A stretch of DNA of 64,000 bases from Nitrosopumilus sp. (lineage in GTDB: Archaea; Thermoproteota; Nitrososphaeria; Nitrososphaerales; Nitrosopumilaceae), in NCBI GenBank assembly GCA_965205675.1, contig OZ242186.1, positions 256,001 through 320,000 on the forward strand, read 5' to 3'. A program made the position numbers and the translations under genes. Of the stretch, positions 1 to 64,000 are shown piece by piece. Within the stretch, counting starts at the first letter, position 1. Each line of letters begins with the position of its first letter. Below the pieces are notes generated by a model. The model saw only the letters and a program-made list of their open reading frames with translations, made no database searches and was not told the origin of the DNA.

Positions 1-196
1 TTGATTTTAAGGAAGTTTGTTCTGTTTCTGGAAATATAATTATAAAATTACTTTCTTTGATCTATTTGTTTGATTATACTTCAATATACAAAGCAATTTT
101 ATCACATATTGATCCAACACCTGTTAATTCAATTGATTTTATTAAAAGTAGAATTTAGATTTATCTAATTATGAAAAACACTCACTAATAACACTA

Positions 197-352
197 TACC
201 TTGGAGCATAATTCTTTGCAATTTTTCAAAACAAATAGCAATACTTTTTGATCAGTAGTTGGAAATAATTTCATGGACATCACAAATGACGAGTTACTCC
301 AGGCCTACAAAAAAGAAAAAAATATTCACAAAAAAACAAGATTACATGCAAT
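197..352 (+). mobile_element. Truncated left end of IS630-family element (relative of 42354-43440)
   Basis: Nearly identical to 42354-42510 (TA|tacc..ggagcataattctttgc...atggacatcacaaatgacgag); cut off at an IS66 end. Confidence 0.9.
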
Positions 353-429
353 GTAACTGTCTAGAGTTTTGAGAAAAAATCTCTATAATTACGCAAGAGG
401 TCTATTGAGTTACTTTCCCAAGTACTGTT
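353..429. mobile_element. Stack of three isolated IS termini: IS66 TIR (353-372), ISL2-group IS5 TIR (386-404), ISH3-like MITE TIR (405-429)
   Basis: gtaactgtctagagttttga = 40092/47589; taattacgcaagaggtcta = 44532-44550; ttgagttactttcccaagtactgtt = reverse complement of 47329-47353. Confidence 0.88.
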
Positions 430-436
430 TAAGGGT

Positions 437-1279
437 TTATAGCCATTTTTTTTGATAATTTTCTCTTTCCATCTTGAAAAGAAATTGTTGTGCATATCCG
501 GCATATGGGCCAAAATAGTTTACAATTTTTTCATGAAGAATTTCATATTGTTTTTCTGTTATAGTTTTAGTTTCAAGTTGGAATTTATTTGAATAGTATT
601 TTTCTAATATTCTAATCATCCATCTATCTAATGGAAAAGATTCCAATTTGTTTAATGAAAATAATAAAATACAATCAGCAACTTTGTTTCCTATGCCTGA
701 TATTAAACAAAGTTCGTTCTTTGCCTCTTGATAATTAGCTTTTTTCAAGTATTCGAAATCAATTTTTTTTAACATTGTTTTGGTTGCTGCTTCTTTGATA
801 AATCTTGCACGATAACCTACTCCACAATTTTCAATTTCAGTTATTGATGCTCTAGCAAGTTTTTCTGGTTTTGGAAATAAAAAAAACTTCTGATTTTCAA
901 ATCTAACTTTAATCCCAAATTTTTTTGATAAATTTTCCAAACTATTTTTTATTTTTTGAATATTAGAATTTGAGGATACAATAAATGAAATTAGACATTG
1001 GAAAGGATCTTGTTCTAATATTCTCAAACCCACATATTGTTTTACAGCATTTCTGGTAGTTTTATCTTTTGAAATTGATTTGATAATTTTTTCAATATTG
1101 TCTCTTTTTCGAAAAAAATCTATTCTGATATTTTGATGTGATGTAATTTCCCCCATATCATTTATTCTTAAAACATCCTGACCGTTAACCCCATACCAAT
1201 AATCTTCATTTTTTCTCCAAAGAAATACTTGACCACTATTAATCGAATTTTCAACATTTATGGTTTGATTATTTTGCAT
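437..1279 (-). CDS. 8-oxoguanine DNA glycosylase/AP lyase (OGG1-like, HhH-GPD)
   Basis: SGQVFLW N-terminus, QDPFQCLISFIVSSN, GVGYRA, GIGNKVADC, FPLD, GPYAGYAQQFLF motifs. Confidence 0.9.
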   Translation of the reverse strand: MQNNQTINVENSINSGQVFLWRKNEDYWYGVNGQDVLRINDMGEITSHQNIRIDFFRKRDNIEKIIKSISKDKTTRNAVKQYVGLRILEQDPFQCLISFIVSSNSNIQKIKNSLENLSKKFGIKVRFENQKFFLFPKPEKLARASITEIENCGVGYRARFIKEAATKTMLKKIDFEYLKKANYQEAKNELCLISGIGNKVADCILLFSLNKLESFPLDRWMIRILEKYYSNKFQLETKTITEKQYEILHEKIVNYFGPYAGYAQQFLFKMERENYQKKWL

Positions 1280-1280
1280 T

Positions 1281-2546
1281 TTAGATGATTATTTCATCAT
1301 TTACTGCAGGTGAAAATGTTTCAAGACCAAATTTTTCATGAATTTCTCTTGCAAACATTTCACATGATTCTGAGTCGCCATGAACAGTACATACCTTTGG
1401 ATTTCCTTTAATCTGCTTTATCATATCAAATAGCTCTTTTCTATCTGCATGGCCTGAAAATTGAAATTGTTTTACTTGTGCTGTGACATTAAGATCTTTT
1501 CCTCGAGTTGAAACCATTCCTGTATCTAGTAATTTTTTTCCTGGAGTGCCTTCTCCTTGATACGAAACAAGGGCAATCCCATTTTTATTATCAAAAGATA
1601 GTTGTTGCAAATAATATACTGCATTACCTCCTACTAACATTCCAGCTGGAGATATCACTACACAAGGCTCTCCCATCGCTCGTTTTCTTTCAGCGTGTTC
1701 TCTTACTGCCGTTGCACTCTTGATTGCCTCAGAAAAAACTTTAGGATCTCTAAGGTATTCTGGATGTTTAAACATTATCTCATTTACTTTGAGTGCCATT
1801 CCATCCATTATGATTTTATGCTTGAAATTTGAACTTCGTAGAATACAAGCAATTTCTTGTGAACGTTCTACAGAAAATGAAGGAATGAATAATATTCCTT
1901 TTCTATCCATCACCTCATTTGCAAATTCTATTAGTTCTGCCTCTGATTCTTTTCTTGGTTTCTGTTCTGTCTTTGCATAGGTACTTTCAGTAATTAACAA
2001 ATCAATTTCTCCAACATCCAAATCCATCTCTCGAAGCATTCTAGAGCCATTTGTTTTAATATCACCTGTGTAGAAAAGACGTTTTCTCTCTGATTCTACT
2101 AATACTGTACTTCCGCCTATTACATGTCCTGATTCTCTTAACTCAAATGTAGTATTTCCTTTGGTAATTTTCTGTTTAAACCCTACTTCTTTGGCATTTT
2201 TCATCATGTTATTTACTTCTGGTAAATCAAATGGATGTGAATTTTTTTCAATTTTTAGCATATCCTCAATCAATAATTTTGAGAGATCAAATGTTGGTGG
2301 TGTAGCATATACATCTGTATTACCACTTACAAATAGAGATGGGACATTTCCTGAATGATCTAAATGAGCATGAGTAATAATGATTGCATCCAAATCTTTT
2401 GGTTTTACGTGTAGTGGGTATTGTGGAGGAGATCCTCTTCTTCCAAACATTACTCCATAATCCAACAATAATTTAGTTCCATTACAATCAACCAAAAACC
2501 CCGATCTGCCAACCTCGTTTGCAGCTCCTAAAACTTTAACATTCAA
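1281..2546 (-). CDS. Beta-CASP metallo-beta-lactamase ribonuclease (aCPSF-like, no KH domains)
   Basis: GAANEVGRS, HAHLDHSG, SGHVIG, ESTY and FSGHAD motifs. Confidence 0.9.
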   Translation of the reverse strand: MNVKVLGAANEVGRSGFLVDCNGTKLLLDYGVMFGRRGSPPQYPLHVKPKDLDAIIITHAHLDHSGNVPSLFVSGNTDVYATPPTFDLSKLLIEDMLKIEKNSHPFDLPEVNNMMKNAKEVGFKQKITKGNTTFELRESGHVIGGSTVLVESERKRLFYTGDIKTNGSRMLREMDLDVGEIDLLITESTYAKTEQKPRKESEAELIEFANEVMDRKGILFIPSFSVERSQEIACILRSSNFKHKIIMDGMALKVNEIMFKHPEYLRDPKVFSEAIKSATAVREHAERKRAMGEPCVVISPAGMLVGGNAVYYLQQLSFDNKNGIALVSYQGEGTPGKKLLDTGMVSTRGKDLNVTAQVKQFQFSGHADRKELFDMIKQIKGNPKVCTVHGDSESCEMFAREIHEKFGLETFSPAVNDEIII

Positions 2547-2659
2547 GAATTAAAATGAGTTTTCATCCATGTTAAAACCTTCTTAGAGACAAGCCGATCA
2601 TTATGCCTGTGGTGGAATCTACACAAGCTTTAATTAGTGTAAGCTAAGATTCGATCCTC

Positions 2660-2872
2660 ATGGGAAGAAGCTTCCAAGAATGGTTAGGACAACAAGATCA
2701 AGCCGTCGTCGCTAAAACACGTGCTGGTGACGAAGCAAATAAACCACTCCTTAACCAAATTAACTGGATTTGGGTTAACAATCTGATGAATCAGAAAGCA
2801 GACCTTAATCCTTCTTCAGCAGAACTACTTGACTGGGTTACTTCTGGTCAAATAGACGCAATGAGAAAATAA
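2660..2872 (+). CDS. Small hypothetical protein (70 aa)
   Basis: Clean ORF with TATA-like ctttaatt upstream and T-rich terminator downstream. Confidence 0.7.
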   Translation: MGRSFQEWLGQQDQAVVAKTRAGDEANKPLLNQINWIWVNNLMNQKADLNPSSAELLDWVTSGQIDAMRK

Positions 2873-3013
2873 ACGTGGATAACACGTTATCTTTTTGTTT
2901 TTTAATTTTTTCCGATATGGATTCTGCGCATGGATTGTAATCGATCATTTTCATAACAGGGTTATGAATTTCAATCATGGTTTAAATAGGCACTAAGCAA
3001 TCTTAACATTGTA

Positions 3014-3316
3014 ATGCCAATAGCAATACTTCCAGACATTGATGAACAAAGATGTATCGGATGTGCACTATGTGTAGAAATCTGTACAACTCTTGGTCCA
3101 GATGTCCTTAGAGTAAAACCAGTTGAAGGCTGGAAGAGAGGTAAAGCATTTGTCTTTTACCCAGAAAGATGTATTTCTGATGGTGCATGCATCGGTGTAT
3201 GCCCAACAAAATCAATCTTTTGGATGAGACCAATGAATTACACTGCTGGACAACCAGTGCCTCTTCACAAAAACGGTATCTTCATCAAAGGTTGGGCAGA
3301 AGACGCCGCATTATAA
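3014..3316 (+). CDS. 4Fe-4S ferredoxin
   Basis: CIGCALCVEIC and CISDGACIGVCP motifs. Confidence 0.92.
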   Translation: MPIAILPDIDEQRCIGCALCVEICTTLGPDVLRVKPVEGWKRGKAFVFYPERCISDGACIGVCPTKSIFWMRPMNYTAGQPVPLHKNGIFIKGWAEDAAL

Positions 3317-3355
3317 GCAGGCATCTTTTAGCACATTCTTTTTTCTTATTTTTAA

Positions 3356-4885
3356 TCACACAAAAGATCTTTTCTTGATCTCTTTTGGTAAAACTTTGAC
3401 GAATTGTTTGAGGAATTTATCTTCTTTATCGTAATATACTTCTAAAAATTTGTTATTTGTAAAAAAGTCACTCCATGTTTTTTCAAATGTGGGAAATTCA
3501 TTTGGTTCAAAATTTACTCTGGCAGTTTCATGATGTGCTGTTGGAAAAATATCTGAAATTTCAATTGGTATTAATCCTAGTATTGGATTGTATTGACAAA
3601 TTTGGAATGAGTCAAAATCTTTGAGTTTTTTTCCTAGTCCAATATACTGACGAGATAAATATCCTGGCTTTGTACTGGACTCTTTTGTAATGATTAATTT
3701 CTTTTTCTTTGATCTGAATCTTCTAACTGTTTTATGAAATGATTGAACTTCTGGTCTGTATTGATCTTCTCTGTCAAATAAGAAAATTGCTCTTTCTTTG
3801 AATTTAGGAGTGCTTAATCCTAAAAATTCATAATTTTCAGTCATTACCTCAATCATTTCAAATAGTTTTGGATGGGCCCTGGCCTTTTTAATTACATATT
3901 CCCATAATCTTCCTTCGTGGATTGCTTGTTTGACTTTATCTACTTCTAGTTTAATTGCACACAAATTATGAATTGCCAATTCGTTGATTTTTTCAATAGC
4001 CTTTAATTGACGAAACTCATCTGGGGTATATTTTGAACATATCTCACAATTACATGGGAATACGGAAATATCTGATAAATAACGAGTACCATCATCTGTA
4101 ATGTATCTTAATTGTTTAGCATATAACATGTAAGATGCTGAATCAAATGTGTCACATCCTAAGGCTATTGCAAATGGAATTGTAAGGGGATGACCTGCAC
4201 CAAAAAGATGCAATGGAATTGAATGTGGTATTTGTTTTTTTGCAGCCACAATCATCTGTGCTAATAACCTATACTCGTACGATTCCATAAATTCAACTGG
4301 GCTTCCTAATGCTAACATTTGAAATCCCATCCTGACTAAACTTTTTGCAGATTTTCCAACGAGCTCAAAATGCTCTCCTCCTTGAATTGGACCTATCCAA
4401 ATTTGACCATTATTTGCACTATTACCAAGTGTTTGTTTACAAACATTTAGAGTATGTTTGACGTATGCTTCTGCTTTTTTAATCGGCATTCCATATCCTG
4501 TTGGCTTGTCAAGTGGAATTGCAAAATCAGTTAAGATGCCTTTTTCAAAATTTGCCATATCTGGCGGTAATACATCTACATCCCCATATTCAAGAACTTG
4601 ATATCCTCCAGAATCTGTCATGATTCCTCCGTCAAAATCAATTATTTCGTGTATTCCTTTTTTAATTGCCTTATCGCCATAATTGTTTCTTGTAATGTAT
4701 GCATTAGTAATTACTAAATCAAAACCAATCTCTCGAATTTTTTTAGATGGAATTGTTTGTTTAACTGGATGAATAACAGGAACGTATGCAGGAGTCTCAA
4801 TTTTACCATGATTGGTATAAAGAGTGCCGATTCTTCCAGCTAAATCTGTTTTAGATATTTCAAACAAGTAATTACATCCATTCAA
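3356..4885 (-). CDS. tgtA: Archaeosine tRNA-guanine(15) transglycosylase
   Basis: ETPAYVPV, TDSGGYQ, HLFGAGHP, DTFDSA, CNCEIC zinc site; start may be TTG at 4867. Confidence 0.92.
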   Translation of the reverse strand: MNGCNYLFEISKTDLAGRIGTLYTNHGKIETPAYVPVIHPVKQTIPSKKIREIGFDLVITNAYITRNNYGDKAIKKGIHEIIDFDGGIMTDSGGYQVLEYGDVDVLPPDMANFEKGILTDFAIPLDKPTGYGMPIKKAEAYVKHTLNVCKQTLGNSANNGQIWIGPIQGGEHFELVGKSAKSLVRMGFQMLALGSPVEFMESYEYRLLAQMIVAAKKQIPHSIPLHLFGAGHPLTIPFAIALGCDTFDSASYMLYAKQLRYITDDGTRYLSDISVFPCNCEICSKYTPDEFRQLKAIEKINELAIHNLCAIKLEVDKVKQAIHEGRLWEYVIKKARAHPKLFEMIEVMTENYEFLGLSTPKFKERAIFLFDREDQYRPEVQSFHKTVRRFRSKKKKLIITKESSTKPGYLSRQYIGLGKKLKDFDSFQICQYNPILGLIPIEISDIFPTAHHETARVNFEPNEFPTFEKTWSDFFTNNKFLEVYYDKEDKFLKQFVKVLPKEIKKRSFV

Positions 4886-4898
4886 AGGCGTTATTTAA

Positions 4899-5447
4899 TC
4901 AATCAACAAAAAATTTCCCTAAATCATTATTTTCTTTCACTAATTCTAACCAGTCTACTTCTTCATTACCTCTCTCATTCATGATTACTTTTATTGTGTT
5001 CTCTACAACTTCTATAATCGTCTTTTCACTTACATTAATTTGAAATATTTTTTCTTCAAATTTATTTATTGCATCATTAGTGATAACTCCTAAAATTTCA
5101 CTACCTATATTTTCAATAATTTTTTTTTCTGAATATTTTCTATCTTTATAAACTGAAATCAGATCATATGGATTTCTTCTTAACACGATCATTATCTTTA
5201 CTTGTTCTTTTTTTAAAACATATGGTGCTAAATGTCCCACAATTACATTGTTCTTAGATGTTTTCTGTTTTAGTATTTTTTCAAGTTCTTCAACATCTAT
5301 GTCGTTTGTATCATTATTTCTTTTAAATAATCCTGAATCTTTTGCAATTTTGTTGATATCTATGATTGATAATTTCATTCTCTTGGAAATTTTTTTTGCA
5401 AGTGTGTGTTTTCCAACTCCTGGATTGCCTGTGATTACTATTGACAT
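4899..5447 (-). CDS. Adenylate kinase 6 / Fap7-like P-loop kinase
   Basis: ITGNPGVGKHT P-loop, VIVGH, ENIGSEI motifs. Confidence 0.85.
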   Translation of the reverse strand: MSIVITGNPGVGKHTLAKKISKRMKLSIIDINKIAKDSGLFKRNNDTNDIDVEELEKILKQKTSKNNVIVGHLAPYVLKKEQVKIMIVLRRNPYDLISVYKDRKYSEKKIIENIGSEILGVITNDAINKFEEKIFQINVSEKTIIEVVENTIKVIMNERGNEEVDWLELVKENNDLGKFFVD

Positions 5448-5520
5448 TATATGAAATTCCGATTAATTAGATTAAATGATTTCTGCAATACTAATAAGTA
5501 GAATTGAATTTTTGAGAGTA

Positions 5521-6708
5521 TTGCAAATTGGTTTATTAGGAAAAGCAAATGTTGGAAAGTCAACCTTTTTTTCAGCTGCTACTGAAACTTTAGTCGCCTC
5601 GGGAAATTTTCCTTTTACTACAATTGATCCAAACATTGGAGTAGCATATGTTAACGTCAATTGTGCTTGCAAACATTTTGAAATTAAACATCAAACTGAA
5701 TTATGTGTAAATGGCACACGTTTTATTCCTGTAAAACTAATTGATGTTGCTGGATTGGTTCCAGGAGCACATGAAGGTAAAGGATTGGGAAATCAATTTC
5801 TTGATGATGCAAGACAAGCTAAAGTCTTAATTCATGTAGTTGATATTGCAGGAACAACTGATATCCAAGGTCAACCTGTTTCAGTTGGAAGTCATGATCC
5901 TTTAGAAGACATTGCTTTTGTTCAAGATGAATTTGATCAATGGTTTACAGATATTTTAAGACGAGAATGGGATAAAATTACCCGTGAAATAGATCAAAAA
6001 CGTGCGAAACTAACTGATGGTATTTCAAAAAGATTTTCAGGATTGAGCATTAAGGATTTTCAAGTTCAAGAAATTCTCCAAAAATTAGGATTCATGGCTA
6101 AAAATCCAAAAGAATGGTCACAAAATGATATTGAAATTTTTGCAAAAGAATTACGTAATAGTACAAAACCTATGGTTATTGCAGCAAACAAAGCAGATCT
6201 TTGTAAAGATCTTGATATAACCAAACAAATTTCTGAGAATGTAATTCTATGTAGTGCTGAAACTGAATTACTCTTGCGTAAAGCTTCCAAAGCTGGCATT
6301 GTAAACTATTCTCCCGGCGATGAAGGATTTACTCCTGTTGATGGAAAAGAAATACCTCCACCACAACAAAAAGCTCTGGATTTAGTAAAATCTGTTTTTT
6401 CAAAAATTAATTCAACTGGAATTCAAAGAATTTTAAATACTGCAGTTTTTGATTTATTACAATTTATCGTTGTATATCCTGTTGAGGATGAAACAAAACT
6501 TACAAACAAAAATGGAGTTATTCTGCCTGATGCAAAATTAATTCCACAAAACTCTACGGCCAAAGATTTAGCAAGTTTAATTCATGCAGATATTGCAAAG
6601 GGATTTTTACATGCTATAGATTGTAAAACTAAGCAAAGAATCAGTGGAGATCAAAAACTCAAAAATGGCGATGTAATCAAAATTGTTTCTACATCAAGTC
6701 ATGGTTGA
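5521..6708 (+). CDS. ychF: YchF/Obg-family ATPase (archaeal type)
   Basis: GKANVGKSTFF, FPFTTIDPN, DVAGLVPGAHEGKGLGNQFL, C-terminal TGS; TTG start at 5521 inferred. Confidence 0.9.
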   Translation: MQIGLLGKANVGKSTFFSAATETLVASGNFPFTTIDPNIGVAYVNVNCACKHFEIKHQTELCVNGTRFIPVKLIDVAGLVPGAHEGKGLGNQFLDDARQAKVLIHVVDIAGTTDIQGQPVSVGSHDPLEDIAFVQDEFDQWFTDILRREWDKITREIDQKRAKLTDGISKRFSGLSIKDFQVQEILQKLGFMAKNPKEWSQNDIEIFAKELRNSTKPMVIAANKADLCKDLDITKQISENVILCSAETELLLRKASKAGIVNYSPGDEGFTPVDGKEIPPPQQKALDLVKSVFSKINSTGIQRILNTAVFDLLQFIVVYPVEDETKLTNKNGVILPDAKLIPQNSTAKDLASLIHADIAKGFLHAIDCKTKQRISGDQKLKNGDVIKIVSTSSHG

Positions 6709-6709
6709 T

Positions 6710-7693
6710 ATGTTAGGTCTGGGAATTGAGAGTACAGCTCATACATTTTCCTGTGCTATAATTAAAAAAAATGGAAAAAAAGGAAAAATCCTTTCAGATA
6801 TTAGAAAAATTTATCGTCCTGCGGAAGGTGAAGGAATTCATCCTCGTGAAGCATCTAGGCATCATATTGAGAATAGTTCAGTAGTATTATCTGAATGTCT
6901 ACAAGAAGCAAATGTAACTGTCAAAGATTTAGATATTGTTTCTTATGCCGCAGGACCTGGTTTGGGTCCATGTTTACGTGTAGGTGCTGTAGTTGCAAGA
7001 TCTTTGTCATCTTTTTACAACATTCCAATATATCCAGTTAACCATGCAATAGGGCACATTGAATTAGGAAAACTGTTAACTGGCTCAACTAATCCTTTGG
7101 TACTTTTAGTTTCTGGTGGTCATACAATGCTTTTGGCTTTTCTGAATAAACAATGGAGGGTGTTTGGAGAAACTTTGGATATTACTCTGGGGCAGTTACT
7201 TGATCAATTTGGACGTTTCATAGGTTTTGCATCTCCATGTGGAAAAAACATTGAAGAATTGGCAAACACTTCTTCTAATTACATAACTTTACCATATTCT
7301 GTTAAAGGAAATGATGTATCTTTTTCTGGATTATTGTCTGCAACTAAATCCATATCTTCAAAAAATAAGATTGATGCATGTTATTCACTTCAAGAAACTG
7401 CGTTTGCCATGATCAGTGAGACAGTAGAACGTGCTTTATCATTTACAAGAAAAAAGGAATTAATGATAGTGGGAGGAGTTGCTGCTAACAAACGACTATC
7501 CGAAATGCTAAATGATGTGTGTAAGCGACATGGTTGCAAATTTTTTGTAGTTCCATTAAAATATGCTGGAGATTGTGGAAGCCAAATATGTTGGACTGGC
7601 TTATTGGAATCTCAAATAAAACAAGGTGTTCCAATAAAAGATACGTTTGTTACTCAGTCTTGGAGATTAGATTCTGTTAAAGTTGAATACTAG
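6710..7693 (+). CDS. kae1: KEOPS t6A transferase Kae1
   Basis: GIESTAHT, GPGLGPCL, VNHAIGHIE, VSGGHT, GGVAAN motifs. Confidence 0.95.
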   Translation: MLGLGIESTAHTFSCAIIKKNGKKGKILSDIRKIYRPAEGEGIHPREASRHHIENSSVVLSECLQEANVTVKDLDIVSYAAGPGLGPCLRVGAVVARSLSSFYNIPIYPVNHAIGHIELGKLLTGSTNPLVLLVSGGHTMLLAFLNKQWRVFGETLDITLGQLLDQFGRFIGFASPCGKNIEELANTSSNYITLPYSVKGNDVSFSGLLSATKSISSKNKIDACYSLQETAFAMISETVERALSFTRKKELMIVGGVAANKRLSEMLNDVCKRHGCKFFVVPLKYAGDCGSQICWTGLLESQIKQGVPIKDTFVTQSWRLDSVKVEY

Positions 7694-8013
7694 CTTTTAT
7701 TCTCACTAATAGCTCCATCAATTGTTTTAACCCAATCTTTAGTATTGAAAACTCCAAACTTGAAAGTTTGTTCTCCTTTCTCTGTTTTTGCTGTAAAACA
7801 TACTTTTTTCATTAGCAATCCTTCTTTCCATGTTTTTGTTATTTTATCTAATGTAGTATCTAATACAGTTTCTCCAAAATGTTTAGAAAAATCCATTATT
7901 CTTGCATTAGTTTTATCAAAAGCCAATCTTTTGTTTGTCAATGTTAAAATTCCTGCACCTAACTTGTCTTCACTACAATCTTCTTGTTTGATTCTTTTTT
8001 CTCCTTCATCCAT
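7690..8013 (-). CDS. Hypothetical protein, PH/GRAM-like fold
   Basis: GILTLTNKRLAF and terminal DWVKTI helix typical of PH-like domains. Confidence 0.6.
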   Translation of the reverse strand: MDEGEKRIKQEDCSEDKLGAGILTLTNKRLAFDKTNARIMDFSKHFGETVLDTTLDKITKTWKEGLLMKKVCFTAKTEKGEQTFKFGVFNTKDWVKTIDGAISENKS

Positions 8014-8050
8014 GATTAATTTTTATTGAATTCCTTTGGATATAATGTTA

Positions 8051-8671
8051 ATGAAATTAATCAAAAAAGGAGCTGAAGCCGACATATATCAAACTAAATG
8101 GCAAAATTCTAATGCAATATTAAAAATTAGAAAAATCAAAACTTATCGAAATCCTTCATTAGACTTAAAAATTCGTAAGCAAAGAACAATCAAAGAATCT
8201 CAAATGCTTTCACATGTAAAATCTTTTGGAATTCCCACTCCTCTTGTTTATTTTGTAAATTTAAAAAAAACATCAATAATGATGCAAGAAATTCCTGGAA
8301 AACCTGTTCATGACTTGTCTGATTCTAAAATTATTAAGCTATCAAAAAATATTGGTAAACTAGTTGGCACTTTACACAAAAATGGAGTAATGCATGGAGA
8401 TCTGACAACTTCAAATTTTATTTTATTTCACAATACTGTATTTGTAATTGATTTTGGATTGTCTCAAATCTCAGTAAAACCTGAAGATCATGCTGTTGAT
8501 CTAAGATTAATCAAGGAAATTCTCAACAGTGCACATGCTAAAATTATGCAGTATTCATGGAAAAACTTCCTAAATGGATACAAATCCATAGTTGGATATG
8601 CATACTATACTCAAATAACTAAATTAGTTTTAGAGATTGAGAGTCGTGGTAGATATGCACAAGTCATTTGA
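8051..8671 (+). CDS. bud32: KEOPS kinase Bud32
   Basis: KKGAEA, HGDLTTSN, IDFGL, EDHAVDL, RGRY motifs. Confidence 0.93.
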   Translation: MKLIKKGAEADIYQTKWQNSNAILKIRKIKTYRNPSLDLKIRKQRTIKESQMLSHVKSFGIPTPLVYFVNLKKTSIMMQEIPGKPVHDLSDSKIIKLSKNIGKLVGTLHKNGVMHGDLTTSNFILFHNTVFVIDFGLSQISVKPEDHAVDLRLIKEILNSAHAKIMQYSWKNFLNGYKSIVGYAYYTQITKLVLEIESRGRYAQVI

Positions 8672-9203
8672 TCTATTTTTTGTATCTTCAAATATTAACA
8701 AATATCATGAAGCTAAAAATATTCTAGATTGTTCTGGAATTAATCTTGGATTTTTAAAATCCGATCTAGAAGAAATCCAATCAAACTCCCTTCATGATAT
8801 TGCATTAAACAAAGCAAGAGATGCATTTTCTAAATTCAAAAAACCCATCATAATTGAAGATGATGGCTTGTTCATTGATTCTCTTGAAGGTTTTCCAGGT
8901 CCTTACTCATCATATATTTTTAAAACAATCGGAAATAAAGGAATTCTTAATTTGTTAAAAAATAACAGAAAGGCAAAATTTATCTCCATTATAACTTATT
9001 GCGATAAAACAATTCTAGAATCTTTTGATGGAAAACTAAATGGAAAAATATCTAGAATTCAAAAAGGAAAAGGTTGGGGATATGATCCTATATTTGTTCC
9101 AAATAATTCAAAAAAAACATTTGCTGAAATGAATGTCAAAAATGAACTATCTCATAGATACAAAGCGTTAAGAAAATTTTCTAAATGGTATTTGCATAAG
9201 TAG
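8655..9203 (+). CDS. rdgB: Non-canonical purine NTP pyrophosphatase (RdgB/HAM1)
   Basis: SSNINKYHE, EDDGL, GFPGPYS, GWGYDPIF, SHR motifs. Confidence 0.92.
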   Translation: MHKSFDLFFVSSNINKYHEAKNILDCSGINLGFLKSDLEEIQSNSLHDIALNKARDAFSKFKKPIIIEDDGLFIDSLEGFPGPYSSYIFKTIGNKGILNLLKNNRKAKFISIITYCDKTILESFDGKLNGKISRIQKGKGWGYDPIFVPNNSKKTFAEMNVKNELSHRYKALRKFSKWYLHK

Positions 9204-10206
9204 GAATAAAACGATCAATATGTCGTTTGTTATTTTGTAATATTGAGATTCGTGAAACAATACTTTCATCCATTATTGAAAATATTTTACTTTGTTTAGC
9301 AATTTCTTCACTAAATTTTTTTATTTCTTCCATCTCTAACATATTTTTACGCTCTAATCTGTTCGTTGAACGTCCAATATGCATATATGATTTAATTTCA
9401 ATAAAGTGTGGGCTAGCTTTCCTAAACATTTCTGCAAATGTTGGAATTACTTCCTTTTGATCATTGTAATCTCTAATCAAAGTGATTCTTAATACTGTTC
9501 TAGTATTCAAATCCTTTAACATGTCAAGTGTTCTATTCCATCTTTCCCATGAATCATCATATCTTGGTTTGTTTATTCTCATAAATGATTCATAGTCTGC
9601 AGCATTTGTTGATAGATACAATTGTGTTGGTAATGCATCCTCTTCTTGTAATTTTTGAATCATGTCTGGTTCTTGTCCATTTGTTACAAGAAAAATTGAT
9701 TTTGTTGCTTCAAATGATTTTAGATATTTAATTAGTTCTGGAAGTTTAGGATACATTGTAGGTTCTCCAGAAAGTGAAATTGCATAATGAGCAGGCAATA
9801 AAGATTCATCTAATCTTTGTTTATCGTTTCTTGAATCACCATAAAATCCGTTGATCAGTTTTTTTCTTTCACCCATTAACTTTGTTAGGATTTGTTCTGG
9901 CTCTGCAACTTGTTCTGGTTTCATTTGTATTGAATCATAAAACTCCATTGGTCTCCAACAATACACACATCTATTTTCACAATACATGCCAGCAGGAGAA
10001 AACTCCATACATCTATGAGTTGAAATTCCATAAAACTTGTGTTTGTAACAATTACCCTCATGCTTGAATGATTTTTTTGTCCAATGACAAAGTCCTACAG
10101 TTGAATGATCTGCTACACCATATTTTGCTTTTTTCAGTTGTGCAGATATTGCAGGTCTGATCTGAATTAATTCTTCTTCTTCAACAGTTTCTCCAGAACA
10201 GCTCAT
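9181..10206 (-). CDS. taw1: 4-demethylwyosine synthase Taw1/TYW1 (radical SAM)
   Basis: CHWTK, CYKHKFYGI, CENRCVYCWR, ISLSGEPT motifs. Confidence 0.93.
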   Translation of the reverse strand: MSCSGETVEEEELIQIRPAISAQLKKAKYGVADHSTVGLCHWTKKSFKHEGNCYKHKFYGISTHRCMEFSPAGMYCENRCVYCWRPMEFYDSIQMKPEQVAEPEQILTKLMGERKKLINGFYGDSRNDKQRLDESLLPAHYAISLSGEPTMYPKLPELIKYLKSFEATKSIFLVTNGQEPDMIQKLQEEDALPTQLYLSTNAADYESFMRINKPRYDDSWERWNRTLDMLKDLNTRTVLRITLIRDYNDQKEVIPTFAEMFRKASPHFIEIKSYMHIGRSTNRLERKNMLEMEEIKKFSEEIAKQSKIFSIMDESIVSRISILQNNKRHIDRFIPTYANTI

Positions 10207-10345
10207 GAGTTCAGATCGTGTTCTGGTTTACTTAAATTGATCGAGTTTTTTTGTCCAACATGGAAACTTTTCTCAAAACTATTGATATTTTCAGTCGATT
10301 CTAGAGTGAGGTTTAATAACTGGATCCTCGACGTATTTTTAGGCT

Positions 10346-12778
10346 TTGAAAAAAATACACTCTTTGTCATTCCTATTGTTACTTGTAGCCACATTAACCA
10401 GTATGCCAATTAACCCTGTTTTTGCTTATGACTTGGATGGTGATGATATTGATGATTCCATAGATGCATGTCCTAATTTACAAGAAGATTATGAAGGAAC
10501 CATTGATGGATGTCCATCAGACTTTGTTCCATGGTATGACGAAGATTATGATGGAATAGAAGATCATATTGATGCATGTCCAAATTTGAAAGAACATTAT
10601 AATAAATTCCAAGATGAGGACGGTTGCCCTGATACGCTTCCTGGAAGTGGAAGTGGAGGTGCATCTGATTCTGACGGTGATGGATTTATTGATTTAGTAG
10701 ACTTGTGTCCAAACCAACCAGAAACTTTCAATGGTGTTTTAGATAGAGACGGTTGCCCTGATTCTTATGGTTCTGGTGATAGAGATTTAGACGGTGTTTT
10801 AGATTTTACTGATGAATGTCCACTAAGTGCTGAAACTTATAATAAATTCCAAGATGAGGACGGTTGCCCTGATTCAGTTAACGATTCAAGTTTTGTAGAT
10901 TCTGATAATGATGGCATTCAAGACAAAATTGATTTGTGTATATCAGAACCAGAAACGTATAATGGTTACAGAGACACAGACGGTTGCCCTGATGTCGCAT
11001 TGGATTCTTCATTTAATGATAAAGACGGCGATGGAATAGCTGATCAATTTGATATTTGTCCTGAATATCCTGAAACTTTTAATCGTTTTGCAGATTATGA
11101 CGGTTGCCCTGATGCAGTTCCTTCATTTGATGGTACACTAAATGATACAGATGGTGATAGAATTGTGGATGCCGATGATTCTTGTCCATTAGATCCTGAA
11201 AGATATAACGGATTCCAAGATGCAGACGGCTGTCCTGATATCCCTCCTTATACTAGTGATAATGATTCAGATCTTGATGGAATTCTTAACAGTGTTGATC
11301 AATGTCCAACTGTAAAAGAAACTTACAATAAATTCCAAGATGCAGACGGCTGTCCAGACTTTGTAGGTTCTAACAAAGAAGTTCCAGATTCTGACGGTGA
11401 TGGAATTAATGACTTTTCAGATTTATGTCCAAACCAACCAGAAACTTTCAATGGTGTATTTGATAGAGACGGCTGTCCAGATAATGATACTAGTAGCGAT
11501 AGAGATTTAGATGGAATCCCAGACAGTTTGGATTCATGTCCTACCGCTAAAGAAAATTACAACAATATAGAAGATGACGACGGCTGTCCAGAAGGTAGTT
11601 CTGGATTACTAGGATTAGATTTTGATGGTGATGGAATTCCTGATTTGAATGACAAATGTCCTTTAGAGTCTGAAACTGTGAATGATTATCAAGATTTAGA
11701 CGGTTGTCCAGATGTTTCTGTATTAGATTCTGACGGTGATGGAATTCGTGATAGCTTAGATTTATGTCCTTCAGCTGAAGAAACATGGAATCGTTATCAA
11801 GATCATGATGGTTGCCCCGATAACACATCTGAACCTGATTCTGACTTTGATGGAATTTTAGATGGTATAGATCAATGCCCTCTTGATAGAGAAAGATACA
11901 ATGGCTTCCAAGATGAGGACGGTTGTCCTGATTATCCTGACTTTACTACTACTATAGACTCAGACTTTGATGGTATTGATGATGAATTTGATCAATGCCC
12001 ACTAGTTCCTGAAACTTATAATAAATTCCAAGATGAGGACGGCTGTCCTGATTATGTTGGAGATAACAAAGGAACTCCTGACACTGATAATGACGGAATT
12101 AATGATTATAATGATCATTGTCCAAATCAACCAGAAACCTATAATGATATTCTAGATTTAGACGGTTGTCCTGATGACTATATTCCAAAGAATGACCGAG
12201 ACGATGATGGAATTCCAGATGATATTGATGCATGTCCAAGTGCCAAAGAAACTTACAATAAATTCCAAGATGATGACGGCTGTCCTGACTATATAGCTGA
12301 TTCGTTTGTAGTAGATTCTGATAATGATGGAATTGATGATGTTTCTGATGATTGTCCATTAGTTGCTGAAAATTATAATGGCTTCCAAGATGAGGACGGT
12401 TGTCCTGATTCTGATAATATTCAGCCAGATTCTGACGGTGATGGTGTTCCAGATGTAATGGACGTGTGTCCAGAACAAAGTGAAGTTTGGAATAAATATG
12501 TAGATTATGACGGTTGTCCTGATACTATTCCAATTGGAAATGTTCTCATTGATAGTGATGGAGATGGCATAACTGACGAATCTGATCTCTGTCCACATGA
12601 AAAAGAGTCTTGGAACAAATACAATGATCGTGACGGCTGCCCTGATATTGTACCAGAACAATCAAGATACAAACATGATGCTGACTTAGATGATATTATT
12701 AATGAAAATGACATGTGTCCATTCGAACCTGAGGATTATGACGGTGACCGAGATCATGACGGCTGTCCTGACCAATAG
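10346..12778 (+). CDS. Secreted thrombospondin type-3 (Ca-binding) repeat protein, 20 units
   Basis: Signal peptide followed by about 20 copies of DxDxDGIxDxxDxCPxxxETYNxFQDxDGCPD. Confidence 0.9.
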   Translation: MKKIHSLSFLLLLVATLTSMPINPVFAYDLDGDDIDDSIDACPNLQEDYEGTIDGCPSDFVPWYDEDYDGIEDHIDACPNLKEHYNKFQDEDGCPDTLPGSGSGGASDSDGDGFIDLVDLCPNQPETFNGVLDRDGCPDSYGSGDRDLDGVLDFTDECPLSAETYNKFQDEDGCPDSVNDSSFVDSDNDGIQDKIDLCISEPETYNGYRDTDGCPDVALDSSFNDKDGDGIADQFDICPEYPETFNRFADYDGCPDAVPSFDGTLNDTDGDRIVDADDSCPLDPERYNGFQDADGCPDIPPYTSDNDSDLDGILNSVDQCPTVKETYNKFQDADGCPDFVGSNKEVPDSDGDGINDFSDLCPNQPETFNGVFDRDGCPDNDTSSDRDLDGIPDSLDSCPTAKENYNNIEDDDGCPEGSSGLLGLDFDGDGIPDLNDKCPLESETVNDYQDLDGCPDVSVLDSDGDGIRDSLDLCPSAEETWNRYQDHDGCPDNTSEPDSDFDGILDGIDQCPLDRERYNGFQDEDGCPDYPDFTTTIDSDFDGIDDEFDQCPLVPETYNKFQDEDGCPDYVGDNKGTPDTDNDGINDYNDHCPNQPETYNDILDLDGCPDDYIPKNDRDDDGIPDDIDACPSAKETYNKFQDDDGCPDYIADSFVVDSDNDGIDDVSDDCPLVAENYNGFQDEDGCPDSDNIQPDSDGDGVPDVMDVCPEQSEVWNKYVDYDGCPDTIPIGNVLIDSDGDGITDESDLCPHEKESWNKYNDRDGCPDIVPEQSRYKHDADLDDIINENDMCPFEPEDYDGDRDHDGCPDQ

Positions 12779-12789
12779 GAGATCTTAGA

Positions 12790-14958
12790 ATGAAAAAACA
12801 ATATCTTTTAGGATTTTTGCTTTTATTAACTTCTACTATTGGTATGATGCCAAACAGCATTTATGCTAATAATGAAATTGATACTGACGGTGATGGAGTT
12901 CCAAACAACTTGGATTTATGTCCTCATCTTCTAGAGGATTATGATCCACAATATGGTGATAATATTGACGGTTGTCCAGCAGATTTTGTTCCATGGTATG
13001 ATGCTGATTATGATGGAATACAAGACCATCTTGATCATTGTCCAACTGTAAAAGAAACTTACAATAAATTCCAAGATGAGGACGGTTGTCCTGATTTGTC
13101 ATCGGTTGACTCTAAAGGCACTGCAGATACTGACGGTGACGGCTATCCTGATTTCATGGATTTATGTCCAACTCAACCTGAAACATTTAATGGATTCTTA
13201 GATACAGACGGCTGCCCTGACAAACAATCTTCTACTTTAGATACTGACGGTGATGGCATTCCCGACATCTCTGATACTTGCCCACTAGAACCTGAAACTT
13301 ATAACAAATACCTTGATTCAGACGGCTGCCCTGATACATCTGATTCCCTTGATACACGATATCAATTCCCTGACACTGACGGAGATGGTGTTGAAGATAG
13401 ATGGGATTCATGTATTGATGAGCCAGAAAACTATAATGATTATCTAGATCATGACGGCTGCCCTGATATGCCTGGAGTTACTTCTCAAGAAGCACCTGAT
13501 GCTGATTATGATGGAATTCTTGATGATGTAGATGAATGTCCATTAGATCGTGAAAATTACAATAAATTCCAGGACAGTGATGGTTGTCCAGATGTATTAC
13601 AATTACAAATAACTGGCGATGTTGACGGTGATGGAATTTTAGACCGAAATGATTCTTGTCCATTTAGTCCTGAAACTTATAATCAATTTGAAGACACAGA
13701 CGGCTGCCCTGATCATATAGCTGATAACAAATTTGTATTTGACACTGATGGTGATGGAATAATTGACAACGTAGATCATTGCCCAACTCAACCTGAAACC
13801 TACAATGGAATGCAAGACACAGACGGCTGCCCTGATAATGACTTTACATCTGATCAAGACTTTGATGGTATCTTCGATTTTGCAGATGATTGTCCAACTG
13901 TAAAAGAAACTTACAACAAATATTTAGATCATGACGGCTGCCCTGATAATATTAATATTTTAGATTCAGTTTATCAATTCCCTGACACTGATGGTGATGG
14001 AATTGATGATAGATGGGATTCATGTATTGATGAGCCAGAAAACTATAATGATTATCTAGATCATGACGGCTGCCCTGATACACCTGGAACTACTATTGGC
14101 GATATACTTGATGCTGACTATGATGGCCTGGCAGATCATTTAGATGCTTGTCCTACATTAGCTGAAAGACACAATGGCTTCCAAGATGATGACGGCTGTC
14201 CTGACAGTATTGATTATCAAACAATTGGTGATGCTGATTATGATGGAATACAAGACCATCTTGATCAATGTCCAACTGTAAAAGAAATTTACAATCAATT
14301 CCAGGATTCAGACGGCTGTCCTGATCATGTAGATAATGACACATTTACTGCAGATACTGACGGTGACGGCATTTCAGATGTTATTGATCATTGTCCAACT
14401 CAACCTGAAACATTTAATGGATTCTTAGATACAGACGGCTGCCCTGACAAACAATCTTCTACTTTAGATACTGACGGTGATGGCATTCCCGACATCTCTG
14501 ATACTTGCCCACTAGAACCTGAAACTTATAACAAATACCTTGATTCAGACGGCTGCCCTGATACATCTGATTCCCTTGATACACGATATCAATTCCCTGA
14601 CACTGACGGAGATGGTGTTGAAGATAGATGGGATTCATGTATTGATGAGCCAGAAAACTATAATGATTATCTAGATCATGACGGCTGCCCTGATGTATTG
14701 GCAGCAGAATCAACTATCCCTGTTTCTATAGATTCTGACGGTGATGGATATGCTGATGCTACTGATTCATGTCCAACAAACCCTGAAACTTGGAACAAAT
14801 ACAACGATCATGATGGATGTCCTGATACTGCCCCAGAACAACAGCGATTTGCCCATGATGATGATCTAGATAACATTATCAACGATGACGATCTGTGTCC
14901 TCTTGATGCTGAGGATTATGATGGTGACCGTGATTCAGATGGTTGTCCAGATCCATAA
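12790..14958 (+). CDS. Secreted thrombospondin type-3 repeat protein, 17 units
   Basis: Signal peptide plus 17 DGCP-ending units. Confidence 0.9.
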   Translation: MKKQYLLGFLLLLTSTIGMMPNSIYANNEIDTDGDGVPNNLDLCPHLLEDYDPQYGDNIDGCPADFVPWYDADYDGIQDHLDHCPTVKETYNKFQDEDGCPDLSSVDSKGTADTDGDGYPDFMDLCPTQPETFNGFLDTDGCPDKQSSTLDTDGDGIPDISDTCPLEPETYNKYLDSDGCPDTSDSLDTRYQFPDTDGDGVEDRWDSCIDEPENYNDYLDHDGCPDMPGVTSQEAPDADYDGILDDVDECPLDRENYNKFQDSDGCPDVLQLQITGDVDGDGILDRNDSCPFSPETYNQFEDTDGCPDHIADNKFVFDTDGDGIIDNVDHCPTQPETYNGMQDTDGCPDNDFTSDQDFDGIFDFADDCPTVKETYNKYLDHDGCPDNINILDSVYQFPDTDGDGIDDRWDSCIDEPENYNDYLDHDGCPDTPGTTIGDILDADYDGLADHLDACPTLAERHNGFQDDDGCPDSIDYQTIGDADYDGIQDHLDQCPTVKEIYNQFQDSDGCPDHVDNDTFTADTDGDGISDVIDHCPTQPETFNGFLDTDGCPDKQSSTLDTDGDGIPDISDTCPLEPETYNKYLDSDGCPDTSDSLDTRYQFPDTDGDGVEDRWDSCIDEPENYNDYLDHDGCPDVLAAESTIPVSIDSDGDGYADATDSCPTNPETWNKYNDHDGCPDTAPEQQRFAHDDDLDNIINDDDLCPLDAEDYDGDRDSDGCPDP
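13165..14694 (+). repeat. Exact 303-bp intragenic duplication (13165-13467 = 14392-14694)
   Basis: Identical 101-codon block CPTQPETFNGFLDTDGCPDKQ...DHDGCPD, offset 1227 bp. Confidence 0.88.
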
Positions 14959-15040
14959 TCTTCCTGATTCCCATTCTTTAAAAGAATCTATTTAACGTGA
15001 GACTTAATAAATACTTGATAATAGCGGTGTCAGAGAAAGA

Positions 15041-17212
15041 ATGAAAAAACAATATCTTTTAGGATTTTTGCTTTTATTAACTTCTACTATTGGTATGATG
15101 CCAAACAGCATTTATGCTAATAATGAAATTGATACTGACGGTGATGGAGTTCCAAACAACTTGGATTTATGTCCTCATCTTCTAGAGGATTATGATCCAC
15201 AATATGGTGATAATATTGACGGTTGTCCAGCAGATTTTGTTCCATGGTATGATGCTGATTATGATGGAATACAAGACCATCTTGATCATTGTCCAACTGT
15301 AAAAGAAACTTACAATAAATTCCAAGATGAGGACGGTTGTCCTGATTTGTCATCGGTTGACTCTAAAGGCACTGCAGATACTGACGGTGACGGCTATCCT
15401 GATTTCATGGATTTATGTCCAACTCAACCTGAAACATTTAATGGTATTGATGATAAAAACGGCTGCCCAGATGATGCTTTAACTCTAAAGGATACTGATC
15501 AAGACGGAATTTCTGATTCATTTGATATTTGTCCATTAGAATCTGAAACTTATAATTTCTATCAAGATGAAGACGGCTGTCCTGATACTGTTGATACAGT
15601 AAATCCTACATACACGTTTCCAGATACTGACGGAGATGGTGTTGATGATAGATGGGATCAATGTATTAATGAACCTGAAAATTATAATGGCTTTTTAGAC
15701 TGGGATGGCTGTATCGATGTTCCTGGTTCATTTTCTGAAGGACTAATTGATTCAGATTATGATAGTATTCTTGATTCAGTAGATGTATGTCCATTAGAAC
15801 GTGAAAATTTTAATAAATTCCAAGATGAGGATGGATGTCCTGATGAATTAGAATTTTTAACTACCGGTGATTTTGACGGTGACGGCATTCCAGATCAACT
15901 TGATTTGTGTCCTCATTCTAAAGAATCTTGGAATAAATTCCAAGATACAGACGGCTGTCCGGATTTAGTTGCAGATGATTCATTTACTTATGATTCTGAC
16001 GGTGATGGAATTGTTGATAATTTAGATTTATGTCCAAATCAACCAGAAAGTTATAATAATTTCTTAGATACAGACGGCTGCCCTGATAATGATGACTCTG
16101 TTCTTGACACTGACATGGATGGAATATTGAACATATTTGATGGATGTCCGTCAAAACCTGAAACTTATAACTTTTTCAAAGATGGTGATGGCTGCCCTGA
16201 TTCATCAAGTTCTATAGTTTCTTCTTACATATTCCCTGATGCCGATGAAGATGGAATTGATGATAGATGGGATCAATGTATTGATGAACCAGAAAACTAT
16301 AATAATTTCTTAGACACAGACGGCTGCCCTGACATTCCAGGATTTTCCAAATCTGCATTACCTGATTCAGATTATGATAGAATTCCAGATGAGTTTGATG
16401 CATGTCCAACTCTTGGTGAGAGGTATAATCAATTCCAAGATGAAGACGGCTGCCCAGATACTGTAGCATACGACTCATTTGGAGATGCTGATTTTGATGG
16501 AGTAACTGACAATGTTGATGATTGTCCTACTGTTAGAGAAACTTACAATAGATTCCAAGATGAAGACGGCTGCCCAGATCTAATCTCTGATAACAGATTA
16601 GTCATTGATTCAGATGGAGATGGAATACTTGATATTCATGATTTATGTCCTGCACAACCTGAAACATTTAACCAATTCAAAGACGGTGACGGCTGCCCAG
16701 ACAAGTTCACACTTACACTTGATTCAGACATGGATGGTATAGTAGATGTTTCTGATATTTGCCCTCTAGAGCCTGAAACTCACAATTTTTATCAAGATGA
16801 AGACGGCTGCCCAGACTCGATTGATACTGTTATCCCATCATACATCTTTACAGATACTGATGGTGACGGAATTGATGATAGAAAAGATGCCTGTCTTACA
16901 GAACAAGAGAATTTTAATGGATATCTAGACTGGGATGGCTGCCCTGATGTATTGGCAGCAGAATCAACAGCTCCTACAAGAGTTGATTCTGACGGTGATG
17001 GATATTATGATGGAATTGATTCATGTCCAACAAACCCTGAAACTTGGAACAAATACAACGATCATGATGGATGTCCTGATACTGCCCCAGAACAACAGCG
17101 ATTTGCCCATGATGATGATCTAGATAACATTATCAACGATGACGATTTGTGCCCTCTTGATGCTGAGGATTATGATGGTGACCGTGATTCAGATGGCTGT
17201 CCAGATAACTAA
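15041..17212 (+). CDS. Secreted thrombospondin type-3 repeat protein, 17 units (paralogue of 12790-14958)
   Basis: First 404 bp identical to 12790-13193; last ~180 bp nearly identical; middle diverged. Confidence 0.9.
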   Translation: MKKQYLLGFLLLLTSTIGMMPNSIYANNEIDTDGDGVPNNLDLCPHLLEDYDPQYGDNIDGCPADFVPWYDADYDGIQDHLDHCPTVKETYNKFQDEDGCPDLSSVDSKGTADTDGDGYPDFMDLCPTQPETFNGIDDKNGCPDDALTLKDTDQDGISDSFDICPLESETYNFYQDEDGCPDTVDTVNPTYTFPDTDGDGVDDRWDQCINEPENYNGFLDWDGCIDVPGSFSEGLIDSDYDSILDSVDVCPLERENFNKFQDEDGCPDELEFLTTGDFDGDGIPDQLDLCPHSKESWNKFQDTDGCPDLVADDSFTYDSDGDGIVDNLDLCPNQPESYNNFLDTDGCPDNDDSVLDTDMDGILNIFDGCPSKPETYNFFKDGDGCPDSSSSIVSSYIFPDADEDGIDDRWDQCIDEPENYNNFLDTDGCPDIPGFSKSALPDSDYDRIPDEFDACPTLGERYNQFQDEDGCPDTVAYDSFGDADFDGVTDNVDDCPTVRETYNRFQDEDGCPDLISDNRLVIDSDGDGILDIHDLCPAQPETFNQFKDGDGCPDKFTLTLDSDMDGIVDVSDICPLEPETHNFYQDEDGCPDSIDTVIPSYIFTDTDGDGIDDRKDACLTEQENFNGYLDWDGCPDVLAAESTAPTRVDSDGDGYYDGIDSCPTNPETWNKYNDHDGCPDTAPEQQRFAHDDDLDNIINDDDLCPLDAEDYDGDRDSDGCPDN

Positions 17213-17272
17213 TAGGGTCCCCCCTCTACTATCTTTGAAATACTAGATATATTGAATTTGTAAAATTTCAAT

Positions 17273-18235
17273 ATGCTTCCAAAATTCTCCGGTCCTGCAT
17301 TTTTGGCTCCTATGGCAGGTGTAAGCGATCCTGCCCTTCGTTTACAATGTAAAAAAATGGGAGCTGGATTAGTTGTTACAGAATTTACAAATATTCATAG
17401 TATTATTGCAAAAGAAAATCAACTCAAAGAAAGAATGAAAACTATTCAAGATTTTCTTGAATACTCTGATGAAGAACGTCCTCTCTCAGTACAGCTATTT
17501 GGTTCTGATCTTTTAGCATTAGAAAAAGCAGCAAAGATTGTAGAACCTTATTTTGATATAATTGATTATAACATGGGTTGTCCTGCACCTCACATTACAC
17601 AACAGATGGCTGGAGGTGCCCTCTTACAAGAGGTTAATTTAACACAACAAATTTTTAGTACTCTTACTAATGCTGTGAAAAAACCTGTGACCCTAAAAAT
17701 CCGCTCAGGAGTTACAGATGCTAGTAAATTTCTCTTTCGAAAAATTGCAGAAATTGCAGAAGATGAAGGCATTGAAATGATTACTTTTCATCCAAGAACT
17801 GTTAGCCAAGGCTATTCTGGAATTGCTGATTGGGATTTAATTAAAGAATTAAAAGAAAATTCTAACATTCCAATTGTTGGAAATGGTGATATCACAACAC
17901 CTGAAGATGCTAAAACAATGTTTGATAATACTAATTGTGATTATGTAATGATTGGTAGAGGTGCAATGGGCAATCCATTCATCTTTGAGCAAATCAATGA
18001 TTTTCTAAAAACCAATTCTTATCAAGAATATACATTCAAAGACAGACTGGATTCTTTTTTTGATTATTTACATCTCACAACCAAATACAAAATAAAATTT
18101 GCAAATATCAAGGGACAAGCTATGAGATTCACAAAAGGTGTGAAAGGTGGTTCAAAACTTCGTTCCAAAATCACTTTCTCCAAAAACATTGAAGAACTAG
18201 AAAAAATAATGAACAATGCATATGCCTCACCTTAA
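17273..18235 (+). CDS. dus: tRNA-dihydrouridine synthase (DusB-like)
   Basis: LAPMAGVSD, QLFGSD, NMGCP, GNGDI, VMIGRGAMGNP motifs. Confidence 0.93.
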   Translation: MLPKFSGPAFLAPMAGVSDPALRLQCKKMGAGLVVTEFTNIHSIIAKENQLKERMKTIQDFLEYSDEERPLSVQLFGSDLLALEKAAKIVEPYFDIIDYNMGCPAPHITQQMAGGALLQEVNLTQQIFSTLTNAVKKPVTLKIRSGVTDASKFLFRKIAEIAEDEGIEMITFHPRTVSQGYSGIADWDLIKELKENSNIPIVGNGDITTPEDAKTMFDNTNCDYVMIGRGAMGNPFIFEQINDFLKTNSYQEYTFKDRLDSFFDYLHLTTKYKIKFANIKGQAMRFTKGVKGGSKLRSKITFSKNIEELEKIMNNAYASP

Positions 18236-18375
18236 GAATTTAATAAATTCTTTCAAATTACTTTATATTTGTTTATAATATCACTGAATTTCATGTTAAA
18301 TTTTTAAGCGAATTAAACTATTCTTATATATTTCAAGGGTGCATTTTAAACATGAAAATAGGAGTAAAATCATAA

Positions 18376-18615
18376 TTGGCAGCAGCTTATGTTCTCATAA
18401 ACTGTGAATTAGGTTCTGAAGAAGCAGTAATTTCAGAATTAAAATCAATTGAAGGTGTTGTTGAAGTACATGGTACCTTTGGTGCATATGATATCTTGGC
18501 CAAGGTAGAATCTAGTCAAGTTGAAACGCTACGTGAAACCATAACTTGGAAGATCAGAAAAATCCCTAAAATTAGATCAACGTTAACGTTGATGGGTATT
18601 GATGGGCAACAATGA
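18376..18615 (+). CDS. Stand-alone Lrp/AsnC ligand-binding-domain protein
   Basis: AYVLINCELG...GAYDILAKVE...IRSTLTL. Confidence 0.88.
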   Translation: MAAAYVLINCELGSEEAVISELKSIEGVVEVHGTFGAYDILAKVESSQVETLRETITWKIRKIPKIRSTLTLMGIDGQQ

Positions 18616-18778
18616 TACATCAAAATCCCTTGCTTTTATACTTAAATTGCAATATCTAATTATCCCTTCAAACAAACATGTCCCCCAAAGGGATAACGTC
18701 CTGAGAGGAAGTAGTAAGCCTCTCAGCAGTTAAATTTTGATTGATTATGATATGTGTTATTTCAGTAAAAGAAAATAA

Positions 18779-19126
18779 TTAGAGGGCTTCAGAACCACTC
18801 TTTTTAGATGCGATATTCAAAACGCTTTCTACATCAGATACAACAATAATCCCATCTCCACCTTTTCCAGTATAAGATGCATCAGCAATTGCTGTTGAAA
18901 CTTTTTCCACATCTGCGTCATCAACAATTGTACTAACAGTTGCAACTTTATTGTATTCTGCAGTTACAGTGCCAGTACCTCTGCCTGATCTAATTTCTTG
19001 TCTTACTCCAGAACCTCTGCCATTACCTTCTAAAATGGTAAATCCGCCAACAATATCGTTTATTGCATCAGATACAGCACCTATTTTATTGCCTTGAATC
19101 GTTGCTTCAATTCGTTTCATTTGCAT
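18779..19126 (-). CDS. P-II family nitrogen regulatory protein
   Basis: MKRIEATI, GRG T-loop, TGKGGDGIIVV motifs. Confidence 0.88.
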   Translation of the reverse strand: MQMKRIEATIQGNKIGAVSDAINDIVGGFTILEGNGRGSGVRQEIRSGRGTGTVTAEYNKVATVSTIVDDADVEKVSTAIADASYTGKGGDGIIVVSDVESVLNIASKKSGSEAL

Positions 19127-19225
19127 TTATTTTTAGGTATTATTTAAAAAAGATCATATGTTTTTATTCAAATTTTATGATACTATTACATCAATTGGTT
19201 ATATCATTATCCTCTGAGCTTTTTA

Positions 19226-19423
19226 GTGTTAAAGAAAAATAAAATTATGAAAAATGATGAAAGACGATCTCATAGACTAAACTATCTTTTAAAATGTTAT
19301 TTGATAAATCCTAAAGAAAATGATCTATATCAAAGAGCCAAACAAATGGGAGTTACTGATTCTACTGCCAAAGATTACATTCGAACTGTCATAATACAAG
19401 CGCAAAAGATCTATGCAAAGTAG
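19226..19423 (+). CDS. Small hypothetical protein
   Basis: Short ORF with HTH-like C-terminus (QMGVTDSTAKDYI). Confidence 0.55.
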   Translation: MLKKNKIMKNDERRSHRLNYLLKCYLINPKENDLYQRAKQMGVTDSTAKDYIRTVIIQAQKIYAK

Positions 19424-19469
19424 CTTTTTAACATATATTCATAAATAATGAATTAAAAAGAAAATACAC

Positions 19470-20156
19470 ATGACAGATTCATTATTGGATGATGTAAAGG
19501 CTCTTTTGGATAAGGATTTTGGGGATGATAGAATTCTAAAACAAATTTTTAGAGCATGTGAAAATAATGAACTAATCAGTAATTATGAAAGAAATTATGT
19601 TACAAAACTAGCTGAAAAACACCTAGGTAAAAAACCTGCATTTATCCTCACTAGTGAAGAAAAACCTGTAATTCCTGATGTACTTTTACCTAAAGTTTCA
19701 TCTATTCAACAACAATCACTTCAAACACCACCACAGATATCATATTCTAAACCAAAAAAGAAAAAAATCATGTTTGGTATTGGTGGTCTAGCTTTAGTAA
19801 TAATTATTGCAGCTACGGCCTCCATTGGTGGTTTTATTGACGGTCCTGCTAAAACCATTCCTCCAATAAACACTACGCCTGTCTTATTTTCTATTCAAAC
19901 TGATTTAAAATCATATGAGAACAAGGATTTAATTTCAATTAGTGGAATATCTGACACTAGTGGCACTGTAACGCTTTCAATTGAAAATCAAAATAATGAA
20001 CTTGTATGGACTGAAAAAATCTCATTGAAAAATAATGGAGAATTTTCAACTTTAGCTATTGCAGGAGGTCCTGGATGGGAAAACTCTGGTACCTATACTG
20101 TTAAAGTAGATAATGGCAAAGAAACAACATCTGACACATTTTCATTTACTGTATAA
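19470..20156 (+). CDS. Membrane-anchored hypothetical protein with beta-rich extracellular C-terminus
   Basis: One central hydrophobic helix followed by an Ig-like beta region (GTYTVKV). Confidence 0.7.
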   Translation: MTDSLLDDVKALLDKDFGDDRILKQIFRACENNELISNYERNYVTKLAEKHLGKKPAFILTSEEKPVIPDVLLPKVSSIQQQSLQTPPQISYSKPKKKKIMFGIGGLALVIIIAATASIGGFIDGPAKTIPPINTTPVLFSIQTDLKSYENKDLISISGISDTSGTVTLSIENQNNELVWTEKISLKNNGEFSTLAIAGGPGWENSGTYTVKVDNGKETTSDTFSFTV

Positions 20157-20280
20157 TATTTTCAAATTCTTTCCAGTGTGAGTCTATCAAATCTCGTAAT
20201 TTTTCTATACTAATTTCATTCATGTATTCACGATATACAATGAACTTGTTTTGTTTACTTGCATCATCACTGTAAATATC

Positions 20281-20679
20281 TGAGACTTGGGCATAATTAT
20301 TTACAAAAATAATTCTCAGGGATTTCCTAACAGTAAAGCATTCTCTTCACAAATCGGATATTCTCTGCCCCAATTATACAGTTGTAATACACTGTCAACT
20401 GATACACAAGAACACAAACCAACACAAATGATTTGACATTGTATAATTCTCTTACTGGCATCACCCTACGGTTCCTGCCAGATCTGAATACTTTCTCATA
20501 CAAAGACAACATTCCCACCAAATGTAACACGATAAGAAATGATTCCGACAGAATCTCGCCTAGGAATTTTCATTTGTTTTGACATTCCAATGAACAAAAC
20601 ATGATAAGATCCTTAGCTTTTCCATTTGAATAATTTGAGAATTGACTCAAAAATTAGAATTAATTATGCCCAAGTCTCA
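20281..20679 (-). mobile_element. MITE / internal-deletion derivative of the IS at 42140-46550
   Basis: TIRs tgagacttgggcataat / attatgcccaagtctca; keeps transposase 5' part (HLVGMLSLYE) fused to 3' part (NVKSFVLVCVLVYQL). Confidence 0.9.
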
Positions 20680-20733
20680 ACTAAATGATGAGCAAGGTTG
20701 TAAACTTTAGTAAAGTTCTATGATTTTTCTGAT

Positions 20734-20955
20734 TTATCTGCAGAAAAATTCACTGCCTGTACCCTTGTACAGTATAAAATATTCATCTTGATTTTTTCTG
20801 TCTTTTTTTGCATTTAGAGCGTCTTGATACATTTCAAAATGCTCTATCATATACAATTGATTACCTGGCTCTGCAAAATAATCAATGCCAATTAAATCAA
20901 ATCCTGTTTCGGGAGTTAACTTGATCTTTTCATCCTCAAAAATATCTTTAGTCAA
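20734..20955 (-). CDS. Small hypothetical protein
   Basis: 73-aa ORF co-oriented downstream of TBP. Confidence 0.6.
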   Translation of the reverse strand: MTKDIFEDEKIKLTPETGFDLIGIDYFAEPGNQLYMIEHFEMYQDALNAKKDRKNQDEYFILYKGTGSEFFCR

Positions 20956-20973
20956 TTTCTAAAATAATCAAAA

Positions 20974-21537
<564 letters not shown>

Positions 21538-21602
21538 GACGAGGGACTTTATATATGACCTTTATATATACTAGTCAAATTTTCCTGAGATTTTTTTATT
21601 TT

Positions 21603-22058
21603 CTAATGATGTCCTATCCATTGATAACGATATTCTTCATCTATGATATCTGATACTATCTCTTTGTTTTTGATTTTAGTTTTTGGAATCTCTACATCAA
21701 AGAATCCTAATTGACCTTTCCACGGAATTGGAATTCTAAATAATTTTGGATTCTTTAACATGAATCCAAATGTTTTATTTTGAAAATCTTTTTCTGCATG
21801 ATGAAATTTTTTATCTTCTCTGATCTTTTTTTTTGAATCATATTTTTTCACATCATAAAGTTCAGCTTTTCCTACAATTCTACCCACTACAAATTTTTTA
21901 TCGATTTTTAATCGTTTAACATCTTTTGTTCTAATCTTTAATGGTGCATGAACTAAAAATTCCCCGCGAAAGTTAGTATTCCAACTGCGTAATTCTATGG
22001 TTTTTTTGCCTGAAATAATTAGATCAGCAAATGGCTGAGATACTGAAAGACATTTCAA
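21603..22058 (-). CDS. ASCH domain protein
   Basis: LSVSQPFADLIISGKKTIELRSW, GQLGFF. Confidence 0.9.
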   Translation of the reverse strand: MKCLSVSQPFADLIISGKKTIELRSWNTNFRGEFLVHAPLKIRTKDVKRLKIDKKFVVGRIVGKAELYDVKKYDSKKKIREDKKFHHAEKDFQNKTFGFMLKNPKLFRIPIPWKGQLGFFDVEIPKTKIKNKEIVSDIIDEEYRYQWIGHH

Positions 22059-22062
22059 GTTC

Positions 22063-23613
22063 TTATTCTTTGGCTATCTGAATATATTCACTAGGATTTT
22101 TGCTTTGTCCTTCAGGCAGATTCGTAATTCCCCCATTCAAACTTTCAGTTACTATCCCTTTACTTGCAAGTACTTGAGCAGCCATCAATGATGTATTTCC
22201 CGCCATACAAATTAACAGTGATTTACCTTTAGAACCATCTAGCTCTTTACTGAATTCATCAGAAAGTTGTTGCGTTGATAATAATTGATTAACGGTACTT
22301 GCTTTTGGTATTGAAATTTTCTCTTTATCTACTCCTAAAGATTTAGCAATCATTTCAATCCCTTCCTCTTTTGGTGTATATTGAGTGTGAACCCAGATTA
22401 TTTTATCATATTCCTGAACACTTGATGATGCTTCATCTAATGAGACCTGGATACGTTGATTATTTGACATTGCTTCTAGATTTTTCCTATACTTCTCTAT
22501 GCCGTCAGCAACTACGACTATAAATTTACCCTTATCTCCATCACTGAGCATTTCTAAAACAGAATACAATGCAAGTGCTGTACTCTCACCAATATTGTGA
22601 CCTTTATCTACAAAGAATTTGAGCAAGTGCTTTGCTTGTCCAAAATCTACTTCATGCTCTGCTGCATAGGCGTCTGGATTGTACAACTTTAAACCATCAG
22701 CTTTATCCTTTGTTCTAATTCCTGCAACATCTTGACCTGCAGGCGGAAATACTACATGTATTGCTTTTTTCCCGTATTTTTCATTCATGTATCTACTTAG
22801 CCCTCCTGATGTGCCACCTGTTCCAAATGCACACATTATTCTATAGTCTTTTAGAGAATCTTCTTTTTCTTCTAACTGTTGTTCAATTTCTACTGCTGTA
22901 ACTCTTTGGTGTGCATCGATGTTTAATTCATTATCATATTGTTCTGGACAAAAACATCCATAGATTTTTGCAAGTAATTTTGCTAAATTAATAATATCTT
23001 GTGCTGCAAGTAGTGTTTCAATTTCAGAAATTGAATTGTCATAAATTGTAAGATCAAAACCTAATTCTGCAAGCTGAGAACGGACATTGCCTGCAGTAGC
23101 TTTGGCCTTTAGTACATCAGCATCACTGTCTTTCATTCCAGGTGCAGGACAAATATCCATATCCAAATCCATTATTTGGATATTTTCATTTCTTAGTTCT
23201 TTAAACACTCCTTCTTGTAATTTCCTTGAAACAAGTGAGATCACTGTTAATCCAAGTTTTGCCATTTGTCCTAAAGCAATTCCGAAATTACCTGATGTTG
23301 CTTCAATGATTGTTTGATCGCTTTTCAATTTGCCTGTCTTGATAGCATCATGCATAATGTGAATTGCTGGTCTAACTTTGATTGATCCAGTTAGTAAGTT
23401 AGCATCAAATTTTCCATAAACTTTCAAATCTAAATCTGACATGTCTAGTTTGTAGATACTTTTTGCACATTCTATGAGATCACTTGTAAGATCAACTAAT
23501 GGTGTTGCATTGACTACTTTATCACCATCTAAATGTGGTATCTTATTCCAAATTTCCCGTTCAAATTTTTCAAGTAGAGGTTTATCGATATCGTTTTCTG
23601 ATATGTTTTGCAT
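22063..23613 (-). CDS. PLP-dependent cysteine-synthase-family enzyme with C-terminal rhodanese-like domain
   Basis: TGSIK (PLP Lys), EATSGNFGIA, GTGGT; C-terminal LICMAGNTS...SLNGGI. Confidence 0.8.
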   Translation of the reverse strand: MQNISENDIDKPLLEKFEREIWNKIPHLDGDKVVNATPLVDLTSDLIECAKSIYKLDMSDLDLKVYGKFDANLLTGSIKVRPAIHIMHDAIKTGKLKSDQTIIEATSGNFGIALGQMAKLGLTVISLVSRKLQEGVFKELRNENIQIMDLDMDICPAPGMKDSDADVLKAKATAGNVRSQLAELGFDLTIYDNSISEIETLLAAQDIINLAKLLAKIYGCFCPEQYDNELNIDAHQRVTAVEIEQQLEEKEDSLKDYRIMCAFGTGGTSGGLSRYMNEKYGKKAIHVVFPPAGQDVAGIRTKDKADGLKLYNPDAYAAEHEVDFGQAKHLLKFFVDKGHNIGESTALALYSVLEMLSDGDKGKFIVVVADGIEKYRKNLEAMSNNQRIQVSLDEASSSVQEYDKIIWVHTQYTPKEEGIEMIAKSLGVDKEKISIPKASTVNQLLSTQQLSDEFSKELDGSKGKSLLICMAGNTSLMAAQVLASKGIVTESLNGGITNLPEGQSKNPSEYIQIAKE

Positions 23614-23663
23614 CTAAATGCCATCAATATTTTACTCATATAAAATATCCTAATGTTTTAATT

Positions 23664-25226
23664 CTATATTTTTAAAATACTCATAACTTTATTTGGAATA
23701 TCATTTAATCTGCTAACTGCCATTGTTTTTTCATATCCCAAATGTCTTAGATTATTTGCTATTGCTGTAGACCTTACCGTGTTTGGACCTAATCCTAAGG
23801 CAACCATATTAATTTCTAATCCTTTAAATGATTTGATCATATTTCTGACTGCGTCCGGATCCGTTGGTTCTCCATCAGTTAGTGTCAAAAAAATATCTGG
23901 TCTTTTTGACTGTAAAATTGGGAACATTTTATCATATACTTCAGCTAGTGGCGTTGAACCATTGGCAACAATCCGTGCTAATCTTTTAGCTGTAATACTA
24001 TTCCATTTTACATTTTCTAGTTTAATTGACCAACATACCATTGCTCTATTTTCAGTACTAAATGCATAAACTGCAAATTTTACCTTAAGAAAAGATAATA
24101 CTTCACAAAGTGCCAATGTTGCTTTTTTGTATTCTATTGCATCAGGTGCAATACTGGATGAGTGATCTAATAATATCACAATCTTTGTTTTAATTGATTT
24201 TCTGATATCTGTAAAAAACGGTCTATGACCATCGATATAATTCTCTTCATCAAATTCATCTCCTGATCTTAAATGTTGTTCTTTCCATCCTGATTTCCAC
24301 TCTTTGAATTTCATTTTTAATCCATTTATCAGACTCATGTCGTAGATTGTTGTTTCATCAATATTTCTTGTTGATGGAACTTGAATTCCTATTGTTTCAG
24401 CTGTCAATCCTTTATTTTCTGTTTTCTTATTTTCGTCTAACAATACTTTGTATTCGTCATAAACATCCTGTCCACTTATAACTGATTTTGGATCAACTGT
24501 TCCTAAATCACCCTCTTTAGTTTTTGAAATTATTTTTAGCACTTTTAGTAGTTCTTCTGTTGATAATGCCATTCCAGCTTTCATAAAAGGTAGAGATACT
24601 GGAATTGTTAGAAGAGAATCAATATCTAATATTTTGATTATTTCACTTACATGTTTTTCAATCCATTCTGTATCTTGATTTTTTTTTATTGATTGACTAA
24701 CAATTTTTTTTGCAAATATTGATGCTTTTTTTATTTTTTCAAAATTACTTTTTTGTATGTCTCCTTTAATTGCACCAAACATAAAATATTGATAAAATGC
24801 CTCTACAATTCTTGCTTTACCATAAACTGTGTGCAATTGTGGTCTTGCAACAAGCATGTAGGTATAATTAAAAATTATCTCAGTGTCCATGCCTCTCCAA
24901 ATTTTTCTTCCCAATTTCTCAATTCTTTGAGTTTCCATAGTGTTAAGAATAAATCCAAATGCATGATCATCGCTGAGAATTTTCTGACAGTATTTCATTC
25001 TCATGGCTTCATACCATAATGAAGTTCTAAACTGTCGATATTTTTGAAAATCATCTCCAATTCTTTTTTCCAATGGAGTTAGAATTATTTTCTTTTCTTT
25101 TAATCTGGTCTTAGTTTCGACTTTATCTGAAATTTCTATTATAGCGTTATCTTTTTCAGACCATCTTCTAACTAGAAATGTTCCAATCTCTATTAGAGAA
25201 TCATTTTGGAGTTGAATTGTTTGCAT
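23664..25226 (-). CDS. VWA-domain protein (NorD/CbbO-like partner)
   Basis: C-terminal MIDAS: LLDHSSS, GSTP, LTDGEP. Confidence 0.85.
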   Translation of the reverse strand: MQTIQLQNDSLIEIGTFLVRRWSEKDNAIIEISDKVETKTRLKEKKIILTPLEKRIGDDFQKYRQFRTSLWYEAMRMKYCQKILSDDHAFGFILNTMETQRIEKLGRKIWRGMDTEIIFNYTYMLVARPQLHTVYGKARIVEAFYQYFMFGAIKGDIQKSNFEKIKKASIFAKKIVSQSIKKNQDTEWIEKHVSEIIKILDIDSLLTIPVSLPFMKAGMALSTEELLKVLKIISKTKEGDLGTVDPKSVISGQDVYDEYKVLLDENKKTENKGLTAETIGIQVPSTRNIDETTIYDMSLINGLKMKFKEWKSGWKEQHLRSGDEFDEENYIDGHRPFFTDIRKSIKTKIVILLDHSSSIAPDAIEYKKATLALCEVLSFLKVKFAVYAFSTENRAMVCWSIKLENVKWNSITAKRLARIVANGSTPLAEVYDKMFPILQSKRPDIFLTLTDGEPTDPDAVRNMIKSFKGLEINMVALGLGPNTVRSTAIANNLRHLGYEKTMAVSRLNDIPNKVMSILKI

Positions 25227-26042
25227 TTAGTTTCCAAACATTGAAGTTATGATGTCACTTACTTTTTGATATTCAATAGTTCCCCATTGCATGTATACAT
25301 TTCCAAAAACAATCTCTGCTGCTTTTCTTGGTGGCATTTCTTTATCTAATAATTTTCCAAAAGCAATGGTTTCCCTCAAGCTAGGCGAATAAAATAATTC
25401 TTCAACAGCGGCTGCTTGTCTTAATGTGTTTGCTAGTTTTATTGCTTGAATTATCTCAGATTCATAATTTTCTGAAACATGTTTTTTTACAATTTCTAAT
25501 TCTATATCTTCTGGCGGATATTCTAATCTAATTCGTACTGGAAATCTACTTAGTAATTGTGGTGGCAATTCTTTGGTTCCACTATGTGTTAGTGGATTAA
25601 TTGTTGCAACTACAAACCAGTTTTCTTTTGCTCTAATTGTTTCTCCAGTTGATTCTTTTAACACAATTTGACGTCTATCATCTAATGCCTCATCTAATCT
25701 GAGCAATACATCTGCTTCTGCTGAATTAATTTCATCTAGGTAAAGCATTTCTCCGGTTCTCATTGATTTGACTAGTAATCCTTCATCAAATTTGACGGTT
25801 CCATCTGTCAGCGTTTTGGTTCCAATCAAATGACTTTCTCTAGTTCTAAGACTGAAATTAATTGATTCTAAATTGATATTCTTATTTTTAGCAAAATCTC
25901 TCACTAGAGATGTCTTCCCAGTTCCTTTTGGGCCTATAATGAGCACAAAAAGACCTGTTTCGTATGCTTTGTTTAGTATTTCATTAGAATTATTCCAATC
26001 AAGATATTGTGCTTCTTCCAAAGTATGTTTTGATTGATTCAA
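25227..26042 (-). CDS. MoxR/CbbQ/NirQ-family AAA+ ATPase
   Basis: GPKGTGKT, LYLDEIN, VVATINP, LLSRF, PSLRE. Confidence 0.9.
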   Translation of the reverse strand: MNQSKHTLEEAQYLDWNNSNEILNKAYETGLFVLIIGPKGTGKTSLVRDFAKNKNINLESINFSLRTRESHLIGTKTLTDGTVKFDEGLLVKSMRTGEMLYLDEINSAEADVLLRLDEALDDRRQIVLKESTGETIRAKENWFVVATINPLTHSGTKELPPQLLSRFPVRIRLEYPPEDIELEIVKKHVSENYESEIIQAIKLANTLRQAAAVEELFYSPSLRETIAFGKLLDKEMPPRKAAEIVFGNVYMQWGTIEYQKVSDIITSMFGN

Positions 26043-26062
26043 ACGATATTTAACATTAGATC

Positions 26063-27520
26063 TTATTTCCCAAATGCTTCTACTTTGGTAAATGCCGCAT
26101 CCATTCTCTGATGAAGTGTTTTATTCCACTCATCAAATCCCGATGGATCTTTTGGATACTCATTGTAATGTTCTACCAACCACTGGTTTTCTTTTGATGT
26201 GTATCGCAATCCATCTGCAACTGTTTTATTCATTACGCCTCTGATAAGCATTCCAAGTTTTCCTAATCCTGAAAAGTCAGGATGCTCACCTTTACTAATT
26301 GACTCTACATCCATATTTCCTAAGAAATGTTTCATACCATAACTGATTTGTTCGTTTGTCATTTGTTGCACTAATCTTCTAAACAGCTCAAGTCCTGCTG
26401 TTTTATATCCATACTCTTTAATGAAATCTAAATTATATTGCCATAGTCCTGCTTCTGAAATGTCGTTTGCTTCTAGGGCTTGTGCAACATTGTTTCCAAG
26501 AATTGTACCTGCAATTAATGCTGGTCCTATTCCACCTGCATCAATTGGTTTTGGCATCCATGCAGAATCTCCAATCATCATATATCCACCTGATACCATA
26601 CAATCGTTTTGTCTTCTAACTGAAACTTGGAATACTCCTGAATTATTGTTAATGTCTTGGGGTTCTTCTGATAATTTTGCATTTTTGATTGCAGTGTTTC
26701 TATAAAGATACTCTTTCATCAGTGATTCAACATTATCTTTTTTACCCAATCTCTTGTTTCTTTTATCCAAAAGAGATTTCTCAACTCCTAACCCAATGTT
26801 AACTTTGGTCTCCCCTTTTGGAAATACCCAGCCATATCCACCTGGAGCAATGTCTTGATCTAAATGAATAATACAATAATCTGGATCAAATTCTGTTAGG
26901 TTATTTTCTCCTTTTTCAAAATGCATAATGTATCTTCCAGTTGATTCCAAATCCCTTCTGTCGATTCTTTTTTCCACTTTAGTAGAATTTTGAAGACCGT
27001 TTCTTAGCATAGATGTAACGCCTGTAGCGTCAATTACAATTTTTGATGTTTTCTTGAATGGTTGTTTTGTTTTATTATCCACTCCTTGTATTCCAACTAC
27101 TTGCTGTCCCTCGTAAATTAACCCTGTTAGATTAATTTCATATTCAAATTCTATTCCCATTTTTTTACATCTTTGATTTTGAATTTCTGGTAGTCTTTGA
27201 CGATTTAACATAAATCCATCACCATCAAATGGAATTGCAGTTTCTGAATCTGGTGAGAATGCCATAACCCCTTTTACGTCATGTTCAATTTCTGGTTTGG
27301 TCCATTCTACTTTGATTCTCTTTGACATAAAATCGACTGCTTCTTTAGAGCATGCATCTCCACATACCCATCCTGCTAATGATTTTCGACCTGGTAAAAA
27401 TTCAGTGTTTCTGTCAACTACTAGAATTTTTAAATTTTGATTTGAGTAATGAGAAATAGCTTGTGCTGTAATAGTGCCCGCGAGACCTCCACCTGCGATT
27501 ATAACATCATAATCTGCCAC
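26063..27520 (-). CDS. Geranylgeranyl reductase-family FAD oxidoreductase
   Basis: GGGLAG, PGGYGWVFPKG, IGDSA...PIDAGGI. Confidence 0.88.
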   Translation of the reverse strand: MADYDVIIAGGGLAGTITAQAISHYSNQNLKILVVDRNTEFLPGRKSLAGWVCGDACSKEAVDFMSKRIKVEWTKPEIEHDVKGVMAFSPDSETAIPFDGDGFMLNRQRLPEIQNQRCKKMGIEFEYEINLTGLIYEGQQVVGIQGVDNKTKQPFKKTSKIVIDATGVTSMLRNGLQNSTKVEKRIDRRDLESTGRYIMHFEKGENNLTEFDPDYCIIHLDQDIAPGGYGWVFPKGETKVNIGLGVEKSLLDKRNKRLGKKDNVESLMKEYLYRNTAIKNAKLSEEPQDINNNSGVFQVSVRRQNDCMVSGGYMMIGDSAWMPKPIDAGGIGPALIAGTILGNNVAQALEANDISEAGLWQYNLDFIKEYGYKTAGLELFRRLVQQMTNEQISYGMKHFLGNMDVESISKGEHPDFSGLGKLGMLIRGVMNKTVADGLRYTSKENQWLVEHYNEYPKDPSGFDEWNKTLHQRMDAAFTKVEAFGK

Positions 27521-27606
27521 GATATTGGGGTTTGTCTATCAGTATTTAAAATAATGCCATGAAATAGTCTATAAAACCAATTTCTAAAAATTATTGATCG
27601 ATAAAA

Positions 27607-27675
27607 GGGGTCGGTTCGTCGCGGCCTCTTCAAAGCTTTTGCTCAGACTGGAGCGGCTGTTATTTCCTCATTCCC
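27607..27675 (-). ncRNA. Probable C/D-box guide sRNA
   Basis: Minus strand: ggga-ATGAGGA (C), guide, CTGA (D'), TGAAGA (C'), guide, CCGA (D)-cccc; GC-rich island in an AT-rich spacer. Confidence 0.65.
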
Positions 27676-27706
27676 AAATTGAGTAGCTTGTTTATTCCTA
27701 TTTAAT

Positions 27707-28135
27707 CTAGTTGGCAGCTTGAAAAATTTCTGTAAATGTTTTGACTGTGTCTTTTTTGTTGTAAATGGGAGTATGAATTTTTAATTTTACTGTATCTTCT
27801 CCTCCAACTGTTAGATTCCCTTTGATCAATTCCTGCTTGCCTAGTCTCATATGAAATCTAGAATCTACTGTTCGTTCCTCAATTTCTTCAACTAACTTAT
27901 CTATTTGTTTTACTGGTAATAGTTTTAGTATTTTCTTCATCAGTTCTTGAGCCTGTTTTTTTACAATATTTGCTTTTAACATAATTATTGGATTTTCATA
28001 ATGTCCTTCTACTTTTGCAATAACAAAATCCGCTTCTTTTAGATTTAAAATATTCTCAAAGGCTTGAAAGATTTTTGAAATGTCTTCTGTTGCATGAACA
28101 ATTACATCAATTGTAATTTCAATCTTATTTGCCAT
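27707..28135 (-). CDS. RNA-binding protein (DUF54-like, exosome superoperon type)
   Basis: VHATED...GHYENPI...RLGKQ motifs. Confidence 0.8.
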   Translation of the reverse strand: MANKIEITIDVIVHATEDISKIFQAFENILNLKEADFVIAKVEGHYENPIIMLKANIVKKQAQELMKKILKLLPVKQIDKLVEEIEERTVDSRFHMRLGKQELIKGNLTVGGEDTVKLKIHTPIYNKKDTVKTFTEIFQAAN

Positions 28136-28161
28136 GATTGTAAAAGAATAATTTTTGTTGG

Positions 28162-28773
28162 TTATGCTTCTAGTAATTTTGTTTCTTTATCTGCGGTTCT
28201 GATTAATTTTACTTTTTCTAGACCTACATGTCTTACTCTAATTACTTTCTTGAATGCTGCCATAATATCTGAGTTAATTTTACTGTAACATGTTGCTTGA
28301 ACAAATTGATCAATTGTCATCTCTGGAATTGTCTTGTTAATCACATCCCTGGCAATTAATCTGAGAGCATGTTGTCTAGATGTATTTAGCTGTCTGTGTG
28401 TTAAAGCAAGTAATTTAACTCTGAAAATATAGCCATCTTTTGTTTTAATATCTATAATAAAATTGATTTTTGATGAACCTCTTCTCACCAAACTACGTAA
28501 GAATTCTTTAGAGTATTCATATCTCTTGAAGATAGTTGATGCCTTATCTCCATCAACTTTGTTAATTTGGAAATAGATTTTGTATTGATGTTGTGAAGGA
28601 TCTCCTTTTAGAATATCATATAATGTAACTTCTAAAACTCTACCTGCTGTGTTTTCATCGTCTGTAATTGGAACATAGGCAATTGGGACATTGTTAAATG
28701 AATCTGGTGCATATGCTGTAACCCAGCGTTTTTCTCGCCACTTGTCCTTTACTCGACCTTTTCTACGTGCCAA
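28162..28773 (-). CDS. rps3ae: 30S ribosomal protein S3Ae (eS1)
   Basis: KDKWREKRW, GRVLEVTL, LRSLVRRG. Confidence 0.95.
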   Translation of the reverse strand: MARRKGRVKDKWREKRWVTAYAPDSFNNVPIAYVPITDDENTAGRVLEVTLYDILKGDPSQHQYKIYFQINKVDGDKASTIFKRYEYSKEFLRSLVRRGSSKINFIIDIKTKDGYIFRVKLLALTHRQLNTSRQHALRLIARDVINKTIPEMTIDQFVQATCYSKINSDIMAAFKKVIRVRHVGLEKVKLIRTADKETKLLEA

Positions 28774-28813
28774 TTATTAACGACCTTTGAACCCAAAATA
28801 TAAGGGTATATCA

Positions 28814-30079
28814 CTAGATCTCTTTTTGATTTCCCATGTAATTCTGTAAAACACTTGGAATTCTAATGTGTCCATCTTTAGTCTGGAAATTCTCCATTAT
28901 TGATACTAAAATTCTTGTTGTAGCAATCAGGGTACTGTTTAACGTATGTACGTATCGAGTATCTTCATTTGTTTTATCTCTAAATCTAATTTTCAATCGT
29001 CTTGCTTGATAATCTAAACAATTTGAACATGAAACAATTTCTCGATATGCGTTTTGTCCTGTCATCCAAGCTTCAATATCATATGTTTTTGCTGAAACCT
29101 TTCCCATGTCTCCAGTTGATAGTAACATCACTCTGTGAGGAATTTCCAAGTTTTGATAAAATTCTTCGGCAACTGTCAACATTCTTTCATGTTCCTTCCA
29201 GGAATCTTCAGGTCTTGAAAATACAAATTGTTCGATTTTATCAAACTGATGAACTCTGAAAATCCCTTTTTGATCTCGTCCGTGGGCGCCTGCTTCCTTT
29301 CTAAAACATGGACTAACTCCTGCATATCTTAAAGGCAAATCTTTTCCTTCTAGAATTTCTTTTGCTCTCATTGCTGCCATGGCATGCTCTGATGTTCCAA
29401 TCATGTATAGATCCTCATTTTCTATTTTGTAGATAACTTCTTCAAAATCATCTGCAATTACAGCTCCTTCCATGGATTCCCGATTAATCATGTATGGTGG
29501 TTGAACAAGTGAATATTCTTTTTTTGTTAGAAAATCTAATCCATAATGAATTAGTGATTGATTCAATCTCACAAGATCATTTTTCAGATAATAGAATCTG
29601 GCACCTGCTACTTTGGCAGCTCGTTCTAAATCTACCAAATCTAAATTCTCTGACATGTCTATATGATCATTTATTTTAAAATCAAAATTTGGAATATCTC
29701 CCCATTTTTTGATTTCTTTATTTGCGCTTTCATCTGTACCTACAGGAACTGATTCATGAACAAGGTTTGGGATAGTTAATGCTAATTTTGAATATATGCT
29801 CTCAATTGTACCTTGCTCTAATTCTAATTTTGTAAGGCTATCTGAAACTTTTTTCATTTCAGCTAAAATCGATGAGGTATCTTCTCCTGCTTTCTTTTTT
29901 TGAGAGATTTCTATAGCTACTTGATTTTTCTTTTTTCGTAATTCATCTGTTTTAATTATTAACTCACGTCTTTTCTGATCAGATTCAACTAATCCATCTA
30001 AATCAAAATCAACTGCCCTTGCTTTGAGCATATCTTGAATCATTTGTGGTTTTTCTTTGATTAGTTTTGGATCTAACAT
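28814..30079 (-). CDS. serS: Seryl-tRNA synthetase
   Basis: GTSEH, FRKEAG, RVHQFDKIE, EIVSCSNC, HTLNST. Confidence 0.97.
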   Translation of the reverse strand: MLDPKLIKEKPQMIQDMLKARAVDFDLDGLVESDQKRRELIIKTDELRKKKNQVAIEISQKKKAGEDTSSILAEMKKVSDSLTKLELEQGTIESIYSKLALTIPNLVHESVPVGTDESANKEIKKWGDIPNFDFKINDHIDMSENLDLVDLERAAKVAGARFYYLKNDLVRLNQSLIHYGLDFLTKKEYSLVQPPYMINRESMEGAVIADDFEEVIYKIENEDLYMIGTSEHAMAAMRAKEILEGKDLPLRYAGVSPCFRKEAGAHGRDQKGIFRVHQFDKIEQFVFSRPEDSWKEHERMLTVAEEFYQNLEIPHRVMLLSTGDMGKVSAKTYDIEAWMTGQNAYREIVSCSNCLDYQARRLKIRFRDKTNEDTRYVHTLNSTLIATTRILVSIMENFQTKDGHIRIPSVLQNYMGNQKEI

Positions 30080-30321
30080 TATTCTATCACCTTTAATGCA
30101 ACTTGGATATGTTCCATTACTTCATCAATTGTACTGGTTAACTGTTTCATATTCTTTTTACTTTGAAAATTAAAAACTAGTTTGTCATCAATATTTTCAA
30201 CATAAAGACTCAATCCCTCTGGAAAATCTACGTTGTCTGGCTCTAAGGCTTTTTTTACCGTTTTGGCTTTCTCTCTTGATATATTATTGAGAATTACCTG
30301 GACTTGACACATTAACGACAT
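30079..30321 (-). CDS. KEOPS subunit Pcc1-like protein
   Basis: ALEPDN motif, size, and position between serS and the DHH gene. Confidence 0.75.
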   Translation of the reverse strand: MSLMCQVQVILNNISREKAKTVKKALEPDNVDFPEGLSLYVENIDDKLVFNFQSKKNMKQLTSTIDEVMEHIQVALKVIE

Positions 30322-31705
30322 TTACTTCTAAATAGTTAAGAAATTCATCCAATTTGTCTTTAGTTATTTTTGCTCCCGCAGCAGCGTTATGACCTCCTCC
30401 GATACCATCAAATTTCTCAGCACCTGTTCTCATTATTTCACTTAGATTGATATCTGATTTGCATCCGAAAGCTTTTCTTGATGAGAATTTTATTGTATTC
30501 TCTTCTGCTTTGGTTCTCAATATTACAATTTTTCCTGAATTTTTTGGAGATCCTGCAATTAATGATGAAATTGTACCAGTCATTGTTTCTGGAACTACAT
30601 CTTCCCCATTTACCATGATACATGTCTCACTTTCTGAAATTCGCCATCTCTCATTTGATAAGATATTCATATATTCTCGAATCATTTTTCTATAATCTGT
30701 TAGAATAGTTTCAGCTTCTCTTAGCATCTTATTTCTATCTCCCATACATACTGCCATTCCAACTCCGGAACGATTAATCCTACCACATGAGTTTAACATG
30801 GTGGAAAATTCTCTTCCATCTCTCAAAAAACTTCTATTATCTTCTCTTGAAAATGTGTACGTATATCCAATTAATTCTGACATTATCTCAGTGGCATTTT
30901 TTCCAGCGGCAAATTTTGTAATTGATTCAATCACCAGTCTTTTTTCACCTTCATTTAGTTCTGCTGGAACTCTCCACCTCCCCTCTTCTTTAAGATCAAT
31001 TCCCGATGAATGTAGTAATGAAAGACATGTATCTCTATTCCAAGTCAATCCTTCAATAAATGGTTGTGATGTAAATGCTAAGGCATCAGCTAATGGCCTA
31101 GTTTCTCTTCCTACTAGTAGCAAATCTAAATCGATATCTACTAAACCCAACTCCTTTGCAGTATTGGCAATCTCAAAATTTTTACCTGTAAATGATTTTC
31201 TTTCTCCTTGGTCTTGTCTATCTCCTAGAGCAGATACAACTGCAATTGCAGACAAGTCTGAATTTCTTTCATCCATAGCTACAGATGCGAGATATGCCAT
31301 TCCTCCGGCACATATCGCAACTCCTCCATCAATTCCATATTTCCATGAATTAATGACATTTTGATTATCTATTTCTTCATCTGGAATTTGATGATGATCT
31401 AAAACTATCCAATTATCTCCTAATGTTTCATCCAACTCATTTGCAAAACCTCCTCCCAAATCCGTTATCACATGAAAATCTCTAGAATCCGTTTTCAACG
31501 ATTCTAGAACATTTTTACTAAATTCTTTTGATGTTCTAACTGTACAATTGGCGCCTGCTCTGATTAGGGCCTTGGTAATTATGCTTCCAGAAGTAAGTCC
31601 GTCACAATCAATATGAGTTGTAACAGAAATTGATTTTTTTGATTTTATACAATCTGAAATTTTATCTTTGAAAAATGAAAGTGATTCATCAAGTGATTTT
31701 GTCAT
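30284..31705 (-). CDS. DHH/DHHA1 RecJ-like phosphoesterase
   Basis: HIDCDG, DLG, LDHH, GGGHNAAAGA. Confidence 0.9.
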   Translation of the reverse strand: MTKSLDESLSFFKDKISDCIKSKKSISVTTHIDCDGLTSGSIITKALIRAGANCTVRTSKEFSKNVLESLKTDSRDFHVITDLGGGFANELDETLGDNWIVLDHHQIPDEEIDNQNVINSWKYGIDGGVAICAGGMAYLASVAMDERNSDLSAIAVVSALGDRQDQGERKSFTGKNFEIANTAKELGLVDIDLDLLLVGRETRPLADALAFTSQPFIEGLTWNRDTCLSLLHSSGIDLKEEGRWRVPAELNEGEKRLVIESITKFAAGKNATEIMSELIGYTYTFSREDNRSFLRDGREFSTMLNSCGRINRSGVGMAVCMGDRNKMLREAETILTDYRKMIREYMNILSNERWRISESETCIMVNGEDVVPETMTGTISSLIAGSPKNSGKIVILRTKAEENTIKFSSRKAFGCKSDINLSEIMRTGAEKFDGIGGGHNAAAGAKITKDKLDEFLNYLEVNVVNVSSPGNSQ

Positions 31706-32154
31706 TACTCTAGTTGGGCAACTACGGATTTATACTTCCATGTTTTAGAAATTCTTCCAATTTTTTTGTAGTAGACTGATAGTCTGTGAACTTTGGCTTC
31801 AATTAATTCCAAAGATCTGACATTTCTGTTGTCTCCTTTGTTTGCCTTGAGGTGTTTCTGAAGACCTACTGCTTTTCTAACAATATTTTCAAGATCTTCA
31901 GGCATTTCAGCTTTTAAATCATTTTCCTCTAAAATTTGACCCATGCTCTTTTTGGTAATTGGTTTGATTAGAGGAATAGAATGTTGATCTCTGAGTTTAA
32001 TTCCAATTTGGCTAGGAGTTAAACCGTCTTTAGAATATTTTATTATCAATTCTTCAATTTCTGCAGGACTTTGTGTGATCCAAGAAGGTGCACGAAGTGT
32101 GGCTGGTCTAATAGAATGTGATTTTCCATGTCTATGTGTGTGCATTCGTCCCAT
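31705..32154 (-). CDS. rps15: 30S ribosomal protein S15 (uS15)
   Basis: MGRMH...PSQIGIKLRD...PEDL...ELIEAKVHRL. Confidence 0.95.
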   Translation of the reverse strand: MGRMHTHRHGKSHSIRPATLRAPSWITQSPAEIEELIIKYSKDGLTPSQIGIKLRDQHSIPLIKPITKKSMGQILEENDLKAEMPEDLENIVRKAVGLQKHLKANKGDNRNVRSLELIEAKVHRLSVYYKKIGRISKTWKYKSVVAQLE

Positions 32155-32278
32155 GATTTGGCTCATTATAGAACAAAATTAAATGTTATTTATACTGATC
32201 TCGTACATCCTCTTAAAATTTGGGGTTTAGAATAAAAGTTAAATAAGTCTCTGGCGCCAAAACTAGCAGGTAAACCGT

Positions 32279-32611
32279 ATGAATACAAAAGTACTATTAG
32301 TAGCATCCTTACTTGCTATATTTACTATTGGAATGTATGCAGACAATATTGCAGCATTTGCCCAATACATGGGTAATGTAGGTAGTCAAGGAGAAACAGG
32401 ATCATACACATTAGAAGAAGCACTTGAGATTCAAGCAAGAAGAATCGCAGCAGCTGAAGCAAACCCCTCTTCTGGTTCAGGAACTCCATATCTTGATGCA
32501 GGTGGTGTAGTTGGCGCAGCAGTTATTGCAGGTGCTGTATTCGGTGGCATTGCAGGAGCTTTCTTCCTTAGAGGAAGATCTGGCAAATATGCCGCAATGG
32601 GTAGAGGATAA
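32279..32611 (+). CDS. amoZ: AOA membrane protein, likely AMO accessory subunit AmoZ
   Basis: Signal peptide plus C-terminal TM helix; at the edge of the amo cluster; assignment from recalled topology and synteny, not a search. Confidence 0.55.
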   Translation: MNTKVLLVASLLAIFTIGMYADNIAAFAQYMGNVGSQGETGSYTLEEALEIQARRIAAAEANPSSGSGTPYLDAGGVVGAAVIAGAVFGGIAGAFFLRGRSGKYAAMGRG

Positions 32612-32797
32612 GCAAACCTCACTTTTCTCTTATTTTATTATCTCTTCTTAGTGTAAACTGAATTTATTCAACGATTCTGTGAAGTTATCGGGAGCTAGTG
32701 TTTTTTCTCTAGTTCTTTGATTCTTTTTTCTAGATTCAATAACATATGTCCATGAGCATTAATGTGTCCTCAAACATAGATATAGTATACTTGAAGT

Positions 32798-32929
32798 ATG
32801 AAAGTCAAAACTGCCATATCAATAGATTATGATTTGTTGTCATGGATTGAATCAGAAACAGAATCTGGCAGATTTGCCAATAAATCACATGGTATCTCTT
32901 ACTGTGTAAGAGATCGTGAAATTAACTAA
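32798..32929 (+). CDS. Ribbon-helix-helix (CopG-like) micro-protein, 43 aa
   Basis: MKVKTAISIDYDLLSWIESETESGRFANKSHGISYCVRDREIN; not in the ORF track. Confidence 0.72.
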   Translation: MKVKTAISIDYDLLSWIESETESGRFANKSHGISYCVRDREIN

Positions 32930-32931
32930 AA

Positions 32932-33156
32932 TTATTTTTTAGAGAGTAATTTATCAATCTTAGATTCTAAATTATCTAATTTTGTGCAATTTTGTAAAAC
33001 ATTGTCTTTTAGTATTCCAATATCTGACTTTATTCCAGAAATATCTTCCTTCATCTTTATTATTGTAATATTGTTATTCTGCATTTCTATATTTAAAGAG
33101 TTAAATTTTGTGTCAAAATGGTCTTTAATATCTTTTATTTCACTCATATTGATCAT
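32932..33156 (-). CDS. Small coiled-coil hypothetical protein
   Basis: Heptad-rich (IKSDIGILKD...LESKIDKL). Confidence 0.55.
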   Translation of the reverse strand: MINMSEIKDIKDHFDTKFNSLNIEMQNNNITIIKMKEDISGIKSDIGILKDNVLQNCTKLDNLESKIDKLLSKK

Positions 33157-33200
33157 ATATTCTAGTATATTATTTATCGTTTACTCAAATGGACTTATTT

Positions 33201-34243
33201 TGTACTATACGGAAATTATGTCGCTTATCCATTTGTATCCTCTTCAGCCCAATTGGGGTTATCATCTCTGATCGTTTTTGTGGCAATTCTTGCTTTAAAT
33301 GCATCTAGTGGTCGTTCACCTGCATCAATATCTAGTGAAAAGTGTAGTCTGCGTTCATTGTAATATTTGACATATTCAGACAGACTATCATAGTGAAATA
33401 TCTCTTCTTCAATACTTCTGTGGAATCGTTCTAGCTTGCCATTTGTCTGTGGATGATATGGTCTGGAGTTTATCAACTCAATTCCCATGTCTAGCAATGC
33501 TTCTTCAAAAAGTGTTGGACTCCATGAACCTTTTGGTTTTTTTGATGTCTTCCAACAAAGCATAATCCGTTATCTGAAAGTATTGTAGCAGGGACACCAA
33601 ACTTTTTGACGGCTTTATACAAGACTCGTACTGCATTTTCTGATGTAGCTTGAGTGAATATTTGTGCTGCCATGATACACCTTGAAGAATCATCAAGATA
33701 TGTGACTAGATTCAGCCCTCTAAAGCGCGGGTCCTTCATCATATGCCAATCCACATGCCACATTGCATTGGAATACTTGCGTTCAAATCTTACCCATTTG
33801 CGTTTACGTGATTTTGCAGGGGATGGAATTGATAGATGATTCGCCTTCATTATCTGGTATACTTTATGGTAACTTATAATGTGACCTTTTTCTTTGAGTT
33901 CTTTTGTAAGACGTACTGCACCTATTGGTTGTTCTTTGTGTTTTTGTAATACTAGATTGGTTTGGGTCTCTGATGGTGCTGATGAATGTCTTCCAGGAGT
34001 TTTTTGTACATGTGGTACCACCTGTTTTACGAAATTCTGCCCAAATACGTTGAATATGTCTCTGTGTTACATTCGTTTCATATGCAATTGTAGCTGTTCT
34101 ACGACCTTGTTTACACTGTGCAATGATGTAACGTATTGATTTCTCAGTAAGATATTTCCTCATAATTTTAGATCGATATAGTCTATAGTATTCCTTTACA
34201 CAATGTCTAATCTTAGGACGACCTAATTTTCGTACAATAGACA
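33201..34243 (-). mobile_element. IS481-family element, frameshifted transposase (33225-34163)
   Basis: TGT...ACA ends, 13-bp TSD aatggacttattt (33188-33200 / 34244-34256), WHVDW, LSDNG, PQTNGKLERFH in three frames. Confidence 0.9.
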
Positions 34244-34279
34244 AATGGACTTATTTTTACGATTATTTTATCTCCAGCA

Positions 34280-34368
34280 GGTTTTAGTTCCCAACTTAGA
34301 CGGTCAAACAAGGTCACCTTTCAAGTAACTCGTTTAGGCGTTCATGGGTTCAAATCCCGTTAGACTCA
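34280..34368 (+). tRNA. Degenerate tRNA-like gene: Leu-type body, anticodon loop CTTTCAA (TTC, Glu)
   Basis: T-arm ATGGG-TTCAAAT-CCCGT, long variable arm CGT-TTAG-GCG, GGTCAAA D-loop, imperfect acceptor and D stems. Confidence 0.55.
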
Positions 34369-34482
34369 TCGATATATTTTCTACGAAAATCTACCTACAC
34401 TGTTTGAATCTCCTAGATCCCGATAACTTCACAGAATCTAATAAAGGAAATGTATATATCGCACAAATAGAGCCAAATTATT

Positions 34483-34752
34483 ATGATTCCTATCGTAGGT
34501 ACTTTCCTAAGCATCCTGTCTTCAATTACAGGACAACTAGGACCAAACTATGATCCATTATTTTATGATGTAATGATTTACATCTTCGGAACCATTATGT
34601 TCACAATATTCCTTCTTGGAATTATCTCATTCTGGTTACGTGTACACGGCTGGGCTTACAAAGACAACCGTGAGAGGTGGGTTGATGAATTAGACAGACA
34701 CTTTGAAAGAGAAGGTATCGGTCTCATTCCAGACAACGGCAAATATTGGTAA
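34483..34752 (+). CDS. amoY: AOA single-TM membrane protein, likely AMO accessory subunit AmoY
   Basis: One TM helix (VMIYIFGTIMFTIFLLGIISFW), promoter tatatat, in the amo neighbourhood; assignment by synteny. Confidence 0.55.
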   Translation: MIPIVGTFLSILSSITGQLGPNYDPLFYDVMIYIFGTIMFTIFLLGIISFWLRVHGWAYKDNRERWVDELDRHFEREGIGLIPDNGKYW

Positions 34753-34841
34753 AATTACCAACTTTCATCTTTTCATTATTTTTAATATCTTTTAGTGAAA
34801 ACTATGGATTATTCAAATCCTAATTTCTACAGTCTGCAATA

Positions 34842-35426
34842 TTATTTTTCTAATTCTGGTAGGAAATCTTGTTCTTTGGATGAATCATAATCCTTTGAAA
34901 TAAACACTGCTTTGTAGTGATATTTGTCCTGTATTGGGGTTTTTAGACCGTTCTTTGATAATTTATCATTTACATAAATTTCGGTTTTTGATTCTTCCAT
35001 ATCTCTAATTTTAAATTTGGAAATATACAAGAAATGTCCTATCTCGAATTCTGGGTTTTCTGTCCATTCTGCATATACTGTACCATCATTAGAAAGTGTG
35101 TAAATGGCTCGTTGACAATCTTCTGTTATTCCAATATTTGGTTGAATCTCGGCTCGTTGTCCATCTTTGATCATTTCAAAGGTAAATGATATTTTCCAAC
35201 TAGTATCTATATCGTCAATACAAGCATTATGTGCTTGTTGGCCTATTATGGGGTTTACTACCATACTAGTAAGCAATACTGCGATAGCACCTATGATGGC
35301 ACTTATGATAAGAAATTTTATGGTCTTACTTCTTTTGTAAGGATCCCCCATTCCTGGATATTTCATCGTGATGCCATTTCCATCAGATTCCTTAAAGTCT
35401 TTTCCCTTATTCATACATAATTTCAA
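34842..35426 (-). CDS. Membrane-anchored hypothetical protein of the amo neighbourhood
   Basis: N-terminal TM helix, two Cys in the soluble part. Confidence 0.7.
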   Translation of the reverse strand: MKLCMNKGKDFKESDGNGITMKYPGMGDPYKRSKTIKFLIISAIIGAIAVLLTSMVVNPIIGQQAHNACIDDIDTSWKISFTFEMIKDGQRAEIQPNIGITEDCQRAIYTLSNDGTVYAEWTENPEFEIGHFLYISKFKIRDMEESKTEIYVNDKLSKNGLKTPIQDKYHYKAVFISKDYDSSKEQDFLPELEK

Positions 35427-35721
35427 TGGTATCTAATTGGTCTTGGTGGTCTGCAAGAACGTAGGTTATCTCATCAGAATCAATTTCAAGCCATTCTGAC
35501 TCTCCTTTGTATGGAAGATAGTCTTCAACAAACAAATCTCCTTTCCCTAATATTCTAACAATTATTTTTTCATTTTCTGGTTTTATCTCAAAAGGTAATT
35601 TCAGAACTTTGCCCCTTCTTTGATTTTGTATGTTTACTTTGTATTTGTCAGAACGAAATTCTACCTCTCCAGAAAAATAACTCTGAAAAATATCTAATTT
35701 TGTTATTTTAAAACTTAGCAT
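35407..35721 (-). CDS. Hypothetical protein of the amo neighbourhood
   Basis: 104-aa ORF downstream of amoB. Confidence 0.7.
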   Translation of the reverse strand: MLSFKITKLDIFQSYFSGEVEFRSDKYKVNIQNQRRGKVLKLPFEIKPENEKIIVRILGKGDLFVEDYLPYKGESEWLEIDSDEITYVLADHQDQLDTIEIMYE

Positions 35722-35809
35722 ATTTTCAATATTATTTTCTAAGAGATAAGACTTCGTTTTCTTACGCTAAACGTAAAAAGTATCTAGAAAATGAAAAGGA
35801 AAGGGTTGT

Positions 35810-36379
35810 TTAGATTACTTGCCAGGGTCGTGTTGCAAACGTAATGACATAACCTACACCGATGATAATTGATTGATATGCGATGTTAGTATATGGAATT
35901 GGTTTGATAATTGGTTCGCCTTCAACAACTACTGTTTGACCTGGGCCTAGTCCTGGACCAACTTGTGCTACGTTGAGTTGGGTGTGTACGTGGTATACAC
36001 CTGCTTCAAGTGCTTTGGCTGATAGTGAATAATCGACTATTGAGTTACCTGGAATGTCAAAGACGTTTCCTGGTGGGTCTCTTGCCAACATCTCCCATCT
36101 GTTACCTGCGTTGGTTGACTCTGAGAAAATGGATAGCCATCCTCTAAGGTCTCTTTCTACTAAACTAACTAAAGTTCCTTGAAGTGTCAAGATTTCGCCA
36201 GTTTGTAGGGATTGCCTGTTGAAGGTTTCATCTTCAATTCTAATGAAACGACTCTGGAGTTGTGCTTGGACACCGTGTGCATCTGCAGTTGGAAGTACGG
36301 ATTCAACCCAGTTGAAACCTAATGTTCCTAGTGCTAATACTACAGCAAGTCCAAATACGAAAATTCTTTTTTCGACCAT
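35810..36379 (-). CDS. amoB: Ammonia monooxygenase subunit B
   Basis: Signal peptide then HGVQAQLQSRF; YHVHTQLNV. Confidence 0.97.
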   Translation of the reverse strand: MVEKRIFVFGLAVVLALGTLGFNWVESVLPTADAHGVQAQLQSRFIRIEDETFNRQSLQTGEILTLQGTLVSLVERDLRGWLSIFSESTNAGNRWEMLARDPPGNVFDIPGNSIVDYSLSAKALEAGVYHVHTQLNVAQVGPGLGPGQTVVVEGEPIIKPIPYTNIAYQSIIIGVGYVITFATRPWQVI

Positions 36380-36631
36380 AGTTATCCCTAAGTTTTGAAA
36401 ACAAAACACGTCGTTATATGTTTTACCTTGGTAAAGAAGATCGATATTATTTTTGTTGTTTATCTTTGATGTATAACACTAAAATGAATGGAAAAATATT
36501 CAAATTATTATATTATAAACTTAATAATGTAGAATTTTTATATTTATTATGTAATATTGTGTAATATATTAGAAGAAATTCATAACTTTTCAAACTCTTA
36601 CTTTATATTCCGAATTCACATGGTTACATAC

Positions 36632-37195
36632 ATGGCACAAATGCCCGCATTAATCCCAAAAGAAGTTGAGATCCAGAGACTAAAGAAAATCTGGCTCATC
36701 GTTATTGCAATGGGTTCAACTGCAGCATCAGTCGAAGTAGATAATTTCGTTGATGGTTCTTTACATCAAACCTCTATCAGAGATAGTGCTTTCACACCAG
36801 CACACTGGTGGCTATATTCCCACTTCATCACATTACCACTTGGATGGGGAGCAGCAGCAATCTATGATAGAAAAGTACCAATTCTTAGAGGTCCAAATAA
36901 CTCAATGAACACTGGATTGAAGATGACCATTCTTGGTTACCTTGCAACCATGTTTACAATTGGAGTCAATGAGATGTGGCACTTTTGGTTTGTAGAAGAA
37001 ATCTTTGCAGTTCCAAATCACTGGATGTTTAACATGGGAGTCGTAGTGGCTTTCATGGGTGCACTCGCATACGTAGTTAGAGTATATGCTCGACTCGTAG
37101 AACTTGGTGCAGAAACACCGGGTGAGAATCCTTACGTTGCAGAGATGTACAAGATGGCTTTAGAAGGCAAATTGTACAGCAGATCCATTCCTTAG
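36632..37195 (+). CDS. amoC: Ammonia monooxygenase subunit C
   Basis: MAQMPALIPKEVEIQRL, DGSLHQT, RDSAFTPAH, EMWHFWFVEE; TATA ctttatatt at 36601. Confidence 0.97.
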   Translation: MAQMPALIPKEVEIQRLKKIWLIVIAMGSTAASVEVDNFVDGSLHQTSIRDSAFTPAHWWLYSHFITLPLGWGAAAIYDRKVPILRGPNNSMNTGLKMTILGYLATMFTIGVNEMWHFWFVEEIFAVPNHWMFNMGVVVAFMGALAYVVRVYARLVELGAETPGENPYVAEMYKMALEGKLYSRSIP

Positions 37196-37309
37196 AAAAA
37201 GTGCATTAGCACATTTTTTCTTTTATTATTTTTGTCAAAGCCGTAGATCGTACTAGGCCCCACGGTTTAAGAAAGACTTAAAAGGATTCTGAATTAGAAT
37301 AATCTCATA

Positions 37310-37672
37310 ATGACTCTTCCTAAAGGATTCGGTTCTGGCGGTAGCGGTGGATCATCTAGCGCTGACGTAGAACGAATGATTGGTAGACGCGTTGAAAACA
37401 TGACTGGTATGATTACTATTTCATACTGGGCAGCATTACTAGCAACTTTTGGTGGTACTGCAGCAGGATACTTCTATTATCCTTGGGCATATCCAACTCC
37501 AAGTGGCCATTTTGCATTCATCGTACTTGCAATCATCGAGGCAATAGGTTACATCTTCTGTGTTAAAGTCATGGAAGAAGGTTCCAACAAAAACAGTAAT
37601 GGTATTGTTGCCGGCAGTATTGCTGCTTCAGTAGTATTCGTGATATTCATATCAATGTATGTTGGTAACTAG
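37310..37672 (+). CDS. amoX: Ammonia monooxygenase subunit X
   Basis: Multi-TM 120-aa ORF between amoC and amoA (DVERMIGRRVENM). Confidence 0.9.
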   Translation: MTLPKGFGSGGSGGSSSADVERMIGRRVENMTGMITISYWAALLATFGGTAAGYFYYPWAYPTPSGHFAFIVLAIIEAIGYIFCVKVMEEGSNKNSNGIVAGSIAASVVFVIFISMYVGN

Positions 37673-37779
37673 AAGGAAAACCTCTTCAGACACTTCTTTT
37701 TCATTTTCCTTTTTAATTAGAATAAACGATCTCCATCACACTCTAAAATTTTATATACTGACCGTTTCTTCATCATGAT

Positions 37780-38430
37780 ATGGTCTGGTTAAGACGATGT
37801 ACACACTACTTATTCATAGTAGTAGTTGCAGTTAACTCAACACTGTTAACAATTAATGCAGGAGACTACATCTTCTACACTGACTGGGCTTGGACTTCGT
37901 ACACGGTATTCTCAATATCGCAAACGTTGATGCTTATTGTAGGTGCAACATATTACCTAACATTTACAGGCGTTCCAGGCACAGCAACGTACTACGCTCT
38001 AATTATGACAGTATACACATGGATAGCAAAAGGTGCATGGTTTGCACTCGGATATCCATATGACTTCATTGTAACTCCAGTTTGGTTGCCATCAGCAATG
38101 CTGTTGGACTTGGTTTACTGGGCAACAAAGAAGAACAAGCACTCCTTGATACTGTTTGGCGGCGTACTGGTAGGAATGTCCTTACCATTGTTTAACATGG
38201 TAAACCTGATAACAGTTGCAGACCCACTAGAAACGGCATTCAAATATCCAAGACCAACTTTGCCACCATATATGACACCAATCGAACCGCAAGTAGGTAA
38301 ATTCTATAACAGTCCAGTTGCTCTCGGTGCAGGTGCAGGTGCAGTATTGGCATGTACATTTGCAGCCTTAGGTTGTAAGCTGAACACTTGGACATACCGA
38401 TGGATGGCCGCTTGGTCAAAGTGGGACTAA
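37780..38430 (+). CDS. amoA: Ammonia monooxygenase subunit A
   Basis: MVWLRRCTHYLF...AGDYIFYTDWAW...WMAAWSKWD. Confidence 0.99.
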   Translation: MVWLRRCTHYLFIVVVAVNSTLLTINAGDYIFYTDWAWTSYTVFSISQTLMLIVGATYYLTFTGVPGTATYYALIMTVYTWIAKGAWFALGYPYDFIVTPVWLPSAMLLDLVYWATKKNKHSLILFGGVLVGMSLPLFNMVNLITVADPLETAFKYPRPTLPPYMTPIEPQVGKFYNSPVALGAGAGAVLACTFAALGCKLNTWTYRWMAAWSKWD

Positions 38431-38525
38431 AAATCCAACCTTTTCATTTTATTATTCTATCCTTAGAGTATTCTATACAAAAAATTTAGTTTATAAAAAT
38501 TCAAAAAAACCTCGTTTGATTCTTT

Positions 38526-39386
38526 CTAATAATTTTTAATCAATAATTCAAAATGCCCAGTTCTTTTTTTAGAGTTTGAATTAATGGAACGATTTACTTG
38601 GATTCTGTTAATCTTCCAGGGTTTTTTAGAAAAAATTTCTGCAACTTCTTTAGAATCTGAATTAGATAAAAGAACCTTACATCCTTTAGAATCTAACTTC
38701 ATACATAGTTTAGCTAATCTATTAAGATCATCGTATGTGAAACTCTTATTTGTATAACTTGTAAAATTAGCAGTTTGGCTAACTGGTTGATATGGAGGAT
38801 CAAAGTATACCAAATCTCCTTTTTTTGCATCTTGAAGTCCTGACTCAAAATCTCTACATTTGATTGCAACTTTACTTGATTGCAAAATAGCACTCACTGA
38901 GCGTAAATTCTCTTCATTTACAATATTTGGATTTGAGTACTTTCCTAATGGTACGTTGAATTTTCCTTTACTATTGACTCGGTATAATCCATTAAAACAA
39001 GTCCTATTCAAAAAGAGCAATCTGGATGTCTTTTCGATTTCATTTCGTGGGTTGGACTCTCTAATTGAATAATAATATGTTTTAGAATCTCTTTGATAAT
39101 TTCTTTCATGATTTTTTAGAGATGAAATTAATTCATCTATTCTATTTCGAATTGTAGTATATGTCAAAACTAGATCAGAGTTTAAATCTGAAATGCTACA
39201 TTTTTGAGCATTTCTTTCAGTAAGGATATGGAAGAGTAATGCACCTCCACCTAAAAATGGTTCATAATAGGTACCAAATGATTTAGGGATATTTCCATTT
39301 AGAATGGGAATTAGTTGACGTTTGCCTCCGGCCCATTTTACAAATGGTCTTGGAGTAGTTGCAATTTGTTTGTAAACTTGTTTCAA
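38526..39386 (-). CDS. dam: Dam-like DNA adenine methyltransferase
   Basis: KWAGGK, EPFLGGGA, FNGLYRVN, DPPY. Confidence 0.93.
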   Translation of the reverse strand: MKQVYKQIATTPRPFVKWAGGKRQLIPILNGNIPKSFGTYYEPFLGGGALLFHILTERNAQKCSISDLNSDLVLTYTTIRNRIDELISSLKNHERNYQRDSKTYYYSIRESNPRNEIEKTSRLLFLNRTCFNGLYRVNSKGKFNVPLGKYSNPNIVNEENLRSVSAILQSSKVAIKCRDFESGLQDAKKGDLVYFDPPYQPVSQTANFTSYTNKSFTYDDLNRLAKLCMKLDSKGCKVLLSNSDSKEVAEIFSKKPWKINRIQVNRSINSNSKKRTGHFELLIKNY

Positions 39387-39576
39387 TGATTGCTATTGCA
39401 AAAATCATTAACTGTGCTTTAGATAAAATAATTTGATCTTAAACTAACTTTTTCCTAGTCTTAGAATAGCTTAAATACAAATTTCGTAAATTGTTCAAAA
39501 TTATCATTAATTCTCAAAATTAAAGAATAAGGAGGGTGATATCTATCCCAGAAAGAATCGTCTAAATCATGGAGCC

Positions 39577-39618
39577 TTGGTAATGTAAAGGTCACGGGTT
39601 CAGATCCCGTTTGAAGCT
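39577..39618 (+). repeat. att-like copy of the tRNA-Thr 3' half, inverted relative to the tRNA
   Basis: 41/42 identity to the reverse complement of 49145-49186; starts exactly at the anticodon loop TTGGTAA. Confidence 0.9.
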
Positions 39619-39977
39619 CACATCCGTTCACCAATGAAAGATTTGACTCTAAAAGGAAATTTTATGGTGAATAATGGCACTGGATCTGAAATTCAAATTA
39701 TAGAACCAGATGATTTATGACGACATTTATCATTTAAACAAGATGCCATTATTTCGATAAACCAGAATATTTTGACATACAATCCTGATGAATGTGATGA
39801 AGTAACAGTAGATGAAAACGAACAATCTGGTAAGGTAAAACTAGAGACATCTTACATTAATCGTATGTTATCAAAAATTTGAATAATCTATTTAATCACT
39901 ACAAAAAACCCAATAAAATAATGGATGATTATTGTATTATACCCGATGAATAATTAACTCAATGGGGATAAAAACAC

Positions 39978-41981
39978 ATGGGAATTAAAGAAAAAATATT
40001 TGAAAATGAGGATGAATTACAAAAATTTCTAATCTTATTAGCAAATGCTAACAACGAGCCAATCAAAGGACGATTAAAACTACAAAAAATGGTAACTGTC
40101 TAGAGTTTTGAAGTAAAATCTCCAAGATATTCTAAAGAATAATCATGAAAGTTTAATCCTCGTAATCTGCATGTCTCCTTTACACTCATCAGTATCTTAT
40201 GAGAATCAGCACCATGAATGGTTCTATGACCATTTGTAATTTTTCGAATTATCACATTTGGTCTGATTGCCCTCTCTGCTGTGTTGTTATGCGAGTCAGT
40301 TCCAGTAATTAAGAATGTAAAAAGCATTTTTCTCTCACGTTTCAATCTTTTTACAAACCTGATACAGTTTTTCTCTGTGTATTTTTTTGATATGATGTGG
40401 TTAATTCTCCTTTCAAGATTCTTTTTTGCACGGATTCTTTCTGATTCTGATTTTATTTTTGCCACACCATGAGAGTCATAAATTATTTTCTTGAGATTCT
40501 TGGCAAATGGTGCAAATTCTGGTCCGGGATTCTTGTGATTAATGGTATCATTAACCTCTCTGAGATAATGGATGTGACATTTCTGGTGAGTGTTTCCAAC
40601 ATGGTTCCATGCAGGGTACGAATCACTTGTAATGTTGCCATTATACTCCTTGAGAATTCTCTTGGGAACATCCATTGAACGTGATTTGTCAATCTCGTAA
40701 ATTACAGTCCATTTACTCACAAATGCCCACAACCAGTGGTTCTGGCCATCTACCCTCCAACTTGTCTCATCACCATGTATGTTTAGATCTTCTTTTAACT
40801 CTGCAATCATTGTATCATATCTGCTCCCAAATGCTTTTGATACTGTTGATACTGCATGATTAATTGCAGATTCTGTAATGTGTAGTGAGAAGAGCATCTG
40901 CAAAAGATGAGATATTTTACCATATGATAATCCGATAGTTTTTAGTGATATGATTAGCACCATGAGCCTAATTCCAAACCTTTCATTTGACAGTACAGTG
41001 TGAATGTTACCTGAGATTTGTTTTTTGCAGTTTGTGCAGTATCGTCTAACTATCGTATATTTTGTCACAACTGCTTTTGCAGGAATGATGTCTTCTACTA
41101 TTCTGGTGTATGAATCAGTTGGTTCTGAGAGTAATTTGCCACATGTGTTGCACTCTTTTTGGTCAACTGTAATGGCATCATCAATGTGTGCCCGTCTGCT
41201 TCTGCTTTTTCTAGGATGTCTTGATGTTTTCTTCTTTTTTGCAGTTTCAATCTTGTTTGGTTTTGCTTTGATATTTCTTGCAACAAGTGTAGACACTGTT
41301 TGTTTTAGTTCTGCAATTTCTCTGTGTAGTGATTCAATATCTTTGCGTAACTGACGGTTTTCTTGCTCCAACCAGTGACATCTGTTGCGATAATATTCCA
41401 GCTCATCATATACTGACAATTGTATATTGTAATTTATCACTGATCAGAAAAGATATTGATGAAAAATATCAGATAAACAACTTCAAAACTCTAGACAGTT
41501 ACAAAAAATGATGTTTTTGCTATCGGATAAAATTGAAGAAATCAAGAATCAAAGTAGCTATGATGCAGACAATTATGGGCCATATAGCGAGGTAGTTGAC
41601 GAAGAAGCACGATATTTAGAACAAATTGGAGTACTTTCAAGCAGTCCCGGTGAAATCACTCTAACTAAAGATGGAAAAGAGATTGCCAATGAATTACTTA
41701 AAAAAGAAAATAAAAATGTCGTTAATGCATTAAATGAATATAAAAAATTCTTGAATGATTTAAGCAGCAAAGAATTACTTGCTTATGTTTATTCAGCTTA
41801 TCCTGACATGACTGAAGAATCTACCGAGTATGCAAATCTAAAACCCAATATGGAAAACTATATTCTATCCCTGGTAAAAAAACAGAAAATTAGTGCACAA
41901 CGAGCAGCTGAATTATTGAATAAATCACAAGAACACATAATTAAAAAAATGAAAGAAAAAGGCATAATGATGTTGGGATGA
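39978..41981 (+). pseudogene. YwgA/DUF4065(Panacea)-like antitoxin with UPF0175-like tail, split by IS66
   Basis: 39978-40091 plus 41511-41981 rejoin in frame: ...IKGRLKLQKMMFLL...YGPYS...ISAQRAAELL (194 aa). Confidence 0.8.
40092..41502 (-). mobile_element. IS66-family element (single-ORF ISBst12 type), copy 1; transposase 40100-41440
   Basis: TIR gtaactgtctagagttttgaag, 8-bp TSD aaaaaatg, HGDETSW, SDSY, HNNTAERAIR. Confidence 0.95.
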
Positions 41982-41984
41982 ATT

Positions 41985-42139
41985 TTGAAAATATTGGATG
42001 CATCAACAATAATTGCAGTGTTTAATGAGATTGATTGTCCTGAATTAATTGACAAAATAATACAGCTAGGACATGACTTAGTACTACCATCTCATATACT
42101 GTATAGTGAATTATTGGATAAATCAACATTAAAAATAAC
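41985..42139 (+). pseudogene. N-terminal fragment of PIN-domain (VapC/DUF3368-like) protein, truncated by an IS
   Basis: TTG start 3 nt after the antitoxin stop; KILDASTIIAVFNEID...LVLPSHILYSEL ends at the IS TIR. Confidence 0.7.
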
Positions 42140-42353
42140 TGAGACTTGGGCATAATTAATTCTAATTTTCGAGTTAATTCTCAAATTATTCAAATAGAAA
42201 AAGCTAAGGATCTTATCATGTTTTGTTCATTGGAATGTCAAAACAAATGAAAATTCCTAGCAAGATTCTATCAGAATCATTTCTTATTGGTGTGTTATAT
42301 TTGGTGGGAATGTTGTCTCTGTATGAAGACGTACTCAGAGCCGGCAGACCATA

Positions 42354-43440
42354 TACCTCGGAGCATAATTCTTTGCAATTTTTCAAAACAAATAGCAATA
42401 CTTTTTGATCAGTAGTTAGAAATAATTTCATGGACATCACAAATGACGAGTTACTCCAGGCCTACAAAAAAGAAAAGTACGGTAAGAAAAAGGAAAGATT
42501 ACATGCAATATGTAAGATTAAAATCAATAAATCTACAATTGCTGAAACTGCCAACCAAATGTTTTGTACCTACAATTCTGTAAGGAATTGGCTTGATTCA
42601 TTTGAAAAATATGGATTGGAGGATCTCCCTCGTTCTGGCCGTCCGCCATTAATCTCACACAAAAAATTACAAAAAATAGAGCGTACATTTAAGAAAATTT
42701 CAGATGGAATGACTCCAAAGAAACTGATACAATTCATATTTTACAGAACACACATCACATATCATATCACTCATGTGCGTCGTTTGATGCACAAATGGAA
42801 TCTAAAACCAAAGGTTCCACAAAAGGTACATGTGCGAGCAGCATCCAAGGATGCATGCCGCAAGTGGAAAAACCGCATCATTTCACGCATAGAAAAGGCA
42901 AAAAAGAAAGGTTTTACAGTATTTATCCAAGACGAGTCTGTATTTGTAGACGATGTACGTCTTGGCAAAAAATACTGGACAGATGCACACCAAAGAATGA
43001 TTGTACGTTGGAGAGGATCACATCAAAGATTTTTGGTTTATGGAATGGTGACAGATGGCAATCAAAGTTTTTTTAGATCGTATGAAAAATTTAACTCCAT
43101 TGCATTTATGGATTATTTGGAGGCAGCTCGTAGAAAATTTGGAAAAATATTTGTTATCGTCGATAGAGCACCGCAACACAAAGCTAATGATGTAAAAAAA
43201 TATCTGCGTAAAAACAAAGATGTCAAACTGGCATATCTTCCGAGAGGTTCCCCGCATTTGAGTATGATTGAAGAGATTTGGAGGCAGTGCAAACATGTTA
43301 ATGTTGAATCAGAATTTTATGAATCTATTCATGAAATGAGGCATACAGTTATGGAATATTTTAGAACGCACAAATTTAATTTGAATATGTATCAGTATTT
43401 TGCAAGAACAGTAAATTGAAAAGACTTATGATCTGGGGTA
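42354..43440 (+). mobile_element. IS630-family element, intact 329-aa transposase (42430-43419)
   Basis: TA duplication, imperfect TIRs, QDES / VDRAPQH / PHLSMIEEIW catalytic motifs. Confidence 0.93.
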
Positions 43441-43474
43441 TACGTGTATCCAACATCCAGATGGTGTAATTACT

Positions 43475-44549
43475 AGACCTCTTGCGTAATTACAAACAAA
43501 ATCTTATCTTTCATTGAATTTAATTTCAAATAATTTCTAATCTTATGGAATCACAACAAACTCTTGCTTCCATCTTGTCTTGAAATTCACAATTCCACAT
43601 ACGATGTCACTTATTGCATCATACCTGCACAATCTATTCCTAAATGTCTCAGAATTAATCCTAAACTTTTTGATTTGAGAGATAATATGTTCTACTTTTA
43701 TTCGGATTCTTGACTGCATCTTGTTCCATTCCTTTTGATGTATGGTCAGTTTTTTTCCTTTCTTTTTCTTGTATGGTAGAATGCTTGTCTGTTCTGGGAA
43801 ATCTTTTTCCACTCCCAAATACCCAAGGTCATAAAATATCATCACATCTTCGGGCAGTTCTGGATGTCTGATTTTCAGTATGGCATAATCATGTTACCTG
43901 GAGAATGTGGGGGTTTGTGGATTATCTCACCTTTCTGGTTTATGGTGATTTGGTTTTTTATTGTGTGTTTTTTCTTTTTGCCTGAATAGTGAGTCTTTCT
44001 TTTCTTTTTGTTCTGGGGTCTTGGGATTGGTTGTTCAGTACCATCAGTCATTGCAATTAATTCAGGAAAGAACAGTTGGAGTTGCTGTACATCATTTATC
44101 TTTTTAGAATCAGAGTATAGTTTTGCAGGAATAGGAACTGTTTTTCTTACTGCAGGCTCTAAATCTGATGTTTCTGTAGACGTTGCTCTGGTCTAATCCA
44201 AACAGATATCCTGTCAATTCACATGTCAGGTACATCCGATAGTAAACAAACAACATTACAAGCTGGTCTTCAAGACTCAAATCAAACTTTCGCCCAGCTC
44301 CGATACTTCTTTTTCTCTTTGCTTTGGATAGTCTCTTCTTTTCTTCTATACGGTGATTCTTTCTGACATCCTTTAGAATCACATCAAACTGTTGCCTAGT
44401 CACTCCAGTAAAAGAGAGAAGGGATTTTGGCTTTTTTGAGAGTTGCTTGTATGTTAACATGAAATGTGTTAAGTTGTTCTTAGCTTTGGATCTTGCTGTG
44501 AAGGAATTTGTGTAATATGGTAAAATATGTCTAATTACGCAAGAGGTCT
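43475..44549 (-). mobile_element. IS5-family ISL2-group element, frameshifted transposase (43543-44460)
   Basis: Perfect TIR agacctcttgcgtaatta, 2-3-bp TSD, LSLEDQL...FGLDQSNVYR, DLGYLG, RIKVEH. Confidence 0.88.
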
Positions 44550-44716
44550 ACTTATCATAAAATCTTGGATGAGAATACCAAGCAACAATACATTTCATTA
44601 TTTTCTTTCAATTAAAGGCATCAATGATAAATTGTTCAAGGTTTGTAAATTAACTCGGAATTCCAGACAGAAGAACTATTGACAGACGATTTCAATTTCT
44701 ACCCATTAGTGACATG

Positions 44717-45814
44717 TACTCTCTAACAAAATTTTATGATCTGTTGATCTGATTTATTTTACCAAATGCCATATTGATCAAAACATTACACATCAAACCA
44801 TGAATAATCAAAAATTAATTCAAGCATACAAAGATGAAAAGAACGTCAAGGTAAAAGAAAGGCTATTTTTGATAAAGCGAGTATTACTTGAGAACCAAAT
44901 TGCATCACATGTTGCAAAGAATCTTGGACGTGTACGTTCATGGGCATACAAATGGTTAGATAGATTTGCAGAATATGGAATTGCAGGACTGCAAGACTTG
45001 CCTAGAACTGGCAGACCAACTAGTATACCAAAAAAGAAACTAGTCAGCATTCAACTACAAATTGCAGAAAAACAATCCGGCTGGAGTGCAAAGCAAGTGA
45101 TGAATCTGATTTATCAAAAATCAGGTGTAAAATATCATGAGGTTCATGTGTACAGATTATTACACAAATGGGGATTTGTTCCAAAGGTTGCAGCAAAGAG
45201 ATTTGTAAATTCAGCTAGTGTTGAGGAAAAACTCTGGTTTAAAAAAACTCCAAAGAACAAATAGCCTCAAAAATAGCAAAAGGCTTTACAGTTCTTGCAC
45301 AAGATGAGTCCATCTTTACTGCTGATGCGATATTTAGAAAAAAGATGTGGGTAAAGAAAGGAACCCGTCCAATTATTCTAGTAAACGGGTCACATCAAAA
45401 AACAATCATTTTTGGTGCACTGACTCATGACGGCAGGCAATTATTCAGACAATATGAAAAATTTGATCAGTACTGTTTTTTGGATTATCTAAAGGAATTG
45501 CACAGAAAGTTTGGCAAGATTCTAGTCTATGTAGACCGAGCACCACAACACAGATCAAAACTAGTACAAAAATATCTTGATGAGAATGCAGATGATGTTC
45601 TATTGAATTGGTTTCCAAAAGGCTCACCACAGTTCAATGCAGTTGAGGAAGTATGGAAGCAAGGAAAATACAATTTGTTGGTGTCACAGTATCAACCATC
45701 TCTAAGTAATCTGAAAAATAACATCTCCAAATATTACAGAACCAGACGATTCAATTTAGACATTCTCAAGTATATGCAACGAGAGGATGGTTGACGAACT
45801 TATGTTAGGAAGTA
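44717..45814 (+). mobile_element. Second IS630-family element, orfA (44800-45264) and orfB (to 45794) joined by a -1 shift at an A7 tract
   Basis: Ends tactctctaaca / tgttaggaagta flanked by TG; tttaaaaaaac slippery site; QDES, VDRAPQH, PQFNAVEEVW. Confidence 0.9.
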
Positions 45815-46695
45815 TGATTAGTACCATGGGCAACAAATTCATCTCAGAGGGGTTGTGGAAGACAATTCAGCATCAGGGGATAGCTCAATGCTAAAAGCAG
45901 ATGGGTCCAGTATGGCACAAATCAGACATGAAGAATAATTGTTTACCAATATCAGGAATTGACACTGATTGTTCAATGGGGATTCTCCAAATCAAAGGGT
46001 CAGATATTTGGATACAAACTGCACATGAGTTGTAGTACTGGCAAACTGGTTGTTCCTTTATCTGCTGATGTCTCAACTGCAAATGTTTCTGATGGTAAAA
46101 TGTATTATACAATAGTTGAATCGCTTTCAGGACTGGTTGAGAATATCTTATGTGATCCAGCATATGATGATAAATCATTATATCAGTTTAGTGATGAGAG
46201 ACATTTGAGATTGATTTGTCCTATCAAAATATATCCATCAACACCACCAGAGCGAATCAAACTTGCAGATTTTTATAATTCTGTACAAGGTCAAGAGTTA
46301 TACTTACAAAGAAAAGTTTCAATTGAACCTTTATTTGAAATATTCAAAGATACGTTCAACATTAGAACTGTACATGTGAAAGGATTTGACAACGTGAAAT
46401 CATTTGTATTGGTTTGTGTGTTGGTGTATCAACTTGCAGTATATTACAATTGCATAACAAAAACAGAGAATCCAAGAATTGTGAAGAGAATGCTGTGTTG
46501 CTAGAGCGATATTGGAAATTATTTTTGTAATTGATTATGCCCAAGTTTCATATATCTATCACTAGGTGTATAGACGGGAAATGAATAATTATTGAAAAAC
46601 ATGGCTTTAGAAGATAGAATTTCAAATTCTGAATCCATGTCAAATTTTGTTGTATTATGAAATCTCATTTGTTTATTTTTTCAAGCCCAATATGA

Positions 46696-47244
46696 TTAAC
46701 TCATAAAATTTATAAATTTAGTATGAAGTTCAGGCATTTCCTGATGTAGCCATTGATATAGTCTGCCAAATTCTGTTGCTTCTTGAATTACATATTGTTC
46801 AATTTTATCAAATTGTTTTTCTTGATACCATGTAGGAATTGGACTGCCACTATGTTTTTTGCCAGTCATTTTATCTAAACCTGAATTACGAAATTCACCT
46901 TTATTCATTAGAACCAATATACCTTTAAGATCCAGACAAGGTCTAGACAAGACACTGATTGGAAATTTATTATATTTTGAAGATTTTTCTAAAAGAAATT
47001 TATGCTCAAAACCTAAATTGACACCAACTGGAATGAAATCAAAAATATTTGAGTTAACTATAGGAGAATCCACAATAAATTTTTGAAGCATTTCTGATTC
47101 ACCTAACTCCCACTCTTTCAATAGATGTAGTTCTCCTATCGGTTTTCCTGTACCTCGTTCTAATTCCTGATATTGAATTGTAATTATTTTATTAGTTACT
47201 TCATCAATTCCAGTTGTTTCAATGTCAAGATAATAAGATGCCGT
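46696..47244 (-). CDS. DnaQ/RNase H-like (YprB-type) 3'-5' exonuclease-domain protein; start codon is ACG, so possibly a pseudogene
   Basis: Frame extends upstream of the tracked ORF to ACG-ASYYLDIETTG; GVNLGFE, YVIQEA motifs. Confidence 0.72.
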   Translation of the reverse strand, partial: TASYYLDIETTGIDEVTNKIITIQYQELERGTGKPIGELHLLKEWELGESEMLQKFIVDSPIVNSNIFDFIPVGVNLGFEHKFLLEKSSKYNKFPISVLSRPCLDLKGILVLMNKGEFRNSGLDKMTGKKHSGSPIPTWYQEKQFDKIEQYVIQEATEFGRLYQWLHQEMPELHTKFINFMS

Positions 47245-47330
47245 GCTAAATTATGATCTTAGAATTATTTTAATTTTTCAATTTAATTCCAATATCTTCA
47301 TAAGGTAAGTGAAGAATCTCATAACCTGAA

Positions 47331-49036
47331 CAGTACTTGGGAAAGTAACTCAATTTAGATCACAAACTAACCATTATTTCATCAGTTATACTCAATAACA
47401 AAAATTCGTCACCCTATTTTGAACTCGATTTACGTACATTGTAGATTCAAGTTTAAATTTCAGGAATTAGCATAATTTGGAAGATTTTAGGTCATGAATA
47501 TTTGTTAGACAGTATATGGTTATAGTTATTTTTGAGATCATAATTGTTGGTTTCTTTAGTGGAATAAAACCCCAATACTATTTGGAAGGTAACTGTCTAG
47601 AGTTTTGAAGTAAAATCTCCAAGATATTCTAAAGAATAATCATGAAAGTTTAATCCTCGTAATCTGCATGTCTCCTTTATACTCATCAGTATCTTATGAG
47701 AATCAGCACCATGAATGGTTCTATGACCGTTTGTAATTTTACGAATTATCACATTTGGTCTGATTGCCCTCTCTGCTGTGTTATTGTGTGAATCAGTTCC
47801 AGTAATTAGGAATGTAAAAAGCATTTTTCTCTCACGTTTCAATCTTTTTACAAACCTGATACAGTTTTTCTCTGTGTATTTTTTTGATATGATGTGATTA
47901 ATTCTCCTTTCAAGATTCTTTTTTGCATGGATTCTTTCTGATTCTGATTTTATTTTTGCCACACCATGAGAGTCATAAATTATTTTCTTGAGATTCTTGG
48001 CAAATGGTGCAAATTCTGGTCCGGGATTCTTGTGATTAATGGTATCATTAACCTCTCTGAGATAATGGATGTGACATTTCTGGTGAGTGCTTCCAACATG
48101 GTTCCATGCAGGGTACGAATCACTTGTAATGTTGCCATCATATCCCTTGAGAATTCTCTTGGGAACATCCATTGAACGTGATTTGTCAATCTCGTAAATT
48201 ACAGTCCATTTACTCACAAATGCCCACAACCAGTGGTTCTGGCCATCTACCCTCCAACTTGTCTCATCACCATGTATGTTTAGATCTTCTTTTAACTCCA
48301 CAATCATTGTATCATATCTGCTCCCAAATGCTTTTGATACTATTGATACTGCATGATTAATTGCAGATTCTGTAATGTGCAGTGAGAAGAGCATCTGCAA
48401 AAGATGAGATATTTTACCATACGATAATCCGATAGTTTTCAGTGATATGATTAGCACCATGAGCCTAATTCCAAACCTTTCATTTGACAGTACAGTGTGA
48501 ATGTTACCCGAGATTTGTTTTTTGCAGTTTGTGCAGTATCGTCTAACTATCGTATATTTTGTCACAACTGCTTTTGCAGGAATGATGTCTTCTACTATTC
48601 TGGTGTATGAATCAGTTGGTTCTGAGAGTGATTTGCCACATGTGTTGCACTCTTTTTGGTCAACTGTAATGGCATCATCAATGTGTGTTTGTCTGCTTCT
48701 GCTTTTTCTAGGATGTCTTGATGTTTTCTTCTTTTTTGCAGTTTCAGTCTTGTTTGGTTTTGCTTTGATATTTCTTGCAACAAGTGTAGACACTGTTTGT
48801 TTTAGTTCTGCAATTTCTCTGTGTAGTGATTCAATATCTTTGCGTAACTGACGGTTTTCTTGCTCCAGCGAGTGACATCTGTTACGATAATATTCCAGCT
48901 CATCATATACTGACAATTGTATATTGTAATTTGTCACTGATCAGAAAAGATATAGATAAAAAATATTAAAGAAAGTACTTCAAAACTCTAGACAGTTACT
49001 TTGGAAGATGTCCGATAGTTACTTTCCCAAGTACTG
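47331..49036. mobile_element. ISH3-like MITE (~287 bp) interrupted by IS66 copy 2
   Basis: Perfect 20-bp TIR cagtacttgggaaagtaact; same end at 405-429; CAGTAC termini resemble the ISH3 family. Confidence 0.75.
47589..48999 (-). mobile_element. IS66-family element, copy 2; transposase 47597-48937
   Basis: Same TIRs and 1411-bp length as copy 1; 8-bp TSD tttggaag. Confidence 0.95.
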
Positions 49037-49144
49037 TTCATAGGATTAAAGAAAAGATTTGCCAGTATCAGAGATTAGAACTCCCATCACTCAAACAGAA
49101 CCAAAATCTTACAGAATTTCATAATAATCTTACAGAAATTGAAA

Positions 49145-49218
49145 AGCTTCGAACGGGATCTGAACCCGTGACCTTTACATTACCAATGTAACGCTCTACC
49201 AGACTGAGCTACCGAAGC
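49145..49218 (-). tRNA. tRNA-Thr(GGT)
   Basis: GCTTCGGTAGCTCAGTCTGGTAGAGCGTTACATTGGTAATGTAAAGGTCACGGGTTCAGATCCCGTTCGAAGCT cloverleaf. Confidence 0.95.
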
Positions 49219-49309
49219 ACAAATTCACCCTGTAGAAAATCCTTATAATTCTTCATTCTAGGCGAATTTACTCTAAACTGTTAAATTTCACTCAGATTTT
49301 TATTCTTTT

Positions 49310-49431
49310 GGAGGAGTAATCAAGCCTGGCCAAAGTAAGTACATTGTGCTTTTGGACATGCAGGACTTAAGATCAAATAATGGGTGATCCTGTCTCTCAG
49401 GAGTTCGTGGGTTCAAATCCCACCTCCTCCA
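49310..49431 (+). tRNA. tRNA-Leu(TAA) with two introns (D-arm ~49336-49356; canonical ~49371-49386)
   Basis: Removing both segments restores D-stem ATC/GAT, anticodon arm CAGGA-CTTAAGA-TCCTG and an 85-nt tRNA. Confidence 0.85.
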
Positions 49432-49432
49432 C

Positions 49433-49819
49433 TTATCTTGGATTTTTGATTCCTCTAGCGTTTAGAACTTCATAAACATCTGGTAATGAGAATACAAAAC
49501 CAACATGGACACAATCTTTCTCATCACAGAGCTGACAAAACAATTCGCCTTTTTGAATTGCAACTTCTGCAATTCTATCTTTGATATTGTCTTTTAGAAC
49601 AACACGATCATCATCTACTGAAATCTTTTCAATCTTTGGAGCGTATCTTGCAAAGGTTTTGTCCTTTTGCATCATCTCCTCTAACATGTAAGTTACATAA
49701 CCTGCAAAACTATTGACACCCTTCATTGTTAGGTCATCTTTACTCTTTTGATAAACCTCGTGGAATTTATCATAAACAATTTCTGAAACAGTGATTGATT
49801 TGAATCCAGCTTTTGGCAA
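49433..49819 (-). CDS. Conserved hypothetical protein (RHH-like N-terminus, C-terminal zinc finger)
   Basis: GFKSITVSE; FCQLCDEKDCVH. Confidence 0.75.
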   Translation of the reverse strand: MPKAGFKSITVSEIVYDKFHEVYQKSKDDLTMKGVNSFAGYVTYMLEEMMQKDKTFARYAPKIEKISVDDDRVVLKDNIKDRIAEVAIQKGELFCQLCDEKDCVHVGFVFSLPDVYEVLNARGIKNPR

Positions 49820-49935
49820 TTTACTTTCCCTTACCGTACTATACAGTACGGGAGTATATAATGTTTTATTTTAAAACAGCGTCTGCTGACTCGATGAAAA
49901 TTAGTCTTTATAGAATACCATAGTCCAAAAGCACT

Positions 49936-50829
49936 ATGGGAAAAGGCTATTCCACTGAAGAGATTAGGGAGAAACTAATTTCAATTTTAGCTGATGATGT
50001 CTCTGGAATGTCTGGTGTTGAAATTTCTGAAAAAATTGAAATCAATAGAGTCACCATGTCAAAGTATCTCAAAGTTTTTGCAGCAGAAGGATTGCTAAGA
50101 CAAAAAAATATAGGAAATGTTACTTTGTGGTTTTTAGAACCTGGACAAGAATCATTTAATTTCCCTGATGATTATTTCAAAATCGCATCACAATATCTTG
50201 AATATCTAGTTAAAGGTACTGAAGACCAAGTCTATTCTTTAATTCGTAACTGTTTGCATTCTGGAGGTATTGCTAATCGATTGGTACTAGAAGCAATTTT
50301 TCCATCCATTAAACATGTACAGAAATTGTATGATGATGGTAAAATTGGAACATCTGAACTAAATTTACTGATGAATACCATTTCACAATCTCTCCAAATT
50401 TTTAATCAAATTCAAGTTGTCTCTGATCCAAAAAAGAATATAGTAGTAATTGCATCTGATGCCCAAAGCCGATTATCTTCTGAAGCAGCTTCTGCTGTTT
50501 ATCATTCTGATGGTTGGAGGGTTTCTCATTTAGGTGATATGTCATCTGCAATCAATGTACTCTTTGATCTTGATTTTCAAAAATTAATTGGCAAGATATG
50601 GAAACAAAAACCTGGCATTTTGGTTGTAGTGATATTCGCTCAAACTGATGAAGGTTTAAACTTTTTTGCAGACTCTATAAACCCAATAAAAGAGAAATCT
50701 GGCAAACAAATGAAATTGGCTCTTTGTGGCAAGGTATCTAAAAAATCCAAAATTGTTTCTGATCTGATCTCTGAGAAAATTGAAGATATTTTACAATGGT
50801 CTCAAACGATATCTCAAAATTTGAAATAG
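49936..50829 (+). CDS. Winged-HTH regulator with B12-binding-like cap domain
   Basis: SGVEISEKIEINRVTMSKYL HTH; AIFPSIKHVQKLYDDGKIG. Confidence 0.72.
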   Translation: MGKGYSTEEIREKLISILADDVSGMSGVEISEKIEINRVTMSKYLKVFAAEGLLRQKNIGNVTLWFLEPGQESFNFPDDYFKIASQYLEYLVKGTEDQVYSLIRNCLHSGGIANRLVLEAIFPSIKHVQKLYDDGKIGTSELNLLMNTISQSLQIFNQIQVVSDPKKNIVVIASDAQSRLSSEAASAVYHSDGWRVSHLGDMSSAINVLFDLDFQKLIGKIWKQKPGILVVVIFAQTDEGLNFFADSINPIKEKSGKQMKLALCGKVSKKSKIVSDLISEKIEDILQWSQTISQNLK

Positions 50830-50833
50830 GAAA

Positions 50834-50908
50834 TGGGCCCGATGAGATTCGAACTCATGACCTTTCGATTATCAGTCGAACGCTCCAGCCAAGCTGAGCT
50901 ACGAGCCC
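50834..50908 (-). tRNA. tRNA-Ile(GAT)
   Basis: GGGCTCGTAGCTCAG...CTGATAA...GTTCGAATC...GGGCCCA. Confidence 0.95.
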
Positions 50909-50941
50909 ACGAACAAATCTCTAGGCTAGACTCATTTAAGT

Positions 50942-51496
50942 TTAATTTTCTTTCCACTTGATTGAGCATCCAATTGATGGGTCAAAATCTTTTTCAATTT
51001 TTTCTCCGGCTATTAATCTCTCCATATTGAGGATCATTGTTTTTTCTGTTGTCTTATCATCTGGTTTCATAGCGTTGTCTATCTTCCCATGATAAACTAG
51101 TTGTTTTTGCGCATTAAACAAGAATGGATCTGGAGTACACATTGCTCCGTATTTCTTTGCAATCTCTTGTGTCTCATCTACTAGATAATCAAAACCAAAT
51201 CCTTTCTCTTTGGCAATTTGTTTCATTGTATCAAAATTATCTTCTGGATAATTAGTAGAATCATTACTGTTAATTCCAATTATTGCAATGTCTTTACCGC
51301 ATTTCTCGTATAATTCATTGAATGCATCCACTTTTGCTTTAACATATGGACAATGGTTACACATGAAAATTACTAAAATCCCCTTGTAACTATTATAATC
51401 ATTTAATGAATGCATTTTGTCATCGACTCCCAGTAATTTGAAATCTGGTGCAATATCTCCTGTTTTTAGTTTGATTTGTGATTCTAAAAGTACCAT
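50942..51496 (-). CDS. Thioredoxin-family (AhpC/TSA-like) protein
   Basis: CNHCPYV, YGAMCTPD, SIGCSIKW. Confidence 0.9.
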   Translation of the reverse strand: MVLLESQIKLKTGDIAPDFKLLGVDDKMHSLNDYNSYKGILVIFMCNHCPYVKAKVDAFNELYEKCGKDIAIIGINSNDSTNYPEDNFDTMKQIAKEKGFGFDYLVDETQEIAKKYGAMCTPDPFLFNAQKQLVYHGKIDNAMKPDDKTTEKTMILNMERLIAGEKIEKDFDPSIGCSIKWKEN

Positions 51497-51576
51497 ATTG
51501 AAAAGATTGTCTTTTCAAATAAAATTCTTGTCAAGAAGACAACAATTAAAATCCACATTTTATCCATCTTCCGTGT

Positions 51577-51650
51577 GGGCCGGTAGTATAGCCTGGTAGT
51601 ATACCCGCCTTGCACGCGGGGGGTCACGGATTCAAATTCCGTCCGGTCCA
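51577..51650 (+). tRNA. tRNA-Ala(TGC)
   Basis: GGGCCGG acceptor, CCCGC-CTTGCAC-GCGGG anticodon arm. Confidence 0.93.
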
Positions 51651-51726
51651 CTTTTAACCTCCTCGATCAGTGCTGAAATTCATACTTCCGGATGGATTTA
51701 AATAGGATAAGTTTCGGTTTTCTCTT

Positions 51727-51828
51727 ATGGCAAGTGTAGTCGATGGATGGCCTGTATGGATTCCACTCATTGTTGGTTTAGCTCCGGGTTTAATTTACTG
51801 GTTAGCAATTACCGCAAAGAGAAAATAA
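51727..51828 (+). CDS. 33-aa single-TM micro-protein
   Basis: MASVVDGWPVWIPLIVGLAPGLIYWLAITAKRK; TATA tttaaata about 30 nt upstream, T-rich terminator. Confidence 0.7.
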   Translation: MASVVDGWPVWIPLIVGLAPGLIYWLAITAKRK

Positions 51829-51955
51829 AATTTACATCTATTTTAATTTCTTTTTATTATTTCATCTAGTGTAAACTGGGTTTAACGTTGTTACCTTTCT
51901 TGTTGACTATTTGATATGTGACACGAAATTAATCCCTATTATCTAAAGGAAAATT

Positions 51956-53032
51956 ATGATAAAGGCAGTTTCATGTATATTTTTGATATTACTACTAGTT
52001 TCATTCTCTCAGACATCTTCAGCAGAAACTATTGATAATACTCCTACACTAATTGTGGATCTTGATAAAGAAAATATTCATGTTTACAAGGATTCTGAAG
52101 GATTCACAGTTGTAGTCGGCCTAGTTGAAAACAAGGATTCTCTTACTTCTGTAACTAATGTGCAAATTCAGGCAAACTTTTTCACTCAATATGGAACTAC
52201 CCCCGTTGAAGTAACTTTAGGAAGTACTGCTCTTGAGGTTATTCCACCAAATGGGAAATCCCCATTTTTAATCCGTTCAGAATCTACAACTTTTAACATC
52301 TCTGAAGCATCTGTCTCTCTTCTAAGTTTTGACTCTTCAATAGAAAAACAAAAAGAATTTCTTGTATATTCTAGTGACATATTTTTAGATAACACTTTAG
52401 AATTTTCTGGGGTTTTAAAAAATGGAGGTGCTCCAAATACTAACACCACAGTATACTTGGCATTTTATGATAATTTTGAACCTCCAAGAATACTTGATGT
52501 TTCTACTATTGAACTAGGTGAGGTTGATCCGAATGTAGATGTTAATTTTGAGTTTAATGAAACAATTGATCATCAAGCTGTAGGATTTTGGCTTTTTGCT
52601 GAATCCAATGTTTTCTATTCTGATTTTGTTGATGTAAAAATTCCACAATCCTCAGTTCCGACTAAAAAAGTAACAATCTCTAATGTATCTGTAAAAGACT
52701 CTAACGGAGAAACATTATCTGAACTTGATGTTGGCTCTACTTTTTATATAAATAGTAAAACCTCAATAGAATTTTCTACTGATACTGCATCTGAAACTGC
52801 ATACACTTACTATGTCCAAATAAAAAAATCACCTGATCATCGTGATGACTCACCCATTGTAGAATACATTGGAAAGTTTGATGGTAGATTTATTGGAAAT
52901 AGTGTAGAAACTCAAACCATTGATTGGATTCCACAACAATCTGGATTCTTTTTCATTGAAACCTTTGTCTGGGATAGAAATCATATTCCAATTGCTGAGC
53001 AGGGTCCATATACTCTGATAATAGTAAAATAA
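51956..53032 (+). CDS. Secreted beta-rich (Ig/FxLYD-like) surface protein
   Basis: Signal peptide; VVGLVEN...IPPNGKSPF; YLAFYD; IETFVWD. Confidence 0.7.
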   Translation: MIKAVSCIFLILLLVSFSQTSSAETIDNTPTLIVDLDKENIHVYKDSEGFTVVVGLVENKDSLTSVTNVQIQANFFTQYGTTPVEVTLGSTALEVIPPNGKSPFLIRSESTTFNISEASVSLLSFDSSIEKQKEFLVYSSDIFLDNTLEFSGVLKNGGAPNTNTTVYLAFYDNFEPPRILDVSTIELGEVDPNVDVNFEFNETIDHQAVGFWLFAESNVFYSDFVDVKIPQSSVPTKKVTISNVSVKDSNGETLSELDVGSTFYINSKTSIEFSTDTASETAYTYYVQIKKSPDHRDDSPIVEYIGKFDGRFIGNSVETQTIDWIPQQSGFFFIETFVWDRNHIPIAEQGPYTLIIVK

Positions 53033-53071
53033 AACCCTTCTCTGTTATTTCAAAATTTCCTCACCGTTTAA

Positions 53072-53785
53072 ATGCAGAGAGAAATGTGTCAACTTGTGAT
53101 ATCAAGTAAATTTTTCATTATTTCTATAATTTCTCTAATTCTCATATCTTCTACTGGAGAATCTGTTTTAGGTTATGGTGGACCGCCAGAACAAAGTAAT
53201 GCCAATAATTACACTGTGGAGATAATTTCTGATAATACTTCATATACACTTGGCGATACTGTAACCTTTTCTGGCAGTGTTAACAAATATGATGAAGATA
53301 GAAATCTACGAATTTCAATTTTTGGTTCTGATAATGATCTAATTGTGACTCAAAAAACTCCTGTAGGCGCAGATGGTACATTTTCACATAATGTTATACT
53401 AGATGAAAAATTCATTGATGGTGAATTTATTGTTAAAGCTCAATATGGAAACTCTAAAGCAACAGTCAAAATTATTTCTTTTCAAATAAATTCAAATGAT
53501 TCAGTTTCTGAAAACAATGCAATTCCTGACTGGATTAAGAATAATGCTGGATGGTGGGCAGATGGACAAATTGATGATAATTCATTTGTTGAAGGTATTC
53601 AATTCTTGATCAAAGAAGGATTTATGCAAATTCCAATAACTGAACAAGGTTCAGTTTCTGAAAACAATGCAATTCCTGACTGGATTAAGAATAATGCTGG
53701 ATGGTGGGCAGATGGACAAATTGATGATAATTCATTTGTTGAAGGTATTCAATTCTTGATCAAAGAAGGATTTATGAAATTATGA
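53072..53785 (+). CDS. Secreted protein with two IPDWIKNNAGWW (thaumarchaeal surface) domains
   Basis: Signal peptide; 126-bp identical duplication 53501-53626 / 53651-53776. Confidence 0.8.
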   Translation: MQREMCQLVISSKFFIISIISLILISSTGESVLGYGGPPEQSNANNYTVEIISDNTSYTLGDTVTFSGSVNKYDEDRNLRISIFGSDNDLIVTQKTPVGADGTFSHNVILDEKFIDGEFIVKAQYGNSKATVKIISFQINSNDSVSENNAIPDWIKNNAGWWADGQIDDNSFVEGIQFLIKEGFMQIPITEQGSVSENNAIPDWIKNNAGWWADGQIDDNSFVEGIQFLIKEGFMKL

Positions 53786-53871
53786 AAATAAAATCCATTT
53801 TCACCAATAATTATACTCAAAATACATAAAAAAACTAGTAGATTTATTTTCAAAGAAAACCAACTATTTGT

Positions 53872-54348
53872 ATGTCCAAATATTCTCTTGTCGCAATGGG
53901 TGGAACTTTTGATATCATCCATAAAGGACATCTAACTTTACTTTCAAATGCATTTGATATTTCTGATAAAGTAATAATAGGAATTACTAGTGATGAACTT
54001 GCTGCAAAAAGAGGCAAAGTTCCCACAAACAATTATGATAACCGTTTTGAGAATTTAATATCAATTATTTCAAAAGAATTCCCTAATACTTTTTCTGAGA
54101 TTAGTAAATTGGATAATGATTTTGGACCAGCTGTTTTAGAAAAAAAAGTTGAGGCACTAGTTGTCAGTGATGAAACAAGTAATCAAGGAATTATACTTAA
54201 TGAATTAAGAGCAAAAAAAAATCTGCCTCCTATTGAAATTATTGTTGTTCCAATGTTTTTGGCAAAAGATGGAACAAGAATATCTACGACTAGGATTAAA
54301 AATTCAGAAATTGATGTTGATGGAAACTTGCTATCAATTGACAAGTAG
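53872..54348 (+). CDS. coaD: Phosphopantetheine adenylyltransferase (archaeal)
   Basis: GGTFDIIHKGH, VVSDET, RISTTRI. Confidence 0.9.
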   Translation: MSKYSLVAMGGTFDIIHKGHLTLLSNAFDISDKVIIGITSDELAAKRGKVPTNNYDNRFENLISIISKEFPNTFSEISKLDNDFGPAVLEKKVEALVVSDETSNQGIILNELRAKKNLPPIEIIVVPMFLAKDGTRISTTRIKNSEIDVDGNLLSIDK

Positions 54349-54399
54349 CTTATCGAACTTTGAGTAATTGGAATAAAACAGAATTCTCAGATTGAGCTC

Positions 54400-54729
54400 A
54401 TGGCAATCATTAATCGCATGATGAAAAAAATTGATACTGATGTAGCAAATCTCAAACAAGGATTACATCCACAAAATCTTTCATATTGGTATGATAAAAT
54501 TATCCGAGAAACTATTGAAATGGCCCCGCCATGGCTTCAAGATAAAATCAAAGTTCATCAAGATCCTGTACTCTCAATGAAATTCAATTTAGATATTTCA
54601 AAACGTGCTGTAAGATATTTTATGATTGTAGTTGATAATAATTTAGACGACATGCCATATTCTACAAAACTCTATTTTCTCAAAGTACAAGAAATAATGT
54701 CCATCGAAATGGATAAATCTCTAGTTTAG
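54400..54729 (+). CDS. Conserved hypothetical protein
   Basis: Clean 109-aa ORF. Confidence 0.7.
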   Translation: MAIINRMMKKIDTDVANLKQGLHPQNLSYWYDKIIRETIEMAPPWLQDKIKVHQDPVLSMKFNLDISKRAVRYFMIVVDNNLDDMPYSTKLYFLKVQEIMSIEMDKSLV

Positions 54730-54802
54730 CACGATTTTTTATTCTAGGCACAAATTAAAGCTCTAACTATCTATATCCAATTGTTTTAGAATTTTCTATA
54801 AT

Positions 54803-55873
54803 ATGGAACTATACAAATCAAAATATTCAGATGGAAAAACCGATGGAAGACATTCAAGACGAGACAATAAATCATCTCGTTCTTTTAGAAATTCCAGAGA
54901 TGATAGAGATGAGTCTACAGCTGTAACTTGTTCTGATTGCGGTACTGAATGTACAGTTCCATTTGTTCCAAGAACTAACAAACCTGTTTACTGTAATGAT
55001 TGTTTCAGAGACAACAAACCACAAGATTCCAGAGATGATAGACATTCAAGAAATGATAGACATTCAAGAAATGATAGACATTCAAGAAATGATAGATATT
55101 CAAGATATTCCAGAGATGATAGAGATGAGTCTACAACTGTAACTTGTTCTGATTGCGGTACTGAATGTACAGTTCCATTTGTTCCAAGAACTAACAAACC
55201 TGTTTACTGTAATGATTGTTTCAGAGACAACAAACCACAAGATTCCAGAAATGATAGATATTCAAGAAATGATAGACATTCAAGATATTCCAGAGATGAT
55301 AGAGATGAGTCTACAACTGTAACTTGTTCTGATTGCGGTACTGAATGTACAGTTCCATTTGTTCCAAGAACTAACAAACCTGTTTACTGTAATGATTGTT
55401 TCAGAGACAACAAACCACAAGATTCCAGAGATGATAGATATTCAAGAAATAATAGAGGTTCTAGATCATCTAGACGAGAATCAAGTAGAGATGATTCCAG
55501 ATCTAGAAAACCTCGAAATGACAAATTTTTAAGAAAACAAGAAAGTTTCTTTTCTAATGGCTCAGATAAGTTTTATGAAACAATAAAAGAAAAATTATAT
55601 GAAATTCTAGGTGGAAAAATTTGTTCTAATTGTGGTTTCAAAGATGAAAGGGCATTAGGTATAAGCCCAATATCTGAAAATGTCACTTCTGATAATTCCG
55701 GACGTGGTGGTGATGCTGCCTCATGGGGAAAATACATTTCAGAACCAGATCTTGCTAGAGAAGAACTACAGGTATTTTGCTTAAATTGTAACCAAATTAG
55801 AGAGTCGATACCAAAACGAACTACAGATAAATCAAGACCAAAATCAAAAAAGAACAAATATTTTCCTAGATGA
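54803..55873 (+). CDS. Protein with three CxxC-x17-CxxC zinc ribbons, R/D/S-rich linkers and a degenerate HNH-like C-terminus
   Basis: 3x CSDCGTECTVPFVPRTNKPVYCNDC; LGGKICSNCG...RALGISPI...LQVFCLNCN. Confidence 0.82.
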   Translation: MELYKSKYSDGKTDGRHSRRDNKSSRSFRNSRDDRDESTAVTCSDCGTECTVPFVPRTNKPVYCNDCFRDNKPQDSRDDRHSRNDRHSRNDRHSRNDRYSRYSRDDRDESTTVTCSDCGTECTVPFVPRTNKPVYCNDCFRDNKPQDSRNDRYSRNDRHSRYSRDDRDESTTVTCSDCGTECTVPFVPRTNKPVYCNDCFRDNKPQDSRDDRYSRNNRGSRSSRRESSRDDSRSRKPRNDKFLRKQESFFSNGSDKFYETIKEKLYEILGGKICSNCGFKDERALGISPISENVTSDNSGRGGDAASWGKYISEPDLAREELQVFCLNCNQIRESIPKRTTDKSRPKSKKNKYFPR

Positions 55874-55932
55874 GTAAAATCATCTTTGAGAATTTGTTAA
55901 CACTTTAATTATAATTATTTTAAAATTAATTC

Positions 55933-56016
55933 ATGAATGGTGATTTCAAAGCATTAGGAATTTCTCTAATTGCTATGGTTGGAATTGTAACTGCATATGC
56001 TGTACTTGGTCTCTAA
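55933..56016 (+). CDS. 27-aa hydrophobic micro-protein
   Basis: MNGDFKALGISLIAMVGIVTAYAVLGL; TATA-like element upstream. Confidence 0.5.
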   Translation: MNGDFKALGISLIAMVGIVTAYAVLGL

Positions 56017-56017
56017 A

Positions 56018-56299
56018 CTATTCTTTGACTATTTCTACAACATGTCCGATAATTTTAGTTGAAATTATCATATGTCCTTTATCTAATACTGATTGAATAA
56101 AATCTGCAAATTTTTCTACTGTTTCTTCATTTTCAAGTAGTATGCTATGTGCAGATTTATCCTTTAGTGAAATTACTAGTTCATTTTTAACTACATTTAG
56201 AATTCCCGTAATGTATGTCTCTTTTCCGTCTTTTATGAAAATCAGACTAGCTAGCTTTTGTGCTTCATATTTGTCATCACAGATTATGTTGATTTTCAT
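56018..56299 (-). CDS. Hypothetical protein
   Basis: Overlaps the trpS stop codon (ATGA coupling). Confidence 0.7.
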   Translation of the reverse strand: MKINIICDDKYEAQKLASLIFIKDGKETYITGILNVVKNELVISLKDKSAHSILLENEETVEKFADFIQSVLDKGHMIISTKIIGHVVEIVKE

Positions 56300-57408
56300 T
56301 TATTCTCAAAAAGAAATTGTTCTATCTGATTTTTTGCCTTTTCTCTCTTTTCTTGATGAACTGCAAGAAATTGATTAATTTTTTCAATTAAAATTGCTTT
56401 TAGTTCTCCTGAAAGTAATTTCCCAGATTTGTAGTCTTCATAAATTGCTTTTAGTTTATCATCATCTGGTTCAAAAAATATTCTTAGATATTGATATGAT
56501 ACATCAATATCTGGTTTTCCACCTAATTTTCTGTGTTGTTCAATATCTTGCTGTCCTCCTGAAAATGCATACTTGTTAATTTTCTTTTTTACTTCTTCTG
56601 GAGAATCAGTTGTGTATATTGTGCCTTTTTGATCCGATGCAGACATTTTTCCTCCTGGTCCTTCTAAACTAGGAATCATAATATTGTGAATCAAAGCTGG
56701 TTTTTGTTTTCCAATTTTTGGTGCAATATCTCTTGTTAATCTAAAATGTGGATCTTGATCAACTCCTAATGGAATCAACACTGGCTTGTCTTCAATAAAA
56801 CATGGCGCTGATTGTAATGATGTATAAAAAATCATTCCCAGATTTGTTTCATTTGTAAAACCAAATGTAGCTTTTGTATTAGAAAAATTAATTTTCTTTG
56901 CTACTTGAGCTGCAATTGGATAAAGTGTTTGAATATTTCTAGTATTGATTATAATTTTTGTTTTTTCAGGGTCGAAACCTAATGCGATAAAATCTAATGC
57001 ATTCTCATATGCAAATTTCTTTGTTTCTTCTAAAGTCAGTTCAGATTTGGAATAAAATTTCTCATCATCTGTAAGTTGAAAGTACATGGTAACATCAAAT
57101 TTTTCTTGTAACCATTTTGCAAACATCCATGGAACTAAATGCCCTATGTGAGTATGACCTGATGGACCTCTCCCAGTGTATAGAAAGAATTTGTTTCCTT
57201 TTTCATACTCATCAAGTATTCTAGTCATTTCTCTATGAGAGAAGAAAATACTCCTTCTGAGCATAAAATGGTCTTCTCTTGTAATTTTCTTGATTCTTTG
57301 AAGTAATTCTGAAGAAATCTTTTCAGTCCCAAATTGCTTGATTAGTTTATCATAGTCAATATCGCCCTCTACATGCCAAGGAGTTACAATAAAGTCATCA
57401 GCTGACAT
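56296..57408 (-). CDS. trpS: Tryptophanyl-tRNA synthetase
   Basis: YTGRGPS, HIGH, DQDPHFR, KMSAS. Confidence 0.97.
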   Translation of the reverse strand: MSADDFIVTPWHVEGDIDYDKLIKQFGTEKISSELLQRIKKITREDHFMLRRSIFFSHREMTRILDEYEKGNKFFLYTGRGPSGHTHIGHLVPWMFAKWLQEKFDVTMYFQLTDDEKFYSKSELTLEETKKFAYENALDFIALGFDPEKTKIIINTRNIQTLYPIAAQVAKKINFSNTKATFGFTNETNLGMIFYTSLQSAPCFIEDKPVLIPLGVDQDPHFRLTRDIAPKIGKQKPALIHNIMIPSLEGPGGKMSASDQKGTIYTTDSPEEVKKKINKYAFSGGQQDIEQHRKLGGKPDIDVSYQYLRIFFEPDDDKLKAIYEDYKSGKLLSGELKAILIEKINQFLAVHQEKREKAKNQIEQFLFENK

Positions 57409-57459
57409 TCCTCTTGACTTAGGTTAAGGTTTAAAAAGTCTTTTTCGGATTCTCTGCTG

Positions 57460-58848
57460 TTGTCGCAAGTTTTTCATGAAATTGAAAAAAAAATTATTAA
57501 CTCTTTACGATATAATCCAATACAGACTCCTGAAACACTAGAAACATCTACACAACTTTCACCTGATCAAATCCGACGAGGAATTGAATGGCTTAAACTA
57601 AAAGACTTGGCAATTGTTGTTGAATCAAAATCAAGTGTTATGAGTTTAGGTAAAAATGGTCTTGAATCATTTCAAAAAGGATTGCCTGAAAGAAGATTGT
57701 TAGATTTACTAAAGAATGGACCACAAAAATTATCTGTTCTACAAAAAGAATTAGGATTTGTATTTGGACCTTCTATGGGACTAGCTAGAAAAAATAATTG
57801 GGTAGAGTCCTCATCTGATGAAATTTCTATAAAGAATCCTCCATCAGAACTTCCTGGGGAAAAAACTCTAAAATTAATTGGAAATGAAAAATTATCTAAA
57901 GATAAAATTGACAACGATGATTTATCTGGACTTTTGACAAGACCTGATTTTATCATTGAAGATATTATTAAAACAAAAGAAATTTCTTTATCTAATGCAG
58001 CAAAATCTATTCAGATCTCAGATTCAATTGGTGGAATTGACGTTGAAGCTAAGGTTCCCGATGTGTTTGTTGCAAGAACTCATCCTCTAAAAGACACTAT
58101 AGACGAGATTCGTGAAATCTTTGTCACACTTGGATTTTCTGAAATATTTGGCAACATGACTCAATCAAGCTTTTGGAATTTTGATTCATTATTTACTCCA
58201 CAAGATCATCCTGCAAGAGAATTACAAGATACATTTTATCTTGATAAAATAAATGCCAAAAAAATTGGAACTCCTGAACAAATAAGAAAAGTTTCTGAAT
58301 CTCACAAAAAGAATTGGAGATACAAATGGGATATTAACGAAGCAAGAAAAATGGTTCTTAGAACTCATACTACTTGTGTTACCATCAAACATTTAGCTGA
58401 AAACAAACCTGATGAGGCACGAATATTTTCTTTGGGTCGCGTATTTAGAAATGAAAAAGTAAGTTACAAACATCTTGTCGAATTTAATCAAATTGAGGGG
58501 GTTATTGTTGGTAAAGATGCTTCTTTGAGAAATCTAATGGGAATTCAACGAGAGTTTTACAAACGAATTGGAATTACAAAAATAAAATTTTGGCCAACAT
58601 TTTTCCCATACACTGAGCCTTCACTTCAAACTATGGTTTACAATGAAAAATTAGGAAAATGGATTGAATTGTTTGGAATGGGCATTTTTAGATCTGAAGT
58701 AACAAAACCCCTTGGCATCACCCAACCTGTTTTAGCTTGGGGTGGAGGTATTGAAAGAATTGCCATGCTAAAATATGAGTTAGATGATGTCAGAGAATTT
58801 TACAATAACAATTTTGGATGGTTGAGGAATGCTACAAAATGCCAGTAG
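57460..58848 (+). CDS. pheS: Phenylalanyl-tRNA synthetase alpha subunit
   Basis: PQDHPARELQDTF, LRTHTT, FPYTEPS, GIERIAM. Confidence 0.97.
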   Translation: MSQVFHEIEKKIINSLRYNPIQTPETLETSTQLSPDQIRRGIEWLKLKDLAIVVESKSSVMSLGKNGLESFQKGLPERRLLDLLKNGPQKLSVLQKELGFVFGPSMGLARKNNWVESSSDEISIKNPPSELPGEKTLKLIGNEKLSKDKIDNDDLSGLLTRPDFIIEDIIKTKEISLSNAAKSIQISDSIGGIDVEAKVPDVFVARTHPLKDTIDEIREIFVTLGFSEIFGNMTQSSFWNFDSLFTPQDHPARELQDTFYLDKINAKKIGTPEQIRKVSESHKKNWRYKWDINEARKMVLRTHTTCVTIKHLAENKPDEARIFSLGRVFRNEKVSYKHLVEFNQIEGVIVGKDASLRNLMGIQREFYKRIGITKIKFWPTFFPYTEPSLQTMVYNEKLGKWIELFGMGIFRSEVTKPLGITQPVLAWGGGIERIAMLKYELDDVREFYNNNFGWLRNATKCQ

Positions 58849-60479
58849 TTGAATTATCCTACAAGCGTCTCCAAAAATTAGTTGGAAAAGTATCTAAAAA
58901 ACAAATTTCTGACTCTTTACCATTTCTTGGACTGGATATAGAATCGCAAGACAATGATCAAATTAGGATAGAATACAGTCCAAACAGACCTGATTATTCA
59001 ACTGATTTTGGAATCGCATTAGGTTTGCAAGGATTACTTGGAATCAAAACTGGTACAGTAAAATTTGGTGTAAAAAAATCCAACAAGTACCAAATCACTG
59101 TTAAACCAACTGTCTCTCAGATTAGACCATTTGTAACTGGTATTATTGCAAAAAATGGCAAAATTGATGATAAGACAATCAAACAACTAATGACAATGCA
59201 AGAAGATCTTCATTTTGGAATCGGAAGAAAAAGAAAAAAATCTTCAATTGGAATACATGATTTAGATGCCATCTCATTTCCACTAGTTTATACAACAACT
59301 AACAGAAATCATAAATTCATTCCTTTAAATTCTGAAAATGAAATATCTATCTCAGAAATACTAACAAACACTGATGTCGGAAAAGATTATGGTTCTCTAC
59401 TCGGAGAATCTTCTCAAGTACCACTAATTTTAGATGAAAATCAAAATACTGTATCTTTTCCTCCGATAATTAATGCTGCAATTACTACAGTTACTACAAA
59501 AACAAAAAACCTCTTCGTTGAGGTAACTGGTATCAATAAAGCAGATGTTGAAGATATGCTTGCAGTCGTGGCAACTATTTTACAGAGTGCAGGATTTTGT
59601 TTAGAATCTGTAAAAATTACAGGCTCAAAAAATACTTCGCCAAAACTAGCACAGAGAAAAATGACTGTTACTTCTTCATTGATTAATCAAATTTTGGGTT
59701 TGAATCTTACTACATCTAAAATAATTTCATCTCTAAAAAAATCTAGATTGGATGCATCATCTCAAGGCTCTAGTATTATTTGTACAATTCCTGCATATCG
59801 ATTTGATATTTTTGGACCTATGGATTTAATAGAAGAAATTGCTTTAGGATATGGAATCCAAAATCTAGAACCTACAGTATCCTCTTCTCAAACTATAGGT
59901 AAAACAAATCCTGTTTCTCTAAAACTCAAATCCTTAGATCAAACTATGATAGGACTTGGATTTTTAGAAGCTTTGAATTCTAGTTTGAGTAGTAAACGTG
60001 TATTATATGATATGACTAATCGATATCCAACGAAAATTATCTCTGTACTTGATTCAAAAAGTCAAGAACATACTATTTTACGTGACTCTATACTTCCTGG
60101 ATTATTAGAAAATCTTTCACGAAACATACATGAGACATACCCTCAAAAAATATTTGAAACTGGAACTGTTTTTACTTTTGAGAATCCAATATCTGAAAAA
60201 ATTAATTTTTCCGGTACTAGTGCGCACAAAGATGCCAATTTCACAGAAATAAAATCAATAATTCAATCTGCATTAAAAATTGGATTTGGAATTAACATAG
60301 AAACAAAAACTGCAACTAATCCTACATTTGAGGATGGTCATTGTGCATCAATTATTCTAAACAATACACCAATTGGAATTATTGGAAAAATTGATTCAAA
60401 GATTATCAAAAATTACAAAATTCGTGTCCCTGTAGTTGGATTTGAGTTCTCCTTATCTGAATCCATTCTTAAAAATTAA
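58839..60479 (+). CDS. pheT: Phenylalanyl-tRNA synthetase beta subunit
   Basis: PNRPDY, SFPPIIN, YRFDI...DLIEEIA. Confidence 0.95.
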   Translation: MPVVELSYKRLQKLVGKVSKKQISDSLPFLGLDIESQDNDQIRIEYSPNRPDYSTDFGIALGLQGLLGIKTGTVKFGVKKSNKYQITVKPTVSQIRPFVTGIIAKNGKIDDKTIKQLMTMQEDLHFGIGRKRKKSSIGIHDLDAISFPLVYTTTNRNHKFIPLNSENEISISEILTNTDVGKDYGSLLGESSQVPLILDENQNTVSFPPIINAAITTVTTKTKNLFVEVTGINKADVEDMLAVVATILQSAGFCLESVKITGSKNTSPKLAQRKMTVTSSLINQILGLNLTTSKIISSLKKSRLDASSQGSSIICTIPAYRFDIFGPMDLIEEIALGYGIQNLEPTVSSSQTIGKTNPVSLKLKSLDQTMIGLGFLEALNSSLSSKRVLYDMTNRYPTKIISVLDSKSQEHTILRDSILPGLLENLSRNIHETYPQKIFETGTVFTFENPISEKINFSGTSAHKDANFTEIKSIIQSALKIGFGINIETKTATNPTFEDGHCASIILNNTPIGIIGKIDSKIIKNYKIRVPVVGFEFSLSESILKN

Positions 60480-60556
60480 AATTAATTTATTCAAAAACGA
60501 TTTCCTCTTCAATGTTTTTTAGTAGGAATAATCCCTTATTTAATCGCCCAAGAGCA

Positions 60557-60710
60557 GGCATGCAGACGGATTAGGATGAGTCGATCGTAATGATACCAGT
60601 GATTTCTAATTCACCCAGGTGTGCTACATTACGGGTAACCCCGGTTTCAGAACGCGAGGAGGCGTATGGCTATGTACCAATGATCTTGTGCGAGTCAGAA
60701 CCGGGGAACA
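60557..60710 (+). ncRNA. Probable two-hairpin H/ACA guide RNA
   Basis: ggcatgc/gtgtgct+ACA (60626) and ccccggtt/aaccgggg+aACA (60708); each hairpin has an internal pocket and GA/UGA K-turn-like motifs. Confidence 0.65.
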
Positions 60711-60759
60711 CTTCTTTTCCAAAAACCATTAAAAACTAATAATAACACCAAAGTATGTA

Positions 60760-61179
60760 ATGGTAAACTATTGGTTAGCCAAACAAGAACCAGATGGTCC
60801 CCGAGGATATAATTTTGAACAACTCAAAAAAGATAAAATTACAGTATGGGATGGTGTTCATAACAATCTAGCATTAAAACACATGCGAGAAATGAAGTCC
60901 GGTGATCTTGTACTGTTTTATCATACAGGTAATGAACGACAAGCTGTAGGAATCATGCAAGTAACTTCAAAACCCTATTCTAATCCAAAAGAAGATCTTG
61001 AGCGCTTTATTGTAGTTGATGTAAAATACAAAAAATCACTGAAACGTCCAGTAACACTTGATGAAATAAAAAAAGAGAAAAAATTCAAAGATTGGGAATT
61101 GACACGAATTTCAAGACTATCTGTTATGCCAGTACCTAAGACAATTTGGGATGCTATTTTGAAAATGTCTCAAAACTAG
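60760..61179 (+). CDS. EVE domain protein
   Basis: YWLAKQEP, WDGVHN, GDLVLFYH, RLSVMPV. Confidence 0.92.
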   Translation: MVNYWLAKQEPDGPRGYNFEQLKKDKITVWDGVHNNLALKHMREMKSGDLVLFYHTGNERQAVGIMQVTSKPYSNPKEDLERFIVVDVKYKKSLKRPVTLDEIKKEKKFKDWELTRISRLSVMPVPKTIWDAILKMSQN

Positions 61180-61454
61180 TAAGTTGATTTATTGATAAAA
61201 TGAATGTAAACAATAGGGTTTTAGGTATATTGATGGATAATGGAAACTTGTCTAGACTGTGATCCTTTGTTAGGTTTTGTTTTGCAAAACTTCAAAGGAA
61301 TATCAAAACAGATCAAACAATAAACAGGATAGTTCAAAATATCATATCCAAGGAAACCATACATGAAGAAATTCTTAGAATGATAGTTCAAGTGTCAAGA
61401 GATCATTTTAATGTTGTAGAACAAAGTCCACTCAAAACCATCCCAAAAATGGCA

Positions 61455-62648
61455 CTACGCATGGGGGACTACAGTAATTGGACTAATTTTATCCATCTGC
61501 TCTATGACTGTCTCTCCAATGATTTTACCTATTCTGGTGCCTTCCTCATTATCCTGTCTATAATGCACTCCAACATCTAATCTGGATTTTGAAATCTCCT
61601 CTGCCAAATTTGTCAGATATTCCTCATAGTCTGGATACATATCAGACAAAACTACAGATGCTGTAGCTGCAATACCTGCATGTCCTGATGGATATGCGGG
61701 AAAGTTTGGAGATTGAATCACTTGATCAATATCAGAAATTCGTTTTTCAGGCCTTTCAGTCCAGTACGTATACTTGCTATTCCAGATGGCCACTGCAGAG
61801 TCATACATTGCAGCATTGGTGTAGGCATAAGTAAATGCAGTTTGATGCACATCAGAATTCTCAGCAATCACTATTGGTGCAATGATCTCATTTAGGATAA
61901 ACCCTACATCCTCTCCATAGTATCTGCCCTTATCTGCATCTGTGGCAGTTCTAGAATTTGACACATCATAAACTTCTTGGACTTGGGCCAAATCTTCAGA
62001 TGAATTACATTCGTGTGGAGATCTGGCCAAATAATCATCTACATTAGTAATAAAAAATGTCTGCCATTCGCCAGCATGTGGCGTAGCAGGATTTATGCCA
62101 GTCCATTTGCATGGGCCTACAGGAATTGAACCAGTATATGACAAGTCCAGATCATCGTTTTGTACTACTTTGAGGAACTGCGTTGCAGATTCTTTGCCAA
62201 TCATAGCTCCTTTCATTATTTCTGTGCTATCATGTCTTGAAATTTTTGAAATTTGTTTGTCATAAAAGAGAGCAATTCGATTTTCATGTTGTGGAAATAA
62301 CACAGTCAAAACTTTAGATGCAGCACCTGAAACTATTGCATCATTAGAGATATTGTTGTTATTCTTTGCATCCAACAATGCGTTGTAAATTGCAATATGT
62401 GTTATCGTATAAACATACTTTGTTTTTGTAGGAGAATATGTGTGGCCAAAAAATAACAACATGTCGTTTTCAATTATTAACTTGGTGAATTTATTCCAAT
62501 TTACAACTGAATTGTTATCGTCAGCAATGTGTGGAAAATAAGCAAAAGCATCATAATTGCTCAAAATGGATGTTCCCAGAATTGCCACAAACAAAATGCC
62601 AAGTATTTTCTTGTTTGCATTGGATGATATAATGAAGTTGTGGGACAT
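61455..62648 (-). CDS. Secreted vanadium-dependent haloperoxidase / PAP2-superfamily enzyme
   Basis: Signal peptide; KYTYWTERP, PAYPSGH, SRLDVGVHYRQD. Confidence 0.85.
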   Translation of the reverse strand: MSHNFIISSNANKKILGILFVAILGTSILSNYDAFAYFPHIADDNNSVVNWNKFTKLIIENDMLLFFGHTYSPTKTKYVYTITHIAIYNALLDAKNNNNISNDAIVSGAASKVLTVLFPQHENRIALFYDKQISKISRHDSTEIMKGAMIGKESATQFLKVVQNDDLDLSYTGSIPVGPCKWTGINPATPHAGEWQTFFITNVDDYLARSPHECNSSEDLAQVQEVYDVSNSRTATDADKGRYYGEDVGFILNEIIAPIVIAENSDVHQTAFTYAYTNAAMYDSAVAIWNSKYTYWTERPEKRISDIDQVIQSPNFPAYPSGHAGIAATASVVLSDMYPDYEEYLTNLAEEISKSRLDVGVHYRQDNEEGTRIGKIIGETVIEQMDKISPITVVPHA

Positions 62649-62666
62649 GATGTGATTTTTATTTAA

Positions 62667-63179
62667 TTATTTCAAGAATTCATATATTTCATAAATTGCA
62701 AACTCTGCTGGTATTTGTTCATGCTGTGCATAAAATACAATGTCTGTGATATCTTTGATTGTTTTTTGCTCCAAATTAGACTTATCTAAAGTAGACAAAT
62801 AACTATCTAATTGTATAACTATATCCATTATGTGGCCTGAAGAATAATTAGTTTGATCAAGAATTATTTGGATTTCTGATTTTATTGTTTCATCCAAAGA
62901 AACATACTCATTCATCATCATAGCCTTATCCATCATTTCCTTGTCTTGTTTTACCATCATTTCCTTGTCTTGCTCCATTTTCAAATGTTCTAATTTTTTA
63001 GATTGTGGTGGCTCTATCTCAGAACATAACTTGTCGCCACAAATACCACTTGATGAGCCATATGACTTGGATGGGTTACCTTTACTTTTTAAGGCATCAA
63101 CATCATCGATAAACCCCATTCCGATTATGCTGATAAATAGCAATACGCCAAATCCCAAAATCGTCAGTTTCGAGTTCAA
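62667..63179 (-). CDS. Secreted hypothetical protein with ICGDKLC motif and Met-rich linker
   Basis: Signal peptide; GICGDKLCSE; QDKEMM repeated twice. Confidence 0.7.
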   Translation of the reverse strand: MNSKLTILGFGVLLFISIIGMGFIDDVDALKSKGNPSKSYGSSSGICGDKLCSEIEPPQSKKLEHLKMEQDKEMMVKQDKEMMDKAMMMNEYVSLDETIKSEIQIILDQTNYSSGHIMDIVIQLDSYLSTLDKSNLEQKTIKDITDIVFYAQHEQIPAEFAIYEIYEFLK

Positions 63180-63344
63180 TATTTTTCAATCCACATAGTT
63201 TGATTTAAAAGATCTTATCAAAACATTATCAATGTAATTCTAATCACATCCTAGTTAAAGAATAAAATAAAGCGATAAATCCCAAGCAAAAATCCCGTAT
63301 AACTTAGCATAAAGTTTTATAGTACTAAATTGTTAGATTGGTAA

Positions 63345-64000
63345 TTGATTATTAAAAACAATATCATAAAGATTACAAGTTTATCGTTGGCAATAACCAT
63401 GCTGGCAGTTTTTAGCAGTCCTGTTGCATTTTCAGAATCTAACACTGGTGCAGATGATGATGTAGCTCCTGCACCACCATCAATTGGCGCAGATATCCCA
63501 TTAACATATTTTGGACCTGCCCCCTCTGATGTGCAAAAAGAGCTCATTGGACCGTATCAATTGTTAAAGTCCGGCGTCATTGATCTTGATGAAGGATCCA
63601 TTACATTACCACTATATCAGGGACAAACAAAGATTGGACCCAGTTTACAAGAAACAGTTTGGTATGTGTTAACCGATACAACAGACAAAGGCAACGCAGA
63701 AGCACTTGGAATTAATCATTCACCAAAACTAACTTACTCTGAAATTTCAAATGCTGTAAGATATGCAAAGATAGAATCAGACGCTACTCTTACTTTCACC
63801 AGAGGTCTAGTTGATTTTAGTCCAGAAAGAGGCCTAACTCCAGGTGAGTTGCCAAATGCATTTCCCCCAAGAGAATTTCAGCCCGGATCTGTTGGTGATG
63901 AACATTATTCTCCACTTGTGTTGATAACCAATGCCGGCAGACATGTGTATAATGCGCCAATGATGGCAGTGGGTTTAGCGAGTGACATCTCAGCATGTGA
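63345..64000 (+). CDS. Secreted protein of unknown function, runs off the window end
   Basis: Open frame from TTG to the end: signal peptide, APAPPSIGADIPLTYFGPAP, WYVLTD, PGSVGD..YSP; absent from the ORF track because it has no stop. Confidence 0.75.
   Translation, partial: MIIKNNIIKITSLSLAITMLAVFSSPVAFSESNTGADDDVAPAPPSIGADIPLTYFGPAPSDVQKELIGPYQLLKSGVIDLDEGSITLPLYQGQTKIGPSLQETVWYVLTDTTDKGNAEALGINHSPKLTYSEISNAVRYAKIESDATLTFTRGLVDFSPERGLTPGELPNAFPPREFQPGSVGDEHYSPLVLITNAGRHVYNAPMMAVGLASDISAC

Follow-up and report, generated by a model that had tools for sequence, protein, structure and literature searches.

A transposase-less segment with IS6-like ends in a Nitrosopumilus genome is probably a decayed, mobile-insertion-cassette-like element

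In the 64,000-nt stretch of Nitrosopumilus sp. DNA that we analysed (contig OZ242186.1 of assembly GCA_965205675.1, positions 256,001 to 320,000; hereafter the window), a repeat search identified two inverted arms of 26 nt, one on the left at 32673-32698 (+ strand; GATTCTGTGAAGTTATCGGGAGCTAG) and one on the right at 34413-34438 (- strand). The arms are 1714 nt apart, span 1,766 bp between their outer edges and match at 25/26 positions (96% complementary), which confirms the single mismatch given in an earlier sequence-only reading of this DNA. Their 21-nt core occurs exactly twice in the window, where chance predicts no match (0/100 dinucleotide shuffles of the window), and at four sites in the 2.0-Mb window genome (G000), compared with none for a reversed control. 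Both termini contain a TTCTGT core and have GA tips, not the GG tips of the versions of the same 18-nt end that predominate in the genus; one GA-tipped end of a TnpB cassette (L123) retains a perfect duplication. Homology and Pfam searches detected no IS6-type transposase within 32673-34438, and the only transposase there belongs to a later, IS481-like insertion.

This secondary insertion sequence (IS), recognised from its genome copies, Pfam and NCBIfam, occupies 33202-34241 on the minus strand and is flanked by two perfectly matching copies of a 16-bp direct repeat (33186-33201 and 34242-34257). Window positions 33200-34241 match positions 859076-860118 of the genome at 99.5% over 1043 nt, and several partial copies exist besides. 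The ORF fragments match Pfam rve/rve_3, and two of them score 109.5 and 64.3 bits with the NCBIfam IS481 profile versus 59.1 and 29.1 bits with IS3; the IS481 scores fall under the whole-protein cut-off because the transposase gene is split. Compared with the 859-kb copy, 1 nt is deleted, which breaks the 280-aa frame, and even the best copy consists of two overlapping frames. In length (~1 kb), rve-type DDE domain, best profile, copy number (several) and flanking direct repeat, the element fits the IS481 family. Subtracting it together with one copy of the 16-bp repeat leaves 529 + 181 = 710 bp, the size that had been estimated from sequence, with ~660 bp of passenger DNA between the two 26-nt ends.

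The passenger DNA contains two convergent ORFs, one of 43 aa at 32798-32929 (+) and one of 74 aa at 32932-33156 (-); the latter, present in the ORF list, bears out the convergent second ORF noted beside the 43-aa gene. The 43-aa ORF had been read as a ribbon-helix-helix (RHH) regulator. It matched zero Pfam families and no RHH family (CopG/Arc/MetJ/ParD) above its curated threshold, and the NCBIfam ParD antitoxin profile TIGR02606 gave E 0.008 and 16.2 bits (cut-off 46.2). Only three other homologues were found among 5.8 billion proteins, and the RHH homologues examined in two sister genomes look degenerate, a start codon having been lost in one case and an N-terminal strand in one. The monomer model was poor (pLDDT 61.9), too poor for a fold search. 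A homodimer model paired residues 3-9 in antiparallel fashion and scored 0.49 versus 0.00 for the best of three controls, passing a mark that 20/30 proteins with structures solved as one-chain pairs attain, compared with 1/23 of those solved as single chains; the dimer runs agreed in 100% of contacts, with a partner pLDDT of at least 82. This pass may reflect likeness, since RHH dimers have already been solved. The ORF itself stands, and the dimer model suggests that its product is plausibly an RHH protein, with family scores that are sub-threshold.

The second ORF encodes a predicted single-helix protein of 71-74 aa (coiled-coil type) that carries an NC(S/T/K)KLD motif and whose database form begins at the ATG at 33147. 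AlphaFold modelled it as one helix over residues 2-70 (pLDDT 96.7), and its Pfam coiled-coil matches were all sub-threshold. Its gene family is small and recurs beside IS6-like ends, as it also adjoins a family end in G018 (the same 24-nt end at another locus) and in G101. Both passenger ORFs have homologues, though very few.

The third passenger feature, at 34290-34358 (+), aligns with tRNA-Leu of relatives and of G000 over approximately tRNA positions 10-75. It retains the D arm, a broken anticodon arm, the variable region and the T arm, and its T-arm-like hairpin is intact and kept in the centroid fold. The acceptor stem is absent, no complementary 5′ acceptor strand is present and the anticodon stem is unpaired. 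ARAGORN made no default call, with or without introns, and none in tmRNA mode; Rfam at E ≤ 10 returned five chance matches and none from the tRNA clan. Neither ARAGORN nor Rfam RF00005 recovered a cloverleaf with acceptor, D, anticodon and T stems, and the predicted fold had a z-score of +0.49, with 138/200 shuffles folding at least as well. Judged from its sequence, what had been called a tRNA-like gene is a decayed piece of tRNA-Leu and not a gene, and the suggested novelty of a tRNA cargo is not upheld. Two candidates at this stretch were rejected: a 'tRNA-Leu(caa)' that ARAGORN reported once its threshold was lowered to 70-80%, out of register and alongside obvious false calls, and an older second end directly after the T arm, whose local alignment score of 15 was equalled by 171/2000 shuffles. 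Elsewhere in the window, an intron-rich tRNA-Leu(UAA) at 49310-49434 was missed by ARAGORN and detected by Rfam via its acceptor stem and T arm.

The terminal sequence had been likened to IS6-family ends and a search for it in other genomes had been proposed. Of 151 genus genomes, 33 contained this end type (control, none); there it bounds elements that carry a zinc-finger DDE transposase and cargo, as well as MITEs and TnpB cassettes that have no DDE gene. An IS240/IS6-type DDE transposase lies between the ends in L085, L088 and L111 and is absent from the window element. These transposases match Pfam PF13610 (DDE_Tnp_IS240; 1.7e-12), and the best of them reaches 119.8 bits with the NCBIfam IS6 profile, just under the cut-off of 125. 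Intact same-end IS6-like transposases include a 375-aa ORF in L088 and ORFs of 378-387 aa in G081. One same-end element of 2674 bp has an 8-bp duplication (CATCTGGG) and a TIR-domain passenger, and two of the MITE-size units (315-497 bp) have perfect duplications. Among TnpB-only cassettes of 1287-1294 bp, 13/21 retain perfect 8-bp duplications and one more matches at 7/8; TnpB-bearing members with 8-bp duplications were found in G081 and G097. The TnpB genes between these ends have been amplified to dozens of copies with DDE-type 8-bp duplications; small regulators and genes that look methylase-like by eye are among the further cargo. The likeness to IS6 ends therefore holds, as the same terminal sequence bounds IS240/IS6-type transposase elements with 8-bp duplications in the genus. 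The autonomous partner that had been sought was found as same-end transposase elements in sister genomes; in G000 no intact cognate transposase was detected, and solo ends and transposase stumps of the same sub-type lie at L003 and L004. The likeness of the window element to other family members ends at the 24-27-nt termini and therefore does not establish that it arose from a particular autonomous IS through internal deletion.

The available part of a 2021 review of the IS6/IS26 family (PMC7986276) describes short inverted repeats with conserved GG tips and a cTGTt motif, and the window element has the conserved TTCTGT core at its termini. The same-end elements of sister genomes further resemble IS6/IS26 in their 8-bp target duplications and DDE_Tnp_IS240/NCBIfam IS6-type transposases, and the N-terminal zinc-finger extension of these transposases recalls the long IS6 clades h and i in that part of the review (PMC7986276). 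The window element differs from IS6/IS26 in having neither transposase nor duplication, and, against the values in the same text (PMC7986276), in its 26-nt ends (versus 15-20 nt) and GA tips (versus GG). The archaeal members listed in this part are from Halobacteria, Thermococcales, Methanococcales and Sulfolobales, and Thaumarchaeota are not named in it (PMC7986276).

Of 11 related loci, 10 showed the empty site that had been proposed as a check, their two flanks lying only 17-75 nt apart, and the window segment is therefore an insertion. No tRNA gene is present at the empty site in relatives. The window flanks are TATTCAAC on the left and TAATAAAG on the right; they show no 8-bp duplication, and ~25 nt of target that is conserved in relatives is missing on the left side. 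The left junction is bridged by exact contigs. Contigs of an abundant related strain diverge from the window behind 32653 and before 34439, which amounts to no more than a hint that the site is empty there, as no single contig was shown to join both sides. The spacer is a hot spot: 1 nt from what corresponds to the right junction of the window segment, G017 carries an IS6-like element flanked by a perfect AATAAAAG duplication, and closer relatives are empty at this site. The combination of RHH gene, helix gene and tRNA piece was not found in 120 other genus genomes and has no second copy in G000. Among metagenome contigs, the 21-nt end had zero exact matches and its 19-nt core four, mostly inside unrelated genes and none with this cargo.

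Mobile insertion cassettes (MICs) have IS-type inverted repeats and passenger ORFs, lack a transposase and need one in trans; one example, MIC231 from the Bacillus cereus group, is of the IS231/IS4 lineage. The window element has the same make-up, i.e. ends that match autonomous IS of the same lineage, passenger ORFs and no transposase. It differs from MIC231 in being IS6-like, in its single copy without a duplication and in its putative mobility. We consider it probable that 32673-34438 is a single transposase-less, MIC-like, non-autonomous derivative of the IS6-like family common in the genus. A zinc-finger DDE (IS240/IS6-type) transposase made elsewhere would bind both ends and insert the unit with an 8-bp duplication, as for other DDE-less same-end cassettes in sister genomes. 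The window unit occupies a spacer that is empty in relatives; it has since lost the duplication plus ~25 nt of target, and it has been struck by the IS481-like element. The unit may have been transposase-less on arrival or may have lost the gene in place, and the dead tRNA-Leu fragment is probably captured host or mobile DNA. Of the earlier proposal of a non-autonomous, passenger-carrying element mobilised in trans, the insertion and the lack of an own transposase are upheld, and same-end DDE-less cassettes do move (13/21, above); trans mobilisation of this copy is not borne out, because it has no duplication, is single and has no intact partner in G000.

Alternatively, the two ends could be leftovers of two separate IS6-like copies, as a composite or as two insertions into the hot spot, with the transposase parts deleted and the interior being trapped or rearranged DNA. 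The independent G017 insertion 1 nt away, the lack of a target duplication with loss of ~25 nt on the left, and the solo ends and stumps at L003 and L004 are in keeping with such an origin, as is the statement in the review part cited above that pseudo-compound structures and deletions of adjacent DNA are typical of IS6-family elements (PMC7986276). We nevertheless regard it as unlikely, given that the two window ends are 25/26 alike, whereas the other two G000 ends differ from them at 3-4 positions, that no transposase remnant was detected between the ends, and that the interior is not host DNA of the locus, where relatives have merely 17-75 nt.

A broader reading is that the IS6-like lineage of the genus is a general cargo vehicle that takes up neighbouring DNA, including tRNA genes, and mobilises it in the form of DDE-less cassettes, the window element being one such capture. 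Of the four ends of the window sub-type in G000, three have a class-II tRNA sequence no more than 300 nt away: in the window, the dead tRNA-Leu piece, immediately inward of the right end; at L003, a complete but aberrant tRNA that adjoins the end on its inner side and whose tRNA-Ser(UGA)-like body bears a UAA anticodon; and at L004, tRNA-Leu(CAA), 87 nt outside the end. This proximity has a naive post-hoc binomial probability of ~1e-4, and it is a hint that IS have captured and reshuffled tRNA genes. Outside G000, only 1/112 ends has a T-loop motif within 300 nt (versus 3/4 in G000), and hence a family-wide tRNA-targeting rule is unsupported. We hold the general-vehicle reading to be distinctly doubtful.

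The interior might instead be what is left of a small integrative plasmid or virus with a tRNA-Leu gene as its target, the tRNA piece being the remnant of its attachment site and the IS6-like ends later and incidental. Integrated elements of thaumarchaea sit in tRNA genes in 57% of cases according to the part available of a 2019 survey (PMC6563490). Other tRNA-Leu relics in G000 are a pseudogene at 1936040-1936101 and an exact 3′ copy of 20 nt that lies 8.3 kb away from tRNA-Leu(UAG), and the scarcity of homologues of the small ORFs would suit such an element. Against this, the fragment extends from the D arm as far as the T arm and is without the 3′ acceptor strand normally present in attachment-site repeats, the locus has no integrase and no matching tRNA-Leu gene, the empty site of relatives is likewise free of tRNA genes, and neither passenger ORF matched anything in 50,697 phage records; this origin is highly improbable. 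That the stretch is a working RNA gene carried as cargo (a tRNA with unusual introns or a tRNA-like RNA) can be dismissed almost entirely: its T-arm hairpin survives in the centroid fold and ARAGORN can miss thaumarchaeal tRNAs such as that at 49310-49434, but Rfam, which detects this tRNA, gave the stretch no tRNA-clan match, and the missing 5′ acceptor strand, unpaired anticodon stem, out-of-register call at a lowered threshold and shuffle-like fold all speak against it.

The preferred MIC-like reading makes the element a dead IS6 derivative of an already known kind, an ordinary element in a little-studied host group (thaumarchaea) that by itself changes little. The suggestion that it represents an undescribed type does not hold, as MICs, MITEs and passenger-carrying IS are known kinds, with IS6 cases in the part of the review cited above (PMC7986276). 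Those cases are two IS6 MITEs, of 227 and 336 bp and without ORFs, and one passenger-carrying member, ISDsp3 (PMC7986276). Like the window element, they are non-autonomous or cargo-bearing derivatives of this IS family; ISDsp3 keeps its transposase and the MITEs have no ORFs, whereas the window element has ORFs and no transposase. In the same part of the 2019 survey of thaumarchaeal mobile elements, passenger-gene transposons are stated to be undetected in archaea, thaumarchaea included (PMC6563490). The family context is worth more than the relic, since the same ends carry a TIR-domain defence-type gene, methylase-like genes (by eye), small regulators and amplified TnpB. A literature search on TnpB with IS6-type ends returned nothing specific, and as 'IS6' also matches IS605/IS607, this does not imply absence from print. 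The genus family offers a tangible system in which to test how an archaeal IS6-like transposase mobilises cargo in trans, and it includes an RNA-guided nuclease gene (TnpB) outside its usual IS200/IS605 or IS607 setting.

In the window, the element at 32673-34438 is bounded by a left inverted arm (32673-32698) and a right inverted arm (34413-34438), which are complementary at 25/26 positions; their 21-nt core has two occurrences in the window, compared with 0 in 100 shuffles. Inside it lies an IS481-like element (33202-34241; Pfam rve/rve_3 domains), flanked by a perfect 16-nt direct repeat. This insertion shares 99.5% identity with a copy at 859076-860118 of the host genome (G000; 2.01 Mb, 33.7% G+C, single contig, with the window at G000:C1:256001-320000), and further partial copies were also matched. 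Among NCBIfam profiles it scored best with IS481 (109.5 + 64.3 bits in two fragments, compared with 59.1 + 29.1 for IS3), and a 1-nt deletion breaks its transposase frame. Once the IS481-like element and one repeat copy are taken out, 710 bp remain, which contain a 43-aa ORF (plus strand), a convergent 74-aa ORF (minus strand) and a stretch with a T arm. The repeat, ORF and profile searches therefore bear out the architecture proposed in the sequence-only reading, i.e. 25/26 arms, an IS481-like insertion, a 710-bp remainder and two convergent ORFs.

The same reading had proposed IS6-type termini. The 21-mer end was present with ≤3 mismatches in 11/41 genomes of the genus (a reversed control gave 1 match in total), and the 18-mer GRTTCTGTGAAGTTATCG with ≤1 mismatch in 33/151 (control 0), with 45 sites in G081 and 39 in G097. 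Since these ends also enclose elements with IS6/IS240-type transposases, the proposal stands: as judged by sequence, the ends of the window element are of IS6 type and come from a large family in the genus. Similarity between the window element and other family elements is limited to the 24-27-nt ends. G000 has two ends of this sub-type besides the window pair, one at 794072-794097, where it overlaps the stop codon that closes the C-terminal stump of an IS6-like transposase, and one behind a further such stump (1307274-1307299, locus L003).

The gene downstream of the element encodes 89 aa and is conserved (90-100% identity) in 52/61 genomes. Of eleven related loci compared, ten have 17-75 nt between the sequences that match the two flanks of the element; in the eleventh (L100), the right flank alone was found. 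By alignment to these empty sites, which the earlier reading had anticipated, the window element is an insertion. Judged against the same sites, it has no 8-bp duplication, and ~25 nt conserved in the relatives are missing from the window at the insertion site. Across 32485-32944, which includes the left junction, public contigs match the window with 0 differences. In G017, this spacer before the 89-aa gene is occupied by a decayed 2.2-kb IS6-like element (L116, G017:C1:539351-543895, at 101-2340 on the reverse strand), which has a perfect AATAAAAG duplication and a junction 1 nt from the right junction of the window element. Identity to G000 is lower for G017 (83% over 2 kb) than for the empty-site relatives (96-97.5% over the right flank), so the two insertions are most simply independent. 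The spacer thus appears to be a hot spot, with two apparently independent insertions.

An autonomous partner acting in trans had been predicted. Of three PF13610 frames in G000, just one (923430-924491) shares the transposase type, and the other two are ~31% identical to it; the ends of its element diverge from the window type past the first 9 nt. This sole near-complete same-type IS6-like transposase gene (923430-924755, minus strand, in L007, G000:C1:922044-925457) has its N-terminal part split by a ~121-bp insert with 19-nt inverted repeats, as seen by eye against the L088 protein. Since short pieces of the insert recur at at least 7 other G000 sites, it is MITE-like. With differing ends and an interrupted N-terminal part, the only same-type frame in G000 does not fit the predicted partner. 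The cargo combination of the window element had no second occurrence in G000, 120 other genomes of the genus or metagenome contigs. As its cargo combination was seen once in these searches and the same-type transposase is interrupted, the window element is probably immobile now.

Facing ends of the family also bound elements of 1968-3380 bp with transposases of 364-390 aa (PF13610 at 1.7e-12), which scored 119.8 and 93.5 bits with NCBIfam IS6, under the cut-off of 125. By eye, their extra ORFs resemble methylases and AbrB-type regulators. Passenger genes adjoin the transposase in same-end IS6-like elements of 2.2-3.4 kb (L085, L110, L111, L112, L113 and L115); outside L085 the passengers resemble, again by eye, DNA methylases, a partner of restriction type and AbrB-like regulators. 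A 2674-bp element in G055 (L085 373-3046), with the duplication CATCTGGG, carries a fragmented zinc-finger/IS240 transposase and, beside it, a passenger of 304 aa in which Pfam recognises a CAP12/Pycsar TIR domain (7.1e-18). Among units of 101-636 bp without a transposase, a perfect 8-bp duplication was seen in 2/12 pairs and a near-perfect or offset one in 3/12. Cassettes of 1287-1294 bp with TnpB as their sole gene, and so no DDE gene, are found in G081 and G097 (L082 304-1590, L083 328-1615, L084 273-1563 and L118-L135). Their TnpB matched NCBIfam guided_TnpB (121.5 bits, cut-off 100) and the Pfam Cas12f1-like TNB domain (1.2e-20), and at E≤1e-20 there were 48 TnpB matches in G081 (~45 near full length) and 17 in G097 (~15 near full length). 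A perfect 8-bp duplication flanks 13 of the 21 copies examined, one has 7/8 and seven have none; in 2 of these 7, the flanks are swapped and reverse-complemented, as after inter-copy inversion. Given these duplications, DDE-less cargo cassettes with these ends do move in the genus. Both G081 and G097 have open IS240-type frames of 343-480 aa. TnpB is usually found in an IS200/IS605 or IS607 setting, and these cassettes place an RNA-guided nuclease gene outside it. The flanks of the TnpB cassettes in L132 (G097:C1:1325208-1326808) and L133 (G097:C1:1451299-1452899) are each the reverse complement of the other's, the expected outcome of a ~126-kb inversion via recombination between both copies.

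The window element is akin to a mobile insertion cassette, or to an IS6-family MITE with cargo. It lacks two defining features of that family, a transposase and a duplication, and it agrees with mobile insertion cassettes in their features other than proven mobility of its own. According to the IS6 review (PMC7986276), the family makes 8-bp repeats and has ends of 15-20 bp with cTGTt and GG tips; the review also describes two MITEs, a single member that carries a passenger, and clades whose transposases have zinc fingers. As cassette features and such IS6 members are already known, the suggestion of an undescribed type was not upheld. For thaumarchaea, a survey counts 244 IS in 13 families and states that passenger-carrying composite transposons were undetected in archaea (PMC6563490).

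The 43-aa ORF, proposed to encode an RHH regulator, had no match in Pfam and a sub-threshold match to the ParD profile (E 0.008). Among 5.8 billion proteins, three homologues were found, with Thaumarchaeota named as source, and 22 positions are invariant; DNA homologues in G123 and G101 are degenerate in appearance. Its monomer model was poor (pLDDT 61.9), and its homodimer model passed (score 0.49 compared with 0.00 for the best of 3 controls) at a mark attained by 20/30 proteins solved as one-chain pairs and 1/23 solved as single chains. The homodimer runs showed 100% contact agreement and partner pLDDT ≥82. In the model, antiparallel pairing involves residues 3-9, and the helix at the C terminus is packed across the dimer, which is the RHH topology; since RHH dimers have already been solved, the dimer pass indicates likeness only. 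The 74-aa ORF (71 aa in its database form) was modelled as a single helix (residues 2-70, pLDDT 96.7). It has two close homologues, and distant relatives sharing an NC(S/T/K)KLD motif in 6/120 other genomes of the genus. In G018 and G101, these relatives adjoin IS6-like ends or transposase stumps. The G018 ORF matched the window protein at E 1e-4 and the G017 homologue at 6e-13, and its locus, which is G+C-rich and non-syntenic with the window, carries, upstream of the helix gene, this 24-nt end together with a short tRNA 3′-end-like fragment, so that the order matches that of the window. In G015 (L075 ~1000-1140, G015:C14), an IS481-like end lies ~50 nt upstream of a helix-protein homologue, in the opposite orientation to the IS of the window; this is a second, independent IS481-like insertion at the equal relative position.

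The third proposed cargo, a tRNA-like gene, did not survive analysis. The best matches of this stretch in G000 and relatives are tRNA-Leu genes (88-96% over 25-29 nt of the variable region and T arm), with a local alignment that reaches from the D arm as far as the T arm. It lacks a 5′ partner for an acceptor stem, its anticodon stem is unpaired, ARAGORN and Rfam called no tRNA in it, and its fold was no better than shuffles (z +0.49). The stretch is a tRNA-Leu pseudogene fragment. By comparison, 49310-49434 of the window (plus strand) is likely an intron-rich tRNA-Leu(UAA) gene, interrupted by two intervening sequences; ARAGORN missed it too, and it was recognised from its likeness to other tRNA-Leu genes, yet Rfam still gives a tRNA-clan hit (24.6 bits) through the acceptor and T stems. 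Elsewhere, at G000:C1:208577-208596, 20 nt from the 3′ end of tRNA-Leu(UAG) recur exactly, 8.3 kb from the gene at 216886-216971; this copy may be the border of an integrated element. A tRNA-Leu(UAG) pseudogene without anticodon loop lies at G000:C1:1936040-1936101.

A T-loop motif lies within 300 nt of 3/4 G000 ends compared with 1/112 other distinct ends. With ~3% of G000 within that distance of such a motif, a naive, post-hoc binomial gives ~1e-4. Proximity to tRNAs as a rule of the family was rejected on the 1/112 count outside G000; the pattern in G000 looks like a history of that genome, e.g. capture or recombination. At L003, a complete class-II tRNA abuts the inner side of the IS6-like end (L003 1501-1613, G000:C1:1307274-1307386, end included), ~100 nt downstream of the transposase stump; an IS3-like insertion splits that transposase gene further upstream. 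Over the final 27 nt, which cover the T arm, the acceptor 3′ strand and G73, it is identical to tRNA-Ser(UGA), and its acceptor 5′ strand and D arm are similar; its anticodon arm differs, with the anticodon UAA (Leu). It is not the sole UAA reader of G000, and may represent either a missense tRNA or a pseudogene. Three paralogous, class-II-like G000 genes of 83-89 nt with long variable arms were called tRNA-Phe(GAA) by ARAGORN (G000:C1:1261574-1261656, minus strand; 1794331-1794418 and 1858414-1858502, plus strand); in two of them the acceptor stem is 8 bp long and the flanks are conserved. G124 has a gene resembling these paralogues 690 nt inward of an IS6-like end (L087 3049-3137).
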